DNA of 64,000 nt from NCBI GenBank assembly GCA_040756515.1, contig JBFLYW010000001.1, positions 169,840 to 233,839 on the forward strand, read 5' to 3'. The DNA comes from Bacteroidota bacterium. Its GTDB lineage: Bacteria; Bacteroidota; Ignavibacteria; Ignavibacteriales; Melioribacteraceae. Below are positions 1 through 64,000 of the stretch, one piece after another; position 1 is the stretch's first letter, and every line of letters begins with the position of its first letter. A program made the position numbers and the translations under genes. The notes under the pieces were generated by a model that searched no databases, was not told the origin of the DNA, and saw only the letters and a program-made list of their open reading frames with translations.

Positions 1-1526
1 AACTGACTTCTTTCCTGAAGTTTCCACATTGCATATGCAGAAGCAACACCGTTTTCCATCGATATTAGTGCCCCTTTTGTTCTGCTGATTATTTCCCCTT
101 TGTATGGTTCATATCCATGGAAATTATGATGCAATATTCCCGTTCCTTTTGTATCTGTCATGAATTCTGAACGGTAGCCAATTAATCCTCTTGCTGGAAT
201 TATAAACTCCAAGCGCACATTCTCATTAAATGAGATCATGTTTTTCATTTCACCTTTACGTTTGCCCAGCTTCTCAATAACAACACCTACATACTCATCA
301 GGAACATCAACAATTACGTGTTCAAACGGTTCACATAAAACGCCATCAATTTTTTTCATTATCACTTCAGGCTTGCTTAACTGAAGTTCAAATCCTTCCC
401 TTCTCATATTTTCTACCAGTATAGCAAGGTGAAGTTCTCCTCTTCCGCTTACTTTAAACACATCCGGGGATTGAGTAATCTCAACACGCAAACTAACATT
501 AGTTTTCAATTCCTTTGAAAGCCGTTCACTAAGATTTCGCGTTGTTACGTATTTGCCTTCAAGTCCTGCAAAAGGAGAATTGTTAACAATAAAATTCATG
601 GTAAGAGTGGGCTCGTCAATCGTAACAAACGGAAGCGGTTCCTGATTTTCAGGATGACAAATCGAATCACCAATGTCAACATCTTCCAGTCCGGCAACTG
701 CACCTATATCCCCGGCAAAAACTTCATTAACCTCAATCCGTTTTATATTTTCAAATACGTATAATTTAGAAACTTTTGTCATATACTTTTCACCGTCGCG
801 GGTTATCAAGACTACCGGATCGCCTACAGAAATTTTTCCGCTATGAATTCTACCGATTCCTATCCTGCCAAGGTAGTCATTATAATCTATTGCAGAGACA
901 AGCATTCTAAAAGGTTCGTCAATTACATTTGGAGGAGGGACGTGTTCAATTATTTGTTCGAGGAGAGCTTCGAGGTTGGTAGATTCATCATCAAGCTGAC
1001 GCTTAGCAATGCCTTGTTTAGCAATAGCAAAGACATAAGGAAAATCCAATTGTTCATCATTAGCACCGAGCGAAACAAACAGATCGAACACTTCATTAAG
1101 CACCTGATTAGGACGCGCATCTTTTCTATCGATTTTATTTATTACAACAATCGGTTTTAAGCCAAGGTCTAAAGATTTTTTAAGAACAAATTTTGTTTGA
1201 GGCAGTGGACCTTCGGCGGCATCAACCAGAAGGAGAACTCCATTTACCATTCTTAAGGTTCGTTCTACTTCTCCGCCAAAATCAGCATGACCCGGAGTGT
1301 CAACAATATTTATTTTAATATTTTTATAAGTGATGCTGCAGTTTTTAGCAAGTATAGTAATTCCTCTTTCTTTTTCGAGCTGATTAGAATCCATAACCCG
1401 TTTATCAACCTTTTGATTTTCCCTCCAGGCACCGGTTTGTTTTAACATGTAATCAACTAACGTGGTTTTACCATGATCTACGTGAGCAATAATTGCGAGA
1501 TTTCTTAGTCCAGAATTTTTCAACAA
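1..1526 (-). CDS. typA: Translational GTPase TypA/BipA, truncated at its 3' end by the window edge
   Basis: My reverse-strand translation from TTG at 1526/1523 (AGGAAGG just upstream) reads LRNLAIIAHVDHGKTTLVDYML...VDTPGHADFGGEVER...VINKIDR. These are G1/G3/G4 GTPase motifs followed by BipA-like domains. The frame stays open to position 1. It is absent from the ORF track because it runs off the window. Confidence 0.85.
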   Translation of the reverse strand, partial: MLKNSGLRNLAIIAHVDHGKTTLVDYMLKQTGAWRENQKVDKRVMDSNQLEKERGITILAKNCSITYKNIKINIVDTPGHADFGGEVERTLRMVNGVLLLVDAAEGPLPQTKFVLKKSLDLGLKPIVVINKIDRKDARPNQVLNEVFDLFVSLGANDEQLDFPYVFAIAKQGIAKRQLDDESTNLEALLEQIIEHVPPPNVIDEPFRMLVSAIDYNDYLGRIGIGRIHSGKISVGDPVVLITRDGEKYMTKVSKLYVFENIKRIEVNEVFAGDIGAVAGLEDVDIGDSICHPENQEPLPFVTIDEPTLTMNFIVNNSPFAGLEGKYVTTRNLSERLSKELKTNVSLRVEITQSPDVFKVSGRGELHLAILVENMRREGFELQLSKPEVIMKKIDGVLCEPFEHVIVDVPDEYVGVVIEKLGKRKGEMKNMISFNENVRLEFIIPARGLIGYRSEFMTDTKGTGILHHNFHGYEPYKGEIISRTKGALISMENGVASAYAMWKLQERSQ

Positions 1527-1535
1527 CCTTCCTTT

Positions 1536-2615
1536 TTAGCTATGTCTAATATTTAATATGTCGCCATCTTTTACTATGTACTCTTTCCCTTCCAAACGCC
1601 AGGCGCCGGCTGCTTTACATTTATTAAACGAACCATGCTCAATAAAATCTTCGTAATGAACAACTTCCGCACGTATAAACCGATTAAAGAAATCCGTATG
1701 TATTACTCCGGCTGCTTGCTGTGCATTAAAATTTTTCTTAATAGTCCAAGCGCGGCATTCATCCTCGCCTACAGTAAAAAATGAATGGAGACCTAATAAT
1801 TCGTATGAGGATTTTAAAATCTTTGCTAAAGCTGATGTAGTTATTCCGTAATCCTGCATAAATACTTTTTTATCTTCATCATTCATTAGTGATAGTTCAA
1901 GCTCTATTTTAGCAAAGAAAGGAATAACCATCGAATTAGATTTCTGTAATTCAGAACTTATTTTCTTAACCTCTTCATCAACTTTTGGAATTGAAGCTTC
2001 ATCAAAATTAACCGCTATTGCAAGCGGCTTTAAGGTTAATAATTGAAACCCGGACAATAATTTTAATTCATTCTCATCAAGATGGAGTGAACGCAGCGGA
2101 AGTTCTTTTTCACAATGTCCCAAGCATTTTTCTATTAAAGGTATTTCCCTCTTCATTTTATCATCTTTCGATTTGAGAACGTCTTTTTTCAATTTCTCAA
2201 GTCGGTTCTCTAAAAATGCGAGGTCCGATAATAGAAATTCTGTTTCAAGAAATTTTATATCGTTAATTGGAGCCACTCTTTTCATTGGATGAGGAATTGA
2301 ATCATCCTTAAATGCTCTTATTATATAAAAAAGAGCATCGTTATTACGAACACTATTCAGAAATGATGAAGTAATTTTAACCTTATTATCCTCAGACATA
2401 CGGAGCCCGGGGATGTCAAGAATTTCGATAGCAGCATTAACCTGTTTTTTAGGATTGAAAATTTTTGAAAGGTTATCCAACCTTTCATCAGGAATTATTA
2501 CAACTTCAATAGAAGCTTCTTCTTTGGGACCAGCAGTATGAGCTCCACTTTTTGAAAGTGTATTGAATAATGTAGTTTTACCAGAATATTGTAAACCAAC
2601 TAAACCAATCTGCAT
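1536..2615 (-). CDS. ychF: Redox-regulated ATPase / GTP-binding protein YchF
   Basis: 359 aa. N-terminal P-loop GLVGLQYSGKTTLFN, and a C-terminal TGS-like end (EGKEYIVKDGDILNIRHS) typical of YchF/OLA1. Confidence 0.88.
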   Translation of the reverse strand: MQIGLVGLQYSGKTTLFNTLSKSGAHTAGPKEEASIEVVIIPDERLDNLSKIFNPKKQVNAAIEILDIPGLRMSEDNKVKITSSFLNSVRNNDALFYIIRAFKDDSIPHPMKRVAPINDIKFLETEFLLSDLAFLENRLEKLKKDVLKSKDDKMKREIPLIEKCLGHCEKELPLRSLHLDENELKLLSGFQLLTLKPLAIAVNFDEASIPKVDEEVKKISSELQKSNSMVIPFFAKIELELSLMNDEDKKVFMQDYGITTSALAKILKSSYELLGLHSFFTVGEDECRAWTIKKNFNAQQAAGVIHTDFFNRFIRAEVVHYEDFIEHGSFNKCKAAGAWRLEGKEYIVKDGDILNIRHS

Positions 2616-2715
2616 TAATTTATCTCGTTTAAAATCTATTTTAAAAACGGGTTTGAAATATAATCAAATTTAACTGGATTAATATCTTTAACAGAATAAA
2701 TAGATAAAATCTACA

Positions 2716-3003
2716 TTAAGAAACAATTTGCGTGTGGAGGGCTATTTCTTCTAGAATAGATGACACTTTAAGACACTCCGAAAGTTCGCCGTTAAATACA
2801 ACTGCTTTACCTTTTACATGTACCTCAAATGTAAGAGAGCGGGCAATGTCAAATGAGCAGTTAATTGCCTTCATAAGCTGATTTATTACTTCATCAAAAG
2901 AATGGACTTCATCGTTGAACAAAATTACTTTGTACGGAAATCCAATTGTAGTCTCATCAGTTGTTTCCGGCTCAGAAATTCCTTTTGGTTTATCAATGGG
3001 CAT
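2716..3003 (-). CDS. clpS: ATP-dependent Clp protease adaptor ClpS
   Basis: 95 aa. The core YKVILFNDEVHSFDEVINQLMKAI...VHVKGKAVV matches the ClpS fold signature. Confidence 0.85.
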   Translation of the reverse strand: MPIDKPKGISEPETTDETTIGFPYKVILFNDEVHSFDEVINQLMKAINCSFDIARSLTFEVHVKGKAVVFNGELSECLKVSSILEEIALHTQIVS

Positions 3004-3123
3004 AGTTTACACAGTTGATTCACTTAAAATTATAAAATTGCTCCCTAAAAATAAATTTTGTTTATATTTTGGCATGAAAATCCAAAAGAGTGATGCTTTA
3101 GAAAAAAACTTTAAGGAGGTTTA

Positions 3124-3870
3124 ATGAAAATTGCTGTTTGTGTTAGTCACGTTCCTGATACCGCAGCCAAAATAAATATTAAAGATGATGGTAAAGGAAT
3201 TGATAAGACAGGTGTAACCTATGTTGTAAATCCATACGATGAATTTGCAATTGAAGAAGCATTAAAGACAAAAGAAAAATTTGGCGGAGATACTGTTGCA
3301 ATTAGTCTGGGAGGCGAAGCTAATAAGGAAACACTTCGCAAAGCATTAGCAATGGGTATTGATAATGCTGTATTATTAAAAGATGATTCTCAAAGGGATT
3401 CTTTGTCTGTAGCTAAAGCTTTGGCAGACGAAATAAAATCTCAGAATTTCGAGTTAGTGTTTTTTGGTAAACAATCTGTGGATTTTGATAATTCAGTTAC
3501 CGGTCAATTAACAGCTGAGCTATTGGGTTATAATTGCATCTCGGTTGTCGTTGATTTTAAACTGGAAGGGAATAAAATTATTGCTGAAAGAGAAATTGAA
3601 GGGGGAAAAGAAGTTGTAGAAACAATTCTACCAGCAGTTATTACTACACAAAAAGGACTGAATGAACCAAGATATGCTTCTTTGAAAGGAATTATGGCTG
3701 CCAAGAAAAAAGTAATTGAAGAAAAACCGGCTTCTTCAGCTAATAATTTTGTTGAAGTTGTTACAATGAAACGACCAGCACCTAAACAAGCCGGCAAAAT
3801 AATTGGTACAGATGCATCGGCTGTTCCAGAATTAATTAGACTGCTTCATGAAGAAGCTAAAGTAATATAG
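3124..3870 (+). CDS. etfB: Electron transfer flavoprotein beta subunit
   Basis: 248 aa. MKIAVCVSHVPDT...VNPYDEFAIEEAL...EPRYASLKGIMAAKKK is the characteristic EtfB sequence. GGAGG RBS upstream; immediately followed by etfA. Confidence 0.9.
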   Translation: MKIAVCVSHVPDTAAKINIKDDGKGIDKTGVTYVVNPYDEFAIEEALKTKEKFGGDTVAISLGGEANKETLRKALAMGIDNAVLLKDDSQRDSLSVAKALADEIKSQNFELVFFGKQSVDFDNSVTGQLTAELLGYNCISVVVDFKLEGNKIIAEREIEGGKEVVETILPAVITTQKGLNEPRYASLKGIMAAKKKVIEEKPASSANNFVEVVTMKRPAPKQAGKIIGTDASAVPELIRLLHEEAKVI

Positions 3871-3878
3871 AGGTTAAT

Positions 3879-4847
3879 ATGGGAAATAAAATTTTAGTTT
3901 TATTAGAACAAAGAAACGGGCAGATAAAAAAACCTTCTCTGGAAGCCGCCAAATCCGCATTTGATTTATCTGCTAAACTTTCTTGTGAATTTGAAACAGC
4001 AGTTATAGGAAATGAAATTGATAATTTGGAATCGATTGGGAATTATGGTGTTACTAAGGTAAAACATTTTAAGAATTCCGAATTGTTGAATTATTCACCT
4101 AGCGCATATTCAAAAATCCTTTCCAAATATGCCAAGGAAACCGGCGCTTCAATTATCATTGTATCAAATACAAGTCTTGGCAAAGATTTAGCTCCAAGGT
4201 TAGCTGCAGTTCTTGATGCCGGATTAGCAATGGATTGTATTTCACTTGAGGTTACGAACAATGAAATTGTTGCAACGAGACCAATTTATGCTGGTAAAGT
4301 ATTATTGGATGTTAAATTGAATAGCAGCGTTAAAATTTTCACATTAAGACCGAATGTATTTTCCGCTGCTAAGTTAAATGATGCTAAAGCAGAGGTCTCC
4401 GTTGTTAATGTTGATAATCCGGATTTAAGTACAAAGGTTGTAGAGATTAAAAAATCCGAAGGCAAAATAGATGTAGCCGAAGCGGAAATAATAGTAGCTG
4501 GCGGACGAGGTATGAAAAGCCGGGAGCATTTTCAACTTATTGATGAACTATCACAATTGTTAGGAGCTGCTTCTGGTGCATCGCGTGCCGTAGTTGATGC
4601 AGGATGGCGTCCGCATAGTGAACAGGTGGGTCAAACTGGAAAAACAGTCTCGCCAACTTTGTATATTGCGTTGGGTATTTCCGGCGCAATACAACATTTA
4701 GCGGGAATGCGTTCTTCAAAATTTATTGTTGCAGTAAATAAAGATAAGGATGCACCGATTTTTCAGATTTCGGATTATGGTATAGTAGGCGACGTTTTCG
4801 AAATTGTTCCGGTAATGATAGAAGAGATCAAGAAAATTAAATCGTGA
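3879..4847 (+). CDS. etfA: Electron transfer flavoprotein alpha subunit
   Basis: 322 aa. The C-terminal FAD-binding block IVAGGRGM...SRAVVDAGW...QVGQTGKTVSPTLYIALGISGAIQHLAGM is diagnostic of EtfA. Confidence 0.9.
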   Translation: MGNKILVLLEQRNGQIKKPSLEAAKSAFDLSAKLSCEFETAVIGNEIDNLESIGNYGVTKVKHFKNSELLNYSPSAYSKILSKYAKETGASIIIVSNTSLGKDLAPRLAAVLDAGLAMDCISLEVTNNEIVATRPIYAGKVLLDVKLNSSVKIFTLRPNVFSAAKLNDAKAEVSVVNVDNPDLSTKVVEIKKSEGKIDVAEAEIIVAGGRGMKSREHFQLIDELSQLLGAASGASRAVVDAGWRPHSEQVGQTGKTVSPTLYIALGISGAIQHLAGMRSSKFIVAVNKDKDAPIFQISDYGIVGDVFEIVPVMIEEIKKIKS

Positions 4848-4853
4848 TTAAAA

Positions 4854-5456
4854 TTGAATAAGGTTCAGGTAGAAATATTAGGATTATCCGCCAGCCCTTC
4901 AGCTGGCGGAGCTTATGCATTGCTTCTTAAAGAAGTTTATGGTGTTAGAAGGTTACCAATTATTATTGGTTCTTTTGAAGCACAATCAATAGCCCTGGAA
5001 ATGGAGGGAATTAAACCGCCGCGGCCACTTACACATGACCTGCTAAAAAATATTATTGATATTTTAGGAGGTTCGGTTTCCGAAGTTATTATTGACGAAC
5101 TACGCGAGAATACTTTTTACGCAAAAGTTAAGATTGAAGCAGCTACACTTTCTAACGAGATTGATTCACGCCCAAGTGACGCGATTGCATTGGCTGTAAG
5201 AACCGGAGCCCCTCTTTATGTTGCAGAAGAAGTTATGAAAATTGCCTCTTTTGTACCATCCTCTGAAGAAGTTGATGAAATTCAAGATTTACCCGGTCAG
5301 CACAAACCTGAAGGCAAATCCCGTAAAAAAAATGTTCCCGAAACAAAATTAGCACAACTTCAAGATCAATTGAGAGAAGCTATTGAAAAAGAAGATTATG
5401 AACGTGCGGCTAAAATAAGAGATGAAATAAACAAGATCTCAGGAAATCAAAATTAA
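4854..5456 (+). CDS. Bifunctional nuclease family protein (DUF151) with C-terminal UVR motif
   Basis: 200 aa. DUF151-like core (LPIIIGSFEAQSIALEMEGIKPPRPLTHDLL...SRPSDAIALAVR) plus a C-terminal UvrB/C-type motif (EDYERAAKIRDEI). TTG start. Confidence 0.78.
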   Translation: MNKVQVEILGLSASPSAGGAYALLLKEVYGVRRLPIIIGSFEAQSIALEMEGIKPPRPLTHDLLKNIIDILGGSVSEVIIDELRENTFYAKVKIEAATLSNEIDSRPSDAIALAVRTGAPLYVAEEVMKIASFVPSSEEVDEIQDLPGQHKPEGKSRKKNVPETKLAQLQDQLREAIEKEDYERAAKIRDEINKISGNQN

Positions 5457-5457
5457 C

Positions 5458-6021
5458 CCCAGCTTTGTCATTAGCAAAAAGTTCTAATGACCGCCATTAG
5501 AAAAAAGTAGTGTTAAGTTGTTTTAGAATAATAAGTTCAGTTTTAGTTTACTAAATGAGTTTTGGCAATTAACTGTAAGAAAAACAGACTAAGGAAACAT
5601 AATTGCCATTTGATAATTGTCTTTATAGACGAACTGGGTTTCTACTACAAAATCTGGTTTAATAATGTAATAAGGTTACCTGTAAGGCTAAGTTTTGGTT
5701 ACTAAGGTTTCCTCAATCAGATATTTGTTACTTGTTTGATTTGTTACTGGCGAACAGTTACCTAACGATTGAACCTTAGTAACAGTGAAGAAGAGAGAAA
5801 CAAATGACCTTATTACCTTATACGAGTGTAAGAAAATAATTGGCAAAGTGTTTCTGCAAAGTAGAAATAACTTCAGTTCAGCAAATGTATAAACAATTCT
5901 TACTTTATAAGGTATTGAAAGCAGGAGAAAATTGATGGTTACAATGAATCTCTTGTTCTTGCTCATACTCAGGAACTCAGCTCCATTATTGGTTTTCAGT
6001 ACTTCTAATGACAAATCTGGG
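5458..6021 (+). mobile_element. Copy 1 of a ~570-bp non-coding TIR element (MITE-like)
   Basis: Termini are CCCAGCTTTGTCATTAG ... CTAATGACAAATCTGGG (inverted). Flanks are TTAAC / TTAAT. It is homologous along its whole length to 32253..32833 and 47716..48287. No ORF is conserved among the copies. The strand label only records that all three copies share one orientation. Confidence 0.8.
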
Positions 6022-7503
6022 TTAATTAAAGATTGTCTTCCCTATTTCACATTCCAGACATTTATTTTTGGAGCAGTAATTTCTAAACAGGTCTATCATT
6101 CCTTGCGCTAAAACAGTTCTATGCAATTGATCATTCATTTGCAATGCATTAGCAACGTCAACAATTACCTGATTTTCGGAACGCTGCTGATAAATTGAAA
6201 ACACTTTTAATATTTTCTTAGTTAAGTGCGAATTTCCGAATATTTCGAAATAGATTGCAAAAAAAGGAAGGATTACATTCACAACTATTTCATCTGCGCG
6301 GGTTGCACCCACAAAATATTTTACATCGCCGTTTGAATTTTGGTCGAATACATAATGCGTTTTCCAAAAACCATCGGATTTAATTACAAATAATGAACGC
6401 AGAGAATTTATTAGAACCGTAAGATTATGGATCTCCGTAATTTTCTTAACTATTATATTAATCATGTTGCCGTGTAAAATTTCCTTAACCAATCTGGCGC
6501 CGCCGGCAATTCTGATTGTTGGAAAGTTCTGGGGTCGTAATCTAAAAAAATGCCAGCTTGTTTCATCCATAAATTTACCATCATAAAATGGTTTCACAGA
6601 ATTCCAGTTGAGCATTATCTTCTCAATATAATCCTTTGAATCCTTACTTGTAATTTTTTCAGGTGATTTAACCAATCCGCTAATGTAAAGAAGTAATGCC
6701 TCATACTTATCAACAAGTACTCCATCAGTTTCTATCTTATGCAGGAAGTTGATATTTGCCGATAGTGCTAATTCAACCATAGGAACTTTATTCTTTGAAT
6801 AACCGAGCGCTTCAAATACTAATTCATAAAAAAGCTGCTGCCAAATTTCTTTTTTGACAAAATCTTTATGTTGAAATTTTCTTTCATGAAACCTTGAAGA
6901 TAGCTCATAAGCAATTACCGGCTCTTTAATATTAAGTTCATTTAAGAATTGCAGTTCTTTTAGTCTATCGTAAATCTTGCTGCACTTTTTATGAAATCTT
7001 TCAACACCAAGTTTTGATAAAAATTTTTCTTTTATATCAGCTGGGATAGGAGTTGAAGAAGCAGAGCATTTGAGTTTTCCGGCACCTTCAATATGTTTTT
7101 CAATAATATTTTGTTTTAGATTTTCCAGGAGGTCCTTCTCAACAAAATTAGAAAGACAAATTGAAGGTACTTTACGCCCAATCCTGGTATAAACGTAAGA
7201 CTGATTATTTCTATTCAAGAGCGTAGCATGAAGAATTACACTGTTATATTTGTTATCAATATTATGCCCGTGCCCTTTCCAATCTGTGTAGTTACAATCA
7301 ATTTCAATATCTCCAACAAATGTCAGATTTCCAATTCTTATACGGGCGTTTTTAAAGTCCGGCCCAGCTATATCTTCGTTTCTTGTTCCGATATCAAGAA
7401 TAGAGATACTATCGCCTGTCTCTGTTTTAAGAGGAGATTTGAAGGATTGCTTTTGCCATATTTCATACAGCAAATTTTCTGGGATCTTTATTTCAGAACT
7501 CAT
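6022..7503 (-). CDS. DUF2851 family protein
   Basis: 493 aa. The N-terminal region (LLYEIWQKQ...GPDFKNARIRIGN...GDIEID...SDW..HGH) and the C-terminal CxxxxCxxC resemble the DUF2851 family common in Bacteroidota-like genomes. Function unknown. Confidence 0.65.
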   Translation of the reverse strand: MSSEIKIPENLLYEIWQKQSFKSPLKTETGDSISILDIGTRNEDIAGPDFKNARIRIGNLTFVGDIEIDCNYTDWKGHGHNIDNKYNSVILHATLLNRNNQSYVYTRIGRKVPSICLSNFVEKDLLENLKQNIIEKHIEGAGKLKCSASSTPIPADIKEKFLSKLGVERFHKKCSKIYDRLKELQFLNELNIKEPVIAYELSSRFHERKFQHKDFVKKEIWQQLFYELVFEALGYSKNKVPMVELALSANINFLHKIETDGVLVDKYEALLLYISGLVKSPEKITSKDSKDYIEKIMLNWNSVKPFYDGKFMDETSWHFFRLRPQNFPTIRIAGGARLVKEILHGNMINIIVKKITEIHNLTVLINSLRSLFVIKSDGFWKTHYVFDQNSNGDVKYFVGATRADEIVVNVILPFFAIYFEIFGNSHLTKKILKVFSIYQQRSENQVIVDVANALQMNDQLHRTVLAQGMIDLFRNYCSKNKCLECEIGKTIFN

Positions 7504-7599
7504 AATAATGAGTTTGTTGTTATCTGACTAACTTTGTGCCACAGCGCCCACTGACTAACTAAAGTTAATATTTAATTATTGGAAATGCTACAGCTAAAA

Positions 7600-8409
7600 T
7601 TAAATAATTGTGGAAATAGTTTCGTTCAGTTTTCTCATTGTATTATGAACCGTTTGTTTGAAAGAAACTGAGTTATCACAATAAATTAGCGACCTGCTAA
7701 CATTAAGAATAAAATTACGGTTATTATTAGAATAGAAAGTTCTTATAACACCTTCAAGATCACCACCTTGTGTACCAACGCCGGGAAGTAAAACCGGTAA
7801 TTCGCCAAATAAATTTATATTCTCTTTAAGCTCAACCAAATTTGTAGCACCGAATACTAATCCGCAGTTCTTGTTAGCATTCCACGATTCAACTCTACTA
7901 ATAACTTTCTGATAAAGGGAGCTACCATCAGCGAGTTTTAACTTTTCAAAATCCTCTGACCCTCGATTTGAGGTTAATGCAAGAATAAAAATAATTTTAT
8001 TTTGGTAATTGAGGAAGGGTTCGATTGAATCATAACCCATATAAGGGTTTACTGTTATGGAGTCGAACTGGAAATAATCGAACAAAGATTGAGCATACAT
8101 CTTACTTGTATTCCCGATGTCTCCGCGTTTAGCATCGCCAATAGTAAGTACTTCCTGAGCAGGTAAGTAACTTATTGTTTCAAGAATATTATCGAATCCT
8201 TTGGCTCCGTCTTTTTCGTAAAATGCAAAGTTTATTTTATAGGCAGCAGCAAATTTGTAAGTGTTATCAATAATTATCTTATTAAACTCTGTTACAGGAT
8301 TTTTACAGTTGAGAAGATGCTGTGGAATTTTATTAATGTCCGTATCTAACCCGACACATACGTGTAATCGTTTCTCTATTCTACTTTTTAGTTTTAGCTG
8401 GGCAGTCAT
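7600..8409 (-). CDS. pyrF: Orotidine 5'-phosphate decarboxylase
   Basis: 269 aa. Motifs VGLDTD, GDAKRGDIGNTS and PGVGTQGG are typical of the long-form PyrF. Confidence 0.85.
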   Translation of the reverse strand: MTAQLKLKSRIEKRLHVCVGLDTDINKIPQHLLNCKNPVTEFNKIIIDNTYKFAAAYKINFAFYEKDGAKGFDNILETISYLPAQEVLTIGDAKRGDIGNTSKMYAQSLFDYFQFDSITVNPYMGYDSIEPFLNYQNKIIFILALTSNRGSEDFEKLKLADGSSLYQKVISRVESWNANKNCGLVFGATNLVELKENINLFGELPVLLPGVGTQGGDLEGVIRTFYSNNNRNFILNVSRSLIYCDNSVSFKQTVHNTMRKLNETISTII

Positions 8410-8411
8410 TT

Positions 8412-9641
8412 TTATGTATGCTGTTTTCTATTACGATAAATATTTAGAACTATACCAATCATTATCATATTAACAACTAAAGAACTTCCGCCGTAACTTA
8501 AGAATGGAAGAGGAAGCCCTACAACAGGAGTAACCCCAACATTCATTCCGATATTAATAGCAAAGTGACTGAACATAAGACTAAGTATTCCTACAATTAT
8601 TAGAACACTAAACTGATCCTTTGCAATTCCAGAAATATTAAGCAGACGTATAAATAAAACTAAGAATAGGATCAGTACCAAAATGCTTCCAATAAAACCG
8701 AATTCTTCTCCAATTACACAATAAATAAAGTCGGTCCATTGCTGCGGAATAAAACGGAGCTGAGTTTGATTGCCCTGTAAAAATCCTTTACCGGTTAATC
8801 CGCCGGAACCGATGGCTAATTTAGCCTGAAGTGCATTGTAACCTGAGCCAAGCGGATCCATTGATGGGTCTAGAAAAGATTCAATCCTCTTCTGCTGATG
8901 CGGTCTTAATATCTTGAATGCATAATCGAAAAAGAAGCTTGAACCAAGATTAATCACAAATACGGTAACACTGTTAAATAGATCCCTCTTAAATAAAAAC
9001 AGCGCGATAATTACAAATACGAGCGACAATAAAAAATAAACTGTGCCTAAAAGAGATGCTATAACAACTACACTTGGCGATAATACAACAAATAATCCGA
9101 ACAAACTGATTCCGCTCCAATATATTAAAGTGAGTGTTATAACAATAAATACAATTGCTGTACCTGTATCTGGTTCAAGCATAATTAAACCGATTGGAAG
9201 CAGCCCGATTAATAGCGCAATTCCAATATCCTTAATATTATTTATATCTCTGTTTTTATAAGTCAACCAATTTGCAAGGCATAGAATTAAAGCTACCTTT
9301 GCAAATTCCGAGGGCTGAAAACCAAAAGGTCCAAAATTCAACCAACTCTTAGAACCATATACTGTTTTACCCGCAATAAGAACCAGTACAAGAAGCAGAA
9401 TTGAAACAACATAAACAGGAATTGAAAACATCTTAAATAATTGTTGAGGTAATGAATAGACAACAAAAAAAGCTATTAATGCAACTATTGCTGAATAAAC
9501 TTGCTTTTCAAAATTACCGCTTGCAGTAGGGTGATTTACCGTTGCACTATAGATTGCAATAAGTCCAATTATTGTTAACAAAAGAACAGGGAGAAAAATC
9601 GACAGATCAAATTTATCTTGCAGCTTATAATTAATTTGCAA
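8412..9641 (-). CDS. rodA: Peptidoglycan glycosyltransferase RodA (FtsW/RodA/SpoVE family)
   Basis: 409 aa polytopic membrane protein with SEFAK, PDTGTA and a C-terminal [13 protein letters not shown] motif. It lies directly downstream of mrdA and overlaps it by 11 nt. Confidence 0.85.
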
Positions 9642-11451
9642 AGTGCTCCCTCTCCTGGTTCTTTAAAGAACTTATGTAATCATTTTTCTGCACAGTATTA
9701 TTCTTTTGGAGATAAGCTTTAATAACATCTTTGGCAATAGGAGCAGCATGAACACTGCCAAAACCTGCATTTTCCACAATTACTGCAATTGCAATCTTGG
9801 GATTCTCATACGGAGCAAACCCAATAAATACTGCATGATCCTCTCCGTGAGGATTTTGAGAAGTACCCGTTTTACCGGCAATATTTATATCCGGCAGACG
9901 AATATTACCAGCTGTTCCGGCTCCGTTTACTACTTTAAACATTGCATACCGAACTACGTCAAAGGATTTTGAACTTACATTAATGTCATAGTTTTTTGGT
10001 TTTACTTCAACATACTTACCGGTTGATGTTTCAATGTAACCTTTTAAGAAGTGAGGAATAGCAGATTTACCGTAATTAGCAAACAATGCAGCATACTGAG
10101 CAAGTTGAAGAGGAGTAACACTTAACTCACCCTGTCCAATTCCAAGACTAACAAGAATACCTTTTGGCCATCTATCAGTACCAAAAGTTTTATCGTAATA
10201 CTTCTTTGTGGGTAGAATTCCCGGACTTTCTTCAGGAATATCGATACTGGCTTTTCTGCCGAATCCAAATCTGCTTGAATATTCTGCCCATTTATCAAGA
10301 CCAATTTTTAAGATGAGTTGATAGAAAAATGTATTGCAGGATTTTTCTATAGCTGTTGTAACATTAACACTGCCGTGTACATGCAGACACTTAAAAAAGC
10401 GGTCGCCAAACTGAAACCCTCCGCCACATCTTACTCTATAATTCGTATCAATAATTCCTTCTTCAAGAGCTGTTAGAGCCGATAGCATTTTGAATGTTGA
10501 GCCGGGCGAATAAATTGACATTGTTGCACGGTTGAACATTGGTTTGTTTTCATCAGTATTCAACTTATTCCAGATTTCATTTGATGTTACCGAGGCAAAA
10601 TCCTGCAAATTAAATTCCGGTGCACTTACAAATGCCAATATTTCTCCTGTAGAAGGTTCAATTGCAACGAGAGCGCCGCGGTTATTTTTAAAGGCTCTTT
10701 CTGCAACCATTTGTGCATCTTTATCAATCGATAATACCAAGTCATAACCTTTAACAGCACTCTTGTCATCTTCGCCGTTTTTATATTTTCCAATCGTCTT
10801 TTGATGCGAATCCACCAGAACATACTCAATTCCTTTCTGCCCTTTCAAAATATCTTCATAGGTTTTTTCAACTCCGCTGAATCCAATTTCATCTCCCATC
10901 AAATATTCATTGCGTCTTTTAAGTAATAACCCTGAAGGAATTTCTTTAGTGTAACCGAACATGTGAGAACCCATTACGCCAAAAGAATAATCTCTTTGTG
11001 TTTCAATTACATAATCGACGCCGGAAAGTTTAGATGAATTTTCTTCATACCAGGCAATAACTTTGAAGTTTACATCCTTAGCAATTCTTCTGGGAATATA
11101 TTTAGATAGTTGTTCGTTCTGTTTTAAGATCCTTGTTATGTAACCATCAGATACACCTAAAATTGCTTCCAGATAAGGTGTTAACTTATTATCATAATCT
11201 GCCGGTGTAATTCTTAGAGTAAAAGATGGTTTATTGCCCACAATAACCTGGTAATTTCTATCGAAGAAAACTCCTCTGGGTGCTGTTTGGTAAATTGGTT
11301 TTACACTATTCTCTTCGGCTTTAGAAGAATAGACCGGCTGCTCAAGAATCTGCATATAAAAAAGACGCAAGAAAATGAGCGAGACAAATAAAATTATGCA
11401 AATGAAAAAAAATCTTTTTCTAACTATCGAACCGAAATTTGTGTCATTCAT
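9631..11451 (-). CDS. mrdA: Penicillin-binding protein 2 (elongasome transpeptidase)
   Basis: 606 aa. N-terminal TM segment and transpeptidase motifs SPGSTFK, SCN and KTGTSQ. Located between mreD and rodA. Confidence 0.9.
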
Positions 11452-11936
11452 ACTATCCCCTTTTTCGGTTTGAAAATGATTACTGTTAAACCAAGCAATG
11501 ATGTATATAAACCGGGTAAAATTCCAATGTAAAGAAAAAGTCTAATCAAACTAATGTCAGAATTAGAGTTACTAATTCCAGAATAAATAAAAGAATTAAT
11601 TGTGCCGCACAAAAATAAAATTAATATAAAAAGAAGTGAAGCCGTGTTAATATCAATTTTATTCTGGTTATAAAAGTAACCGGCAAGGAATGCAGAAATT
11701 GTAAAAGAGAGCATTGATGCGCCAAGTAATCCGCCGGAAATTAAATCAAATATAAATCCAAAGATAAAACCAATTAACATTCCGAATATTTGTCCGTTAA
11801 TCAAAGTATAATAAACAATTAGTATCAAAATCAGATTAGGAGAAATATCGTAAACAGAAATAAGCGGAACAACAGCCAGTTGGAAGACAGAGAGCGGAAT
11901 AAAAAATAAAATTGGTTTTAGATAGTTCCAGTTCAT
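11448..11936 (-). CDS. mreD: Rod shape-determining protein MreD
   Basis: 162-aa multi-TM protein immediately after mreC. Its stop overlaps the mrdA start (ATGA). The call rests mostly on position and size. Confidence 0.7.
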   Translation of the reverse strand: MNWNYLKPILFFIPLSVFQLAVVPLISVYDISPNLILILIVYYTLINGQIFGMLIGFIFGFIFDLISGGLLGASMLSFTISAFLAGYFYNQNKIDINTASLLFILILFLCGTINSFIYSGISNSNSDISLIRLFLYIGILPGLYTSLLGLTVIIFKPKKGIV

Positions 11937-12764
11937 TTATTTCATCAAATTCATTTCTAGGTGATTTATTTGCTTACTTGGTACAATCGTTAAAATGAAC
12001 AGGCTGCTGGCAGAGCGGATATCTGCATACGGTTTAACATAAATTGTATGAAGTAAACCCAGAGCTAATGATTCTTTCTTATCAATAACACCAACAGGAA
12101 TATTCGGCGGAAGTAATGTACTGAAATCTGATGTTTCCACTCTTTCTCCCACATTTATCTCATAAGTAGTCGGAATATTTTTTATGATCAATTCCTTTCC
12201 GTTCCAGCTTAAAACTCCATCAACATTTACGTTTTGAACAGTAGCCGCAATATTCAACGAACTGTTATACAATGTTTTAGTAACCGAAAAGTTTTCTGTT
12301 ACATCAGAAATAATCCCTACCAGCCCATCTGGACTAACAACCGGCATACCAACCCGAACACCATTCTTAAAACCTTTATTCAAAATAAAACTACCTCGAA
12401 TTTTATTAACAAGTTTCGATATTACATCGGCAGCAATAAGGTTATATTGGCTTGTATCAGTAATAGAAAGCATAGCTCTAAGATTTCTATTTTCTATTCC
12501 TTGTTTGCGAAGCCTGTTTATCTCGAGCATTAATCTTGCATTTTCTTCTTTCAATTGATCATAAGAAGAATCTGTTTTAAAAATTCCTGTAAAATAATTG
12601 ATGAAGTTATTTACTACTGCAAAACTTCCGAAGGCAAATGCTCGTATTCTTTTTATTTCAGGTTTGTCGTTGCGAGAGAGTAAAGCTAAACTGATTACAA
12701 TAAGTATGACAAGTAGAAAATATTCCTTGAATTGAGATATGAAACGTCGAAAAAAATTTGACAT
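11937..12764 (-). CDS. mreC: Rod shape-determining protein MreC
   Basis: 275 aa. N-terminal TM segment, a coiled-coil (QLKEENARLMLEINRLRKQ) and a beta-rich C-terminal domain (GMPVVSPDGLVGII). Directly follows mreB. Confidence 0.85.
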   Translation of the reverse strand: MSNFFRRFISQFKEYFLLVILIVISLALLSRNDKPEIKRIRAFAFGSFAVVNNFINYFTGIFKTDSSYDQLKEENARLMLEINRLRKQGIENRNLRAMLSITDTSQYNLIAADVISKLVNKIRGSFILNKGFKNGVRVGMPVVSPDGLVGIISDVTENFSVTKTLYNSSLNIAATVQNVNVDGVLSWNGKELIIKNIPTTYEINVGERVETSDFSTLLPPNIPVGVIDKKESLALGLLHTIYVKPYADIRSASSLFILTIVPSKQINHLEMNLMK

Positions 12765-13789
12765 TAGTAAGTTCTTTTACGAATAAACACCTTTGAATAC
12801 TTATTTAGATTTTCAATTGCTTTACCGGCTCCACGAACTACAGCGGTTAAGGGATCGTCGGCTACATGCACAGGAAGATTGGTTTCCATCCTAATTCTTT
12901 CATCAAGCCCTTTTAACAAAGCACCGCCGCCGGTAACCATAACACCCCGGTCTAGTATATCTGCCGAAAGTTCAGGTGGAGTTCTTTCAAGCGTTTGTCT
13001 AATAGCATCAATTATTTGTGCTACATTTTCATTTAATGCTTCACGGATTTCAACGGAGCTTACTTCGGCAGTTTTAGGAATACCGCCAACCAGGTCTCTT
13101 CCTTTTACTTGAATAGTAACTTCTTCTTTAAGCGGCACAGCAGAGCCGACTTCGCACTTAATAGCTTCGGCTGTTCTTTCACCAATTAACAGGTTATAAT
13201 TTTTCTTAAAAAACTGCATTATTGCATTATTCATTTCATCGCCGGCAATACGGATCGATTCTTCATTTACAATACCGGCTAATGCGATAACCGCAATTTC
13301 TGTTGTTCCTCCGCCAATATCAATAATCATATTGCCAACAGGGGCTTCAACATCAACACCTATTCCAATTGCCGCAGCCATTGGTTCTGCAATTAAGTGA
13401 ACTTCTTTTGCACCTGCATGCTCTGCAGCATCTCTAACAGCACGTTTTTCTACTTCCGTTACGCCGCTGGGAACAGCAATAACAATTCTTTTACTTGCAA
13501 ATGTATTTGGTGTAACACTTTTTATAAACGCTCTAATCATTCCTTCGGCTATTTCGAAATCTGCAATAACACCGTCGCGCATCGGTCTTGTTACTCTTAT
13601 TTCGCGATGCTCTCTGCCTTGCATTTCTTTTGCTTTATTACCTAACTCAATAATTCTCTTCGAATTCCTGTCAAATGCCACAATTGATGGTTCATTTAAC
13701 ACTATTCCTTTTCCTTTTATGTAAATTAGTGTGTTTGCTGTGCCAAGGTCGATTGCAACATCAGTCGAGAATAAATCAAAAAATCCCAT
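12764..13789 (-). CDS. mreB: Rod shape-determining actin homologue MreB
   Basis: 341 aa. DLGTANTLIY, NEPSIVA, DIGGGTTEIAV and VMVTGGGALLKGLD are classic MreB motifs. Confidence 0.95.
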   Translation of the reverse strand: MGFFDLFSTDVAIDLGTANTLIYIKGKGIVLNEPSIVAFDRNSKRIIELGNKAKEMQGREHREIRVTRPMRDGVIADFEIAEGMIRAFIKSVTPNTFASKRIVIAVPSGVTEVEKRAVRDAAEHAGAKEVHLIAEPMAAAIGIGVDVEAPVGNMIIDIGGGTTEIAVIALAGIVNEESIRIAGDEMNNAIMQFFKKNYNLLIGERTAEAIKCEVGSAVPLKEEVTIQVKGRDLVGGIPKTAEVSSVEIREALNENVAQIIDAIRQTLERTPPELSADILDRGVMVTGGGALLKGLDERIRMETNLPVHVADDPLTAVVRGAGKAIENLNKYSKVFIRKRTY

Positions 13790-13797
13790 TTTGCCTC

Positions 13798-15315
13798 TTA
13801 GTGTTTAAAGTTTCGTATACCGGTAAAAAACATTGAAATATTTTTTTCATTAGCAGCTTTAATTACTTCTTCATCTTTAATTGAACCGCCAGGTTGAATT
13901 ATTGCTGTTATTCCATGTGATGCTATTTCCAATATTCCATCTGGAAATGGGAAAAAAGCATCCGAAGCTGCAACTGCACCACTTAAATTGTGACCAAATT
14001 GTTTTGCCTTCTCGGCTCCAATTTTTGCAGAATCAATTCTTGAAGTCTGACCTGCTCCAACTCCTAAAATTTTTTTATTTTTTACAAAAACAACAGCGTT
14101 GGATTTTGTATGCTTGCAAATTGCCCACGCAAATTTTAGATCAGTAAGTTCATCTGGAGTTACTTCCCTTTCAGTTACAAGTCTAAGAGAAATTTCTGCA
14201 ATCTTAGAATTGTCTTTTGTTTGAACTAAAATTCCTCCTGGAATATTTTTTAATTGAAGTTCATCAGGAGAAGGGTACTTTTTTATTTTAATTATCCGTC
14301 GGTTCTTCTTCAATTGTAAAATCTGCAGTGCTTTTTCTGAGAATGAAGGAGCGCAGACAATTTCCAAGAAGATTTCATTCAGTTTTTCTGCTGTCTTTTG
14401 ATCTACCTCTTCATTAAAAGCAACAATACCGCCAAATGCTGAGACAGGATCTGATGAGTAAGCCAATTCAAAAGAATTAGCCGGATCATTTCCAGTAGAT
14501 GCACCACATGGATTTGTATGTTTTACAATTACACAGCTGTTCTTTTCCAAGTCCGAAATTATTTCTACTGAGGAGACTAAATCTACAATATTGTTGTATG
14601 ATAATTCTCTGCCGTGAAGTATTTCAAAGTAATCTGTAAAATTACCAAACAGATAAGCAGACTGATGCGGATTTTCACCGTACCTTAAATTAATTGATGA
14701 TTTGTAATTAATCCTAAATTCCGTTTTAGAATAGTGAAATTTATCTTCGAAGTAATTAGCGATTAATGTGTCGTAATAAGATGTATAAGCAAATGCATCA
14801 TAAGCTAAACTTCTTCTTGTAAGCAGGTCAACTTTTCCTTTTTTTAGCTGTTCGATAAAGCTATGATATTGATCGGGATTTGTTAAAATGGAAACATGTT
14901 CGTAATTTTTTGCCGCAGCACGTATTAAGCTTGGTCCGCCTATATCAATATTTTCAATTTTCTCTTCATGCGAAATATCGCTTCTGTTTACAACTTCCGG
15001 AAATGGATATAAGTTAACACAAACTATATCAATTGGAATAATATTGTGCGCACCGGCTTCTTTAATATCATTATCATTATTACGGCGCATCAATATCCCG
15101 CCCATTATTTTGGGGTTGAGGGTTTTAACACGTCCAGAAAATATTTCCGGAAAAGTAGTGAAGTCACTTATTTCAGTGCAATCAATTTTATTTTGGTTTA
15201 ATAATTTTGCAGTATTGCCCGTGGCTAATATTTCATAATCTAATTGGGTAAGTTCATTGGCAAACTCTATAATATTTCTTTTATCAGATACGCTTATTAA
15301 TGCCAGTTTTCTCAA
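13798..15315 (-). CDS. purH: Bifunctional AICAR transformylase / IMP cyclohydrolase
   Basis: 505 aa. ALISVSDK, GGILMRR, KHTNPCG, GQTSRIDS and the C-terminal RNFKH are typical of PurH. Confidence 0.95.
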   Translation of the reverse strand: MRKLALISVSDKRNIIEFANELTQLDYEILATGNTAKLLNQNKIDCTEISDFTTFPEIFSGRVKTLNPKIMGGILMRRNNDNDIKEAGAHNIIPIDIVCVNLYPFPEVVNRSDISHEEKIENIDIGGPSLIRAAAKNYEHVSILTNPDQYHSFIEQLKKGKVDLLTRRSLAYDAFAYTSYYDTLIANYFEDKFHYSKTEFRINYKSSINLRYGENPHQSAYLFGNFTDYFEILHGRELSYNNIVDLVSSVEIISDLEKNSCVIVKHTNPCGASTGNDPANSFELAYSSDPVSAFGGIVAFNEEVDQKTAEKLNEIFLEIVCAPSFSEKALQILQLKKNRRIIKIKKYPSPDELQLKNIPGGILVQTKDNSKIAEISLRLVTEREVTPDELTDLKFAWAICKHTKSNAVVFVKNKKILGVGAGQTSRIDSAKIGAEKAKQFGHNLSGAVAASDAFFPFPDGILEIASHGITAIIQPGGSIKDEEVIKAANEKNISMFFTGIRNFKH

Positions 15316-15329
15316 GTGATCTCCAAGCT

Positions 15330-15941
15330 TTAATCAAATACTTTAATAACCCCGCCGTCATAAATAATTTTATTATCACAAAACTTTTCAATTATAAAAG
15401 GAAGCAATTCATGTTCAATATGTAATACCAGTTCAGCAACTTCCTCCGGACTTTTTGCATTGCTAATATCAACAGATTTCTGGGCAATAATTCTACCGTT
15501 ATCGTAAATACTATCGACAAAATGAATTGTTGCGCCGGATAATTTTTCTTTAGCATCAAAAACAGCTTTGTGAACATTTAAACCATACATTCCCTTGCCG
15601 CCATATTTAGGAAGAAGTGCAGGATGGATGTTTATTATCATCCTATCAAAAGCTTCAACAAAATAATCCGGAATCTTTTTTAGAAAACCGGCTAACAAGA
15701 TTAAATCTATTTCAGATTTCCGGAATTGATCTATCAAGTAATGATAATCTACATAACTTTCCTTTATATTCTCGCTAACAAATAAAACAGGTATATTTTT
15801 TTCGTTAGCAAAATTTACAGCACCGCATTCAAGCTTATCGCTCACAATAAAACTAATTGCAAGTTTTTCTTTTGGAACCTTGGAATAAACTTGTTTAAGA
15901 TTCGAACCTCTACCGGAAACAAAAGCAGCAAGCTTTAACAT
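15330..15941 (-). CDS. purN: Phosphoribosylglycinamide formyltransferase
   Basis: 203 aa. SGRGSNL, INIHPALLPKYGG and GATIHFVD motifs. Adjacent to purH. Confidence 0.9.
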   Translation of the reverse strand: MLKLAAFVSGRGSNLKQVYSKVPKEKLAISFIVSDKLECGAVNFANEKNIPVLFVSENIKESYVDYHYLIDQFRKSEIDLILLAGFLKKIPDYFVEAFDRMIINIHPALLPKYGGKGMYGLNVHKAVFDAKEKLSGATIHFVDSIYDNGRIIAQKSVDISNAKSPEEVAELVLHIEHELLPFIIEKFCDNKIIYDGGVIKVFD

Positions 15942-16036
15942 ACTCTCTTAAAATTTGCGCAAAAAAATTATCTAAATCGGCATCAATAATCAATTAAACC
16001 AATGTAAATAATGCAAAAAAAAGATTATGAGCTGTT

Positions 16037-17536
16037 CTAAGATCTCTTCAGTTTCCTTTTAAGGTTTTCTATTAGAGCTTGGATAGAATCCTGAAATTCA
16101 AATTTGTTTTCTGATTCAGCTTTTAACAGAAAATCCTTCGCTTCGTTTCTTGCACCTACTCTCCAATTTGCTTTGGCTTGAATAAAGTAAGAGAAAGGAA
16201 TAGTCCACTTTTCAATTTTCGGTTTTAGAGATAAGATGTTTTCGGCAGCTTGAACTGATTCGGCGTATTTTTTGAGGTTGAATGCAGATTCACTTAAATA
16301 AGAAAGTGCTAATACTTTTTGATCGTTGTTTTCAATTAATGGTAAAATAACTTTTAGCGTATCGTAAGCACTTCTGTTTTTACTATATTCAATCAGGTTT
16401 TTCATTCTTATTAATTTAAGGTCTATTTCATCAATATCATTCTTTAGGAAATATTCGCTCTTAGTCATTGCATACGCATCTTCGTAAAGATCGGGATTAC
16501 CATCCGATGCTAAACCCATATATTTTTTATATTCTTCGTCGTTACCTAACATTTTATTGCTGATCGCAATGTTATATGCTGCTATACCTGTAAAATCCAA
16601 ATCCTTATAAAGGTCTAAGAACATTTCGTATTCTTTTATAGCAGACTTAAATTGGTTTTTTTTAAAATAGACTTCACCTTTTCTATAATGAGCTAATGCA
16701 GTAAGGTTAGGAAATCTTTTATTATTCAATCTTATTACCGTATTCAGCGGTTTAATAGCTTTATTAAGTTCTTTACCCTTTATTAAAGATACAGCAAATT
16801 GGTAGTGGAACAAAGTATTTTTGGGATACTTATTAATTATAGATTGGATATAGAAATATGCACTATCGTAATCTGCCAGATAATCAGTATAGATTTTTGA
16901 TAAATAAAAAGCAGCTTCAGTAGTTTCGAAAGTACCTTTATTAAACGCAGTTTTTATGTAACGCAATCCTCTTTCTTTATCCGAAGTTAATCCGGTTAAT
17001 TTAACAGCCCATTTTAAGAATTCAGGGACAAAACTTATCGCATAGTCAAAGAGACCTAGTCCAAGATAAGCATCATAAAATCTGGGATTTAACTGAATCG
17101 CTTGCTCAAAATAATTTACTGCATTTTTACTAGACCAAAAAGCATCAACAGAAGATTCGTTAACAGCATTTGCCATAGCTGTAAATAACGCAAGATTTCC
17201 GGCAAGATAGAGTATCTTAACATTTTTATCATCGTCATCCAGAATTTTATCGATTTTTTCCTGGGCTAATTCGGCAAATTTTGTAAATACTTGGTATTCA
17301 CCTTTGTCTTTTGATCCCATGTAGGTCCAGTAATACATCTGAGCAATTAAGTAGTAGCCATGAGGGTCTTCTGGATATAAATTAATAATCCGGTTATAAA
17401 TTTTTTCCGCACTATCTAAATCCATATTATAAGCTTTAGCATGACCTAAGTTAACTAACGACTGAAGACTTTGAGCATTTAACTGGTTTAGCACAGTAAT
17501 AAAGAGAAACGGAAAAATGTAAAGAATCTTTTTCAA
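16037..17536 (-). CDS. Secreted tetratricopeptide-repeat (TPR) protein
   Basis: 499 aa. N-terminal signal peptide (FLFITVLNQLNAQS) and repeated A..Y/F...A...P TPR-like heptads throughout. Function unknown. Confidence 0.65.
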   Translation of the reverse strand: MKKILYIFPFLFITVLNQLNAQSLQSLVNLGHAKAYNMDLDSAEKIYNRIINLYPEDPHGYYLIAQMYYWTYMGSKDKGEYQVFTKFAELAQEKIDKILDDDDKNVKILYLAGNLALFTAMANAVNESSVDAFWSSKNAVNYFEQAIQLNPRFYDAYLGLGLFDYAISFVPEFLKWAVKLTGLTSDKERGLRYIKTAFNKGTFETTEAAFYLSKIYTDYLADYDSAYFYIQSIINKYPKNTLFHYQFAVSLIKGKELNKAIKPLNTVIRLNNKRFPNLTALAHYRKGEVYFKKNQFKSAIKEYEMFLDLYKDLDFTGIAAYNIAISNKMLGNDEEYKKYMGLASDGNPDLYEDAYAMTKSEYFLKNDIDEIDLKLIRMKNLIEYSKNRSAYDTLKVILPLIENNDQKVLALSYLSESAFNLKKYAESVQAAENILSLKPKIEKWTIPFSYFIQAKANWRVGARNEAKDFLLKAESENKFEFQDSIQALIENLKRKLKRS

Positions 17537-17538
17537 TT

Positions 17539-19170
<1,632 letters not shown>

Positions 19171-19410
19171 TCAATTTTTGGATAGAAAATGTTGGAATCA
19201 AAAATAAAAAAAAATCCCGATATGTCTATCAAATTCTGCAAACCACTTGAAAATTTTTTTCAATAAAATTTCAACATCTCTTTCTTAGGAAATTTCGATA
19301 TAATAAGTCTTTCTTTATTTCTATGATGCAGTTAAAACGGAAAAAGAGGCTGGCTCAGAGGTAATTGTTCAATTTAAGAATCAGCTTTAATCCGTTTAAT
19401 CCCGATCTTT

Positions 19411-19533
19411 CCCGCCGTTTGCTGGCGGATTTATCCGCCATCTTTTTGGTGGACCTGTCCGCCGTCATTTTGGCGGACCTGTCCGCCGTCTTTTTGGCGG
19501 ACCTGTCCGCCGTCTTTTTGGCGGATTATCCGT
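19411..19533. repeat. Tandem array (~5 units) of a 24-bp palindrome-containing unit GGCGGACCTGTCCGCCGTCTTTTT
   Basis: Read directly: ...GGCGGATTTATCCGCCATCTTTTTGGTGGACCTGTCCGCCGTCATTTTGGCGGACCTGTCCGCCGTCTTTTTGGCGGACCTGTCCGCCGTCTTTTTGGCGGATTATCCG... The period is 24 bp. Each unit is a 6-bp GC stem with a 4-nt loop followed by a T-run on the + strand. Confidence 0.9.
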
Positions 19534-19600
19534 GTGCTATCCTATAAAAAGAAATACTTCTGATACAGACTCTTTTTCTAAAACCAGTTCAAAAAACTAT

Positions 19601-20905
19601 CTACTTCTTGCCAAAGGCAGCTTCTTCCAGCATAGCGGTTGTTAATGATTTTGGTCGTTCAATCGGATAACCTAAAGCTCTCGCCCAAATAATATTACTG
19701 CATACTCCAAAAGCTCTTCCGATACCAAAAAGAACCGTGTAGAATTCGTATTCCTTCACATTATAATACCATTGAATCACACCAGATTGAGCATCAACAT
19801 TGGGCCATGGATTTTTTGCTTTACCCTGTTCAAGTAATATTGGCGGAACCACCTTGAAAAGTAGATCGACATACTTAAATAAAGTATCATCAGGAAGATA
19901 TTTCAAGCAGAATTCTCTTTGAGCCATATAACGAGGATCAGTTTTTCTTAGAACAGCATGACCATAACCCGGTATAACGCCCGTCTTCAGTGTTTCATAA
20001 ACAAAGTTTTTCATTTCTTCTTCTGTAGGAACTTTACCGCCCATTTTTTCCATAACGCCGTGGAGCCATCTTAAAACTTCTTCGTTTGCTAAACCATGCA
20101 GTGGACCCGCTAATCCATTCAACATCGAACTTATTGCATAATAAATATCCGATAATGCACTTGCAACTAAATGACCGGTATGAGCACTAACGTTTCCGCT
20201 TTCATGATCGCTATGCAAAATAAAATACATTCTTGCTACTTCATCATACGGTTTTCCAATTCCCAACATATGAGCAAAGTTACCGCCAAAATCAAGAGTT
20301 GGATCCGGAGGAATAATATTACCATTTCTATATTTAAGGCGATAAATGAAAGCTGCAATTTCAGGTAACTTTGCAAGAAGATTCATTGCGTCTTCATAAT
20401 AATATTCCCAGTAAACATTTTTCTTTACACCTTCATGATATTTTTTGACAAATAAGGAATCCTTATTCATTGAAAGAATTGCTGCAGAAAACATTGTCAT
20501 AGGATGAGAATCTGCCGGCATCGCTTTCAAGATATTGAAAACATAATCGGGTACTTGCCTTCTCGAGTTAAATTCCAGTTTAACTTCTTCAACTTCTTTA
20601 TCTGTAGGGATATCACCGGTTAAAAGAAAATAAAAGAATCCTTCTACCATCGGCATTTCATTACCGGTTTCTTTGGGTAATTTTTCAAATACTTCAGGAA
20701 TTGTAAGACCTCTAAAACGAATTCCTTCAAATGGATCGAGATATGAAATGTCTGTTACTAAGCTTTTAATATCTCTCATACCGCCGATAATTTGACCGAT
20801 ATTTACTTCGTCAATTTTTACATTCGAATACTCTTTTAGTAGTTTTTCAGTCCTTGGTTTTTCGACGAGAATTTTTTCTTGGAGTTTTTGTTTTAATCCG
20901 GACAT
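19601..20905 (-). CDS. gltA: Citrate synthase
   Basis: 434 aa. HSDHESGNVSAHT, GPLHGLANE and GYGHAVLR motifs containing the catalytic His residues. Confidence 0.9.
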   Translation of the reverse strand: MSGLKQKLQEKILVEKPRTEKLLKEYSNVKIDEVNIGQIIGGMRDIKSLVTDISYLDPFEGIRFRGLTIPEVFEKLPKETGNEMPMVEGFFYFLLTGDIPTDKEVEEVKLEFNSRRQVPDYVFNILKAMPADSHPMTMFSAAILSMNKDSLFVKKYHEGVKKNVYWEYYYEDAMNLLAKLPEIAAFIYRLKYRNGNIIPPDPTLDFGGNFAHMLGIGKPYDEVARMYFILHSDHESGNVSAHTGHLVASALSDIYYAISSMLNGLAGPLHGLANEEVLRWLHGVMEKMGGKVPTEEEMKNFVYETLKTGVIPGYGHAVLRKTDPRYMAQREFCLKYLPDDTLFKYVDLLFKVVPPILLEQGKAKNPWPNVDAQSGVIQWYYNVKEYEFYTVLFGIGRAFGVCSNIIWARALGYPIERPKSLTTAMLEEAAFGKK

Positions 20906-20975
20906 AATTCCTCCGTGATAATTTGAATTAGTTTTGTTTATTTATATTCCGGTGTTTGCAGGTGTCCGACTTAAA

Positions 20976-22256
20976 TTAAATTTTTTCAATAACATATTTT
21001 CCACTTTCAACAGCGCTTTCAATTGTTGAGGGTAAAAATGGAATAATCCAATCACCCGTTAAAATCAGGTTTTCAAAAGGTACTTTTATTTCATTCCGAA
21101 GATAAATTGAATTAACATCTGGAATAAAAGTTGCCCGTTTCTCTTTAATTACTTCAAAATCTTTTACTAAACTCGATTTGAATATAGGAAAAAATATCTC
21201 TAAATCCGAATATATCCTTTCTAGAATTTCTTCCTCCGAACAACTTTTATAAGAGTCGGCATTACTGATTGTTATCGAAATATGCTCACCATGATTAAAG
21301 ACCCAATGAACATGTGAATCGATAAGCCCGTAAAAGCGTTCTGTAAATGGATTTTCCTTTAACCATAGATGGATATTTAATATTGTAGAATATTCAAGAT
21401 CGGGCAGTGAAAAACAGCTGATATGCGAATTTGACAAGATCCTTTTTAATGAATGGACTGGAATTGCCGATACTATGCTATCAAAATCTGCGTATTTGTT
21501 TTTTCTACTTTCTACGCAAACAATTCTATTGCCTTCTACAATAAATTTAATGACCGGGTTGGACAATTCAATAATGCAGTCTCTTTCACTCAAAAACCGA
21601 ACAGAGGGTTCAACATATAACTGGCTCAATCCAACTTTTGAAATGATAATAGAAGATGATTTTGTTCCATCCAAAAACATCCTTTTTAATATTTCTGCAA
21701 AAATTTGAGCAGATGCATTCTCGATAGATGTGTTTAATGCACCAATAACAATTATTCCCCAAAAATTTTTAATTGATTCTGCAGTCTGTTTTTTTTCAGT
21801 CAGCCATTGAGTAACGGTTTTATCTTTAAGGTCGGATGGATAGCAAAATAAAAGATCGAGAAAGAAATCGATAATTTTAATCCTCGATTTGATACTCAAT
21901 ACTCTGAAATTTAATAATGCCTCTAAGAGGTTGAATGGATAAAGTTTGTGCGAAGAATTTAACTTGAATAATGTTCCATTTCTTTTCACAAAATTGATCG
22001 ATAGCGATGATGGAAATTCTAAGAAATGTATTGAATCAATAATAGAAAGATAATTTAGAGTTTCTTTATAACAGCCCATCAAAATATGCTGCCCATTATC
22101 GTAAAAACTATTCTGTTTTTCATTAAAAAGGGAATAAGCTCTGCCGCCTAATTTGGGAGAGGATTCTAAGACAGTAACTTTATGATTTTGATTTGCAAGG
22201 TAAACCGAAGTTGCTAAACCGGCAAAGCCGCCGCCAATTACCAGTATTTTTTTCAT
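20976..22256 (-). CDS. hpnE: FAD-dependent hydroxysqualene dehydroxylase (HpnE-type amine-oxidase fold)
   Basis: 426 aa. N-terminal Rossmann motif KILVIGGGFAGLA...LESSPKLGGRA. It directly follows two squalene/phytoene-synthase-family genes, and its start overlaps the hpnD stop. Confidence 0.72.
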   Translation of the reverse strand: MKKILVIGGGFAGLATSVYLANQNHKVTVLESSPKLGGRAYSLFNEKQNSFYDNGQHILMGCYKETLNYLSIIDSIHFLEFPSSLSINFVKRNGTLFKLNSSHKLYPFNLLEALLNFRVLSIKSRIKIIDFFLDLLFCYPSDLKDKTVTQWLTEKKQTAESIKNFWGIIVIGALNTSIENASAQIFAEILKRMFLDGTKSSSIIISKVGLSQLYVEPSVRFLSERDCIIELSNPVIKFIVEGNRIVCVESRKNKYADFDSIVSAIPVHSLKRILSNSHISCFSLPDLEYSTILNIHLWLKENPFTERFYGLIDSHVHWVFNHGEHISITISNADSYKSCSEEEILERIYSDLEIFFPIFKSSLVKDFEVIKEKRATFIPDVNSIYLRNEIKVPFENLILTGDWIIPFLPSTIESAVESGKYVIEKI

Positions 22257-23098
22257 TAGTAAACAAGACTATATTTTGCCCAGACACCTACAGAAATTGC
22301 AGCTTTTTCAAACTTGCTGACTTTAATTATTTTGTTTAATACGTCGTACTCTGACTTCTCAATTTTCTGCAGAAGTTTTGAATAGATATGCTGCATAGCT
22401 CTTGCTGGAAAGAGAGCCGGTTTATCTTCAAAATAGAGAGATTGATTCGCTTTATTGAAATACTCTTTAGCTCTTTCAGCTTCAAAAGTCATCAAAGCTT
22501 TAAAATTGGAATTATATTTTTTTTGAAAGAGATCACTTTCCGAATAATTGAACTGATTAAGATCCTTTAGAGGGATATAAATTCTGCCCGATTCCGAATC
22601 CGTTCCAACGTCGCGTATTATATTTGTTAGCTGCATCGCAAGTCCCAGGTTAATAGCATAATCGCGGGTTGAATTATTTTTATAACCGAAAATTTCGATG
22701 CACATTAATCCTACAGTTGAAGCAACACGATAACAATACTCAATAAGGTCGTCAAAATGCAGATATCTCTTCCTCTGCAAGTCCATTTCCATACCAATAA
22801 TTAATTCTAAAAAGTGCTCCATCGGTATATTAAATTTCTTTTTGATGTATGCTACTTTATTCAACAATTGGTAATCTGATCTGCCGTAAATAGCTTTTTC
22901 GAATTCAGTCCGCCATTTTCTTAATCGTTCGTATTTAATATCATCTGTTTGATAATCTTCATCAACTATATCATCAGTTTTTCTGCAGAATGCATACACT
23001 GTATTCATTGCATCTCTTTTTTCTGGTGAAAGAAGACTAAATGCATAGTAAAAACTGCTCTTGCTTTCTTTAGCTATCTGTTTGGCTTGATCTTCCAT
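22256..23098 (-). CDS. hpnD: Presqualene diphosphate synthase (HpnD-type, squalene/phytoene synthase family)
   Basis: 280 aa. SSFYYAFSLLSPEKRDAMNTVYAFCRKTDDIVDE (first Asp-rich motif) and NIIRDVGTDSESGRIYIP (second motif). The N-terminus follows the pattern I recall for HpnD. Confidence 0.75.
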   Translation of the reverse strand: MEDQAKQIAKESKSSFYYAFSLLSPEKRDAMNTVYAFCRKTDDIVDEDYQTDDIKYERLRKWRTEFEKAIYGRSDYQLLNKVAYIKKKFNIPMEHFLELIIGMEMDLQRKRYLHFDDLIEYCYRVASTVGLMCIEIFGYKNNSTRDYAINLGLAMQLTNIIRDVGTDSESGRIYIPLKDLNQFNYSESDLFQKKYNSNFKALMTFEAERAKEYFNKANQSLYFEDKPALFPARAMQHIYSKLLQKIEKSEYDVLNKIIKVSKFEKAAISVGVWAKYSLVY

Positions 23099-23964
23099 GC
23101 GGCTGATATTGCTTTGAAAAATATTTTAATGAAATCGAATTTTCCTAACGACGGTCTTTCTTGCAAGACATTATATTCAATCTGTTCAATTTTCCTTAGG
23201 ATTTCTTTCCCTCCTAAAATCGTCAAAATAATTTGTTTCTTCAAATTATCTGGTAAAAAAGGAATTAATTTCCAGCCCTCGTCGAATAACTTTGATGTGC
23301 GTTCAACCTGATATTTTAATAACAATATAAAATTAGTATTATTTTTTTTTAACTCAAATACGTTTTCGTCCACACTAAAGGAATTCATTTCATCAAGCGG
23401 GATATAAATCCTTCCTTTTACAATATCAACCGAAACATCCTGATAAAAATTTGTAAGCTGAAGCGCAGTGCATATTGCATCAGAATATTTTAATGCTTCC
23501 TTATCACTAACACGGAATATTTCTAAAATTATTCTACCAACCGGATTAGCCGATCTTTCGCAATAATTAAGCAGATCGTCAAATGACGAGTAGCGCTTTT
23601 TTGTTACATCCTGTTTAAATGCGCTTAGTAAGTCATAAAAATATTTTGGGGTTAGTTTCAATAAAGTAATAGTATTATTAAGTACAAACCAGAAATCATT
23701 TTCATAATTACCCTGTAAACAATTCTTTAGTTGAGATTCATATTGTTCCAATCTTTCTATTCTTGTCTTAGAAGTTGCGCTGCCTTCATCTGCCAGATCA
23801 TCTGCTTGACGAGCAAACTGATAAACAACAGCAACATGCTTCCTTAATTCTTTCGGGATGAAAAGAGAAACAACCGGAAAATTTTCATAGTGAGACTTAG
23901 CAAAATCAATAGCTTTGTTGTAGGCAGTATTGAGAGCGTAATCCGGATTATTAATGTAATTCAT
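23074..23964 (-). CDS. hpnC: Hydroxysqualene synthase (HpnC-type, squalene/phytoene synthase family)
   Basis: The ORF-track ORF 23074..24033 is trimmed to the internal ATG at 23964 (MNYINNPDY...), because its upstream 23 codons run into the tRNA-Leu gene. YENFPVVSLFIP...YQFARQADDLADEG and FYQDVSVDIVKGRIYIP motifs match the ENFPV-type HpnC pattern. Confidence 0.72.
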   Translation of the reverse strand: MNYINNPDYALNTAYNKAIDFAKSHYENFPVVSLFIPKELRKHVAVVYQFARQADDLADEGSATSKTRIERLEQYESQLKNCLQGNYENDFWFVLNNTITLLKLTPKYFYDLLSAFKQDVTKKRYSSFDDLLNYCERSANPVGRIILEIFRVSDKEALKYSDAICTALQLTNFYQDVSVDIVKGRIYIPLDEMNSFSVDENVFELKKNNTNFILLLKYQVERTSKLFDEGWKLIPFLPDNLKKQIILTILGGKEILRKIEQIEYNVLQERPSLGKFDFIKIFFKAISAAWKIKPNR

Positions 23965-23993
23965 AAAACGCTGGAATTTGATGAAAGGATTAG

Positions 23994-24077
23994 TGCCCGG
24001 AACAGGACTCGAACCTGCACTGGTTTGCACCAACTAGCTCCTGAAACTAGCGCGTCTACCAATTCCGCCATCCGGGC
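23994..24077 (-). tRNA. tRNA-Leu (anticodon CAG), long variable arm, CCA not encoded
   Basis: The reverse complement is GCCCGGATGGCGGAATTGGTAGACGCGCTAGTTTCAGGAGCTAGTTGGTGCAAACCAGTGCAGGTTCGAGTCCTGTTCCGGGCA. It folds as a 7-bp acceptor stem, a D arm, an anticodon stem CTAGT/GCTAG with loop TTCAGGA, a long variable arm and a T loop TTCGAGT. Confidence 0.9.
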
Positions 24078-24122
24078 AAATTTGCGCTGCAAAGTTACAG
24101 AACATCTGGTGTTAATTCAAAA

Positions 24123-26417
24123 TCATCTTATTTCTTTCGCTTCACGTGAAGAATCTTTTATCGAATAACGATTAGAAATCCTCATTGTTGTATCTCTAAA
24201 TGCATCGAAAGTAGAAGGAATATCTTTAATATTCATTATATCAACTACAACTCCGGTGCGGCAATCGCTTGAGTATAATCTAGGATCACCCAATTCATAA
24301 ATGGATTCCTTGCAAAGTCTAACAGGAACTACATTACCATTTGAAGGCGGTGTAAAATCTTCCAATGGTAATTGCAACTGTTCATAAACATCATGCATAA
24401 AAATAGCCCAAACCGGCATTGCAGCACGTGCGCCCTGACCATAATCCCCGGTAAAAGAAATTCTTTGATCATCAAACCCGACCCACACACCGGCAGCTAA
24501 TTGAGGGGTATAGCCAACGAACCAAGCGTCTGCATAATCCTGAGTAGTTCCTGTTTTACCAGCAGCAGGTCTCTGGAAATTAAATCTGGCGCGCGCACCT
24601 GCACCACTTCCATAATCAATTGCAGAACGAAGCATATCTGTTACTATGTAAGCAGTCTCTTCTGGTATTGCTTCATAAGTCTGATTCGTAAACCGATCAA
24701 TCAATACACCGTCGTTATCCTCAATTTTTAAAATAGAAATTGGTTCGTTATAAATACCATGATTGGCAAGTGCAGCAAAGGCGGTTGTCATTTCTAATGG
24801 AGTAATCAAAGACGTTCCTAATGCAATTGATGGATAAGGTTCCAGCTTACTTTTAATTCCCATTTTTTCTGAAAAGCGTAATATCTTCCACATAGGAGCG
24901 TAATCTTCAATTATAAGTCTGGCTGCAACAATATTAACTGAATGGGCTAACCCGTCTCTAAGAGTTGTAAAACCGCCGGTTTTGTTGTCAAAATTTTTTG
25001 GACTCCATCCATCATAGTCGAATGGCTGATTAATAATTGGGAAGGCGGGATATAAACCGTTATCAATTGCAACAGAATAAACGATCGGTTTGAATGCAGA
25101 GCCGGGTTGGCGGCGTATTTGAGTTACATGGTTTAAGCCATACAAAAATTTTTGATCGCGACCTCCTACCATTGCTTTAATTTGACCGGTCTTAACATCT
25201 ATTGCAACAAATCCAACTTCGATTTTTTCACCAACCTTTTTTAATGAATCTATAAACGATCGATTGTTTTTCAACCGGTTATATACAACTCTTTTCTCTT
25301 CTGTTGTTGAAGCAGATTTATATTCAATTCTGTTTTTGATGGATTTATCAATCAATTCATCCAGAACGCCTTTATATTTATTCCAATTCCATGTTCTATC
25401 AAATTGTTTTTGAAATTCATTTAGATGCAATTCAGCCGCTTTATTTGCAATTCTCTGCATCCGGCTGTCAAGTGTTGTATAGATGTTCAATCCATCCTGG
25501 TATAAATCGTATCCGTACTTATCGGCAAGTTTTGTCATTTGCTGTCTTACATATTCAACAAAGTGAGGTGCAATAGTTCCTTTAATACCCTCTTCAATTT
25601 TTTTGTACGAAAGTTTTATCGGCTGATTTTTAAGATAATTAAACTTCTCTTCAGAAATATGACCGTCTTCCATCATATTAAAAAGGACCAGGTTTCTGCG
25701 TCTAAATGCGTTATCATATTTGTTGAAAGGGTCGTAGATAACGGCTGATTTTAAGAGAGCGACTAATATTCCGGCATCGGAAACAGTAAGGTCCTTAACA
25801 GGTTTATCAAAATAAACTTTAGAAGCCATAGCAATTCCATAGGCGCTGTGTCCGAACCAGGAAATATTGAAATACATTTCAAGAATTTCGCGCTTGGTAT
25901 ATGTTTTTTCAATTTGTACAGCAGTAATCCACTCCTGAATTTTTCTAATTATAGTTCCGGCATGAGTTTCGTTTTTAGATTTCAGCTTATACAAATTCTT
26001 TGCAAGCTGTTGTGTAATTGTGCTTGCACCTTCTCGTTTAAACAAGAAGACTGTTTTGAACATTGCTTTAACAAACCGTTCTACATCAACACCCCAGTGT
26101 TTGTAAAATTTTTTATCCTCTGTCGCAATAAGTGCATTAATTACATGAGGCGGAATACTATCGATACTAACTTCAACTCTGTTTTCATTAAAAAACTGAC
26201 CGATTAATTCGCCATCAATACTATAAACATTGCTTGCAAGCTGCTGACGTGGATTTTCTAGTTCTTCTAACGAGGGTAATCCTTCAAAAATATATTCAGT
26301 AAATAATATGAAAGCAGCAATAAAAATTATTCCAAGAAAAAGAAAAAAATATCGCCAAGTTTTTTTCTTTGTCTTCTTTTGTTTGTTTCTCGAATTAATA
26401 TTAGGGTTATTTGCCAT
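24123..26417 (-). CDS. mrcA: Class A penicillin-binding protein 1A (glycosyltransferase + transpeptidase)
   Basis: 764 aa. N-terminal TM segment, GT51 motifs (ATEDKKFYKHWG, GASTITQQLAKN) and transpeptidase motifs SAFKP and KTGTTQD. Confidence 0.9.
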   Translation of the reverse strand: MANNPNINSRNKQKKTKKKTWRYFFLFLGIIFIAAFILFTEYIFEGLPSLEELENPRQQLASNVYSIDGELIGQFFNENRVEVSIDSIPPHVINALIATEDKKFYKHWGVDVERFVKAMFKTVFLFKREGASTITQQLAKNLYKLKSKNETHAGTIIRKIQEWITAVQIEKTYTKREILEMYFNISWFGHSAYGIAMASKVYFDKPVKDLTVSDAGILVALLKSAVIYDPFNKYDNAFRRRNLVLFNMMEDGHISEEKFNYLKNQPIKLSYKKIEEGIKGTIAPHFVEYVRQQMTKLADKYGYDLYQDGLNIYTTLDSRMQRIANKAAELHLNEFQKQFDRTWNWNKYKGVLDELIDKSIKNRIEYKSASTTEEKRVVYNRLKNNRSFIDSLKKVGEKIEVGFVAIDVKTGQIKAMVGGRDQKFLYGLNHVTQIRRQPGSAFKPIVYSVAIDNGLYPAFPIINQPFDYDGWSPKNFDNKTGGFTTLRDGLAHSVNIVAARLIIEDYAPMWKILRFSEKMGIKSKLEPYPSIALGTSLITPLEMTTAFAALANHGIYNEPISILKIEDNDGVLIDRFTNQTYEAIPEETAYIVTDMLRSAIDYGSGAGARARFNFQRPAAGKTGTTQDYADAWFVGYTPQLAAGVWVGFDDQRISFTGDYGQGARAAMPVWAIFMHDVYEQLQLPLEDFTPPSNGNVVPVRLCKESIYELGDPRLYSSDCRTGVVVDIMNIKDIPSTFDAFRDTTMRISNRYSIKDSSREAKEIR

Positions 26418-26419
26418 TT

Positions 26420-27148
26420 TTATTCCCAGTCAATAATCTCAAATGAATTGATAAACTTGCCATAACAAGGTTTTTCGAGCCAGCTTCCCAGGTTAACATA
26501 AATACCATTATTGTATTTTTCTAACGCCCTTTGGTGGGAATGACCGAACAAAACATATTCAAATCCCGAATCAATTTTTGAATAAGCCGTTTCTATTAAC
26601 CCATCCACTGTTCCATAGTTTTTATTGGAAGTATAATCTCTGCTTTTCTTACTAGATGAACTTGCAATTTTAATTCCAAGGTCCGGATGAACAGCAGAGT
26701 AAAGTCGTTGTAATAATTTATTGCGGAGGACCAACTTTAGTATCTTGTAGCCGGTATCATTCTTTACCAGACCGTCTCCATGACCAATATAAAACCGTTT
26801 CCCATTTAGAAAAACATCAACAGCATCGTTGTAAAGAATTGCGCCTACTTCCTTTTCAAAAAAATCCCGGTGTAAAAAATCGTGATTCCCAATGAAGTAA
26901 TGAATTTTAATACCAGATTCTGCAAGTTCGGTAAGAGCCGAAAGAGTCTTAAAAAATCCTTTTTGCACAACTCTTTTGTATTCAAACCAGTAATCAAACA
27001 GGTCGCCTACAATATAAAGCTCGCTGCAATTACTTTGTGCAAAGTGTAAGAAATTTATCAATTTCCTTTCTTTTTCTTTTTCAACCTCCCGGTTGTTCAG
27101 ACCCAAATGAATATCCGAAATAAAAAAGTAAGTTTTGTTTTCAGTCAT
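26420..27148 (-). CDS. lpxH: UDP-2,3-diacylglucosamine diphosphatase (calcineurin-like phosphoesterase)
   Basis: 242 aa. Metallophosphoesterase motifs FISDIHLG, VGDLFD, GNHD and GHSH. Size and motif spacing are typical of LpxH. Confidence 0.78.
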   Translation of the reverse strand: MTENKTYFFISDIHLGLNNREVEKEKERKLINFLHFAQSNCSELYIVGDLFDYWFEYKRVVQKGFFKTLSALTELAESGIKIHYFIGNHDFLHRDFFEKEVGAILYNDAVDVFLNGKRFYIGHGDGLVKNDTGYKILKLVLRNKLLQRLYSAVHPDLGIKIASSSSKKSRDYTSNKNYGTVDGLIETAYSKIDSGFEYVLFGHSHQRALEKYNNGIYVNLGSWLEKPCYGKFINSFEIIDWE

Positions 27149-28859
27149 TATCAGATTTTATTAATTCAAAAGTTGCCAATAGCCATTTATCGGGATCCAC
27201 TACTAAATCAGATGGTTTAGAATTGCTTTCGTAGATAAACGATTCCTCACGTTTCGAAACATAATAACTTCTGGTTTCGCTCTCATTCCCAAAAATAAAT
27301 TTAATATCGATCGGAAATTTATAAATATCGTAACCATTTTGTAACTGTTTTAATGTAATTCTGGTTTTAAATCGATTATTAAACGGTTCAATTACATAAT
27401 TATACTTAACTTCCAAAATTCCGGAACCTTCGAAAATCCATTGATCAAAAAAATGTTTCAGATTCATTTGAGATATTTCTTCGGATATTTCCATAAAATC
27501 TTTGGTTGATGCATTTTTATACTTAAACCTGTCGTAATAGTTTCTAAGAATATTAAAAAAAGTAGAATCACCAACTTCTTTACGAAGCATATGTAAAACC
27601 CAGGCGCCTTTGTCATAAACAAGACTGCTGAACAAATTATTTTTCGGATTATAAAGAGTTCCTTTATCGAACGTACCGAATTTAGCAGCAAGTGTTGTTT
27701 TTAACGCATCAAAACCGCTTTGCTTCTCCCAATAAAGCGCTTCAGAATAAGTAGAGAATCCTTCATTCAACCAGATATCATTCCATGTCTTTGGTCCAAC
27801 AGCATTCCCCCACCACTGATGAGCAAGCTCATGAATTATCATGTCCTGAAATAATTTTCTGCCAGAAATATATTCGGTTCCAATTCCTGTAATTGTTTGA
27901 TGTTCCATTGCGCCGTAAAACCAATTAAACTGAGCAAGAGAATATTTCTCTTTTGTAAATGGATAGAAACCGAATATTTCTTCGAACACTCTTAAATATT
28001 TATCGTGATCTCTAAAATCTTTTACAGCGTCGTCAAACTTTTCAGGCAAGGCATAACAGAATAGATCTAATGTGTCTTTATTTGCTGAAATGTATTTTTG
28101 CGAGTGTGTTTTATAGTTTCCCGAATAAATTGCAATTAAGTAAGTTGATATTGGGTAATAAGTTTTCCAATGGTAAGTTTTCTTCTTTCCATTTATTGTT
28201 ATTCCGGTAAGTTTACCGTTTGAAAGCGATACGTAAGAAGAATCGTTAGTAATATAGATATCGGCAAGGGCTTTATCATCTGGCAGATCGATGCAAGGAA
28301 ACCATGTTGATGCAAAGACCGGCTGGTTCAAAGTATAGATTAGTTTCTTACCGTTCATCTCATCAAAATTGAAAGAACCAAAGCCCAGCTTTTTAGGTTC
28401 ACCTTCGTAACTTATTTGAACACGGACCGTATCTGTTAATCTTTCTTTAGCAATTATTGAGATATTGGTAGTTGACCTAGAGTATTTTACCTCTCTATTT
28501 CCGATGAGAACGGAATTTATTTTCAGGTTATCGTAAAAATTGAGAACAATTTCCGTTTGATTCGGATTATCCACCTTAATAGTAATATCAACAATTCCTC
28601 TAATTCTTTTCTCTTCAGGAAACAATTCAATTTTTATTTCGTAATGTAAAACATCGAGTGTACGTTGGGATTTTACATTGTACCCGGAAATGAAATCTTC
28701 ATTAATGTCTTTAAGACTCAAAACCAGATCGATGTTTTTTTCAGCCCGATCAATTAATTCAGTTCTTCCCTTCAAATGAAAGATGAGAAATATCATTCCA
28801 GCAAAAATAAAAACCGCAAGGAACGCTGAAGGAATCAATATTTTTTTCTTATTGATCAT
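27141..28859 (-). CDS. M1 family zinc aminopeptidase, membrane-anchored
   Basis: HELAHQWWGN followed by WLNEGFSTY (HExxH-x18-E gluzincin signature) and a GAMEH exopeptidase motif. The start is trimmed to the ATG at 28859 (MINKKK...), just before the TM/signal anchor. The longer track ORF starts at 28919. Confidence 0.85.
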   Translation of the reverse strand: MINKKKILIPSAFLAVFIFAGMIFLIFHLKGRTELIDRAEKNIDLVLSLKDINEDFISGYNVKSQRTLDVLHYEIKIELFPEEKRIRGIVDITIKVDNPNQTEIVLNFYDNLKINSVLIGNREVKYSRSTTNISIIAKERLTDTVRVQISYEGEPKKLGFGSFNFDEMNGKKLIYTLNQPVFASTWFPCIDLPDDKALADIYITNDSSYVSLSNGKLTGITINGKKKTYHWKTYYPISTYLIAIYSGNYKTHSQKYISANKDTLDLFCYALPEKFDDAVKDFRDHDKYLRVFEEIFGFYPFTKEKYSLAQFNWFYGAMEHQTITGIGTEYISGRKLFQDMIIHELAHQWWGNAVGPKTWNDIWLNEGFSTYSEALYWEKQSGFDALKTTLAAKFGTFDKGTLYNPKNNLFSSLVYDKGAWVLHMLRKEVGDSTFFNILRNYYDRFKYKNASTKDFMEISEEISQMNLKHFFDQWIFEGSGILEVKYNYVIEPFNNRFKTRITLKQLQNGYDIYKFPIDIKFIFGNESETRSYYVSKREESFIYESNSKPSDLVVDPDKWLLATFELIKSDND

Positions 28860-28966
28860 CAGGAAACAAAATGATTTGTCTATAATTAACTCAAAGTTAA
28901 CAAATTCAATGATTGCCAATCAATTGCTAATTAGATATTTTTGAGCAAAACAGTAGAGGTTAGCAA

Positions 28967-30202
28967 ATGGCTTATCCAGGATCGACAATACTTCGTAAAA
29001 CTTTAATAATGATACTTGCCGGCGGACAGGGAGAAAGATTGTTTCCATTAACACAATATAGAACCAAACCTTCTGTTCCATTCGGCGGGAAATACAGAAT
29101 AATTGATTTTACTTTATCAAACTGTTTGAACTCTGGATTCAGAAGGATCTATCTTCTAACACAATATAAATCTGATTCCTTAAACCGCCACTTATATGAA
29201 GCTTGGAATATATTTAATCCTGAGCTTGGAGAATTTATTTATTCTATTCCGCCACAGTTTAAAACCAGTAATAACTGGTACCTTGGAACTGCAAATGCCA
29301 TTCAACAAAACATGAATCTGGTTGAGGACGAAAATTACGAATGGTTACTAATCCTTTCAGGCGATCACATTTATAAGATGGATTACTTAAAGATGATTCA
29401 ATACCATATCGAAAAAAATGCTCAAATAACTATGTCGAGCATCGAAGTCCCAAAGAGTATTTCATCGCGTTTCGGAGTAATTCAGATTGACGATTCATAT
29501 AAAGTATTATCGTTTGTAGAGAAACCAAAAAATCCTCCGGCTATTCCTGGTAAAGATACTTCCTCATTTGTTAATATGGGCATTTATGTTTTTAATGTAA
29601 GTTCCTTAAAAGAAGTATTTAACAATACTGAGTTGAGTAAAGTACATAACCACGATTTTGGAAAAGATGTAATTCCTTATATGATTGATCATAATTACAC
29701 AGTGCAAGCTTACCGTTTTGTTGATGAAAATAAAAAAGACAAACCTTACTGGGTTGATGTTGGAACTATAGACAGCTATTATGCCGCAAGTATGGATTTA
29801 ATAAGCGTTAATCCGCATTTTAATTTATACGATAACGACTGGCCATTAAGAACACAACAGAGACAATTTCCTCCAACTAAAACTGTTTCGCATGAAGGTG
29901 AAAGAGTAGGACGTGCGTTTAATTCTGCTGTTTCTGATGGAACAATAATTTCTGGCGGACTAGTAGAAAGGTCAATCATAGGATTTAACGTAAGGGTAAA
30001 CAGTTATTCTTATATAACCGATTCGATTATAATGGATAACTGCAAGATAGGAAGACACGCAAGAATTAGAAGAGCAATAATTGACAAAAATGTTTCGATA
30101 CCGGAAGGAACTGAAATTGGGTTTGATCCGGAAGCTGATAAAAAAAGATTTACTATTTCCGAAACAGGTATTGTCGTAATACCCAAGAATTATGTTTTTT
30201 AA
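28967..30202 (+). CDS. glgC: Glucose-1-phosphate adenylyltransferase
   Basis: 411 aa. ILAGGQGERLFPLTQYRTKPSVPFGGKYRIIDFTLSNCLNSG is the canonical GlgC N-terminus, followed by a C-terminal left-handed beta-helix region. Confidence 0.9.
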   Translation: MAYPGSTILRKTLIMILAGGQGERLFPLTQYRTKPSVPFGGKYRIIDFTLSNCLNSGFRRIYLLTQYKSDSLNRHLYEAWNIFNPELGEFIYSIPPQFKTSNNWYLGTANAIQQNMNLVEDENYEWLLILSGDHIYKMDYLKMIQYHIEKNAQITMSSIEVPKSISSRFGVIQIDDSYKVLSFVEKPKNPPAIPGKDTSSFVNMGIYVFNVSSLKEVFNNTELSKVHNHDFGKDVIPYMIDHNYTVQAYRFVDENKKDKPYWVDVGTIDSYYAASMDLISVNPHFNLYDNDWPLRTQQRQFPPTKTVSHEGERVGRAFNSAVSDGTIISGGLVERSIIGFNVRVNSYSYITDSIIMDNCKIGRHARIRRAIIDKNVSIPEGTEIGFDPEADKKRFTISETGIVVIPKNYVF

Positions 30203-30283
30203 AAGTCCGCTTGATTAATCTCCTCTTAATTAATCAGAGGGATTTTAATTCTTTATTCCCGTAAAATAATCCGGCAAAAGTTT

Positions 30284-32122
30284 TTGACAATGGATTTTCA
30301 ATTAAAAGATAAACTGGAAAACTTACCATCACTCCCCGGCATTTATCAATTTATGAATGATAAGGGAAAGGTAATCTATATTGGTAAAGCAAAAAATTTG
30401 CGAAACCGTGTTCGTTCTTATTTCCAAAATAGAATTGATAATGCTAAGACAAACGCGCTTGTATCTAAAATAAATGATGTCCAATTAATAATTACGGATA
30501 GCGAAATTGAAGCACTTGTACTGGAAAATAATCTGATAAAGGACTTAAAACCACGCTATAACATTAACCTCAAGGACGATAAGTCATTTCCATACATTAC
30601 TGTTTCAAATGAACCTTTCCCTCGGATCTTTGTTACGCGGAATATTGTGAAAGACGGCTCGAAATATTTTGGACCTTTTACTGATGTAAAACAAATGAAG
30701 TCTTCTCTAAGATTGATAAATAAGATTTTTAAGATAAGAAGCTGTAAGTACGATATTACGGATGAAACCATCGAAAAGAAAAAATATAAGATCTGCCTGG
30801 ATTATCACATCAAAAAGTGCGAAGGTCCGTGCGAAGGTCTGGTAACTAAATTTCATTACAACAACATGGTTAATCAGGTAATCAAAGTATTGCGCGGTAA
30901 AACAGACGAATTGATTCAAGAGCTTAAAAAAGAAATGACAGATGCTTCTTCAAACCTGGAATTTGAAAAAGCCGCAAATATAAGAGACAGAATTGAACAG
31001 CTTAGTATCCTTTCGGCGAAACAGAAAATTGTAAGCAACGATTTTGAAGACCGGGATGTAATTAGTGCTGCTTACGAAGGGAAAGACGTTTCTGCAACAA
31101 TTTTAAATATAAGGACAGGCAAATTAGTAGGTAAAAGAGAATTTACACTTACAAGTGAAGAGAAAGAAACTGAAGAAAAAATTTACTCTGCTATAATCAA
31201 GTTTTATTATAATGATTATGTGGAAGTGCCAAAGGAAATTTTAATTGAATCAGAACCTGAAGATTCGGAATCGCTTATCGAATGGCTTAATACAAAGGCA
31301 ATAAAGAAATGCCGGTTCGTTATCCCGCAAAAACAAAGCGAAGCTAAATCTCTCCTAATGATGTGTAAGCAAAATGCTCTACTTCACTTAAAAGAGATTC
31401 AATTACAGAAAATGAAAAAAGAAGGTAATGCTCCGTATGCTCTTTCGGCATTGAAAAGAGATTTACGGTTAAAACATCTTCCGCGAAAAATTGAGTGCTT
31501 CGATAATTCTAATCTCCAGGGCAGTGATCCCGTTGCAAGTATGGTTGTTTTTGTAGATGGTAAACCAAAGAAAAGTTTATATAGAAAATTTATTATTAAA
31601 ACTGTTGAAGGTCCGGATGATTTTGCAAGCATGCGGGAAATAATTTACAGAAGATATTTAAGATTGATTGAAGAGAAAGAACCGCTGCCGGATTTAATAA
31701 TGGTTGACGGCGGTAAAGGTCAGCTTTCAAGCGCTATTGAATCGCTTAATGAACTCAACATTAAAGACTATGAAATAATTGGGTTAGCAAAGCGGCTTGA
31801 AGAGGTTTTTCTTCCTAATGAGAGTGAACCGCAATCAATTCCAAAAACATCATCCGGTTTGAAATTACTTCAGCAGATACGCGATGAAGCTCATCGATTC
31901 GCAATAACATTCCACCGCGATAGGAGAAACAAAAGAACATTTACAACGGAGCTAACAGTTATTAAAGGAATTGGCGAAAAGGCGGCTAACAAACTTCTTA
32001 CCCAATTCAAAAGTCTGGAAGAAATTAAAAGCAAATCTGAAGATGAGCTTGCAAAAATAATAGGCAAATCTAAGGCAAAAATCGTAGCTGATTTCTACAA
32101 ACAAAAAAGCCAAGACACCTAA
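30284..32122 (+). CDS. uvrC: Excinuclease ABC subunit C
   Basis: 612 aa. GIY-YIG N-terminus (PGIYQFMNDKGKVIYIGKAKNLRNRVRSY), UVR motif (FEKAANIRDRI), an Endo V-like domain (IECFDNSN) and a C-terminal HhH. Confidence 0.95.
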   Translation: MTMDFQLKDKLENLPSLPGIYQFMNDKGKVIYIGKAKNLRNRVRSYFQNRIDNAKTNALVSKINDVQLIITDSEIEALVLENNLIKDLKPRYNINLKDDKSFPYITVSNEPFPRIFVTRNIVKDGSKYFGPFTDVKQMKSSLRLINKIFKIRSCKYDITDETIEKKKYKICLDYHIKKCEGPCEGLVTKFHYNNMVNQVIKVLRGKTDELIQELKKEMTDASSNLEFEKAANIRDRIEQLSILSAKQKIVSNDFEDRDVISAAYEGKDVSATILNIRTGKLVGKREFTLTSEEKETEEKIYSAIIKFYYNDYVEVPKEILIESEPEDSESLIEWLNTKAIKKCRFVIPQKQSEAKSLLMMCKQNALLHLKEIQLQKMKKEGNAPYALSALKRDLRLKHLPRKIECFDNSNLQGSDPVASMVVFVDGKPKKSLYRKFIIKTVEGPDDFASMREIIYRRYLRLIEEKEPLPDLIMVDGGKGQLSSAIESLNELNIKDYEIIGLAKRLEEVFLPNESEPQSIPKTSSGLKLLQQIRDEAHRFAITFHRDRRNKRTFTTELTVIKGIGEKAANKLLTQFKSLEEIKSKSEDELAKIIGKSKAKIVADFYKQKSQDT

Positions 32123-32203
32123 CCACCCAAATTAAATACTGACCGCTGCTTCCTTCCGGACCTGGCGGGGTTGGGTATCAATTTGCCGATTAGGGCCTGG
32201 CAA
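32105..32203 (-). ncRNA. ffs: Signal recognition particle RNA (small/4.5S type)
   Basis: The reverse complement reads GCCAGGCCCTAATCGGCAAATTGATACCCAACCCCGCCAGGTCCGGAAGGAAGCAGCGGTCAGTATTTAATTTGGGTGGTTAGGTGTCTTGGC followed by TTTTTT. It contains the universally conserved domain IV motif AGGUCCGGAAGGAAGCAGC with a GGAA tetraloop. The 5' end (GCCAGG-CCCUAA) pairs with the 3' end (UUAGGUG-UCUUGGC). Ends are approximate to within a few nt. Confidence 0.85.
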
Positions 32204-32252
32204 AACCTGTTGCAAATATAATCAAATGTAAAAATTCTTGAAAAGATTTTAT

Positions 32253-32833
32253 CCCAGATTTGTCATTAGGAAAAGTTTCTAATGACCGCCATTAGAAAAA
32301 AGTAGAGATAAGTTGATTTATAATAATAAGATAAGTTTTGGTTTACTGATGGAATTTTAGCAATTAGCTGTAAGATAAACAGACTTAGGAAATCATAATT
32401 GTCTTATGAAAAATATGTCTTCAGAGAGGAACTGGGTTATTATGACAAAATCGGGTTTAATAATGTAATAAGGTTACCTGTAAGGTTAAGTTTTGGTTAC
32501 TAAGGTTTCCTCAATCAGATATTTGTTACTTGTTTGATTTGTTACTTGTTTGATTTGTAACTGGCGAACAGTTACCCAACGATTGAACCTTAGTAACAGT
32601 GAAAAAGAGAGAAAAAATGACCTTATTACCTTATGCGAGTGTAAGAAAGTAATGGGGAAAAGTGTTGCTACAAAGTAGAAATGGCTTCAGTTCAAGCAAA
32701 TGTATAAACAACTATTACTTTCTTTATAAGGTATGGAAAGTAAGAGAAGATTAAGAGTTATAAATACCTCTTGTTGTTACTCAGGAACTCAGCTCCTTTC
32801 TTTTGTTACAGTAGTTCTAATGACAAATCTGGG
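32253..32833 (+). mobile_element. Copy 2 (most diverged) of the ~570-bp non-coding TIR element
   Basis: Termini are CCCAGATTTGTCATTAG ... CTAATGACAAATCTGGG, with identical 5-bp flanks TTTAT / TTTAT. It carries a 16-bp tandem duplication (GTTACTTGTTTGATTT x2 at 32525..32556) inside the conserved core. Confidence 0.8.
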
Positions 32834-32853
32834 TTTATTGAATTGCAATTGAA

Positions 32854-33870
32854 TTATTTTAGAAATTCTTCTAATACGAAAATAACGCGACCAATTGAAA
32901 TTCCACCTTCTCCTCCGAATGTGCATGTTTTTGGATTACCCGGACATTTGTTACTACAATAATCTTCAGAAGGTAAAAGTACAATATTTTCGTTTCCTGA
33001 TGGTCCCCATAATTTTGGAGAACACGCTGTTAACGGACAAAACATAGAAAGTGTTGTCACTTTTAAGGCTGCACAAATATGCATCGGACCGGTGCTTGCA
33101 GAAATGAGAAGATCCAATGCAGAAAAAGTAATAAAGGATTCACGCAAGGATTTATTTACGTTAGGGTACATTACTCCCTCTACGTTTGCAATAGCTTCAG
33201 GTATTGTATTATCTGTAATTACAATTTGTATCTCCTTTCTGCCCTGTAATACTTCAATCAGTTCTCTGTAATAAGACGGCTTCCAATTAGGAGATGAGTT
33301 GCCGCTGGAAGAATGAATTCCTATCAGAAATTTCTTACCGCTTAATAATTCGTTTCTAAATTCGAGCGATTTTATCTTTTCTTCTTCAGTAAGAAAAATT
33401 TCCGTCTCAAGGTTTTCTGATGCTACACCAATTTTTCTGGCTAGATCCATGCAATAATCTGCTTCATGTCTTAACGGGATATATTTATTCCTGGAGACAT
33501 ATCTCGTAAATGTTAGAAACTGATACAGCTTGTGCCCAACACCAACTCTATATGGAATCCCGGCTAAAAAAAGCAAATAATTCAACCGTTCGGTTGGTAG
33601 TAATGTAAGTGAATGAGTGAACTTGTAACTTTTTATTTCTTTAACTTTCTTCCAGAACTTCTCTATTGATCCGTTGTCATAATCATCAATCAAAATAATT
33701 TTATCTACATACGGGTTATTTTCATAAATATCTTTTGTGTACTTGCGCAGCATAACCGCTATAAAGCTGTTCGGAAATGTTTTTTTTATTTCACGCGGCA
33801 GAGGTGTCGAAAGAACAACATCGCCAATTCTATCCGGTCTTACAATTAATATTCTTTTACTTTTTTTCAA
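32854..33870 (-). CDS. Glycosyltransferase family 9 (LPS heptosyltransferase-like)
   Basis: 338 aa. The N-terminus ILIVRPDRIGDVVLSTPL and the later TGPMHI block are typical of GT9 heptosyltransferases. Confidence 0.8.
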   Translation of the reverse strand: MKKSKRILIVRPDRIGDVVLSTPLPREIKKTFPNSFIAVMLRKYTKDIYENNPYVDKIILIDDYDNGSIEKFWKKVKEIKSYKFTHSLTLLPTERLNYLLFLAGIPYRVGVGHKLYQFLTFTRYVSRNKYIPLRHEADYCMDLARKIGVASENLETEIFLTEEEKIKSLEFRNELLSGKKFLIGIHSSSGNSSPNWKPSYYRELIEVLQGRKEIQIVITDNTIPEAIANVEGVMYPNVNKSLRESFITFSALDLLISASTGPMHICAALKVTTLSMFCPLTACSPKLWGPSGNENIVLLPSEDYCSNKCPGNPKTCTFGGEGGISIGRVIFVLEEFLK

Positions 33871-34989
33871 TTATTCAATTCCCAGTAATTGACCGCGCAC
33901 TTTTTTGTATTCTTCCTGCCAGTTCAATTCTTTTGCTGCAATAAAGCAGTTCTCTTTATATTTTTTTAATTGGTCTGGATTCAATACAAGTCGTTGAATA
34001 GTTTTTACAATATTCACTTCGTCCTTTAAATTAACCGCTTCGCCCACACAATACTTCTCGACAATTCTTTTCATCTGAGGTAAATCCGAGGATAATACAG
34101 GTAAACCTGCCATTATGTATTCGAACAATTTATTAGGCAATGCATGGTAATAACTGACACTAATATTTTCTATTAACGTTAAACCTAAGTCAGCGCCAGC
34201 AGTATAATTGACCAATTCATTCTGCTTTATTGTTCCGGCAAATATTACACGATTACCAACATCATATTTGTCTGCAAGTTTTTGAAAATTCTTTTTGTGT
34301 TCTCCATCTCCAAGAATAATAAGCACTGTTTCAGGCAGGTTATTTAATGCTTTTATAACAAGTGGTATTCCTCTTCCTTCCAGCAAGACTCCTTGATAGA
34401 GCAGAATAAAAGAATTGGGAGGAAGATTATATTTTTTTCTGAAATCAATTGTTGCTTCAGGAAAACGAAGCAGCGGAATATTCCTTATAACAAGAGTATT
34501 TTTTATTCCATAAAAATTTTCGAGAAAATGAGAATCCATTTCTCCGGTAGTTAAAACCAAATCGACTTTTGTAATAAAAAATCGTTCAATAATTTTAACA
34601 ATCGATTGAATAAAAGGACGATTGCGCAAACCACCTATAAAGGCATACAGTTCACGACTGTTATAATATATTTTCCCTTTTTTCAACTTTGCAATAACCG
34701 TTACAAATGGAAGAGTATAAAAATCTTCTGCAAAATATATGTCTGCATTTGTTCTGAATAAATGTCTAACTAAAATGATAGCATACTTAAGATAAAAAAT
34801 AAGACTGTTTTTTTTCTTAAGTACGTAGATCTCATAAGTTTCGTTATGATATGGTTTGCCGCTAATGAACCAATCGAACGCAATTACCTTTACGCTGCAA
34901 TTATCATCTTTAAGTGAGTTTGTAAGATTAACAATTCTGGAATCGTGAAGTGCATTACCAAGAAATGCAATACAAACATTTTTCTGCAT
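33871..34989 (-). CDS. Glycosyltransferase family 4 (GT-B fold)
   Basis: 372 aa. The C-terminal half has the GT4/GT1 signature region (LYQGVLLEGRGI...ILGDGEHK...EYIMAGLPVLSSD). Confidence 0.78.
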   Translation of the reverse strand: MQKNVCIAFLGNALHDSRIVNLTNSLKDDNCSVKVIAFDWFISGKPYHNETYEIYVLKKKNSLIFYLKYAIILVRHLFRTNADIYFAEDFYTLPFVTVIAKLKKGKIYYNSRELYAFIGGLRNRPFIQSIVKIIERFFITKVDLVLTTGEMDSHFLENFYGIKNTLVIRNIPLLRFPEATIDFRKKYNLPPNSFILLYQGVLLEGRGIPLVIKALNNLPETVLIILGDGEHKKNFQKLADKYDVGNRVIFAGTIKQNELVNYTAGADLGLTLIENISVSYYHALPNKLFEYIMAGLPVLSSDLPQMKRIVEKYCVGEAVNLKDEVNIVKTIQRLVLNPDQLKKYKENCFIAAKELNWQEEYKKVRGQLLGIE

Positions 34990-35000
34990 GGCAAACCGGA

Positions 35001-35960
35001 TTATAATTTAATATGAAGTGTATTGCGCATAATAGTCTTAGCATCAAACTGTTCTTTGAATTCGATAAGACTCATGCTTGGTGTCATTGGGTTAGCAGCT
35101 TTTGTATCCTGTGAAACACCAATATCTACATACAAAAATCCGTGTTCAGTAGCATAGTTAACAACATCATACATAATGCGGTGCATCGGTTTATAATCAG
35201 CATATTCGTACAGCATCATGTTGTAGAAACAGAGAGCAACATTTTTATTGGCAATAAAAACAAGCGAGCCTCCAATTGGCTTATCACCAAGATAAACCAT
35301 TAAGAGCACCAAATTATCCGGCAAAAGTTCTTTAAGCCGAATAAGGTCTTCATATGAGTGCGTTGGCTTAGTTCCGTGTCTTGCCTTATTCTCTACCAAT
35401 ATCGGGTAGAATTGATCGTAACAATCGTTAATCTCAATCCGTAATTCTTTTATTCTAAAAGTCTTTCTTACATTTCTTCTTGTTGTTGGTGAAAACCTTA
35501 ATAAGTAATCTTCATTCTTTCTTAAATTGATTGCGCTTGAAATGTAGTGAAGTTTGTAATTGAACCCGAGCCACCGCATTGCAAATTCAAGATTTTGATT
35601 TTGATACTTTTCATAAATCATTGGTGCGGATGTAAGCTCAAACTCCTTAATATTATTCTGCCGACCAAATTCCAACAGAGAAGTAACAATTTCCATCGCT
35701 TCGGCAAATTTAATATCCTTTGTTACAATTGAACCGTAGCTGGCACCGATAGGCGATTCGAACAAACCATCTCTTAATGCGCCGGGTAGAACAGCTTCTA
35801 TCCTGCCATTCTTTAAGAATATCAGGTGATCAAATTTGAACTTGCCCGGTGTGTGATAATCTAAGAATCTCTGTAAGTGAAATATGGTGCCGTTATTCGA
35901 TTGGAGCACAAACCGATCCCACTCCTCTTTCCATTCAGCAGAATATCTAATTACTTCCAT
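35001..35960 (-). CDS. FemAB-like / GNAT-fold acyltransferase family protein
   Basis: 319 aa. WDRFV...GTIFHLQRFLDYH at the N-terminus, and a two-lobed layout resembling FemAB/peptidoglycan-bridge-type acyltransferases. Specificity unknown. Confidence 0.55.
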   Translation of the reverse strand: MEVIRYSAEWKEEWDRFVLQSNNGTIFHLQRFLDYHTPGKFKFDHLIFLKNGRIEAVLPGALRDGLFESPIGASYGSIVTKDIKFAEAMEIVTSLLEFGRQNNIKEFELTSAPMIYEKYQNQNLEFAMRWLGFNYKLHYISSAINLRKNEDYLLRFSPTTRRNVRKTFRIKELRIEINDCYDQFYPILVENKARHGTKPTHSYEDLIRLKELLPDNLVLLMVYLGDKPIGGSLVFIANKNVALCFYNMMLYEYADYKPMHRIMYDVVNYATEHGFLYVDIGVSQDTKAANPMTPSMSLIEFKEQFDAKTIMRNTLHIKL

Positions 35961-36053
35961 TATAAATTATCCGCATTGGTATATTTTTATCAATCCTAAA
36001 ATACAGTTTCGTTGTAGTACAAATTAGTCTTTGCATTTCAATAAATATTTTTA

Positions 36054-36953
36054 CTAAAATGTAAATATGAATGTCATTATATGATTATCACCCAATCCAT
36101 ACTTAAAGGGAACGTAAGCATAATCCAGATTAATACTTTTCAATTTAATTCCGAACCCTGTTGTTACATTTTTAGCATCGTACCCGGAAATGTACCCTCC
36201 TCTTATAAAAAAGAAATCATCGTAATTTATTTCCGTACCTAAATGCAAGTGGGAATTATCAGCGTCAAGATATTTTTGGAAACCGCCTAAAAGACTTGCA
36301 CTTAACTTAGCATCGGTAATTAATAAAATGTAAGAAGCTCCTAATCTTAGGTCTTTAGGAAGTTTAGTAGAAGTTTCCCTCAATTGGTTCATCATCCCTA
36401 TATTTCTTAGTGATGCACCTAAAGAAAGTCCGTCTATAATACCTGTATAGGTAAATCCGAAATCAAACGCATAGCCGGAAGCTTCATCGGTATAAAGATT
36501 TTCATATAAATATTTAATCGTAATTCCAGAATGAAAATGATTAAATATTTTTAGGGAACCGGACAAACTTGCCGCAAAATAATTTGCATCGAACTTAGAA
36601 ATTGCTTCTCCCGGTCTGGTTCTTATTTCGATATCGGGAATAGAGATAGTGTTGATCATTAGAGCCAGTGGAATTCCAAAAGCATTAAAAGCAGCTCCAA
36701 ATAATTCTGAACGTGTACCCTCAATAAGATTATTATGAGAAAAAGTAAGTTGAGTTTTATTGATTATCGTTAATATTGATGGATTGTAATTAACTCCGTT
36801 CAACTCATTGCCGGCAACAACCCCAAGATCACTCAATGCAATATTTCTGGAGCCGTATCCAAGTTTTAGAAATGCTAAACCGCTGTTACCTGCGCCCTGA
36901 GCGCAAATTAAATTAGTTATTATAAACAGAGACAGAAATATTTTTTTTCTCAT
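36054..36953 (-). CDS. Outer-membrane beta-barrel, PorV/PorQ-like family
   Basis: 299 aa. Signal peptide, an N-terminal AFLKLGYGSRNIALSDLG motif (similar to the FL.IG..AR..AMGGA motif of PorV/PorQ-type barrels), alternating beta-strand pattern and a C-terminal aromatic residue (F). Confidence 0.5.
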   Translation of the reverse strand: MRKKIFLSLFIITNLICAQGAGNSGLAFLKLGYGSRNIALSDLGVVAGNELNGVNYNPSILTIINKTQLTFSHNNLIEGTRSELFGAAFNAFGIPLALMINTISIPDIEIRTRPGEAISKFDANYFAASLSGSLKIFNHFHSGITIKYLYENLYTDEASGYAFDFGFTYTGIIDGLSLGASLRNIGMMNQLRETSTKLPKDLRLGASYILLITDAKLSASLLGGFQKYLDADNSHLHLGTEINYDDFFFIRGGYISGYDAKNVTTGFGIKLKSINLDYAYVPFKYGLGDNHIMTFIFTF

Positions 36954-36956
36954 AAA

Positions 36957-37952
36957 TCAAAAATTTACATTAATTCCAATAATATGTTGTTCGCTGGAAG
37001 AATATGGTTCCAGTACAAATGCATAATCAATTCCAACTCGATATGAACTAATTAAATAAAAATACGAAAACCCGAATGAAGGTTTAACAGGCACATCTAA
37101 ATTAACTACATTCAATCTATCCATTCCTGCTCTTAAAAAAAGATCTTCATAAATATTATATTCAATTCCTGCACGTAAATATCTTGCCGAAGCATTAGTA
37201 TTTTCAAATTCTACGGCTGCGATTAAAAACGGATCATTTAATTTATATGAAACACCAAATTTTGTTAGCAATGGAAATCTATCTTTACTTTGTCTGCCGG
37301 ATTGCCCATAAATTTTTCCGCTGTCCCATTCATACTTACTGTTGATGTCTTTGATCACCAGAGAAAAAGTTAGATTCTCATTGAAAGAATAAAGCGCTCC
37401 CAAATCAAATCCTAATCCTGTTGAGCTGAATTCATCGTACAACTTATAGTAGTAGAACTTAAAAGCAATTCCAATCGAAATTTTTTCCGAAAAACGATTC
37501 GCAACTGAAACAAAAAACTGGTTTTCGGAAGTTGATAGTTTACCGGTGCTGACACCTTGAGCATCCCTTGCATCAATATTTGAAACACCGGCATTAATAA
37601 TCCCGGCACTTATTCCAGCAATTGATCTTGGTTTTGTTTTTCCATCTGCTGTTTCAACCTTTCCGAATTCGAAACTGCGTGTATAGCTTAAGAAGTTTAA
37701 GGAACGGTCCAGCGATAAAATAGAATATGAAGTTTGGAATGAATTTTTTTGCTGGAATGTAGCTAATGCCGGATTGTAGTATGCAACCAGGTTTCCATCT
37801 TTTACAGGTGATAAAGCATTTCCCATTCCAATTCCTCTGGCACCAAATCCCATTCTGCTGAATGCACCGGGCAGACTGCTAATACTGGAAAAATCCGGCT
37901 GAGCGTTAACAACTGTAAATGTTATTAATAATATTGCAATAGTATTTTTCAC
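36957..37952 (-). CDS. Outer-membrane beta-barrel, PorV/PorQ-like family (paralogue of the downstream gene)
   Basis: 331 aa. Signal peptide, FSRMGFGARGIGMGNAL motif, beta-barrel periodicity and a C-terminal F. Confidence 0.5.
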   Translation of the reverse strand: MKNTIAILLITFTVVNAQPDFSSISSLPGAFSRMGFGARGIGMGNALSPVKDGNLVAYYNPALATFQQKNSFQTSYSILSLDRSLNFLSYTRSFEFGKVETADGKTKPRSIAGISAGIINAGVSNIDARDAQGVSTGKLSTSENQFFVSVANRFSEKISIGIAFKFYYYKLYDEFSSTGLGFDLGALYSFNENLTFSLVIKDINSKYEWDSGKIYGQSGRQSKDRFPLLTKFGVSYKLNDPFLIAAVEFENTNASARYLRAGIEYNIYEDLFLRAGMDRLNVVNLDVPVKPSFGFSYFYLISSYRVGIDYAFVLEPYSSSEQHIIGINVNF

Positions 37953-37969
37953 TTACAATTTTTCCTTTT

Positions 37970-39529
37970 CTACATTAGAACCATAATTTTACCGAAGATT
38001 GGTTCATCCGGACCAACATCAATACGATAGAAATAAACGCCGTTAGGAACAATTTTACCGCTTTGATCTCTGCCGTCCCAATTTTCAAACTGTTCTTCAC
38101 TTTTGCCTCTTGGTGCATTTTGTATAATTGTTCGAACTAGATTCATACCGAAATCAAAAATTCTAATTGTTACATCAGCATTTTTTTCAGTTGAATATTT
38201 TATTCTCGTTGAACGGGCGCTAGGTGAAAAAGGATTAGGGAAAGCAAAGCTTTCATTCTTAACAGTAAACTCGCCGGATTTAAGAAAAACTTTCCATTTT
38301 CCGTTCCACATATTTTTTTTATCTTCGAACCGAATTAGACCATTGGCTAAAGATCCAATCCAGATATATGCTGTTTCGCTACTAACTATTTGCGATTGAA
38401 TTGTTCTGAAATGTTTTGTGTTAACAGAAATTTTTGTTGCATCGTCATAAATTTCAGGTGCAGCCAGCCAGGTTTGACCATTATTTCCGGATCTAAACAA
38501 TCCATCTTGTGTTGCAATAATTATATCTGCCGAACTAACCGAGAATGGTCTAAACGATATATCCATGGCACGTGAATTTGGCAGAGTAATTTTCCAATTA
38601 TTTCCGCCATCGTAACTAAAACTGACTGCCCAAAATTCAGTTTGACCTTCGGCTTTCCAGGTTGCTGCCCATATTGAATTATCATAATGGTTGTAAGAAA
38701 TCTTCCAGATATGATTTCCACTAATAGGATTAATCTGATTTGTTCGGTTCATTTTAGTCCAGCTGATACCTCCATCAGTAGATTTGTTAATTCCACCACC
38801 GGTTCCAACATATAAAGTATCATCACCAACAACACAAATTGAAACAGGAATATGGTTGTTATTTCCTTTATCTCCCGCTTTAGGTCGTAATTCAAAATTA
38901 AGCTGGTCCGAGGGCTTTATGGAATTCAAATTATCCGGTGGTAATATTATTCTTTGCCAAGTCTTTCCCATATCAGTAGATTTTCTTAATCCGCCGGCGC
39001 GCGATACAATCCATACTGCTTCTTTTGTTAATCCTATTCCGTATGTAAAATTTTGTCCCGTTACCGTTGTAGGAACAGCTCTAATTATATTATTTCCGTA
39101 TTGAATTAATGAGTCTGTCATTTTATCAACTGGTTGAGGTATATGAGTCCAGGTATCTCCATTGTTAGTGGAATAAACTAAACCTTCACCTGCACCGTCG
39201 GTAGATCCGTTAACCGTAATTGACGACCAAAGCGCTGCCCAAATAACTCCGTTTCTATATGCAACGGCTGAAATACTTTTATCTCCGAATGATTCTTTTT
39301 TATAATAGTTTGTCCAGGAATTTCCGCTATCAGTAGATTTGCTTAACCCTTTTGATGTACCTATCCATATTGTGTTATCCTGAATTAGTATTCTTTCTGT
39401 TGTATTTCCAGTTGGAGAAGAATCATTTGTTTTAGAAAGTAATTTCGGAGTCAATTCATAATTTATAGGAATTGTCTGAGCAAACATTTTAATAATGGTT
39501 AAGAAATATATTAGAATTATTTTTTTCAT
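37970..39529 (-). CDS. BNR/Asp-box repeat beta-propeller protein with T9SS-type (FlgD-Ig-like) C-terminal sorting domain
   Basis: 519 aa with a signal peptide. Six Asp-box motifs are present (STDSGNSW, STNNGDTW, STDMGKTW, STDGGISW, SYDGGNNW, SGNNGQTW). The C-terminal ~90 aa (FPNPFSP...IRIFDFGMNLVRTI...WDGRDQSGKIVPNGVYFYRI...KIMVLM) match the T9SS type-A sorting domain pattern. Confidence 0.78.
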   Translation of the reverse strand: MKKIILIYFLTIIKMFAQTIPINYELTPKLLSKTNDSSPTGNTTERILIQDNTIWIGTSKGLSKSTDSGNSWTNYYKKESFGDKSISAVAYRNGVIWAALWSSITVNGSTDGAGEGLVYSTNNGDTWTHIPQPVDKMTDSLIQYGNNIIRAVPTTVTGQNFTYGIGLTKEAVWIVSRAGGLRKSTDMGKTWQRIILPPDNLNSIKPSDQLNFELRPKAGDKGNNNHIPVSICVVGDDTLYVGTGGGINKSTDGGISWTKMNRTNQINPISGNHIWKISYNHYDNSIWAATWKAEGQTEFWAVSFSYDGGNNWKITLPNSRAMDISFRPFSVSSADIIIATQDGLFRSGNNGQTWLAAPEIYDDATKISVNTKHFRTIQSQIVSSETAYIWIGSLANGLIRFEDKKNMWNGKWKVFLKSGEFTVKNESFAFPNPFSPSARSTRIKYSTEKNADVTIRIFDFGMNLVRTIIQNAPRGKSEEQFENWDGRDQSGKIVPNGVYFYRIDVGPDEPIFGKIMVLM

Positions 39530-39530
39530 G

Positions 39531-40421
39531 TCAGTTAACGGTCATTAGATGAATAATAGTGTTGCTAAGATTTCCGCTTTTATCTTTTGCCTGAAATTCA
39601 AATTTCCATTGACCGGTTTGTGTTGCTGCAGCAAAGAAATTCTTAAAGGAGTAAGTTCCATCACCTGCTGTTCTATCGCCAAAAATATCAAAATTACCAT
39701 CATCTGCCATTAGGAAATACCCTAAACCATTTTGCGGATCTACCTGCGAGCCATCAGGTCTGAATAATTTGAAATATACTTGAGATATATCACCTAATCC
39801 ATTTCCATCTTCAACTTTAATTGTGAAGATAAATGATTCACCCCTGGCAACTGAATTGGGAATTGTTAAATTAGAAATAACAGGGGGATAACTTATCTGG
39901 TTGTTATTGTAAGTGAAACTATGCGATGCGGCTTTGGCTAAATTTTCCGGTGCCGTTTTTACTTTATCTTCAACAAAATATTCAATGAAATATTTTCCAT
40001 TAGAAACCTTTTTACTAATCCCTACTTTAGTTGAAAAAATATTATCATTTGCTTTTAGATCACCATTCGAAGCATTGTTGCCATTATCTAACATTTGTGC
40101 TGAAGGTGTAATTGTAGTTGTTCCGTCAGCGGATTTAATCTGCAGCCATACTTTGTTAATAAATTTTGAATCATCAAATTCTATTGATGTTGTTAGATTA
40201 GAATCTGAAGCAGAGTAACTGAAATTAACCGGAGCTGATACGGCTTTTACATTATAATAAAGTTTTGTCTGTTCAACTATTCCATCCGGTATTTTTTCGC
40301 AGCCAATAGAACTTAAAATCAGTATTAGAGTAAAAGAAATATTGATAAGTATTCTTTTTCTGGATTTATTCAGTATTCTTGAGTAAGTATTTGAGAAGTG
40401 TATAAAAAAAAGAAAAATCAT
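39531..40421 (-). CDS. Hypothetical lipoprotein with Ig-like beta-sandwich repeats
   Basis: 296 aa. Lipobox-like LILSSIGC, with an all-beta composition rich in Asn, Gly and Asp. It forms an operon with the BNR protein (1-nt gap). The true start may be internal. Confidence 0.5.
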   Translation of the reverse strand: MIFLFFIHFSNTYSRILNKSRKRILINISFTLILILSSIGCEKIPDGIVEQTKLYYNVKAVSAPVNFSYSASDSNLTTSIEFDDSKFINKVWLQIKSADGTTTITPSAQMLDNGNNASNGDLKANDNIFSTKVGISKKVSNGKYFIEYFVEDKVKTAPENLAKAASHSFTYNNNQISYPPVISNLTIPNSVARGESFIFTIKVEDGNGLGDISQVYFKLFRPDGSQVDPQNGLGYFLMADDGNFDIFGDRTAGDGTYSFKNFFAAATQTGQWKFEFQAKDKSGNLSNTIIHLMTVN

Positions 40422-40571
40422 AGAAATGCTGCCTTATCTAAAAAATAACCGATTGCTGAAATTAATGTAGCAAAGTTTCTATAATTTTTTCCTTAGTTTT
40501 TTCTTTTTAACTGTGGCAAAAGTAGAGATAGCATTAGTAAATGTCAAGATAATTTAGTTTTGCACATAATA

Positions 40572-41567
40572 TTACATTTTAATTACAAACGGGGAGGGTG
40601 AAAACGAAATAATGAAAATAATCATTGTAGCATAACCAATTATCATTCTTACAGAATCTAATCTTTCAGGAAATGGAACCGGAGGATGTTTTACTTTTAT
40701 TACGAAGTAAAGTATGAAAGCCCACAAGAGCCATCCTGTCCAACCGAAGCCCAAATCATAATTAAGCAGTGAACTTAATAGCCCCGATATACCAAGAAAA
40801 GCTAAAGCCAGCATAGAAATACTAGCAACGGCTTCATGAATTTTTGCCCCGAACATACTGAAAATAATATGCCCGCCGTCTAATTGTCCAACGGGTACCA
40901 GATTCATAGCTGTTATGAAAAGTCCGAACCATCCTACACATAAATAAGGGTAATGATAAATTTCTGACATGGGCGGCACAAACTGATCAGAATTTGTAAA
41001 GAGAATCCTAAGTATTTCGAATAAAATTGTTCCGCCAAATTCCAAATGTATTCCTTCTTTTCCGTATTCTGGAGAAAAATAATCGGGATGAATTTGTAAA
41101 ATGTAATCAACAGGAGGAAGATTGGTAAAACCGTATATTAGAACTGCAGTGCTGGCAAGAAAACCGGCTATTGGTCCGGCGGCTCCAATATCAAACATAG
41201 CTTTATTATTTGGGATAACCGATTTAGTTCTTATAACAGCTCCCATAGTTCCGAAATTGAAAAATCCCGGAATTGGTGGAAACGGAATATAATACGGCAG
41301 CGTTGCTCTTACTTTGTGATAGAGCGCAGCAAAGTAATGACCAAATTCATGAAAGGTTAGTATAAATAGAATCGAAATTGCATAAGGTAAACCGCGAACC
41401 ATATCTGAAAATTCATAAGGTCCGCCTTTCCCTGTTGTCCATTCCATTCCCGCAATTATAGTTGTGAAAAAAGTAATAACAAATAATACTATATGAATGA
41501 AATAAGATTTCTTTTTTGACTTATCCTCAAATGCTTCTTTAGAGGAGAATGAAAATTCATCAGACAT
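40572..41567 (-). CDS. Site-2 protease family (M50) zinc metalloprotease
   Basis: 331-aa polytopic membrane protein with HEFGHYFAA (HExxH) in a TM segment and a downstream NLVPVGQLDGGH motif. Confidence 0.8.
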   Translation of the reverse strand: MSDEFSFSSKEAFEDKSKKKSYFIHIVLFVITFFTTIIAGMEWTTGKGGPYEFSDMVRGLPYAISILFILTFHEFGHYFAALYHKVRATLPYYIPFPPIPGFFNFGTMGAVIRTKSVIPNNKAMFDIGAAGPIAGFLASTAVLIYGFTNLPPVDYILQIHPDYFSPEYGKEGIHLEFGGTILFEILRILFTNSDQFVPPMSEIYHYPYLCVGWFGLFITAMNLVPVGQLDGGHIIFSMFGAKIHEAVASISMLALAFLGISGLLSSLLNYDLGFGWTGWLLWAFILYFVIKVKHPPVPFPERLDSVRMIIGYATMIIFIISFSPSPFVIKM

Positions 41568-41569
41568 AA

Positions 41570-42391
41570 TTATAGATCCAAATTTATTCCAATTGCAGAA
41601 TATGTATTGTTGAAATCGAAATATTGACCGTGAATACTTTTACCTGAATAAAAATTAAAGTAAATACTTATCCCTCTGCCTTCAGGCTTACCATATTTTA
41701 TTCCGGCTGCGAGCGAATGGTTTGCAGAATATTTATTGATATGAACAAGCATAAAATCATAAGCGAGAAAAGGAGACAACATTTCTGATGCAAATTCTTT
41801 AACAATGTAATCAAATCCAAGCTGGTAATTATCCCTGCCCAGATTTTCTGGCGTTACATTGAAAAGATACGTGAGACCAGCATAAATACGAAATGAGTTA
41901 AATCTTACAAAGGGCATTAATTCAAAAAATTCCCGACTGTATACTTTTGGATTTAGCCCATAACGCCATTGCCCTTTTGATGCATCAAAATGTCCGTCTA
42001 CAAAATGGGCACTTATATGACTAATTCTTAATCTAGCACCATATTCAATTTTCTCTACTACTTTTTTATAACTGCCATTTATACCAAATAAATAATCTAC
42101 AGCATCAACCGGAAAATGAAAATCTTTTTCGCCTCTCAAAAGTGTGTAAGTAAATAGATCAGCCCCAAAAGAAATGGCTTCGTCATCATTTAATCGATAA
42201 TGAAAAACATCGAGCGAATTTCCGATATCTAAACGTAATTCATTTTTAGAAAGCTGAAATAAGAATCCTAATTTCGGTTCAAGAGTATTTGCAATAAAAG
42301 GTTGCACATTTAAATTACCCGGAAATAACTCCAGAATCTGTGAATAAGATGTTATTGTAAATAAGAAAAAGAGCGTAATAAATTTTTTCAT
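41570..42391 (-). CDS. Predicted outer-membrane beta-barrel protein (DUF1207-like)
   Basis: 273 aa. Signal peptide, N-terminal LFPGNLNVQPFIANTLEPKLGF, alternating beta-strand pattern and a C-terminal GINLDL. The family assignment is tentative. Confidence 0.45.
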   Translation of the reverse strand: MKKFITLFFLFTITSYSQILELFPGNLNVQPFIANTLEPKLGFLFQLSKNELRLDIGNSLDVFHYRLNDDEAISFGADLFTYTLLRGEKDFHFPVDAVDYLFGINGSYKKVVEKIEYGARLRISHISAHFVDGHFDASKGQWRYGLNPKVYSREFFELMPFVRFNSFRIYAGLTYLFNVTPENLGRDNYQLGFDYIVKEFASEMLSPFLAYDFMLVHINKYSANHSLAAGIKYGKPEGRGISIYFNFYSGKSIHGQYFDFNNTYSAIGINLDL

Positions 42392-42428
42392 ATAACTTTA
42401 TTAGTAGATACTCCTGAAATTAATTCTT

Positions 42429-42815
42429 TGTCATTTCGACACCATCGTTGACGAATCCGAAGAGTCGAACCTAAACCTTGAAGGTTATGAGTTGTTATTT
42501 AATTCTGCATAACATTCAAGGTTGTTGATTCTTCAGGCATACCGACTGTGTCGGTATTCCATCAGAATGACAGAGAAGAAAGTGTCCTGTCATTCTGAAC
42601 CGAACCTAAACCTTGAAGGTCAAGAGTTGTTATCTATTTCCGCACGACCTTCAAGGTTGTTGATTCGCTTCGCTCCTCAGAATGACAATGTGAGGTGAAC
42701 TGTCATTCTGAACCGAACGAAGTGAAGTGAAGAATCGATTCGTAGTTTCTCAGTCTCCCGACAAGTCGGGATCCATCGAAATGACATATCTTAGTCGCTT
42801 CGCTCCTTCGAAATT
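42429..42815. repeat. Cluster of three nested palindromic (REP/MITE-like) units
   Basis: Unit 1 is 42429..42572, unit 2 is 42588..42687 and unit 3 is 42701..42786. Each is bounded by TGTCATT(C/T)(T/C)GA ... T(C)(A/G)(G/A)AATGACA. Units 1 and 2 contain an inner ACCTTGAAGGT...ACCTTCAAGGT hairpin, and unit 3 contains CCCGACAAGTCGGG. The cluster is homologous, in inverted orientation, to 59731..60160. Confidence 0.85.
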
Positions 42816-43264
42816 AAATTTCTGAATATATCAGAAGCCAATTTATAATTTAATTTCCTGTAATTATACACCCTTGAATATAAATTAACTAAAACCTCGT
42901 CCACTTCCTTTCAATGCTACGGTTGGGTAATACAATAAAAGGAAGTAGAACCAGATAAATAATAAAGTATTATTCGAACGCCAGAAAATAACTAAATCGA
43001 AATTTCAATTTCAGTTTCTTAAACACCGGCAAAACAAAAAAATAATCGATGCACAATTTTAAGAAGCACAAATATAAAGTCGAGATTGTCAAAAAGAAAG
43101 GATTTATTAACATACATAGGTGAGTTCAAAACCCGCACTGCATAACTAAATAGCCAATTTAATCCAAATTTTTCATTAGAAAAATTTGGGTTAAATATAA
43201 ATAATAATTGTAAGCTAAGCATTATATTGCTGACATAATTTCTACAAATTAGATTACAAACTAA

Positions 43265-44053
43265 ATGCATTCTAAAATTAGACCGCTTAAACGGTTCGGA
43301 CAAAATTATTTAGTTGATAAAAATATTATTAACAAAATAGTAGATACTTTTAATCCCTCTAAAGATGAAACAATTATAGAAATAGGTCCCGGTACAGGTG
43401 CTCTAACCAGAGCAATCTTCGAAAGAATTGGACCTTATACTGTTGTTGAAATAGATAAACGGGTTATAGAGGACTTAAAAAGAGAGCTGCCGGGAATAAA
43501 TGTAATACATAAGGATTTTATTGAAATTAATTTGGAGGAACTAACCAGCCGAAATAAAAAACTAAGAGTAGTTGGAAATATTCCTTACAATATTACATCA
43601 TCTATATTGTTCAAATTATTTAGTGAACGAAAGATTATGAATGATGCACTTCTTATGGTACAATATGAGGTTGCAAAAAGAATGCTGGCTGATAGGGGAA
43701 CTAAAGACTACGGAATATTAAGTGTGTTGATAAATTATTTCACAGATTCAAAATTATGTTTCAAAATTTCTCCAAATGTTTTTTACCCAAAACCTAAAGT
43801 ATGGTCTGCCATTGTTCATCTCAAATTTAATAATAAAGTAATCAGCAGCGTAAGCGACGTAGATTTTATAAAAGTAGTTAAGGCATCATTCGGAAACAGA
43901 AGAAAGATTCTTAAAAATTCTTTAAGTAATAGTATATTTAGAAAGTCTATCGCAGATTTAAGAAGTTTTTCCTTAAATAGACGCGCGGAAGAATTATCAA
44001 CCGGTGATTTTATTGAACTGACAAAACTTTTAAAGGAGAATCCGGATGGCTGA
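43265..44053 (+). CDS. rsmA: 16S rRNA (adenine1518/1519-N6)-dimethyltransferase
   Basis: 262 aa. RFGQNYLVD, EIGPGTGALT and GNIPYNITS motifs. Confidence 0.9.
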   Translation: MHSKIRPLKRFGQNYLVDKNIINKIVDTFNPSKDETIIEIGPGTGALTRAIFERIGPYTVVEIDKRVIEDLKRELPGINVIHKDFIEINLEELTSRNKKLRVVGNIPYNITSSILFKLFSERKIMNDALLMVQYEVAKRMLADRGTKDYGILSVLINYFTDSKLCFKISPNVFYPKPKVWSAIVHLKFNNKVISSVSDVDFIKVVKASFGNRRKILKNSLSNSIFRKSIADLRSFSLNRRAEELSTGDFIELTKLLKENPDG

Positions 44054-45422
44054 AGAATTAAAAAGTTTGCACGACCTACTAGAAGAAGATCCGGAAATAG
44101 TAGATAATATAAGAGTACTGATTGAAGAACAAGCTTCACAGAGCTTACTTGGCATTTTCAAAGATATTCATCCTGCAGATATTGCAGAAATAATAAATCA
44201 TCTTAATGTTAATGATGCAAAATATGCCTTCAGCATCTTAGATACCGAAACTGCAAGCGAAGTAATTACAGAAATTGATGAACATCTAAGAGAAAAGATT
44301 CTTGAAGATGTAACAGCAGAAAAAATTGCAGATATAGTTGACGAACTTGATACCGACGACGCTACAGACATTGTAGGTGTGCTTCCGGATAATGTAGCAG
44401 AGCAGGTGCTGGAATATATAGAGCCAGAGTCTTCCGAAGATGTAAAAGAACTTCTCAAATACCGCGAGGATTCTGCCGGCGGTATAATGAACAGCGATTT
44501 TGTTTGTGTTACAGAAGAAGCAACTATAAGTGATGCTATTGAAGAAGTAAGAAAACAAGCCGATAATATTGACCATATTTACTATATCTTTGTTACTAAA
44601 ACCAATAATGAGCTGATCGGATTTATCTTGCTTAAATCGCTGCTGCTGCATCCTCTCGAAACAAAGGTTTCCGAAATTCTAGAAGAAGATTTAATAACCG
44701 TGCATCCGGAAGACGATCAGGAGTTAGTTGCTAATCTTATGAAAAAATACGACCTTGTTTCCATTCCAGTTGTGAATGACAACGGAATAATTTTGGGACG
44801 AATAACAATTGACGATATAGTTGATGTTATAGGCGAAGAAGCTGAAGAAGATATTCAGAAGATTGCCGGGTTATCCGAAGAAGAAGAGATAAGCGACAGC
44901 TCCATTAAAATATCTCGCATTAGACTTCCATGGCTCTTTGTTGCATTATTTGGTGAATTGATTAGCGCTGTGGTGCTATCCTCATTTCAGGCTTCAATAG
45001 AAAAAATTCTTATTGCAAGTTTTTTCATACCTGTCGTTATGGCAATGGGCGGCAGCTCCGGCACTCAGGCAGCAATAGTAATGGTAAGAAGATTATCCCA
45101 ATATGAAATATGGTTTACTAACAGCTACAAGAAAATATTCAAGGAATTTATTGTAGGTCTATTAAATGGAATAATGTGTGGAGCTATATTGATAATTGCA
45201 ACTCATTTTCTTTTTAATGCAGAGATAAAGTTTTCAATTGTACTTTCCATTTCCTTACTGGTTATTATGATTTTTGCCACTGTTGTTGGCGCTTCTATTC
45301 CGCTTATTCTTAAAAAATTCGGTGCCGATCCGGCTGTAGCAACCGGTCCGTTTGTTACAACAATGAATGATGTGTTCGGGTTAAGCATTTATCTGTCAAT
45401 TATTACTGTTGCTTTTCTCTGA
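44046..45422 (+). CDS. mgtE: Magnesium transporter MgtE
   Basis: 458 aa. Acidic N-domain, tandem CBS domains and a C-terminal TM domain with GGSSGTQ and PFVTTMNDVFGL motifs. Its start overlaps the rsmA stop. Confidence 0.9.
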   Translation: MAEELKSLHDLLEEDPEIVDNIRVLIEEQASQSLLGIFKDIHPADIAEIINHLNVNDAKYAFSILDTETASEVITEIDEHLREKILEDVTAEKIADIVDELDTDDATDIVGVLPDNVAEQVLEYIEPESSEDVKELLKYREDSAGGIMNSDFVCVTEEATISDAIEEVRKQADNIDHIYYIFVTKTNNELIGFILLKSLLLHPLETKVSEILEEDLITVHPEDDQELVANLMKKYDLVSIPVVNDNGIILGRITIDDIVDVIGEEAEEDIQKIAGLSEEEEISDSSIKISRIRLPWLFVALFGELISAVVLSSFQASIEKILIASFFIPVVMAMGGSSGTQAAIVMVRRLSQYEIWFTNSYKKIFKEFIVGLLNGIMCGAILIIATHFLFNAEIKFSIVLSISLLVIMIFATVVGASIPLILKKFGADPAVATGPFVTTMNDVFGLSIYLSIITVAFL

Positions 45423-45424
45423 TA

Positions 45425-46411
45425 ATGAAAAGTCCGGCGCCTCTTAAATACTTTATGAACGCAACAGATATAATTGTGATCTCGTTTTGTGCTCTTCTCT
45501 CTTTACTTAATATAATTTTCTTTTATCGTGTAGAGTTCTGGTATCTGAATTTGATTATCAATTCGGTTATCCTTTTTTTCATTTTTTTAATTGCATGCAA
45601 AATAAGGAAAGGCAAAAGTCTAATTTGGAATCACGTCCATTACTGGTATCTGGTCCCATTGATATTAATTCTTTTCAAAGAGCTTTATTTCATGGTTGAT
45701 CCAATACGCGGTGTAATTTATGACGATTTCTTAATATCGATCGACCGGTTTATTTTTGGTACTGACCCCACTGTAGAATTGTACAAAATATCTAATCCTG
45801 TTCTTACAGAATTACTGCAAATAGTTTACGCAACTTTTTTCTTTCTGCCGATAATACTTTGTGTAGAGTTTATTCTTAAGAATAGAACAATAGAACTTGA
45901 CTACAGCTCATTTATTATTGTTTATGGTTTTATTTTATCGTTTATTGGTTATTTATTGGTTCCTGCAATTGGACCAAGATTTACACTTCACGATTTTGCA
46001 GCTAATAACATTGAAATGCCCGGATTATTTTTTACAGATATGCTAAGGGAAATAGTAAATTCTGGAGAATCGATTCCAAGCGGTACAATAAATCCTGCGC
46101 AGGTTGTTCAACGTGATGTATTCCCGAGCGGACATACACAAATGACTCTTTTAGTAATATTTCTTGCATTCAAGTTTAAGAGCCGATTAAAATATTTTTT
46201 TCTGATCAATGGAACGTTATTGATTTTTGCTACCGTTTATCTAAGATATCATTATGTAATCGATCTTATAGCCGGAATTGTTTTTATGATTTTTACGCTC
46301 TGGAGCGGTAAATTTATTTATAACCGCTGGAATAAAGAAATTGGAAAAAAATCCTTTGATTATTCTTTGTCTAAAAAAAGTCAGGTTAAAATACCGGCAT
46401 CAACTTTTTGA
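45425..46411 (+). CDS. PAP2-superfamily membrane phosphatase-like protein
   Basis: 328-aa multi-TM protein with PSGHT and a later RYHYVIDLIAG (SRxxxxxHxxxD-type) PAP2 motif. Substrate unknown. Confidence 0.65.
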   Translation: MKSPAPLKYFMNATDIIVISFCALLSLLNIIFFYRVEFWYLNLIINSVILFFIFLIACKIRKGKSLIWNHVHYWYLVPLILILFKELYFMVDPIRGVIYDDFLISIDRFIFGTDPTVELYKISNPVLTELLQIVYATFFFLPIILCVEFILKNRTIELDYSSFIIVYGFILSFIGYLLVPAIGPRFTLHDFAANNIEMPGLFFTDMLREIVNSGESIPSGTINPAQVVQRDVFPSGHTQMTLLVIFLAFKFKSRLKYFFLINGTLLIFATVYLRYHYVIDLIAGIVFMIFTLWSGKFIYNRWNKEIGKKSFDYSLSKKSQVKIPASTF

Positions 46412-46707
46412 ATAGTCTCTACTATAAGGTAAAAATATCTATCGAGAGAACAGTTTGCATCTTCGCGTAAGTAGCAATATCCATCAGGATTTTGTACTAA
46501 ACATTCTGCGCATACAGATTCTTTTATGTTTTTATATATTTTTGTCAGTTCTTCATTCTCATTGTTTTGAATTATATCAATAATTTTGGGAAGAAATAGT
46601 TCAACTGCACAAGTTTCTTTTTCGTTTAGCGTGCAGCGTCCTTTTTCATTGGAATCAACACAAATGGCACAAATGTTTTGTTTAATAGCTTTTAGATATT
46701 TATCCAT
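46381..46707 (-). CDS. Small cysteine-rich protein with an internally duplicated 4-Cys module
   Basis: 108 aa with two similar halves: CAICVDSNEKGRCTLNEKETCAVELFLPKIIDII and CAECLVQNPDGYCYLREDANCSLDRYFYLIVETI. I do not recognise a family. Its 3' end overlaps the convergent PAP2 gene by 31 nt. Confidence 0.5.
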   Translation of the reverse strand: MDKYLKAIKQNICAICVDSNEKGRCTLNEKETCAVELFLPKIIDIIQNNENEELTKIYKNIKESVCAECLVQNPDGYCYLREDANCSLDRYFYLIVETIQKVDAGILT

Positions 46708-46756
46708 AATCGAGTCTTAATTTTTTTGTCAAAAAAGTAATAATTAATTTCCTAAA

Positions 46757-47452
46757 ATGAAAGAAACAATAACTAAAAAGGAACGCGTAAAAAGAATCTT
46801 TGATTCCATTGCTCACAAGTATGATTTTCTGAATCATCTCCTAAGTCTTGGTATTGATTTCTACTGGAGGAAAAAAGCTATCCAATTAACCGGCTTAGAT
46901 AATAATTCGATGTTACTTGATATTGCATGCGGAACGGGCGATTTCTCTCTTGCTGCTATTAGATCCGGTGTTAAAAATATTTTTGGTGCCGACCTATCAA
47001 TAAATATGCTTCACTTGATCAATAAAAAGGTTCCCTTCATAAAAGGAAAAACATCCCAGTGTGCTGCAGAATTTTTACCATTTAAAGACGATTCTTTTAC
47101 TAACGTTATTGCAGCATTCGGGGTAAGAAATTTTTATGATATCAGAGCGGGATTCAAACAATTTCACAGAGTATTAAAACAGAATGGCAGAGCCACAATA
47201 CTCGAATTCAGACTTCCTGAAAACAGAACTATTAAGAATCTCTATTTAGTTTATTTCAACAAAGTACTTCCTTTCATCGGAAAAATAATTTCTAAAGACC
47301 GTGAAGCTTACAAATACTTACCTGAGTCTGTAAATGAATTCGATGAAAAAATTGCGCTTGTGGATTTATTAAAACAGAGCGGATTTTTAAAAGTGGAATA
47401 TTATTCCATTACATTCGGCTTAGTCCAGATCGTAATTGCTCATAAAACATAA
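46757..47452 (+). CDS. ubiE: Demethylmenaquinone / ubiquinone C-methyltransferase
   Basis: 231 aa. FDSIAHKYDFLNHLLSLGID.YWRK followed by the SAM motif LDIACGTGD is the classic UbiE/MenG N-terminus. Confidence 0.85.
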   Translation: MKETITKKERVKRIFDSIAHKYDFLNHLLSLGIDFYWRKKAIQLTGLDNNSMLLDIACGTGDFSLAAIRSGVKNIFGADLSINMLHLINKKVPFIKGKTSQCAAEFLPFKDDSFTNVIAAFGVRNFYDIRAGFKQFHRVLKQNGRATILEFRLPENRTIKNLYLVYFNKVLPFIGKIISKDREAYKYLPESVNEFDEKIALVDLLKQSGFLKVEYYSITFGLVQIVIAHKT

Positions 47453-47715
47453 TTCGATCAATTGAACTAACACAATTAGCAGATATTCAATAACGCGGCA
47501 AAAGAAGCGGCTATTTATCTCTTGAATATCAGAAATAATTTGTAACGGCTGACTATATCTATGATTTATATCTCTTCATTATTTCTTCAACTTGATGACG
47601 ATTATAATCCGAAGAACAAAGCATTAATCCGCCGGATGTAATTACTGTTCGGATAGCTTGTTGCTTTCTCTAAGGGATGACATAACAAACGAATTGACGG
47701 CTAAAATAAAATAAA

Positions 47716-48287
47716 CCCAGATTTGTCATTAGTAAAAAGTTCTATTGACCGCCATTAGAAAAAAGTAGTGTTAAGTTGTTTTAGAATAATAAGTTCAGTT
47801 TTGGGTTACTGAGGTAGTTTTGGCAATTAACTGTAAGAAAAACAGACTAAGGAAACATAATTGCTATTTGATAATTGTCTTTATAGACGAACTGGGTTTC
47901 TATGACAAAATCTGGTTTAATAAGGTAATAAGGTTACCTGTAAGGCTAAGTTTTGGTTACTAAGGTTTCCTCAATCAGATATTTGTTACTTGTTTGATTT
48001 GTAACTGGCGGACAGTTACCTAACGATTGAACCTTAGTAACAGTGAAGAAGAGAGAAACAAATGACCTTATTACCTTATATGAGTGTAAGAAAATAATTG
48101 GAAAAGTGTTTCTGCAAAGTAGAAATAACTTCACTTCAGCAAATGTATAAACAATTCTTACTTTATAAGGTATTGAAAGCAGGAGAAAATTGATGGTTAC
48201 AATAAATCTCTTATTCTTGCTAATACTCAGGAACTTAGGAACTCAGCTCCATTATTGGTTTTCAGTACTTCTAATGACAAATCTGGG
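47716..48287 (+). mobile_element. Copy 3 of the ~570-bp non-coding TIR element (close relative of copy 1)
   Basis: Termini are CCCAGATTTGTCATTAG ... CTAATGACAAATCTGGG. Flanks are ATAAA / ATAAT. It is near-identical to copy 1, apart from scattered substitutions and an 8-bp tandem duplication (AGGAACTT AGGAACTC) near the right end. Confidence 0.8.
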
Positions 48288-48361
48288 ATAATTAGATAAG
48301 GAGCAAAAATAATAGGAGAATAACAGAGCAGTGAATAGAAAAATCAAATTTATTTAATACA

Positions 48362-48955
48362 CTAACAGTCAATAAATAATGAACTTAATTTTTCTTTAAG
48401 CTGACTGAAGGAAATAGCACGATGACTTATTCTGTTTTTTAATTCTAGGTCCATTTCGCCAACAGTAATTTCGCAGCCTTCCGGAATGAAGATAGGATCG
48501 TACCCAAAACCATTACCGCCTCTTTTTTCTTTTATTATAACACCATGCAATTCGCCCACAGTTTCAATTCTATTTTTGCCGTCGTAAAAAATTGCATTGC
48601 TTATAAACTTTGCTTTATGAGGTTCTGGAAAATCTGAAAGCTCCATAATCACTTTAGAATTGTTATCATCGTAAGTACAATTTTCACCGGCGTATCTTGC
48701 AGAGATTACACCTGGTCTTCCATCGAGCTGTTCAATTACTAATCCGGAGTCGTCTGCGATAGTAGGTTCTTTATAGATATCGTAAATGGATTTTACTTTC
48801 AACCAGGCATTTTCAGAAAAAGTAAGACCCGTTTCTTCAATTTCAATATTATTTCCGAGGTCGTAAAGTGAAACTATTTCGAAATGTGAGTTATTAAAAA
48901 TATTTTTTACTTCATTAACCTTTCCTCTATTCTGGCTTGCAAAAATAATTTTCAA
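48362..48955 (-). CDS. rdgB: Non-canonical purine NTP pyrophosphatase (XTP/dITP diphosphatase)
   Basis: 197 aa. IFASQNRGKVNE, DDSGL and GFGYDPIF motifs of the Ham1/RdgB family. Confidence 0.85.
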   Translation of the reverse strand: MKIIFASQNRGKVNEVKNIFNNSHFEIVSLYDLGNNIEIEETGLTFSENAWLKVKSIYDIYKEPTIADDSGLVIEQLDGRPGVISARYAGENCTYDDNNSKVIMELSDFPEPHKAKFISNAIFYDGKNRIETVGELHGVIIKEKRGGNGFGYDPIFIPEGCEITVGEMDLELKNRISHRAISFSQLKEKLSSLFIDC

Positions 48956-48980
48956 GAGATACTCCGTAATTAATAATTAG

Positions 48981-50363
48981 TTATGAACGATTAATTAATT
49001 TATGCAGTTCTTGTTTACCATCATTTATTAATTTTTGTTCGTCGTAAATGTTGCAGATTCCTTTTTCAGAAACTATTTCGCCGTCAATCCAGACTTGTTT
49101 AACAGAATCTTTATTAGAGGAGTAGACAATTTTTGAATAAACAGAATCATCATAATTGTTAAGCGGCTGATCAGCTTTTTCGAGGTCTAACAAAACTAAG
49201 TCTGCTTTTTTACCTATCTCAATACTTCCAATTTCATTATCCATATGAAGAGCACGCGCACCATCAATAGTAGCAAGTTTAAAGACTGTTTTGGCATTCA
49301 TTGAGGTTGGGCTATGAATCGGTTTTTGTATCAGAGCAGCAAGATTCATCTCTCTGAATGCACTTAAGGAATTATTGCACGGGGCGCCATCGGCTCCTAA
49401 AGATACAGAGATTCCTCTTGATAACATGTACGGAATATTTGCTATTCCGCTACCAAGTTTAAGATTTGAAGAAGGACAGTGTGCAGCGCGTACGTTATGA
49501 TTCTTTAACAAATCGTACTCATTGCTGTTCAAATGGATACAATGGGCAAGTACTGCTCTTTCGTTTAAAATTCCGATTGAATCGAAGTATTCTATATTAG
49601 ATTTACCGTGCATCTTTTTAACAACTTCCAATTCTTGCTTGTTTTCAGAAGCATGCGTATGAAAAAAAGATCCATGGAAATCATTCATCATTTCTCTTGT
49701 TTCGACCAATAATTTTTCCGAGCACGTTAAAACAAATCTTGGTGCAAATGCATATTTAATTTTTCCGTTGGACGAGTTATGGAATTCCGCCGCTAAATTA
49801 CGAGCAGATTCTATTCCTTCTTTTGTAGACTCGCAAAAGTCTGGGTACAAATCGTTCATGTCAATCATGCATTTGCCGGCAAATGCTCTTATACCCGAAT
49901 TGGCAAGTTCTTCGAAAATAACTTCCTGATGTCTGAGCGTCCCCATGTCAACAATAGTAGTAGTTCCTCCAGAAATAAGTTCATTTAATCCGAGCTGTAC
50001 AGATATCTTCAAGGAATTTTTATTGTGAGCATTTTCGAAGGGGAAAATTTTTTTCTGTAACCAGTCCAGTAATTCGAGATCATCTGCAAGACCGCGGAAT
50101 AAAGTCTGGCAAAGGTGAATATGTGTCTGAACAAATCCCGGAACTAAAGTATAGTTCTCAAAATTGTAAACTTCGCCGTCATAATTATGAATATCAAATT
50201 CCGTTAATGGTGCGATTTTGTTGATAAGAGAATCGGCAATTTCAATTCCATGATTGGTAAGAATTCTGTCTCTTAAATCGGCAGTTACAATTATTTGAGG
50301 TATTATAAGTTTATTCACTTTTCTTTTTTTCATCGAATATCTCATCCATCTTTTCAACTGCAT
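48981..50363 (-). CDS. Amidohydrolase-superfamily deaminase (MTA/SAH-deaminase or chlorohydrolase-like)
   Basis: 460 aa. PGFVQTHIHLCQT (HxH metal site), HASE, HCIH and GADG motifs of the cytosine-deaminase-like amidohydrolases. The real start is probably downstream of 50363, because the first codons overlap the preceding gene. Confidence 0.75.
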   Translation of the reverse strand: MQLKRWMRYSMKKRKVNKLIIPQIIVTADLRDRILTNHGIEIADSLINKIAPLTEFDIHNYDGEVYNFENYTLVPGFVQTHIHLCQTLFRGLADDLELLDWLQKKIFPFENAHNKNSLKISVQLGLNELISGGTTTIVDMGTLRHQEVIFEELANSGIRAFAGKCMIDMNDLYPDFCESTKEGIESARNLAAEFHNSSNGKIKYAFAPRFVLTCSEKLLVETREMMNDFHGSFFHTHASENKQELEVVKKMHGKSNIEYFDSIGILNERAVLAHCIHLNSNEYDLLKNHNVRAAHCPSSNLKLGSGIANIPYMLSRGISVSLGADGAPCNNSLSAFREMNLAALIQKPIHSPTSMNAKTVFKLATIDGARALHMDNEIGSIEIGKKADLVLLDLEKADQPLNNYDDSVYSKIVYSSNKDSVKQVWIDGEIVSEKGICNIYDEQKLINDGKQELHKLINRS

Positions 50364-50670
50364 AACGTAAATGTGGAATTACGATCGAGCCGCCGACAAT
50401 CAATGCGATATTGAATGATTCGTATAATTCCTGTTCAGAAGCGCCTTCTTGAATAGAACGGTCGATATGATAAAGAATACAGTCGTTGCATCGTAATACC
50501 ATTGAAGCAACCAATCCCATTAGTTCTTTTGTTTTAGAAGGTAATGCGCCTTGAATGTAAGCTTTATTATCCAGAGCAAAGAATTTATTAAAATCCCGGA
50601 ATCCCGAGTTAAGGATTCTATCATTCATTTCTGCCCTGTAAGCGCGGAATTCATTAACTGTTGTTTTCAT
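50311..50670 (-). CDS. Carboxymuconolactone decarboxylase (AhpD-like) family protein
   Basis: 119 aa. An AhpD-fold CxxC-type motif (RCNDCILYH) in a small all-helical protein. Confidence 0.78.
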   Translation of the reverse strand: MKTTVNEFRAYRAEMNDRILNSGFRDFNKFFALDNKAYIQGALPSKTKELMGLVASMVLRCNDCILYHIDRSIQEGASEQELYESFNIALIVGGSIVIPHLRYAVEKMDEIFDEKKKSE

Positions 50671-50679
50671 GTAACCTCT

Positions 50680-53505
50680 CTATTTACGTAATAGTTCTTT
50701 CTTTAGAAACTTACCAGTAATGCTTTCTGGATTTTCACTAATTTCTTCCGGTGTTCCTGTTGCAATAATTTTTCCGCCATATTCTCCCCCGCCAGGGCCC
50801 AAATCAATTATATGATCTGCAACTTTAATTACATCAAGATTATGTTCCACTACAATTATTGTATTACCTTTATTAACCAGTTGTGTTAAAACCTTAAGCA
50901 AAATTCTTACATCTTCAAAATGTAATCCTGTGGTTGGTTCATCCAGAACATAAAGAGTTTTACCGGTACTTACCTTGCTTAATTCCGTAGCAAGTTTAAC
51001 GCGTTGGGCTTCGCCGCCTGATAAAGTTGTAGCTTGCTGACCTAACTTTAGATATCCTAATCCAACATCATTTAGAGCTGATATCTTTCTGCTTATTGCA
51101 GGAAAATCCTGAAAAAATTCCACAGCACATTTAACCGTCATTTCCAATATATCCGCGATGGATTTAGTCCGGTATAAAATTTCCAGCGTTTCCCTATTAT
51201 ATCTTTTCCCTAGGCACGATTCACACGTTACGTACACATCCGGTAAGAAATTCATTTCAATTTTTTTAACACCGTCACCTTCGCACTCTTCGCATCTTCC
51301 GCCTGAAACATTAAAACTGAATCTTCCGGCAGAGTAACCTCTCATTTTAGATTCCGGCAGTTGAGCAAAAAGATCTCTTATGTGAGTAAATAGACCGGTA
51401 TATGTAGCAGGATTTGAACGAGGGGTTCTTCCTATAGGCGATTGATTAATTTCAATTATCTTATCAATAAATTCAAGTCCATTCACTTCTTTATAAGGTA
51501 GAGGAACAACTTTGGAATCGTAGATTTTTTTATACAGTATTTTAACAAGAGTATGGTTGATCAAAGAAGATTTGCCTGATCCACTAACTCCAGTTACAGC
51601 GGTAAATAATCCAACCGGAATTATTAGATTAACATTTTTAAGATTATTTCCCGCCGCCCCGTTTAGTACAATATTCTTTCCGTTACTTTGTTTACGAACA
51701 ACAGGTACTTCGATTCTTTTTTTGTTTTTTAAGTACTGAATAGTTAAAGAGTTCATTCCATTTTTGGATTTTAAAATTTCTTCTGTGCTGCCTCTAACAC
51801 AAACTTCACCGCCGTGTTCTCCGGCAAATGGTCCCAGATCCACTATATAATCAGAGCTTTCAATTGTTTCTCTATCGTGTTCAACAACAATTACAGTATT
51901 GCCAATATCACGCAAGTTTTTAAGTGAATTTACAAGTTTGATATTATCAGACTGATGAAGACCAATACTTGGTTCATCTAAAACATATAAAACGCCTGAA
52001 AGCTGCGAACCGATTTGTGTCGCTAATCTAATTCTCTGAGATTCACCGCCAGAAAGTGTATTTGCCCTTCTGTCCAATGTAAGGTAATCAAGTCCCACAT
52101 TTAATAAGAATTCTAATCGTGATATAATCTCTTTTAATATTTGTTTGGCAATAAGTTCTTCACGACCGCTAAGTTTAATATTCTTAAAGAACTGGAAGCA
52201 TTTCTCAATCGATAAACTGGCTACTTCTGCAATGTTCAAATCATTTATTCTAACTGCAAGAGGTTCTTTTTTTAATCTTCCGCCTTTACATGATGAGCAT
52301 GTTTTTGTATTCATGAAAGATTCTGCCCACTCGCGTATTTTATTTGATGAAGTATTATCATAGTAATGTTTAATATAATTTACAACACCGCCGAATTTAT
52401 GCATATAAGTAACAGTTCTTCCGCCACCGTAAGTGTACTTGAAAGGGATTTTTTCTTTTGAACCGAATAAAAGAATTTCCCATTGTTCATCATTAAAATT
52501 CTTTAATGGAGTATCGTAATTAAATCCATACTTTTCAGCAATGCATTCAAGTTGATTGAAAAACCAGATATTACGCGGTTTGCCAAGTGAAGCTATTCCT
52601 TCCTGATTTATTGACTTATCTTTGTCAGGAATAATTAAGTTAATATCTAATTCCTTTTTTTCGCCCAGTCCGTCACAATCCGGACAAGAACCATAAGGCG
52701 AGTTAAAAGAGAAAGAATTGGGAGCTAATTCCTGAAATCCAATTCCGCAATGAGCGCACGCAAAATTTCTGCTGAACCAATAATCTTCTCCGCCGTCATT
52801 AATAATCAGATTCCCATTTCCATAGTTTAATGCAACTTCAACAGATTGCCGAATTCTGTAACGTGATGTAGCGTTAACTTTCATTCTGTCAACAACTAAT
52901 TCTATATCATGGGTTTTATATCTATCAACTTTAAAGTCATCTATTATTTCTTTTACTTCCCCATCAACTCTTACTCTTAGAAAACCATCACGAATTATCT
53001 CTTGAAAAAGTTCTCTGTAATGCCCTTTTCTGCCTCTAACGACAGGTGCAAGCAACTGAATTTTTTTATCATCGAAATCATTTAGAATTGTTTCGATAAT
53101 CTGATCTGATGATTGCTTCTCAACAGGTCGTCCGCAGTTATAGCAATAAACTTTTCCAACGCGCGCAAATAATAATCTTAGAAAGTCATAAATTTCATTT
53201 ACAGTGCCAACAGTAGACCTGGGATTTCCGGCGGTTGATTTTTGCTCAATGGAAATTGCCGGGCTTAAACCCTCAATTAAATCAACATCCGGTTTCTCAA
53301 GTATGTTAAGAAATTGTCTCGCATAAGATGAAAGAGATTCAATGTATCTTCTTTGCCCTTCAGCGTAAATAGTATCGAATGCTAATGAGGATTTGCCCGA
53401 ACCAGAAAGTCCTGTTATAACTACAAAAGAATCCCGCGGAAGTTCAAGATCTATATTCTTGAGGTTATGTTCCCGCGCTCCTTTGATTAAAATTTTATTA
53501 AACAC
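50680..53505 (-). CDS. uvrA: Excinuclease ABC subunit A
   Basis: 941 aa. Two ABC modules (GLSGSGKSSLAFDT and GVSGSGKSSLIN Walker A, with two LSGGE signatures) and zinc-finger CxxC pairs. Confidence 0.97.
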   Translation of the reverse strand: MFNKILIKGAREHNLKNIDLELPRDSFVVITGLSGSGKSSLAFDTIYAEGQRRYIESLSSYARQFLNILEKPDVDLIEGLSPAISIEQKSTAGNPRSTVGTVNEIYDFLRLLFARVGKVYCYNCGRPVEKQSSDQIIETILNDFDDKKIQLLAPVVRGRKGHYRELFQEIIRDGFLRVRVDGEVKEIIDDFKVDRYKTHDIELVVDRMKVNATSRYRIRQSVEVALNYGNGNLIINDGGEDYWFSRNFACAHCGIGFQELAPNSFSFNSPYGSCPDCDGLGEKKELDINLIIPDKDKSINQEGIASLGKPRNIWFFNQLECIAEKYGFNYDTPLKNFNDEQWEILLFGSKEKIPFKYTYGGGRTVTYMHKFGGVVNYIKHYYDNTSSNKIREWAESFMNTKTCSSCKGGRLKKEPLAVRINDLNIAEVASLSIEKCFQFFKNIKLSGREELIAKQILKEIISRLEFLLNVGLDYLTLDRRANTLSGGESQRIRLATQIGSQLSGVLYVLDEPSIGLHQSDNIKLVNSLKNLRDIGNTVIVVEHDRETIESSDYIVDLGPFAGEHGGEVCVRGSTEEILKSKNGMNSLTIQYLKNKKRIEVPVVRKQSNGKNIVLNGAAGNNLKNVNLIIPVGLFTAVTGVSGSGKSSLINHTLVKILYKKIYDSKVVPLPYKEVNGLEFIDKIIEINQSPIGRTPRSNPATYTGLFTHIRDLFAQLPESKMRGYSAGRFSFNVSGGRCEECEGDGVKKIEMNFLPDVYVTCESCLGKRYNRETLEILYRTKSIADILEMTVKCAVEFFQDFPAISRKISALNDVGLGYLKLGQQATTLSGGEAQRVKLATELSKVSTGKTLYVLDEPTTGLHFEDVRILLKVLTQLVNKGNTIIVVEHNLDVIKVADHIIDLGPGGGEYGGKIIATGTPEEISENPESITGKFLKKELLRK

Positions 53506-53587
53506 GTCCAGTTTGATAAATTTGCCAAAGTTTAATTTGTTATTTTAGACAAACGGATAACTAAAATCAATTTCCATTATATATTTT

Positions 53588-54214
53588 TTGAAACAATACC
53601 CTAACCACATAACAACAATATTGGGAAAAAACGAATTCCGATTAAAAGAGAAAAGTTCGCTTTTTATTTCCCAAGCATTTCATGTTGAATCTGCGGATAC
53701 TGCCAATAAAATCCTGAAGGAAACAAAAAGGAATTTTTTTGATGCCTCTCATAATTGCTATGCTTATAAATTGAGCGATGGAATTATTAAATATTCTGAT
53801 GATGGAGAGATGAATGGAACCGCCGGTATTCGAATCTTGAATGCTATTAATCACGAAAATCTTTTTAATCTGATTGTAATTGTTACAAGATATTTTGGTG
53901 GAACTAAGTTAGGTGTTGGACTTCTTGGCAAAACATATTATAACTCGGCAATTCAGGTTTTAAAATTTACTAAGAGATATCAGCAACAACTATACTTGCG
54001 TGCAGCTATGTACTTCGATTTCGAACATTCTAAAATAGTTCATCGAATGATTTCGAAATATGCAGTCAAAACAGAGAAAACTGAATTTACTGAATCAACA
54101 AAAATATTCTGTTTAATTCCATCAGCAGACATCGAAAAATTTATCTCTGAAATCACAGCTCATTCTCATTCTAAAGTAAAAATTTCAGTAAGTAATACTC
54201 ACGTATATCTATAA
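53588..54214 (+). CDS. yigZ: YigZ / IMPACT (UPF0029) family protein
   Basis: 208 aa. KGSLFISQAFHV-like start, HNCYAY, DDGE..GTAG and VVTRYFGG.KLG motifs of the IMPACT N-domain. Confidence 0.75.
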   Translation: MKQYPNHITTILGKNEFRLKEKSSLFISQAFHVESADTANKILKETKRNFFDASHNCYAYKLSDGIIKYSDDGEMNGTAGIRILNAINHENLFNLIVIVTRYFGGTKLGVGLLGKTYYNSAIQVLKFTKRYQQQLYLRAAMYFDFEHSKIVHRMISKYAVKTEKTEFTESTKIFCLIPSADIEKFISEITAHSHSKVKISVSNTHVYL

Positions 54215-54348
54215 TTCTTACATTAATTACTGAGTATGACACCAATTAATCCAACCAAGAATTTTTAATCAGATATAGTTATTTGATTTGATTTTATTCA
54301 AGAAACAAACTAATTTTATGCAGACTGAATCTAAATAGTGAGCAAATT

Positions 54349-54801
54349 TTGATGCATGCAGCTGCAATAGAGGAATTTCGGCAGTATCTAAAAAAAGAGA
54401 ATCATAGAATTACTCCAGAAAGATTCGAAGTTTTAGACTACGCATTAGACTATGAAGGGCATTTTGGAGCTGATGAGCTTTACGTAAAAATGAAAAGCAA
54501 CAGTTCCAATGTATCGCGTGCAACTGTCTATAACACATTAGAACTTCTTGCCTCGTGCGATTTACTTTCTAAAAGAAATTTTGGTGAAAATAAAACCCGG
54601 TACGAGTCTAATTTCAATAGAAATAGCCACGAGCATCTTATATGCATCAACTGCGGCACAATAAAGGAATTTTCGGAACCGCAAATAGAAGTAATAGTAA
54701 GAGAAGCCGCTGAAAAACTCGGCTTCGTATCAACCGGTCATTCATTCAATATTTTTGGTAAATGTTCAAATACTAATTGCAAACAAAATAAAAATGTCTA
54801 A
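54349..54801 (+). CDS. fur: Fur family transcriptional regulator
   Basis: 150 aa. Winged-helix region (RITPERFEVL...VSRATVYNTLELL) and metal-site motifs HEHLICINCG ... a second Cys pair at the C-terminus. The ATG at 54352 is an alternative start. Confidence 0.85.
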   Translation: MMHAAAIEEFRQYLKKENHRITPERFEVLDYALDYEGHFGADELYVKMKSNSSNVSRATVYNTLELLASCDLLSKRNFGENKTRYESNFNRNSHEHLICINCGTIKEFSEPQIEVIVREAAEKLGFVSTGHSFNIFGKCSNTNCKQNKNV

Positions 54802-55021
54802 TAGCACTTTAGATAAAGCCATAAAAGGAAAGATTGTTACCATTTTAAATTTACCTTCAGGAGATATCCGACCTCAATTAATAAGATTAGGATTAACGGA
54901 AGGCGGTACAATTAAATGTGTAGAAAGACTGCCAGGTGGAACTATTGTCGTCCAGAAGAACAGGCAGGAAATAGCAGTAGGTTACGATCTCGCAAAAAAA
55001 ATTAAAGTAATTCTTCAATAA
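54794..55021 (+). CDS. feoA: Ferrous iron transport protein A
   Basis: The track ORF is trimmed to the ATG at 54794 (MSNSTLDKAIKGKIVTI...RLGLTEGGTIKCV...), a small SH3-like FeoA. It overlaps the fur stop by 8 nt. Confidence 0.8.
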   Translation: MSNSTLDKAIKGKIVTILNLPSGDIRPQLIRLGLTEGGTIKCVERLPGGTIVVQKNRQEIAVGYDLAKKIKVILQ

Positions 55022-55029
55022 AGGTTTTT

Positions 55030-57063
55030 ATGAAATCTGATAATATTATCAATTCTAATAATAGTGACCGAGTGACTTTTGAAAATTCTGTTAGCGAATA
55101 TGAGATAAAAGAAAAAGCTGTTCTGGTTGGAAATCCAAATGTCGGTAAATCCTGCATATTTAATTTTATGAGCGGAATGTACGTTGATGTTTCGAACTTT
55201 CCCGGCACAACCGTATCAATCACAAAAAGTAATTATTATGGTAAGGAAATTTTTGATACCCCGGGGATCTATGGTGTATCTTCATTTAACGAAGAAGAAA
55301 GAGTTGCAAAAGAGATTATTCTGGATTCGGAGATTATAATTAATGTGGTAAATGCTTTACATCTTGAAAGGGACCTCTTCCTAACCCTTCAACTTATTGA
55401 TATGGGAAAAAGAATAACTGTTTTGCTGAATTTTACAGACGAAATAAAAAAACGAAAAATAAAAATTGATACAAAAAAACTTTCTGAACTATTAGGTGTG
55501 CAAGTAATTGAGACTTCTGCAATTAATAACACCGGTTTAGATAAGATAGAATCCGCAATTCAAGACGCACGTGTTGGAAACCAACGCCTCGATCTCCATT
55601 TTATGCTGCAAAATATTATGGAGCAGTCAATCCCACAGGCAGAAGCATTACTTATTTTAGAAGGTGATGAAAGAACAGCAAATAAGTATAATGTTGCTTG
55701 CGGAACTCCAGATGAAAGGGAAAAAATATATGTAAACAGAAGGAATAATGTTAACGAAATTGTAGATCAGGTTGAGTATGAAGATACTAAATCCGGTGAG
55801 TTCTTTAATAGAGTGGGTCGTCTTTCACTTAATCCTAAAACCGGTTTACCAATATTAGCTCTAATTCTTGTACTTATTTATTTCTTTATAGGAGATTTCG
55901 TTTCTCAGCAAATCGTGGATTTTACAGAAAACAAGATTGGCAAAGAAATATTTGAATATAAAGTTAAATCATTTGTTGCCAATTATACTTCAACTACAAT
56001 TGATGTCCGTGTTCAAGATGAAAACGAAAATTTGATCAGTTTAAAAACATTTAATTTTCCTGAAGGAAAGAACGCAGATAATATGCTTAGCGAGGAATTC
56101 TCCAATTATTCAAGCCAACCTGGCGCTTCCTCAGAATTTCATTTCAGTAATCCTATAGAAAGACTTTTCTTCGGTGAATTTGGTGCGATAACAATGACTA
56201 TTACTTATTTACTGTTTCTTCTCTTCCCTTTAGTGTTCGGGTTTTACTTTGTGATGGCGTTGCTTGAAGACAGCGGATATTTACCCCGTTTAGCAACAAT
56301 GTTGGACAGAACTTTTAATAAGATCGGGCTAAACGGCAGAGCCGTAATTCCAATAATGCTCGGTTTTGGATGTATTACGATGGCAAATATTACAACACGT
56401 CTGTTAGGTTCCGATAGAGAAAAATCAATTGTTACTGCTATTCTACAATTTGTAATACCTTGTTCTGCTCAGTTAGCAGTAATAACCGTACTTTTAAGCG
56501 GTGCTGGTTTACAGCCTTTATTGATCTTTCTCTTTGCAATATCAAGTGTTCTAATTACGCTTTCCACCATATTAAATAAATTATTACCGGGCGAATACAC
56601 TCCTCTATTGATAGACTTACCTATCATGGGTATTCCAAAACTTAAAAATGTTTTTAAGAAAACATATTACAGAAGCTGGGGTTTTATGAAAGAAGCGAGC
56701 TTCTGGTTCTTCGTTGGTGCTTTCGCAGTTGGAATTTTTGAAATTACCGGAATACTAAAAATCTGGCAAGATTTTTTAGCACCATTAACAACACAATGGC
56801 TGAAACTTCCCAAAGAAGCTGCCACTGCATTTGTGATGGGTATGGTTAGAAGAGATTTTGGTGCTGCCGGGTTATTCGACTTGCAATTATCAGCTATGCA
56901 AATTACAGTTGCCATTATTACAATTACATTGTTCGTTCCATGTATTGCATCTTTTGTTGTAATGCTAAAAGAACGCGGATTAAAAGAAGGATTGATTGTT
57001 TGGGCTGGCACCTGGGTTACTGCCTTCATTATAGGTGGAATTGTAGCACAGATTGTAATTTAG
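55030..57063 (+). CDS. feoB: Ferrous iron transporter FeoB
   Basis: 677 aa. N-terminal G-domain (VGNPNVGKS, DTPG) followed by a polytopic permease domain with gate motifs. Confidence 0.9.
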   Translation: MKSDNIINSNNSDRVTFENSVSEYEIKEKAVLVGNPNVGKSCIFNFMSGMYVDVSNFPGTTVSITKSNYYGKEIFDTPGIYGVSSFNEEERVAKEIILDSEIIINVVNALHLERDLFLTLQLIDMGKRITVLLNFTDEIKKRKIKIDTKKLSELLGVQVIETSAINNTGLDKIESAIQDARVGNQRLDLHFMLQNIMEQSIPQAEALLILEGDERTANKYNVACGTPDEREKIYVNRRNNVNEIVDQVEYEDTKSGEFFNRVGRLSLNPKTGLPILALILVLIYFFIGDFVSQQIVDFTENKIGKEIFEYKVKSFVANYTSTTIDVRVQDENENLISLKTFNFPEGKNADNMLSEEFSNYSSQPGASSEFHFSNPIERLFFGEFGAITMTITYLLFLLFPLVFGFYFVMALLEDSGYLPRLATMLDRTFNKIGLNGRAVIPIMLGFGCITMANITTRLLGSDREKSIVTAILQFVIPCSAQLAVITVLLSGAGLQPLLIFLFAISSVLITLSTILNKLLPGEYTPLLIDLPIMGIPKLKNVFKKTYYRSWGFMKEASFWFFVGAFAVGIFEITGILKIWQDFLAPLTTQWLKLPKEAATAFVMGMVRRDFGAAGLFDLQLSAMQITVAIITITLFVPCIASFVVMLKERGLKEGLIVWAGTWVTAFIIGGIVAQIVI

Positions 57064-57068
57064 ATTTT

Positions 57069-57791
57069 ATGAAACAACCCAACTTACATAAATACCCTTT
57101 AATCTGGCGCAAGGACGATTTCTTTATTAAAATCTATTGCTCCATACCAAATGTTGCAACAGGTATATTGCTAACAACCAGCAAGAATGCTTTTATCATT
57201 GATCCGGGCGATGGAATTTTAAGAGATTTGAATCAGGATGTCGGACCTGAAATAATTTTACTTGTATCAGATATTTTTATTAGTCATGGTCATCACGATC
57301 ATGTTGGAGGTGTATGGTCGCTTCTAACTTATTTATCTGTACTTAGAAGGAAATCCCCTCTTTCAATTTACTTCCCTCAGGGTTGTGTGGAAATAGTTAG
57401 TATTTATAATGCTTTCAAAAAAGTTTATGGAAAAGAACTTTCGTATTCAATAATATTAAAACCCGTTACAAGTGAAAAAAGCTTTGTTAAGAACTCAATG
57501 AAAATAAAACCTTTTTCGGTTAACCATAGAGAATTAGGTCCAGATGGAATTACTTCGATTAGGATTCCATCTATGGGTTTTAAATTCACATATGATGGGA
57601 AGTCAATCTGCTATGGCGGTGATACAGCATATTCAGAAAACTTAGCGAAGAATGCAAGGTTTTCTGATTTAGCAATAATTGAAGCTGGTGCAAAAGATGA
57701 GTTAGGCAGTGAACTACATATGACTGTAGAACAAGCTTCTAAAATAGGATTAACTGCAAAGGAATATTTTTTGGTTCATGTGCCCGATTAG
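57069..57791 (+). CDS. MBL-fold metallo-hydrolase
   Basis: The track ORF 56940..57791 is trimmed to the ATG at 57069 (MKQPNLHK...), because the upstream part lies inside feoB. The SHGHHDHVGG (HxHxDH) motif is present. Confidence 0.7.
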   Translation: MKQPNLHKYPLIWRKDDFFIKIYCSIPNVATGILLTTSKNAFIIDPGDGILRDLNQDVGPEIILLVSDIFISHGHHDHVGGVWSLLTYLSVLRRKSPLSIYFPQGCVEIVSIYNAFKKVYGKELSYSIILKPVTSEKSFVKNSMKIKPFSVNHRELGPDGITSIRIPSMGFKFTYDGKSICYGGDTAYSENLAKNARFSDLAIIEAGAKDELGSELHMTVEQASKIGLTAKEYFLVHVPD

Positions 57792-57839
57792 TAGTATTTT
57801 GCTCTCCAAATGTTTTGAACAATTATATTTGAGGAAGTA

Positions 57840-59642
57840 ATGAAGAGATTATTATATGTAGTATTTCTTTTTATTCTTTCAGGTTCTGCAATTGCACAGA
57901 AAACCTGGAAAGATTCTGAAATTACTGCAAAAGATATAAAAGCCCATGTTTTTTACCTTGCCTCGGATGCAATGAATGGCAGATTTACTGGAACTAAAGA
58001 AGAACAGTTGGCAGGTGAATATATCAGTAACCAATTCAAATCATATGGACTTTTGCCCCTAATCAATGGAAGTTATTTCCAATCATTTCCATTTATCGAA
58101 AAGGTAGAACTTACTAAATCCAACTCTCTAACCATCGAAACTAACAAGAGGAAAAGAAATTTAATAGTAAAGAATGAATTTATTACAGCACCTTTTTCAG
58201 GTAAAAGAAATATTTCTTCTACTCTTGTATTTGTCGGTTATGGAATATCTGCATCCAAACTAAATTATGATGATTATGCAGGAATTGATGTAACAGGAAA
58301 AGTAGTTATTGCGCTGCGCTATCACCCTGAGCATGATAACGCTAAATCTGAATTTGAGCGGTATTCAACTTATAGACAAAAAGCTTCTGCTGCCCGCGAC
58401 AAAGGTGCCGCAGGAATTATTTTTGTAAATGGTTTCTTACCCAAAAACGATGAAGATCAATTGATGGAATTACGATACGATGGCGCCGGTTCAATAAAGG
58501 ATTTTTCTGTTCTTCAGATAAAAAGAAATATTCTTGTTGGTCTCTTAAAAGATGAAGCAGTTAATTTACTCGAGATTCAAAAAAAAATTGACCAGACGAA
58601 AAAACCTTCTTCATTTCAATTAAACAATAGTATTGTAACACTTTCAACAGAAGTTAAAGAAGTTGAAAAAGTTGGCAGAAACGTAATAGGTGTTTTGGAA
58701 GGCAATGATCCCGTTCTTAAAAATGAATATTTAGTAATCGGGGCTCATTACGATCATCTTGGAGTAGATCACCTTAGATCTTCTTCAATGTATAAGGGCA
58801 GCGAACCTCAAATCCACAATGGCGCAGATGATAATGCTTCTGGAACAACCGGACTGTTAGAATTAGCTGAAAAATTTGGAGCGCATAAAAATGAACTTAA
58901 ACGAAGCATAATTTATATTGCTTTTAGTGGCGAAGAACTCGGAATACTTGGTTCAACTTATTTTACTAATAATTCCCCTGTTCCTATCGATAAAATTATT
59001 GCTATGTTCAATATGGACATGGTAGGTCGGCTTAATGATGAGAGGTCATTGACTGTAATTGGTGCTGGAACTTCATCGAAATGGAAAGAACTCCTAAATG
59101 AGAAGAACAATTATAATTTCAAATTAGCACTTAACGACGGCGGCTCTGGCGGAAGCGATCATCAAGCATTCACAAATAAGAACATTCCTGTTCTATTCTT
59201 GTTTACAGGTACTCACACTGATTATCACAAACCATCCGATGATGCAGATAAAATAAATTTCGACGGTCAAGCAGATGTCATTAACTATGTCTATTCTATT
59301 GCAGATGCGGTCCAAAAATTTGACATCCGTCCAGATTTTGTAAAAGTTGAAGAGCCGGCTCAAAGGAATATTCCTCGTTCGCGCGTTGCTGTTGGAACCG
59401 TTCCTGAATTCGGTTTTAATGGAAACGGGTATAAAGTATCGGGAGTAACTGAAGGAGGTCCTGCTGCTAAAGGAGGAATGAAACCCGGCGATATAATTAT
59501 TAAGTTTGGCTCTAAAACTGTTAATAATATTTATGATTTTATGTATGCTATGGGGGAATTTGCCCCTGGCGATAAGGTTGATGTTGTTGTTTTAAGAGAC
59601 AGTAAAGAAGTTACACTCAATTTAGAGCTTGGTTCAAAATAA
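57840..59642 (+). CDS. M28 family zinc peptidase with PA and C-terminal PDZ domains
   Basis: 600 aa. Signal peptide, M28 metal-ligand blocks (GAHYDHLG, GADDNASG, FSGEELGILGS, SDHQAF) and a C-terminal PDZ-like GMKPGDIIIKFG. Confidence 0.85.
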   Translation: MKRLLYVVFLFILSGSAIAQKTWKDSEITAKDIKAHVFYLASDAMNGRFTGTKEEQLAGEYISNQFKSYGLLPLINGSYFQSFPFIEKVELTKSNSLTIETNKRKRNLIVKNEFITAPFSGKRNISSTLVFVGYGISASKLNYDDYAGIDVTGKVVIALRYHPEHDNAKSEFERYSTYRQKASAARDKGAAGIIFVNGFLPKNDEDQLMELRYDGAGSIKDFSVLQIKRNILVGLLKDEAVNLLEIQKKIDQTKKPSSFQLNNSIVTLSTEVKEVEKVGRNVIGVLEGNDPVLKNEYLVIGAHYDHLGVDHLRSSSMYKGSEPQIHNGADDNASGTTGLLELAEKFGAHKNELKRSIIYIAFSGEELGILGSTYFTNNSPVPIDKIIAMFNMDMVGRLNDERSLTVIGAGTSSKWKELLNEKNNYNFKLALNDGGSGGSDHQAFTNKNIPVLFLFTGTHTDYHKPSDDADKINFDGQADVINYVYSIADAVQKFDIRPDFVKVEEPAQRNIPRSRVAVGTVPEFGFNGNGYKVSGVTEGGPAAKGGMKPGDIIIKFGSKTVNNIYDFMYAMGEFAPGDKVDVVVLRDSKEVTLNLELGSK

Positions 59643-59730
59643 ATTTGGGTTTTAGGAAAGTCTCAACTATAAATCGGCACTGATTTTTAATTACATTCGA
59701 CTATTGAAAATGAAGAAATTTTGTTTCAGT

Positions 59731-60160
59731 GGATTCCAACTTGTTAGGAGACTGAGTAATGTTATTTCGAGGATCCCGACTTGTCGGGAGACCAAGAAAT
59801 GTTATTTCGAGGGTACGAAGTGAAAGAGAAATGTTATTTCGAAGGAGCGAAGCGAATCAACAACCTTGAAGGTCGTGCGGGGCTTTTATGAAAATTTTTA
59901 GACCTTCAAGGTTGAGAAGTAAGGTGTGTAAAAGATTCGTACAACCTTGAAGGTTTGAGAACAATCAAAACTACTTGCTCAACCTTCAAGGTTAGTTAAG
60001 TTACCTTCAAGGTTGTGGGGATGCTTCTTAACCTTGAAGGTCATCAAGGTATCAAATAACAACGCTTGACCTTCAAGGCTTAGGTTCGACTCTCACGATC
60101 CATCAACGACAGACCAAAATGACAATGGGATTTGTCATTCAGTGGAGCGAAGCGACTGAG
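59731..60160. repeat. Second cluster of nested palindromic units, inverted homologue of 42429..42815
   Basis: Contains three (A)TGTTATTTCGA units, GGATCCCGACTTGTCGGGAG, seven copies of the 11-mer ACCTT(G/C)AAGG(T/C), and a terminal ...AAAATGACA / TGTCATTCAG pair. Its reverse complement aligns block-by-block with the 42.4-kb cluster. Confidence 0.85.
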
Positions 60161-60239
60161 AAAAGACAAGTGATTTTTTTCAGGGGTTACTACATATTTT
60201 TGAAACTATCACAGCTTCCGGTCATTAAATCTATTTTTT

Positions 60240-61220
60240 TCAAAAAAGATTTTGATTTGTAAACAGTGCTGGGGTCCCGCCGGAATGCCAGAATAGAATT
60301 TTATCTGTTCGAGAAAAAAATTTCTTTTCAATCATATCAATCATTCCTCCCAATACTCTGCCTGTATAAACAGGATCTACAAGAATTCCTTCCAAGCGGG
60401 CAAGTAATTTAATTGCATTCCTTTCAAGTTCACCTACAATTCCATATCCTTCACCAAGATATTCGTTCAGCAAAATAATTTCTTTTTTTGCAAAGAGTCT
60501 TTTAAAATTTATGAATTCACTTGTCTGGTTAATTAAATTCAATAAACGATCGATATAGGGTTCTTCATTCTCTTCTTTATCTATTTCTATCCCTACAAGG
60601 TTAGAGCCAAGGTTATAAATTTCATTGCCAAGAATAATGCCGGCATGAGTTCCGCCGGAGCTTGAAGCAAAGATAATATGATCGAGATGAATACCTAAGT
60701 CATTAAGCTGCTGCTTCAATTCATTCATTGCTTCAATAAATCCATTTACTCCAATTGGGTTGGAACCGCCATAAGGAATTATATATGGTTTCTTTCCAGT
60801 TAATCGTAATTTTTCAACAATCTCCGGAATTTTTTCACCCTTTCTAAATTCACCTGTCCAATGAATTTTAGCGCCCAGTAATTTAGCAATCAAATAATTT
60901 CCTTGAGGCGAAATCGGTTCCTCGCCTCCTAATGCCAGATGACATTCTATACCGCAGACTGCTGCTGCGGCTGCTGTCTGTCTGCAATGGTTTGACTGTT
61001 CTGCTCCTCCTGTAATTACAGTATCAAATCCATTAGCAATTGAATCAGCAAATAGAAATTCTAACTTGCGTGTTTTGTTTCCGCCAAATGCTAGACCTGT
61101 TAAATCATCCCGTTTGATGTATATCTGAGGTCCATTTAAGTAATTGGATAATCTTTTTAATTCTGTTAGAGGCGTTGGAAAAAAACCCAACTTAGTTCGA
61201 GGTAGTTTTCTTATTTCCAT
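60240..61220 (-). CDS. dcyD: PLP-dependent D-cysteine desulfhydrase / ACC deaminase family protein
   Basis: 326 aa. The GGNKTRKLEFL (PLP-lysine) motif and the overall Trp-synthase-beta-like fold II pattern. Confidence 0.78.
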   Translation of the reverse strand: MEIRKLPRTKLGFFPTPLTELKRLSNYLNGPQIYIKRDDLTGLAFGGNKTRKLEFLFADSIANGFDTVITGGAEQSNHCRQTAAAAAVCGIECHLALGGEEPISPQGNYLIAKLLGAKIHWTGEFRKGEKIPEIVEKLRLTGKKPYIIPYGGSNPIGVNGFIEAMNELKQQLNDLGIHLDHIIFASSSGGTHAGIILGNEIYNLGSNLVGIEIDKEENEEPYIDRLLNLINQTSEFINFKRLFAKKEIILLNEYLGEGYGIVGELERNAIKLLARLEGILVDPVYTGRVLGGMIDMIEKKFFSRTDKILFWHSGGTPALFTNQNLF

Positions 61221-61560
61221 AAATGGCTTTTCTGATTATTAAGTGATAAAAAATTATAACTATTGAAAGAATAAATAAAACCAGATTCGCATGGTTTACT
61301 AATGTTCCAAATATCATAAGAGCAGCTCTTAAAGAACCCAACAAATAAAAATAGCATAAAACAATTTCTAATCGATGTACTTTTCTTATAGGATTTTTTT
61401 CCCAATTAAGAAAATAGAAAAACAATACCTAGACTATAAAAAATAGAATAGCTTCGAATTGTCGTACACTACTTATATTATCAGGAAGTAGAATTCTGCC
61501 TGAGAAATAGACAATAATTGAACCGGCGATAATAGTAATTGATCTAAAATAATTTTTCAT
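61192..61560 (-). pseudogene. Small multi-TM ORF interrupted by one in-frame TAG (possible pseudogene or two mini-ORFs)
   Basis: The ATG at 61560 opens 43 hydrophobic codons (MKNYFRSITIIAGSIIVYFSG...) that end at TAG 61431..61429. The same frame then continues into track ORF 61192..61425. There is no family recognition. Confidence 0.3.
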
Positions 61561-62295
61561 TCATAAAATAGAATTAAATAACAAAATGAATCCAATTAAA
61601 AGAATAAATATGTAGACGATTTTTTTGAGATGATATTCGTTTAGTTTATGATGGGTTTTATTACCAAGATAAAAACCCAGTACTATTACAGGTAAAGCAT
61701 ATAAATAAGAAGTTACTACCATACCCGTCCATAACCCTGAGATGCCGTGACTGATTGTAATTATTAAACCTGTGGGAAAGAATATACCTTGTAATGTTGC
61801 TCTAAAATTTTGAGCCGACCATCTTCTTAACACTCCATAGATTACTGTAGGCGGACCATTAGTATTATAAGCTCCACCTAAAATCCCGGCAATAAATCCA
61901 AATAGAAATGACAGTTTTTCATTTTTTAGATGCGGCAAGCTTTTTACAAAAAGGTAATAAATACCGAATAAAACAAGTAAGATTCCCAATGCAGCTTTTA
62001 TCAATTCATCAGATGTGTTTTTAAGATAATATAAGCCAACGGGTAAGCCAACAGCGGTAGATAAAATGAACGGCAAAGTATCTTTTATACTGATTTTTTT
62101 CCATGAAGTAAATAGTAGAATCATTGCTAAAGTGGAGGCAGTAAGAGCCATTAAAGGCGTTGCGGTTTTAATATCAATAAAAAACGCTAGAAGCGGCATA
62201 CCAATTACCGCTTCACCAAATCCAATTGCAGAACGGATAAATGAACCTGCAAAAATGATAAGCAAGATTATTAAAATTGTAGTTGAGGTAATCAT
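61561..62295 (-). CDS. TauE/SafE (TSUP) family anion exporter
   Basis: 244 aa with about 8 TM segments and a two-fold internal repeat with G-rich helices (GFGEAVIGMPLL, GILGGAYNTNGPP), typical of TSUP transporters. Confidence 0.78.
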   Translation of the reverse strand: MITSTTILIILLIIFAGSFIRSAIGFGEAVIGMPLLAFFIDIKTATPLMALTASTLAMILLFTSWKKISIKDTLPFILSTAVGLPVGLYYLKNTSDELIKAALGILLVLFGIYYLFVKSLPHLKNEKLSFLFGFIAGILGGAYNTNGPPTVIYGVLRRWSAQNFRATLQGIFFPTGLIITISHGISGLWTGMVVTSYLYALPVIVLGFYLGNKTHHKLNEYHLKKIVYIFILLIGFILLFNSIL

Positions 62296-62353
62296 TGGGC
62301 AGAAGTTTATCTAATTTTTCATAGAAGGTTTCAGGAATAAAATTATTTAGTGC

Positions 62354-62370
62354 CTTGGGACAGCCCCAAG
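62354..62370 (-). terminator. Possible hairpin terminator downstream of fumC
   Basis: The minus-strand RNA has CUUGGG-GCUGU-CCCAAG 8 nt after the fumC stop. A U-rich tract only follows about 10 nt later, so the call is weak. Confidence 0.3.
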
Positions 62371-62377
62371 AACAAAA

Positions 62378-63769
62378 TTATTTTTTAGGTCCGATCATTT
62401 TTTCTGGTCGAACTACTTCATCAAACTTCTCCGGAGTTAAGAATCCTAATTCTACAGCAGCCTCTTTAAGCGTTTTATTTTCCTTATGAGCTTTCTTAGC
62501 AACTTTAGCGGCATTATCATATCCTATAACCGGATTTAATGAAGTAACAAGCATTAAAGAATTTTCAAGATGCTTTTTAATATTCGGCTCAACCGCTTTA
62601 ATTCCAGCAACGCAATTATCAGCAAAACTTTCGCATGAATCGGCAAGCAATTTAATCGATTGCAAAATATTAAATGCAATTACCGGCATAAAGACATTCA
62701 GCTCAAAATTGCCGCTGGCGCCGGCAAAATTAATTGTTACATCATTTCCGAAGACTTGACTGCACACCATAGTCATAGCTTCAGATTGAGTAGGATTAAC
62801 CTTACCCGGCATAATCGAGCTTCCGGGTTCATTTTCTGGTAATGCTAATTCGCCAATTCCACAACGCGGTCCAGAACCAAGCCAGCGAATATCATTCGAT
62901 ATTTTCATTAATGAAGCGGCAATTGTTTTTAGAACTCCGCTCATTTCAACAAGAGCATCTTTTCCAGCCATTGCTTCAAATTTATTTGGAACAGTTTGAA
63001 ATGGTTGTCCGGTTAATTCAGAAATTTTTGATGCTACCTTTACGGCATAGTCAACATGGGCATTTAAACCAGTGCCGACTGCAGTACCACCAAGAGGAAT
63101 TTCATAAAGACGTTTAAGCGAATCGCTAATTCTTGCAAGTCCATTTGTTAACTGCTGTGCATACCCGGAAAATTCATTACCAAGTGTAAGAGGCGTTGCA
63201 TCCATTAAGTGAGTTCTACCAATCTTAATTATATCATTAAACTCAGACGCTTTAGAATCGAGACTATCTCTAAGCTTTGTAATCATTGGAATTAGTCTAC
63301 GGTGTATTTCTTCTACTGCTGCAATATGAATGGCAGTTGGGAAAGCATCGTTAGTAGATTGCGATTTGTTAACATCGTCATTAGGATGAATTGGATTCTT
63401 ACTTCCTATAACTCCCCCAGCCATTTCGATAGCACGGTTGGAAATTACTTCGTTAGCATTCATATTGGTTTGAGTTCCGCTGCCTGTCTGCCATACTACA
63501 AGCGGAAAATGATCGTCTAATTTACCGACAATAACTTCATCGGCAGCTTTTACTATCAATTCTTTTTTGTCATCGGATAAAGAACCTAATTCATTATTAA
63601 CAAGAGCGGCAGCTTTTTTTACAATTCCTAATGCTCGTATAAATTCAGCTGGAAATCTTTCCCCGCCAATTTTAAAATTCATTAGTGAACGTGCTGTCTG
63701 CGCACCATAATACTTATCAGTGGGTACTTTTATTTCTCCCATACTATCTGTTTCGATTCTGTATTCCAT
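62378..63769 (-). CDS. fumC: Class II fumarate hydratase
   Basis: 463 aa. The [16 protein letters not shown] signature and [10 protein letters not shown] motif. Confidence 0.95.
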
Positions 63770-64000
63770 CGAAATCTCCGAATTAATTATGTTGTTGCTG
63801 AAAAATTAAGGCAATGCTCTCTTAATTTCAATGAAAATGAAAAACGTTATTCAGAATTTTGGTTTTTGTCAACTAATTGATGAGTTGTAATCGGTGATCT
63901 GTAAATGAAGGGCAGAAGACGGAAAACAGAAAGCAGATAATGGAATGGTTGAATAATGGGCAAAGGCGCGGAGTTCCCGTCAAAAGGATGGCGAGCACGA

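What the first reader, a model, noticed from the sequence alone, without database searches (positions are those of the whole stretch)
5458..6021. Three same-orientation copies of an ORF-less ~570-bp element with 17-bp terminal inverted repeats and 4-5 bp AT-rich flanking duplications
Copies lie at 5458..6021, 32253..32833 and 47716..48287 and are colinear over their full length. Each starts CCCAG(A/C)TTTGTCATTAG and ends CTAATGACAAATCTGGG, a perfect 17-bp inverted repeat in copies 2 and 3. The bases immediately outside are TTAAC|TTAAT, TTTAT|TTTAT and ATAAA|ATAAT. That is what target-site duplication by a DDE transposase would leave. No reading frame is shared by all three copies: the 108-aa and 62-aa minus-strand ORFs in copies 1 and 3 are broken in copy 2. 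No transposase gene is present anywhere in the 64 kb. Three copies in 64 kb of otherwise core genes is a high density. From memory, IRs ending in CC with 4-5 bp duplications are the pattern tabulated for the IS1380 family; that link is only an inference. At ~570 bp the element is large for a MITE and carries far more conserved internal sequence than transposase binding alone needs.
Basis: partly seen in the sequence, partly recalled or inferred. Interest (0 to 1): 0.7.

Follow-up and report, generated by a model that had tools for sequence, protein, structure and literature searches.

The report
Chimeric non-autonomous IS1380-family transposon copies
Three copies of a ~570-bp gene-less jumping element use the ends of an IS1380-type insertion sequence and carry a repeat module linked to a second, unrelated transposase family; the element is real and recently mobile, but it is a variant of a familiar kind.

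Summary
Three colinear, same-strand copies (5458-6021, 32253-32833, 47716-48287) have 17-bp terminal inverted repeats (TIRs), 5-bp AT-rich flanking duplications and no shared ORF.

The IS1380 guess is also supported. The same TIR bounds a 1480-bp insertion sequence (IS) in Ignavibacteriota MAGs. That IS encodes an IS1380-family transposase and has perfect 5-bp duplications. Dozens of 165-651-bp miniature derivatives carry the same ends.

Mobility is shown directly. Relatives at 94% nucleotide identity have precise empty sites for copies 1 and 2. A fourth copy lies on another contig of the same MAG.

The large interior is explained by a chimeric build:
- a canonical ~200-bp miniature element whose right repeat has decayed;
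- a ~160-bp "H doublet", a palindromic pair of box arrays;
- ~185 bp of unknown origin, closed by an intact right repeat.

H doublets are common in metagenomes. There they flank and form arrays beside an IS200-like Y1 (HUH) transposase gene. In this element the doublet is the least diverged interior segment.

The element is therefore a trans-mobilised IS1380 derivative that resembles a "transposable module". It is a new variant of a known kind and of moderate interest.

The parts
5458..6021 (+). Copy 1 of the element (564 bp)
   Evidence: The site is empty in relatives.
5453..5457 (.). Left copy of the target duplication of copy 1 (TTAAC); contains the TAA stop codon of gene 4854-5456
   Evidence: Empty-site relatives read aaTTAATtaaag (L120, L121), aaTTAATtgaag (L122) or aaTTAGTtaaag (L245-L247).
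6022..6026 (.). Right copy of the target duplication of copy 1 (TTAAT); contains the stop codon of the minus-strand DUF2851 gene 6022-7503
5458..5474 (+). Left terminal inverted repeat (IRL) of copy 1, CCCAGCTTTGTCATTAG
5484..5500 (+). Subterminal motif CTAATGAC-CGCCATTAG. Its first 8 nt pair with the inner half of the IRL. The motif is shared with the IRL side of the full-length 1480-bp IS.
5642..5657 (+). Internal decayed right repeat (IRR') that ends the ~200-bp MITE-like left module
5661..5821 (.). H doublet of copy 1: A box 5661-5677, B box 5698-5709, 62-bp spacer, B' box 5772-5783, A' box 5806-5821
5822..6004 (+). Right-hand segment of unknown origin; the most diverged part of the element
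   Evidence: No homologue was found in any fetched locus.
6005..6021 (+). Right terminal inverted repeat (IRR) of copy 1, CTAATGACAAATCTGGG
32253..32833 (+). Copy 2 (581 bp): IRL 32253-32269, IRR' 32440-32455, H doublet 32459-32634 (its spacer carries a 16-bp tandem duplication), IRR 32817-32833
   Evidence: The site is empty in L248 and L249.
32248..32252 (.). Left target duplication of copy 2 (TTTAT)
   Evidence: The BLAST breakpoints in the relative overlap by exactly these 5 nt.
32834..32838 (.). Right target duplication of copy 2 (TTTAT)
47716..48287 (+). Copy 3 (572 bp): IRL 47716-47732, IRR' 47900-47915, H doublet 47919-48079, IRR 48271-48287
   Evidence: Also present in two other assemblies of the same population.
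47711..47715 (.). Left flank of copy 3 (ATAAA)
48288..48292 (.). Right flank of copy 3 (ATAAT); matches the left flank at 4 of 5 positions

Best explanation
The three sequences are copies of one non-autonomous transposable element. An IS1380-family DDE transposase encoded elsewhere moves it in trans.

That transposase recognises the 17-bp terminal repeats. It probably also uses the IRL-side subterminal motif CTAATGACCGCCATTAG. It inserts into AT-rich 5-mers (TTTAA, TTAAT, TTTAT, ATAAA) and duplicates 5 bp.

The element is chimeric:
- Positions 1 to about 200 are a canonical ~200-bp miniature derivative (MITE) of the IS. Its own right repeat has decayed.
- The next ~160 bp are an "H doublet". 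This is two inverted arrays of TAAGGTT-type boxes: AATAAGGTAATAAGGTT-N20-GTTACTAAGGTT, then 62 bp, then the mirror image.
- A further ~185 bp of unknown origin ends in an intact right repeat.

H doublets belong to a dispersed repeat family. In other Ignavibacteriota/Bacteroidota-type genomes this family flanks IS200-like Y1 (HUH) transposase genes and forms arrays next to them.

I infer that a MITE inserted beside an H doublet. The transposase then began using a more distal right repeat, as IS1380-family elements do when they form "transposable modules". This created a longer unit that has since multiplied.

Shown: the copies, TIRs, duplications and empty sites; the cognate IS and its family; the MITE relatives; the box architecture; the H-Y1 adjacency.

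Inferred: trans-mobilisation in this genome; the capture scenario; any role for the H doublet.
For: Structure of the copies:
- Six exact TIR matches against 0.64 expected; three colinear copies.

The cognate IS:
- The same TIR bounds a 1480-bp IS at L048 2709-4188, L079 3705-5184 and L072 364-1843. Its perfect 5-bp duplications are TTTAA, ATTAA and TTAAA.
- Its 439-aa ORF scores 244.3 bits on NF033539 transpos_IS1380 (cutoff 180) and 159.7 bits on PF13701.
- The ORF is 45% identical to annotated IS1380-family transposases on Aliarcobacter plasmids and about 30% identical to ISEcp1.
- The element's first ~50-93 bp match the IRL side of that IS and of a 651-bp deletion derivative in a Melioribacter MAG. 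That derivative still encodes the C-terminal 147 aa of the transposase.

Related miniature elements:
- 23 TIR pairs in the fetched loci (elements of 165-1480 bp) have identical flanking 5-mers.

Empty sites and copy number:
- Empty sites exist for copy 1 and copy 2 in relatives at 94.3% nucleotide identity, and in relatives at about 77-81%.
- Those relatives have no such TIR in 41 kb of orthologous DNA.
- A fourth copy lies on a 21.8-kb contig of the same MAG.
- Short-read contigs of this organism stop at the element.

Left module:
- Positions 1-200 align end to end with ~217-bp MITEs.
- The left module ends in TTTCTATGACAAAATCTGG, compared with TTTCTAATGACAAATCTGGG in the true repeat. A match this good is expected 0.07 times per shuffled window.

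H doublet:
- More than 120 metagenome contigs carry H units.
- The window's arrangement (A B, gap, B' A') with a 42-62-bp gap is the commonest class.
- 11 loci have a ~146-aa Y1 transposase gene, mostly within 42 bp of an H unit (PF01797, 72.7 bits).

Literature:
- IS1247 (IS1380 family) makes 5-bp duplications (PMC3281130, Table 2).
- ISPme1 and ISEcp1 mobilise DNA next to their 3' end by misrecognising the right repeat (PMC9330008, section 7.3).
Against: - No IS1380-family transposase is in the window, and I could not search the rest of the genome. A source of transposase in this organism is therefore unproven.
- Two of the three duplications match at only 4 of 5 positions. In both cases the mismatch is the base next to the IRL.
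- The distal right repeat is a perfect 17/17 match. Known transposable modules end in only weakly IRR-like sequences, so simple repeat-skipping does not fully explain how the chimera arose.
- The middle of the left module (positions ~96-184) is poorly conserved against other MITEs. Its homology rests on the two ends and on its length.
- The H doublet shows about 4% substitutions between sub-families, against 15-27% in the other interior segments. A pure "passenger" model does not predict this.
Confidence: 0.8

Rival explanations
1. The element is a simple internal-deletion derivative of one full-length IS1380-family IS. Its ~530-bp interior would then be decayed transposase-gene sequence rather than captured foreign DNA.
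For: Such derivatives exist in the family. The 651-bp element in L058 keeps the last 147 codons of the transposase gene. The first ~90 bp of the window element do derive from the IRL side of the IS.
Against: tblastn with the transposase finds nothing in the three copies. blastn against the full-length IS copies matches only the ends. The interior contains an IRR-like sequence at the position where ~200-bp MITEs end. It also contains a canonical H doublet, which occurs elsewhere without IS1380 ends.
Confidence: 0.05
2. The active part is the H doublet. The unit would be a REPIN-like element moved as single-stranded DNA by a Y1 (HUH) transposase, with the IS1380-type ends being incidental relics.
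For: H doublets are dispersed and lie beside Y1 transposase genes in other genomes. The doublet is the best-conserved interior segment of the element.
Against: The homology between copies runs exactly from TIR to TIR. It is flanked by 5-bp duplications, and the empty sites match removal of the whole TIR-bounded unit. From general knowledge, IS200/IS605-type Y1 transposition makes no target duplication. No free-standing H unit and no Y1 gene is in the 64 kb.
Confidence: 0.03
3. The element, or its conserved core, has been co-opted by the host. It could act as a structured RNA or as a protein-binding site, for example an insulator or stabiliser between convergent genes or a regulatory module upstream of the SRP RNA gene. 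This reading is compatible with an origin by transposition.
For: The plus strand folds with z = -4.5 and the minus strand with z = -3.7. The core is conserved between diverged sub-families. Copies lie between convergent genes, and copy 2 lies 50 bp upstream of the 5' end of the SRP RNA gene.
Against: There is no Rfam match, even at permissive thresholds. Promoter-like sites are no more frequent than in shuffles (2 found, 3.3 expected), and there are no terminator-like sites. The insertions are absent from 94%-identical relatives, so the neighbouring genes work without them. The fold z-scores owe much to the TIRs and the palindromic boxes. The spacers inside H and H' are not complementary, so the boxes are conserved as sequence rather than as a helix.
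Confidence: 0.1

Closest known systems
IS1380-family insertion sequences (IS1380, IS1247, ISEcp1, ISPme1) and their "transposable modules" (TMos)
   Same: - The TIRs start with CC and are identical to those of an IS encoding an IS1380-family DDE transposase.
- The duplication is 5 bp, as for IS1247 (PMC3281130, Table 2).
- Extra DNA lies beyond a by-passed right repeat, on the side where ISPme1 and ISEcp1 capture flanking DNA (PMC9330008, section 7.3).
   Different: - There is no transposase gene. The proximal part is a ~200-bp miniature derivative, not a full IS.
- The distal end is a perfect IRR, not a weak look-alike.
- The cargo is a non-coding repeat module rather than genes.
- The cognate IS (1480 bp) is slightly shorter than the 1550-2000 bp I recall for the family.
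Bacterial MITEs (miniature inverted-repeat transposable elements)
   Same: The element is gene-less and multi-copy. It has TIRs and target duplications matching a parent IS. Its sites are polymorphic and intergenic. In the same phylum there are dozens of 165-330-bp relatives with the same ends.
   Different: At 564-581 bp it is about 2.5 times the modal size of its own family. It also contains a second, unrelated repeat system. Its best-conserved interior part is that cargo and not transposase-binding sequence.
REP/REPIN sequences with their RAYT (REP-associated Y1 transposase) genes
   Same: The H doublet is an inverted pair of conserved units. It is dispersed in intergenic DNA, arranged in alternating arrays (176-bp period in L142), and flanks a single small Y1/HUH transposase gene.
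   Different: - Each H unit is an array of direct TAAGGTT-type boxes about 45-65 bp long. It is not a 20-40-bp hairpin with a GTAG or CGTC tag (PMC3733652).
- The associated protein fails the NCBIfam RAYT model (19.7 bits against a cutoff of 80). It sits on the IS200 threshold (55.1 against 55).
Y1 transposase subclass 1.2 of Quentin et al. 2018 (PMC6006769)
   Same: The H-associated proteins are about 146 aa. They carry an HUH motif (EHAH), a WQ motif, and the subclass signature Y---Q--HH (YILNQPKHH). The paper reports this subclass as low in copy number and largely confined to Cyanobacteria and Bacteroidetes.
   Different: The paper lists this subclass as having no associated REP and no typical IS200 end structures. 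Here its genes are flanked by H units that also occur elsewhere on the same contigs. I assigned the subclass from sequence motifs only, not from a phylogeny.

Membership tests
Non-autonomous derivative (MITE) of an IS1380-family IS | Terminal inverted repeats match those of an IS that encodes an IS1380-family transposase | tested here: met
   The 17-bp TIR is identical at one end, and has 1-2 mismatches at the other end, of the 1480-bp IS in L048, L072 and L079. The transposase scores 244.3 bits on NF033539 (cutoff 180).
Non-autonomous derivative (MITE) of an IS1380-family IS | 4-5-bp target-site duplication; repeat tips begin with CC | tested here: met
   Copy 2 has TTTAT on both sides, and the empty site holds TTTAT once. 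Copies 1 and 3 match at 4 of 5 positions. 23 related TIR pairs have perfect 5-mers. The tips read CCCAG. The family values come from PMC3281130 Table 2 (IS1247, direct repeat of 5 bp) and from my memory of the ISfinder family table.
Non-autonomous derivative (MITE) of an IS1380-family IS | No transposase ORF; no ORF conserved between copies | tested here: met
   ORF lists for each copy. tblastn with the transposase is negative.
Non-autonomous derivative (MITE) of an IS1380-family IS | Several copies in the genome and insertion polymorphism (empty sites) | tested here: met
   Three copies lie in the window and a fourth on another contig of the same MAG. Empty sites exist for copies 1 and 2 in relatives.
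Non-autonomous derivative (MITE) of an IS1380-family IS | Miniature size (usually under about 300-500 bp) | tested here: inconclusive
   The element is 564-581 bp, whereas most family members are 165-331 bp. Its left module alone (~200 bp) fits the usual size.
Non-autonomous derivative (MITE) of an IS1380-family IS | A cognate autonomous IS is present in the same genome and moves the element in trans | not testable with these tools
The cognate IS was found only in other Ignavibacteriota MAGs.
IS1380-family transposable module (TMo) | One complete IS copy plus adjacent DNA, ending in a weakly IRR-like sequence | tested here: not met
   The proximal part is a gene-less ~200-bp derivative, and the distal repeat is a perfect 17/17 match. 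Only the topology resembles a TMo: IRL, by-passed IRR, extra DNA.
REPIN/RAYT system (for the H doublet) | Inverted doublets of a conserved unit, dispersed and clustered around a Y1 transposase gene | tested here: met
   A relaxed pattern finds 255 units in the metagenome and viral loci plus the window's three copies. 60 doublets have the window's topology. 11 loci carry a Y1 gene. Neither a Y1 gene nor a free-standing H unit is present in the window itself.
REPIN/RAYT system (for the H doublet) | The associated protein is a RAYT | tested here: not met
   NF047646 REP_Tyr_transpos scores 19.7 bits against a cutoff of 80. NF033573 transpos_IS200 scores 55.1 against 55. PF01797 scores 72.7 bits.
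REPIN/RAYT system (for the H doublet) | Each unit is a short imperfect palindrome with a GTAG or CGTC tag | tested here: not met
   Each unit consists of direct TAAGGTT-type boxes with non-complementary spacers.
Any Rfam RNA family | Covariance-model match at or near the gathering score | tested here: not met
   The window yields only the SRP RNA and one tRNA at gathering scores. The best match inside copy 1 scores 24 bits against a cutoff of 50. Four loci rich in H doublets give no match at E <= 0.1.

The most novel reading that the evidence does not exclude
The conserved core may be functional cargo rather than a passive passenger. Under this reading, H doublets are the cognate recognition repeats of the subclass-1.2 Y1/HUH proteins, a group published as having no associated repeats. 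The chimeric element would then be a vehicle by which a DDE (IS1380) transposase spreads binding sites for an unrelated, possibly domesticated, HUH enzyme through a genome. Selection on that interaction would keep the core at about 4% divergence while the rest of the interior drifts to 15-27%.
Probability: 0.2. Interest if true: 0.65.

Novelty: new variant of a known kind. Interest (0 to 1): 0.4.

Why it matters
For annotation, the finding explains three gene-free blocks and the contig breaks seen in short-read assemblies of this organism. It also defines a widespread TIR, CCCAGATTTGTCATTAG, that marks IS1380-type elements and their miniature derivatives in Ignavibacteriota, Bacteroidota and several other phyla.

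For transposon biology, it is a clean natural example, with empty sites, of an IS1380-type miniature element that has grown by taking in neighbouring DNA. This is the behaviour that makes ISEcp1 medically important, seen here without any transposase gene on board.

The cargo points to a repeat family (H doublets) associated with a Y1 transposase subclass. That subclass has so far been described as lacking cognate repeats. If the association holds, the biology of this subclass becomes testable.

Tried and rejected
- Rfam. The whole window at gathering scores, copy 1 at E <= 10, and four H-rich loci at E <= 0.1 gave nothing relevant.
- Promoter and terminator scan of copy 1. Promoter-like sites are no more frequent than in shuffles, and there are no terminator-like sites.
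- Metagenome scan with a 24-mer from the conserved core. It returned 0 hits, so the specific 570-bp family is rare or absent there.
- Exact look-ups of the 108-aa ORF and of P0001. Neither is on record.
- The TIR pair in L039 (2.6 kb apart) looked like an autonomous element. It encloses ordinary genes, so it is probably two separate ends.
- blastn of the element against all 250 fetched loci. Only positions 1-93, the H units and the terminal ~30 bp (the IRR, and only in contigs of the window's own organism) have homologues. Positions ~365-534 remain an orphan.
- blastn against plasmids. No match.
- Literature search for the box sequences. Nothing relevant.
- Gene context of H units. There is no orientation bias relative to neighbouring genes, which argues against a promoter or terminator role.
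- Empty site for copy 3. Only assemblies of the same population were retrievable, and they carry the copy.
- I considered a group II intron, a retron, CRISPR, a 6S-like RNA, an inverton and an integrase attachment site for the core. None fits the box architecture or the Y1 association.

Full report
**Observation**

- They align colinearly from end to end, with mean column identity 90%. Copies 1 and 3 are 94.9% identical. Copy 2 is about 82% identical to either.
- The pattern CCCAGNTTTGTCATTAG occurs exactly six times in the window, once at each predicted end. With 3 mismatches allowed there are 8 matches, against 0.64 expected from shuffles.
- The flanking 5-mers are TTAAC|TTAAT, TTTAT|TTTAT and ATAAA|ATAAT.
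- No ORF is shared by the three copies.
- tblastn finds no IS1380-type or Y1 transposase anywhere in the 64 kb.
- Rfam finds only an SRP RNA (32105-32202, minus strand) and one tRNA in the window, and nothing credible inside the element.

**Source organism**

The DUF2851 protein next to copy 1 is identical to MEW6506262.1 of an NCBI MAG labelled "Bacteroidota bacterium". That MAG carries it on a 240,717-bp contig. The nearest named relatives are Melioribacteraceae, in the phylum Ignavibacteriota. G+C content is about 34%. Short-read contigs of the same organism end exactly at the element, as expected for a multi-copy repeat.

**The ends belong to an IS1380-family insertion sequence**

Most are Ignavibacteriota and Bacteroidota MAGs. 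A few are Acidobacteria, Hydrogenophilales, Burkholderiaceae and others.
- Clustering the ORFs next to these repeats gave one recurrent protein.
- In an Ignavibacteriota MAG the repeat bounds a 1480-bp element three times: L048 2709-4188, L079 3705-5184 and L072 364-1843. These copies have perfect 5-bp duplications TTTAA, ATTAA and TTAAA.
- The 439-aa ORF of this IS scores 244.3 bits on NCBIfam transpos_IS1380 (cutoff 180) and 159.7 bits on Pfam DDE_Tnp_1_4.
- It is 45% identical to annotated IS1380-family transposases on Aliarcobacter plasmids and about 30% identical to ISEcp1.
- The transposase-upstream end of this IS reads CCCGGATTTGTCAATAG-N10-CTAATGACCGCCA. The window element starts CCCAGATTTGTCATTAG-N9-CTAATGACCGCCATTAG. 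The left end of the element is therefore the IRL side of such an IS. Similarity extends to about position 93 in a Melioribacter MAG.
- That Melioribacter element is 651 bp long and still encodes the last 147 residues of the transposase. It shows how miniature derivatives arise.
- In the fetched loci, 23 TIR pairs enclosing 165-1480 bp have identical flanking 5-mers. All are AT-rich: TTTAA, TTAAT, TTTAT, ATAAA, TTCAA.
- A 5-bp duplication is what IS1247, an IS1380-family member, makes (PMC3281130, Table 2).

**Mobility is shown by empty sites**

*Copy 1*
- Three relatives at 77-81% nucleotide identity (L120-L122) and three contigs at 94.3% identity (L245-L247) keep the same gene order.
- In all of them the two convergent genes overlap by 4 bp at their stop codons.
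- The site reads aaTTAATtaaag in L120 and L121, aaTTAATtgaag in L122, and aaTTAGTtaaag in the 94% relatives. The window has aaTTAAC[element]TTAATtaaag.
- The duplication therefore gave each gene its own stop codon.

*Copy 2*
- The 94% relative (L248) reads gaaaagat-TTTAT-tgaattg once. The two BLAST segments overlap by exactly the 5 duplicated bases. An 81% relative (L249) is also empty.

*Copy 3*
- Only assemblies of the same population (99.9% identity) could be retrieved, and they carry the copy.

*Wider picture*
- The relatives have no IS1380-type repeat in 41 kb of orthologous sequence.
- A fourth copy exists in the same MAG. A 92-aa ORF product (MEW6509121.1, on a 21.8-kb contig) differs by one or two residues from the translation of every window copy.
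- Copy 2 differs by 18% from copies 1 and 3, yet it is also absent from the 94% relative. The element family must therefore have diverged into sub-lineages before these insertions.

**Why the element is so large: it is chimeric**

*Left module*
- Positions 1-200 align end to end with the ~217-bp miniature elements of related genomes.
- This module finishes in TTTCTATGACAAAATCTGG. That is a decayed right repeat in the correct orientation; the true repeat reads TTTCTAATGACAAATCTGGG.
- A match this good to the 20-mer is expected 0.07 times per shuffled window.

*H doublet*
- Three bases after the decayed repeat comes a ~160-bp palindromic module.
- It reads AATAA(T/G)GTAATAAGGTT-N20-GTTACTAAGGTT, then a 62-bp spacer (78 bp in copy 2, from a 16-bp tandem duplication), then AACCTTAGTAAC-N22/23-GACCTTATTACCTTAT.
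- I call each half an H unit.

*Right segment*
- A further ~185 bp has no detectable homologue.
- It leads to an intact right repeat.

**What the H doublet is**

- Similar units occur in an Ignavibacteriaceae MAG, independent of IS1380 ends.
- The consensus extends beyond the searched boxes: AATAAGg before the first box, and often ATAAGGTTT 10-16 bp after the second.
- With a relaxed pattern there are 255 units. The commonest arrangement is the window's own (A B, gap, B' A') with a gap of 42-62 bp. The opposite arrangement with gaps of 12-50 bp is also common, and arrays occur, for example with a 176-bp period in L142.
- H units show no orientation bias relative to neighbouring genes.
- The spacers inside H and H' are not complementary. 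The boxes are therefore conserved as sequence, not as a helix.
- Eleven of the roughly 120 loci carry a ~146-aa ORF. In nine of them the nearest H unit lies within 42 bp of a gene end. In L143 the whole unit B'A'-gene-AB spans 546 bp.
- The protein is an IS200-like Y1/HUH transposase. It scores 72.7 bits on PF01797 and 55.1 bits on NF033573 (cutoff 55). The RAYT model scores only 19.7 bits against a cutoff of 80.
- Its motifs are EHAH, WQ and YILNQPKHH. They fit the Y---Q--HH signature and ~148-aa size of subclass 1.2 of Quentin et al. 2018. That paper describes the subclass as low in copy number, largely confined to Cyanobacteria and Bacteroidetes, and without associated REPs (PMC6006769, sections 17-18).
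- I assigned the subclass from motifs only.

**Conservation pattern**

Among the three copies, variable alignment columns make up:

| Segment | Variable columns |
|---|---|
| TIRs | 0-6% |
| Left subterminal region | 15% |
| Middle of the left module | 24% |
| Right segment | 27% |
| H doublet | 13% |

In the H doublet, 16 of the 23 variable columns are a single duplication, so substitutions are about 4%. Because the sub-lineages diverged before insertion, this suggests either constraint on the doublet or gene conversion. Three copies cannot separate the two.

**Mechanism**

- The best-supported reading is trans-mobilisation by an IS1380-family DDE transposase acting on the outer repeats, with 5-bp duplication of AT-rich targets.
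- The layout is IRL, by-passed right repeat, extra DNA, distal right repeat. This mirrors the "transposable modules" that ISPme1 and ISEcp1 make by misrecognising their right end (PMC9330008, section 7.3).
- There are two differences from known modules: the proximal part is gene-less, and the distal repeat is perfect. I cannot say how the perfect distal repeat was acquired. One possibility is that it came from a second, largely deleted copy.
- Whether the transposase is present in this genome is unknown.

**Comparison and verdict**

- The element passes every testable criterion for a non-autonomous IS1380-family derivative except "miniature" size.
- It is not a TMo in the strict sense.
- Its cargo behaves like a REPIN but fails the formal REP and RAYT criteria.
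- I found no description of this element family or of H doublets in the searchable literature.
- I rate it a new variant of a known kind, with moderate interest.
- The more novel thread is the H-doublet/Y1 association, which the window only touches.

Noticed in passing
L123-L244 (e.g. L143 3394-3939, L142 1892-3693, L137 6601-7103): H units (AATAAGGTAATAAGGTT-N21-24-GTTACTAAGGTT) are widespread in metagenomes and form alternating arrays. In 11 loci they flank a ~146-aa IS200-like Y1 transposase with the Y---Q--HH signature of subclass 1.2. That subclass is published as having no associated repeats (PMC6006769).
   Followed up: partly
window 32105-32202 (-): This is the bacterial small SRP RNA gene (64.7 bits). 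Copy 2 of the element is inserted 50 bp upstream of its 5' end and 20 bp downstream of the glycosyltransferase-9 gene. The 94% relative lacks the insertion, so the SRP RNA promoter context differs between the two.
   Followed up: partly
window 42466-42666 and 59860-60090: A second repeat family is present: hairpin units of the form AACCTTGAAGGT...ACCTTCAAGGTT, about 55-65 nt long, several per cluster. They share the AAGGTT core with the H boxes.
   Followed up: no
window 42430-42800 and 59730-59850; L248 (reverse-complement coordinates 7449-7931): These are clusters of short G+C-rich palindromic units, such as GTCATTTCGAATCCCGCAGAGCGGGATGAGAA and TGTCATTCTGA. The 94% relative has a 483-bp cluster of them inserted between the NTP-transferase and uvrC genes, where the window (about 30195-30200) has none.
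   Followed up: partly
window 43163-43193: TCCAAATTTTTCATTAG-AAAA-ATTTGGG is a 31-bp palindrome resembling abutted left and right repeats. It is flanked by TTTAA and TTAAA. It may be a decayed ultra-short derivative, or a chance AT-rich palindrome.
   Followed up: partly
L022 (contig JAMCQL010000013.1, minus-strand repeat at locus 4219-4235) and L106 1469-1514: These are ultra-short members of the same element family. They consist of little more than the two terminal repeats, separated by about 3-12 bp (about 40-46 bp in all).
   Followed up: no
window 19399-19542: Five to six tandem copies of a 24-bp palindromic unit (TGGCGGACCTGTCCGCCGTCTTTT) lie in the intergenic region between two minus-strand genes.
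   Followed up: no
L061 1204-1560: In an Ignavibacteriaceae MAG, a 218-bp miniature element with the same TIRs lies 25 bp from a free-standing pair of H units. This is the same neighbour relationship that is fused inside the window element.
   Followed up: partly
window 23993-24077 (-): This is a tRNA-Leu (CAG) gene. The 319-aa ORF listed at 23074-24033 overlaps it, so the listed TTG start is probably too far upstream.
   Followed up: no
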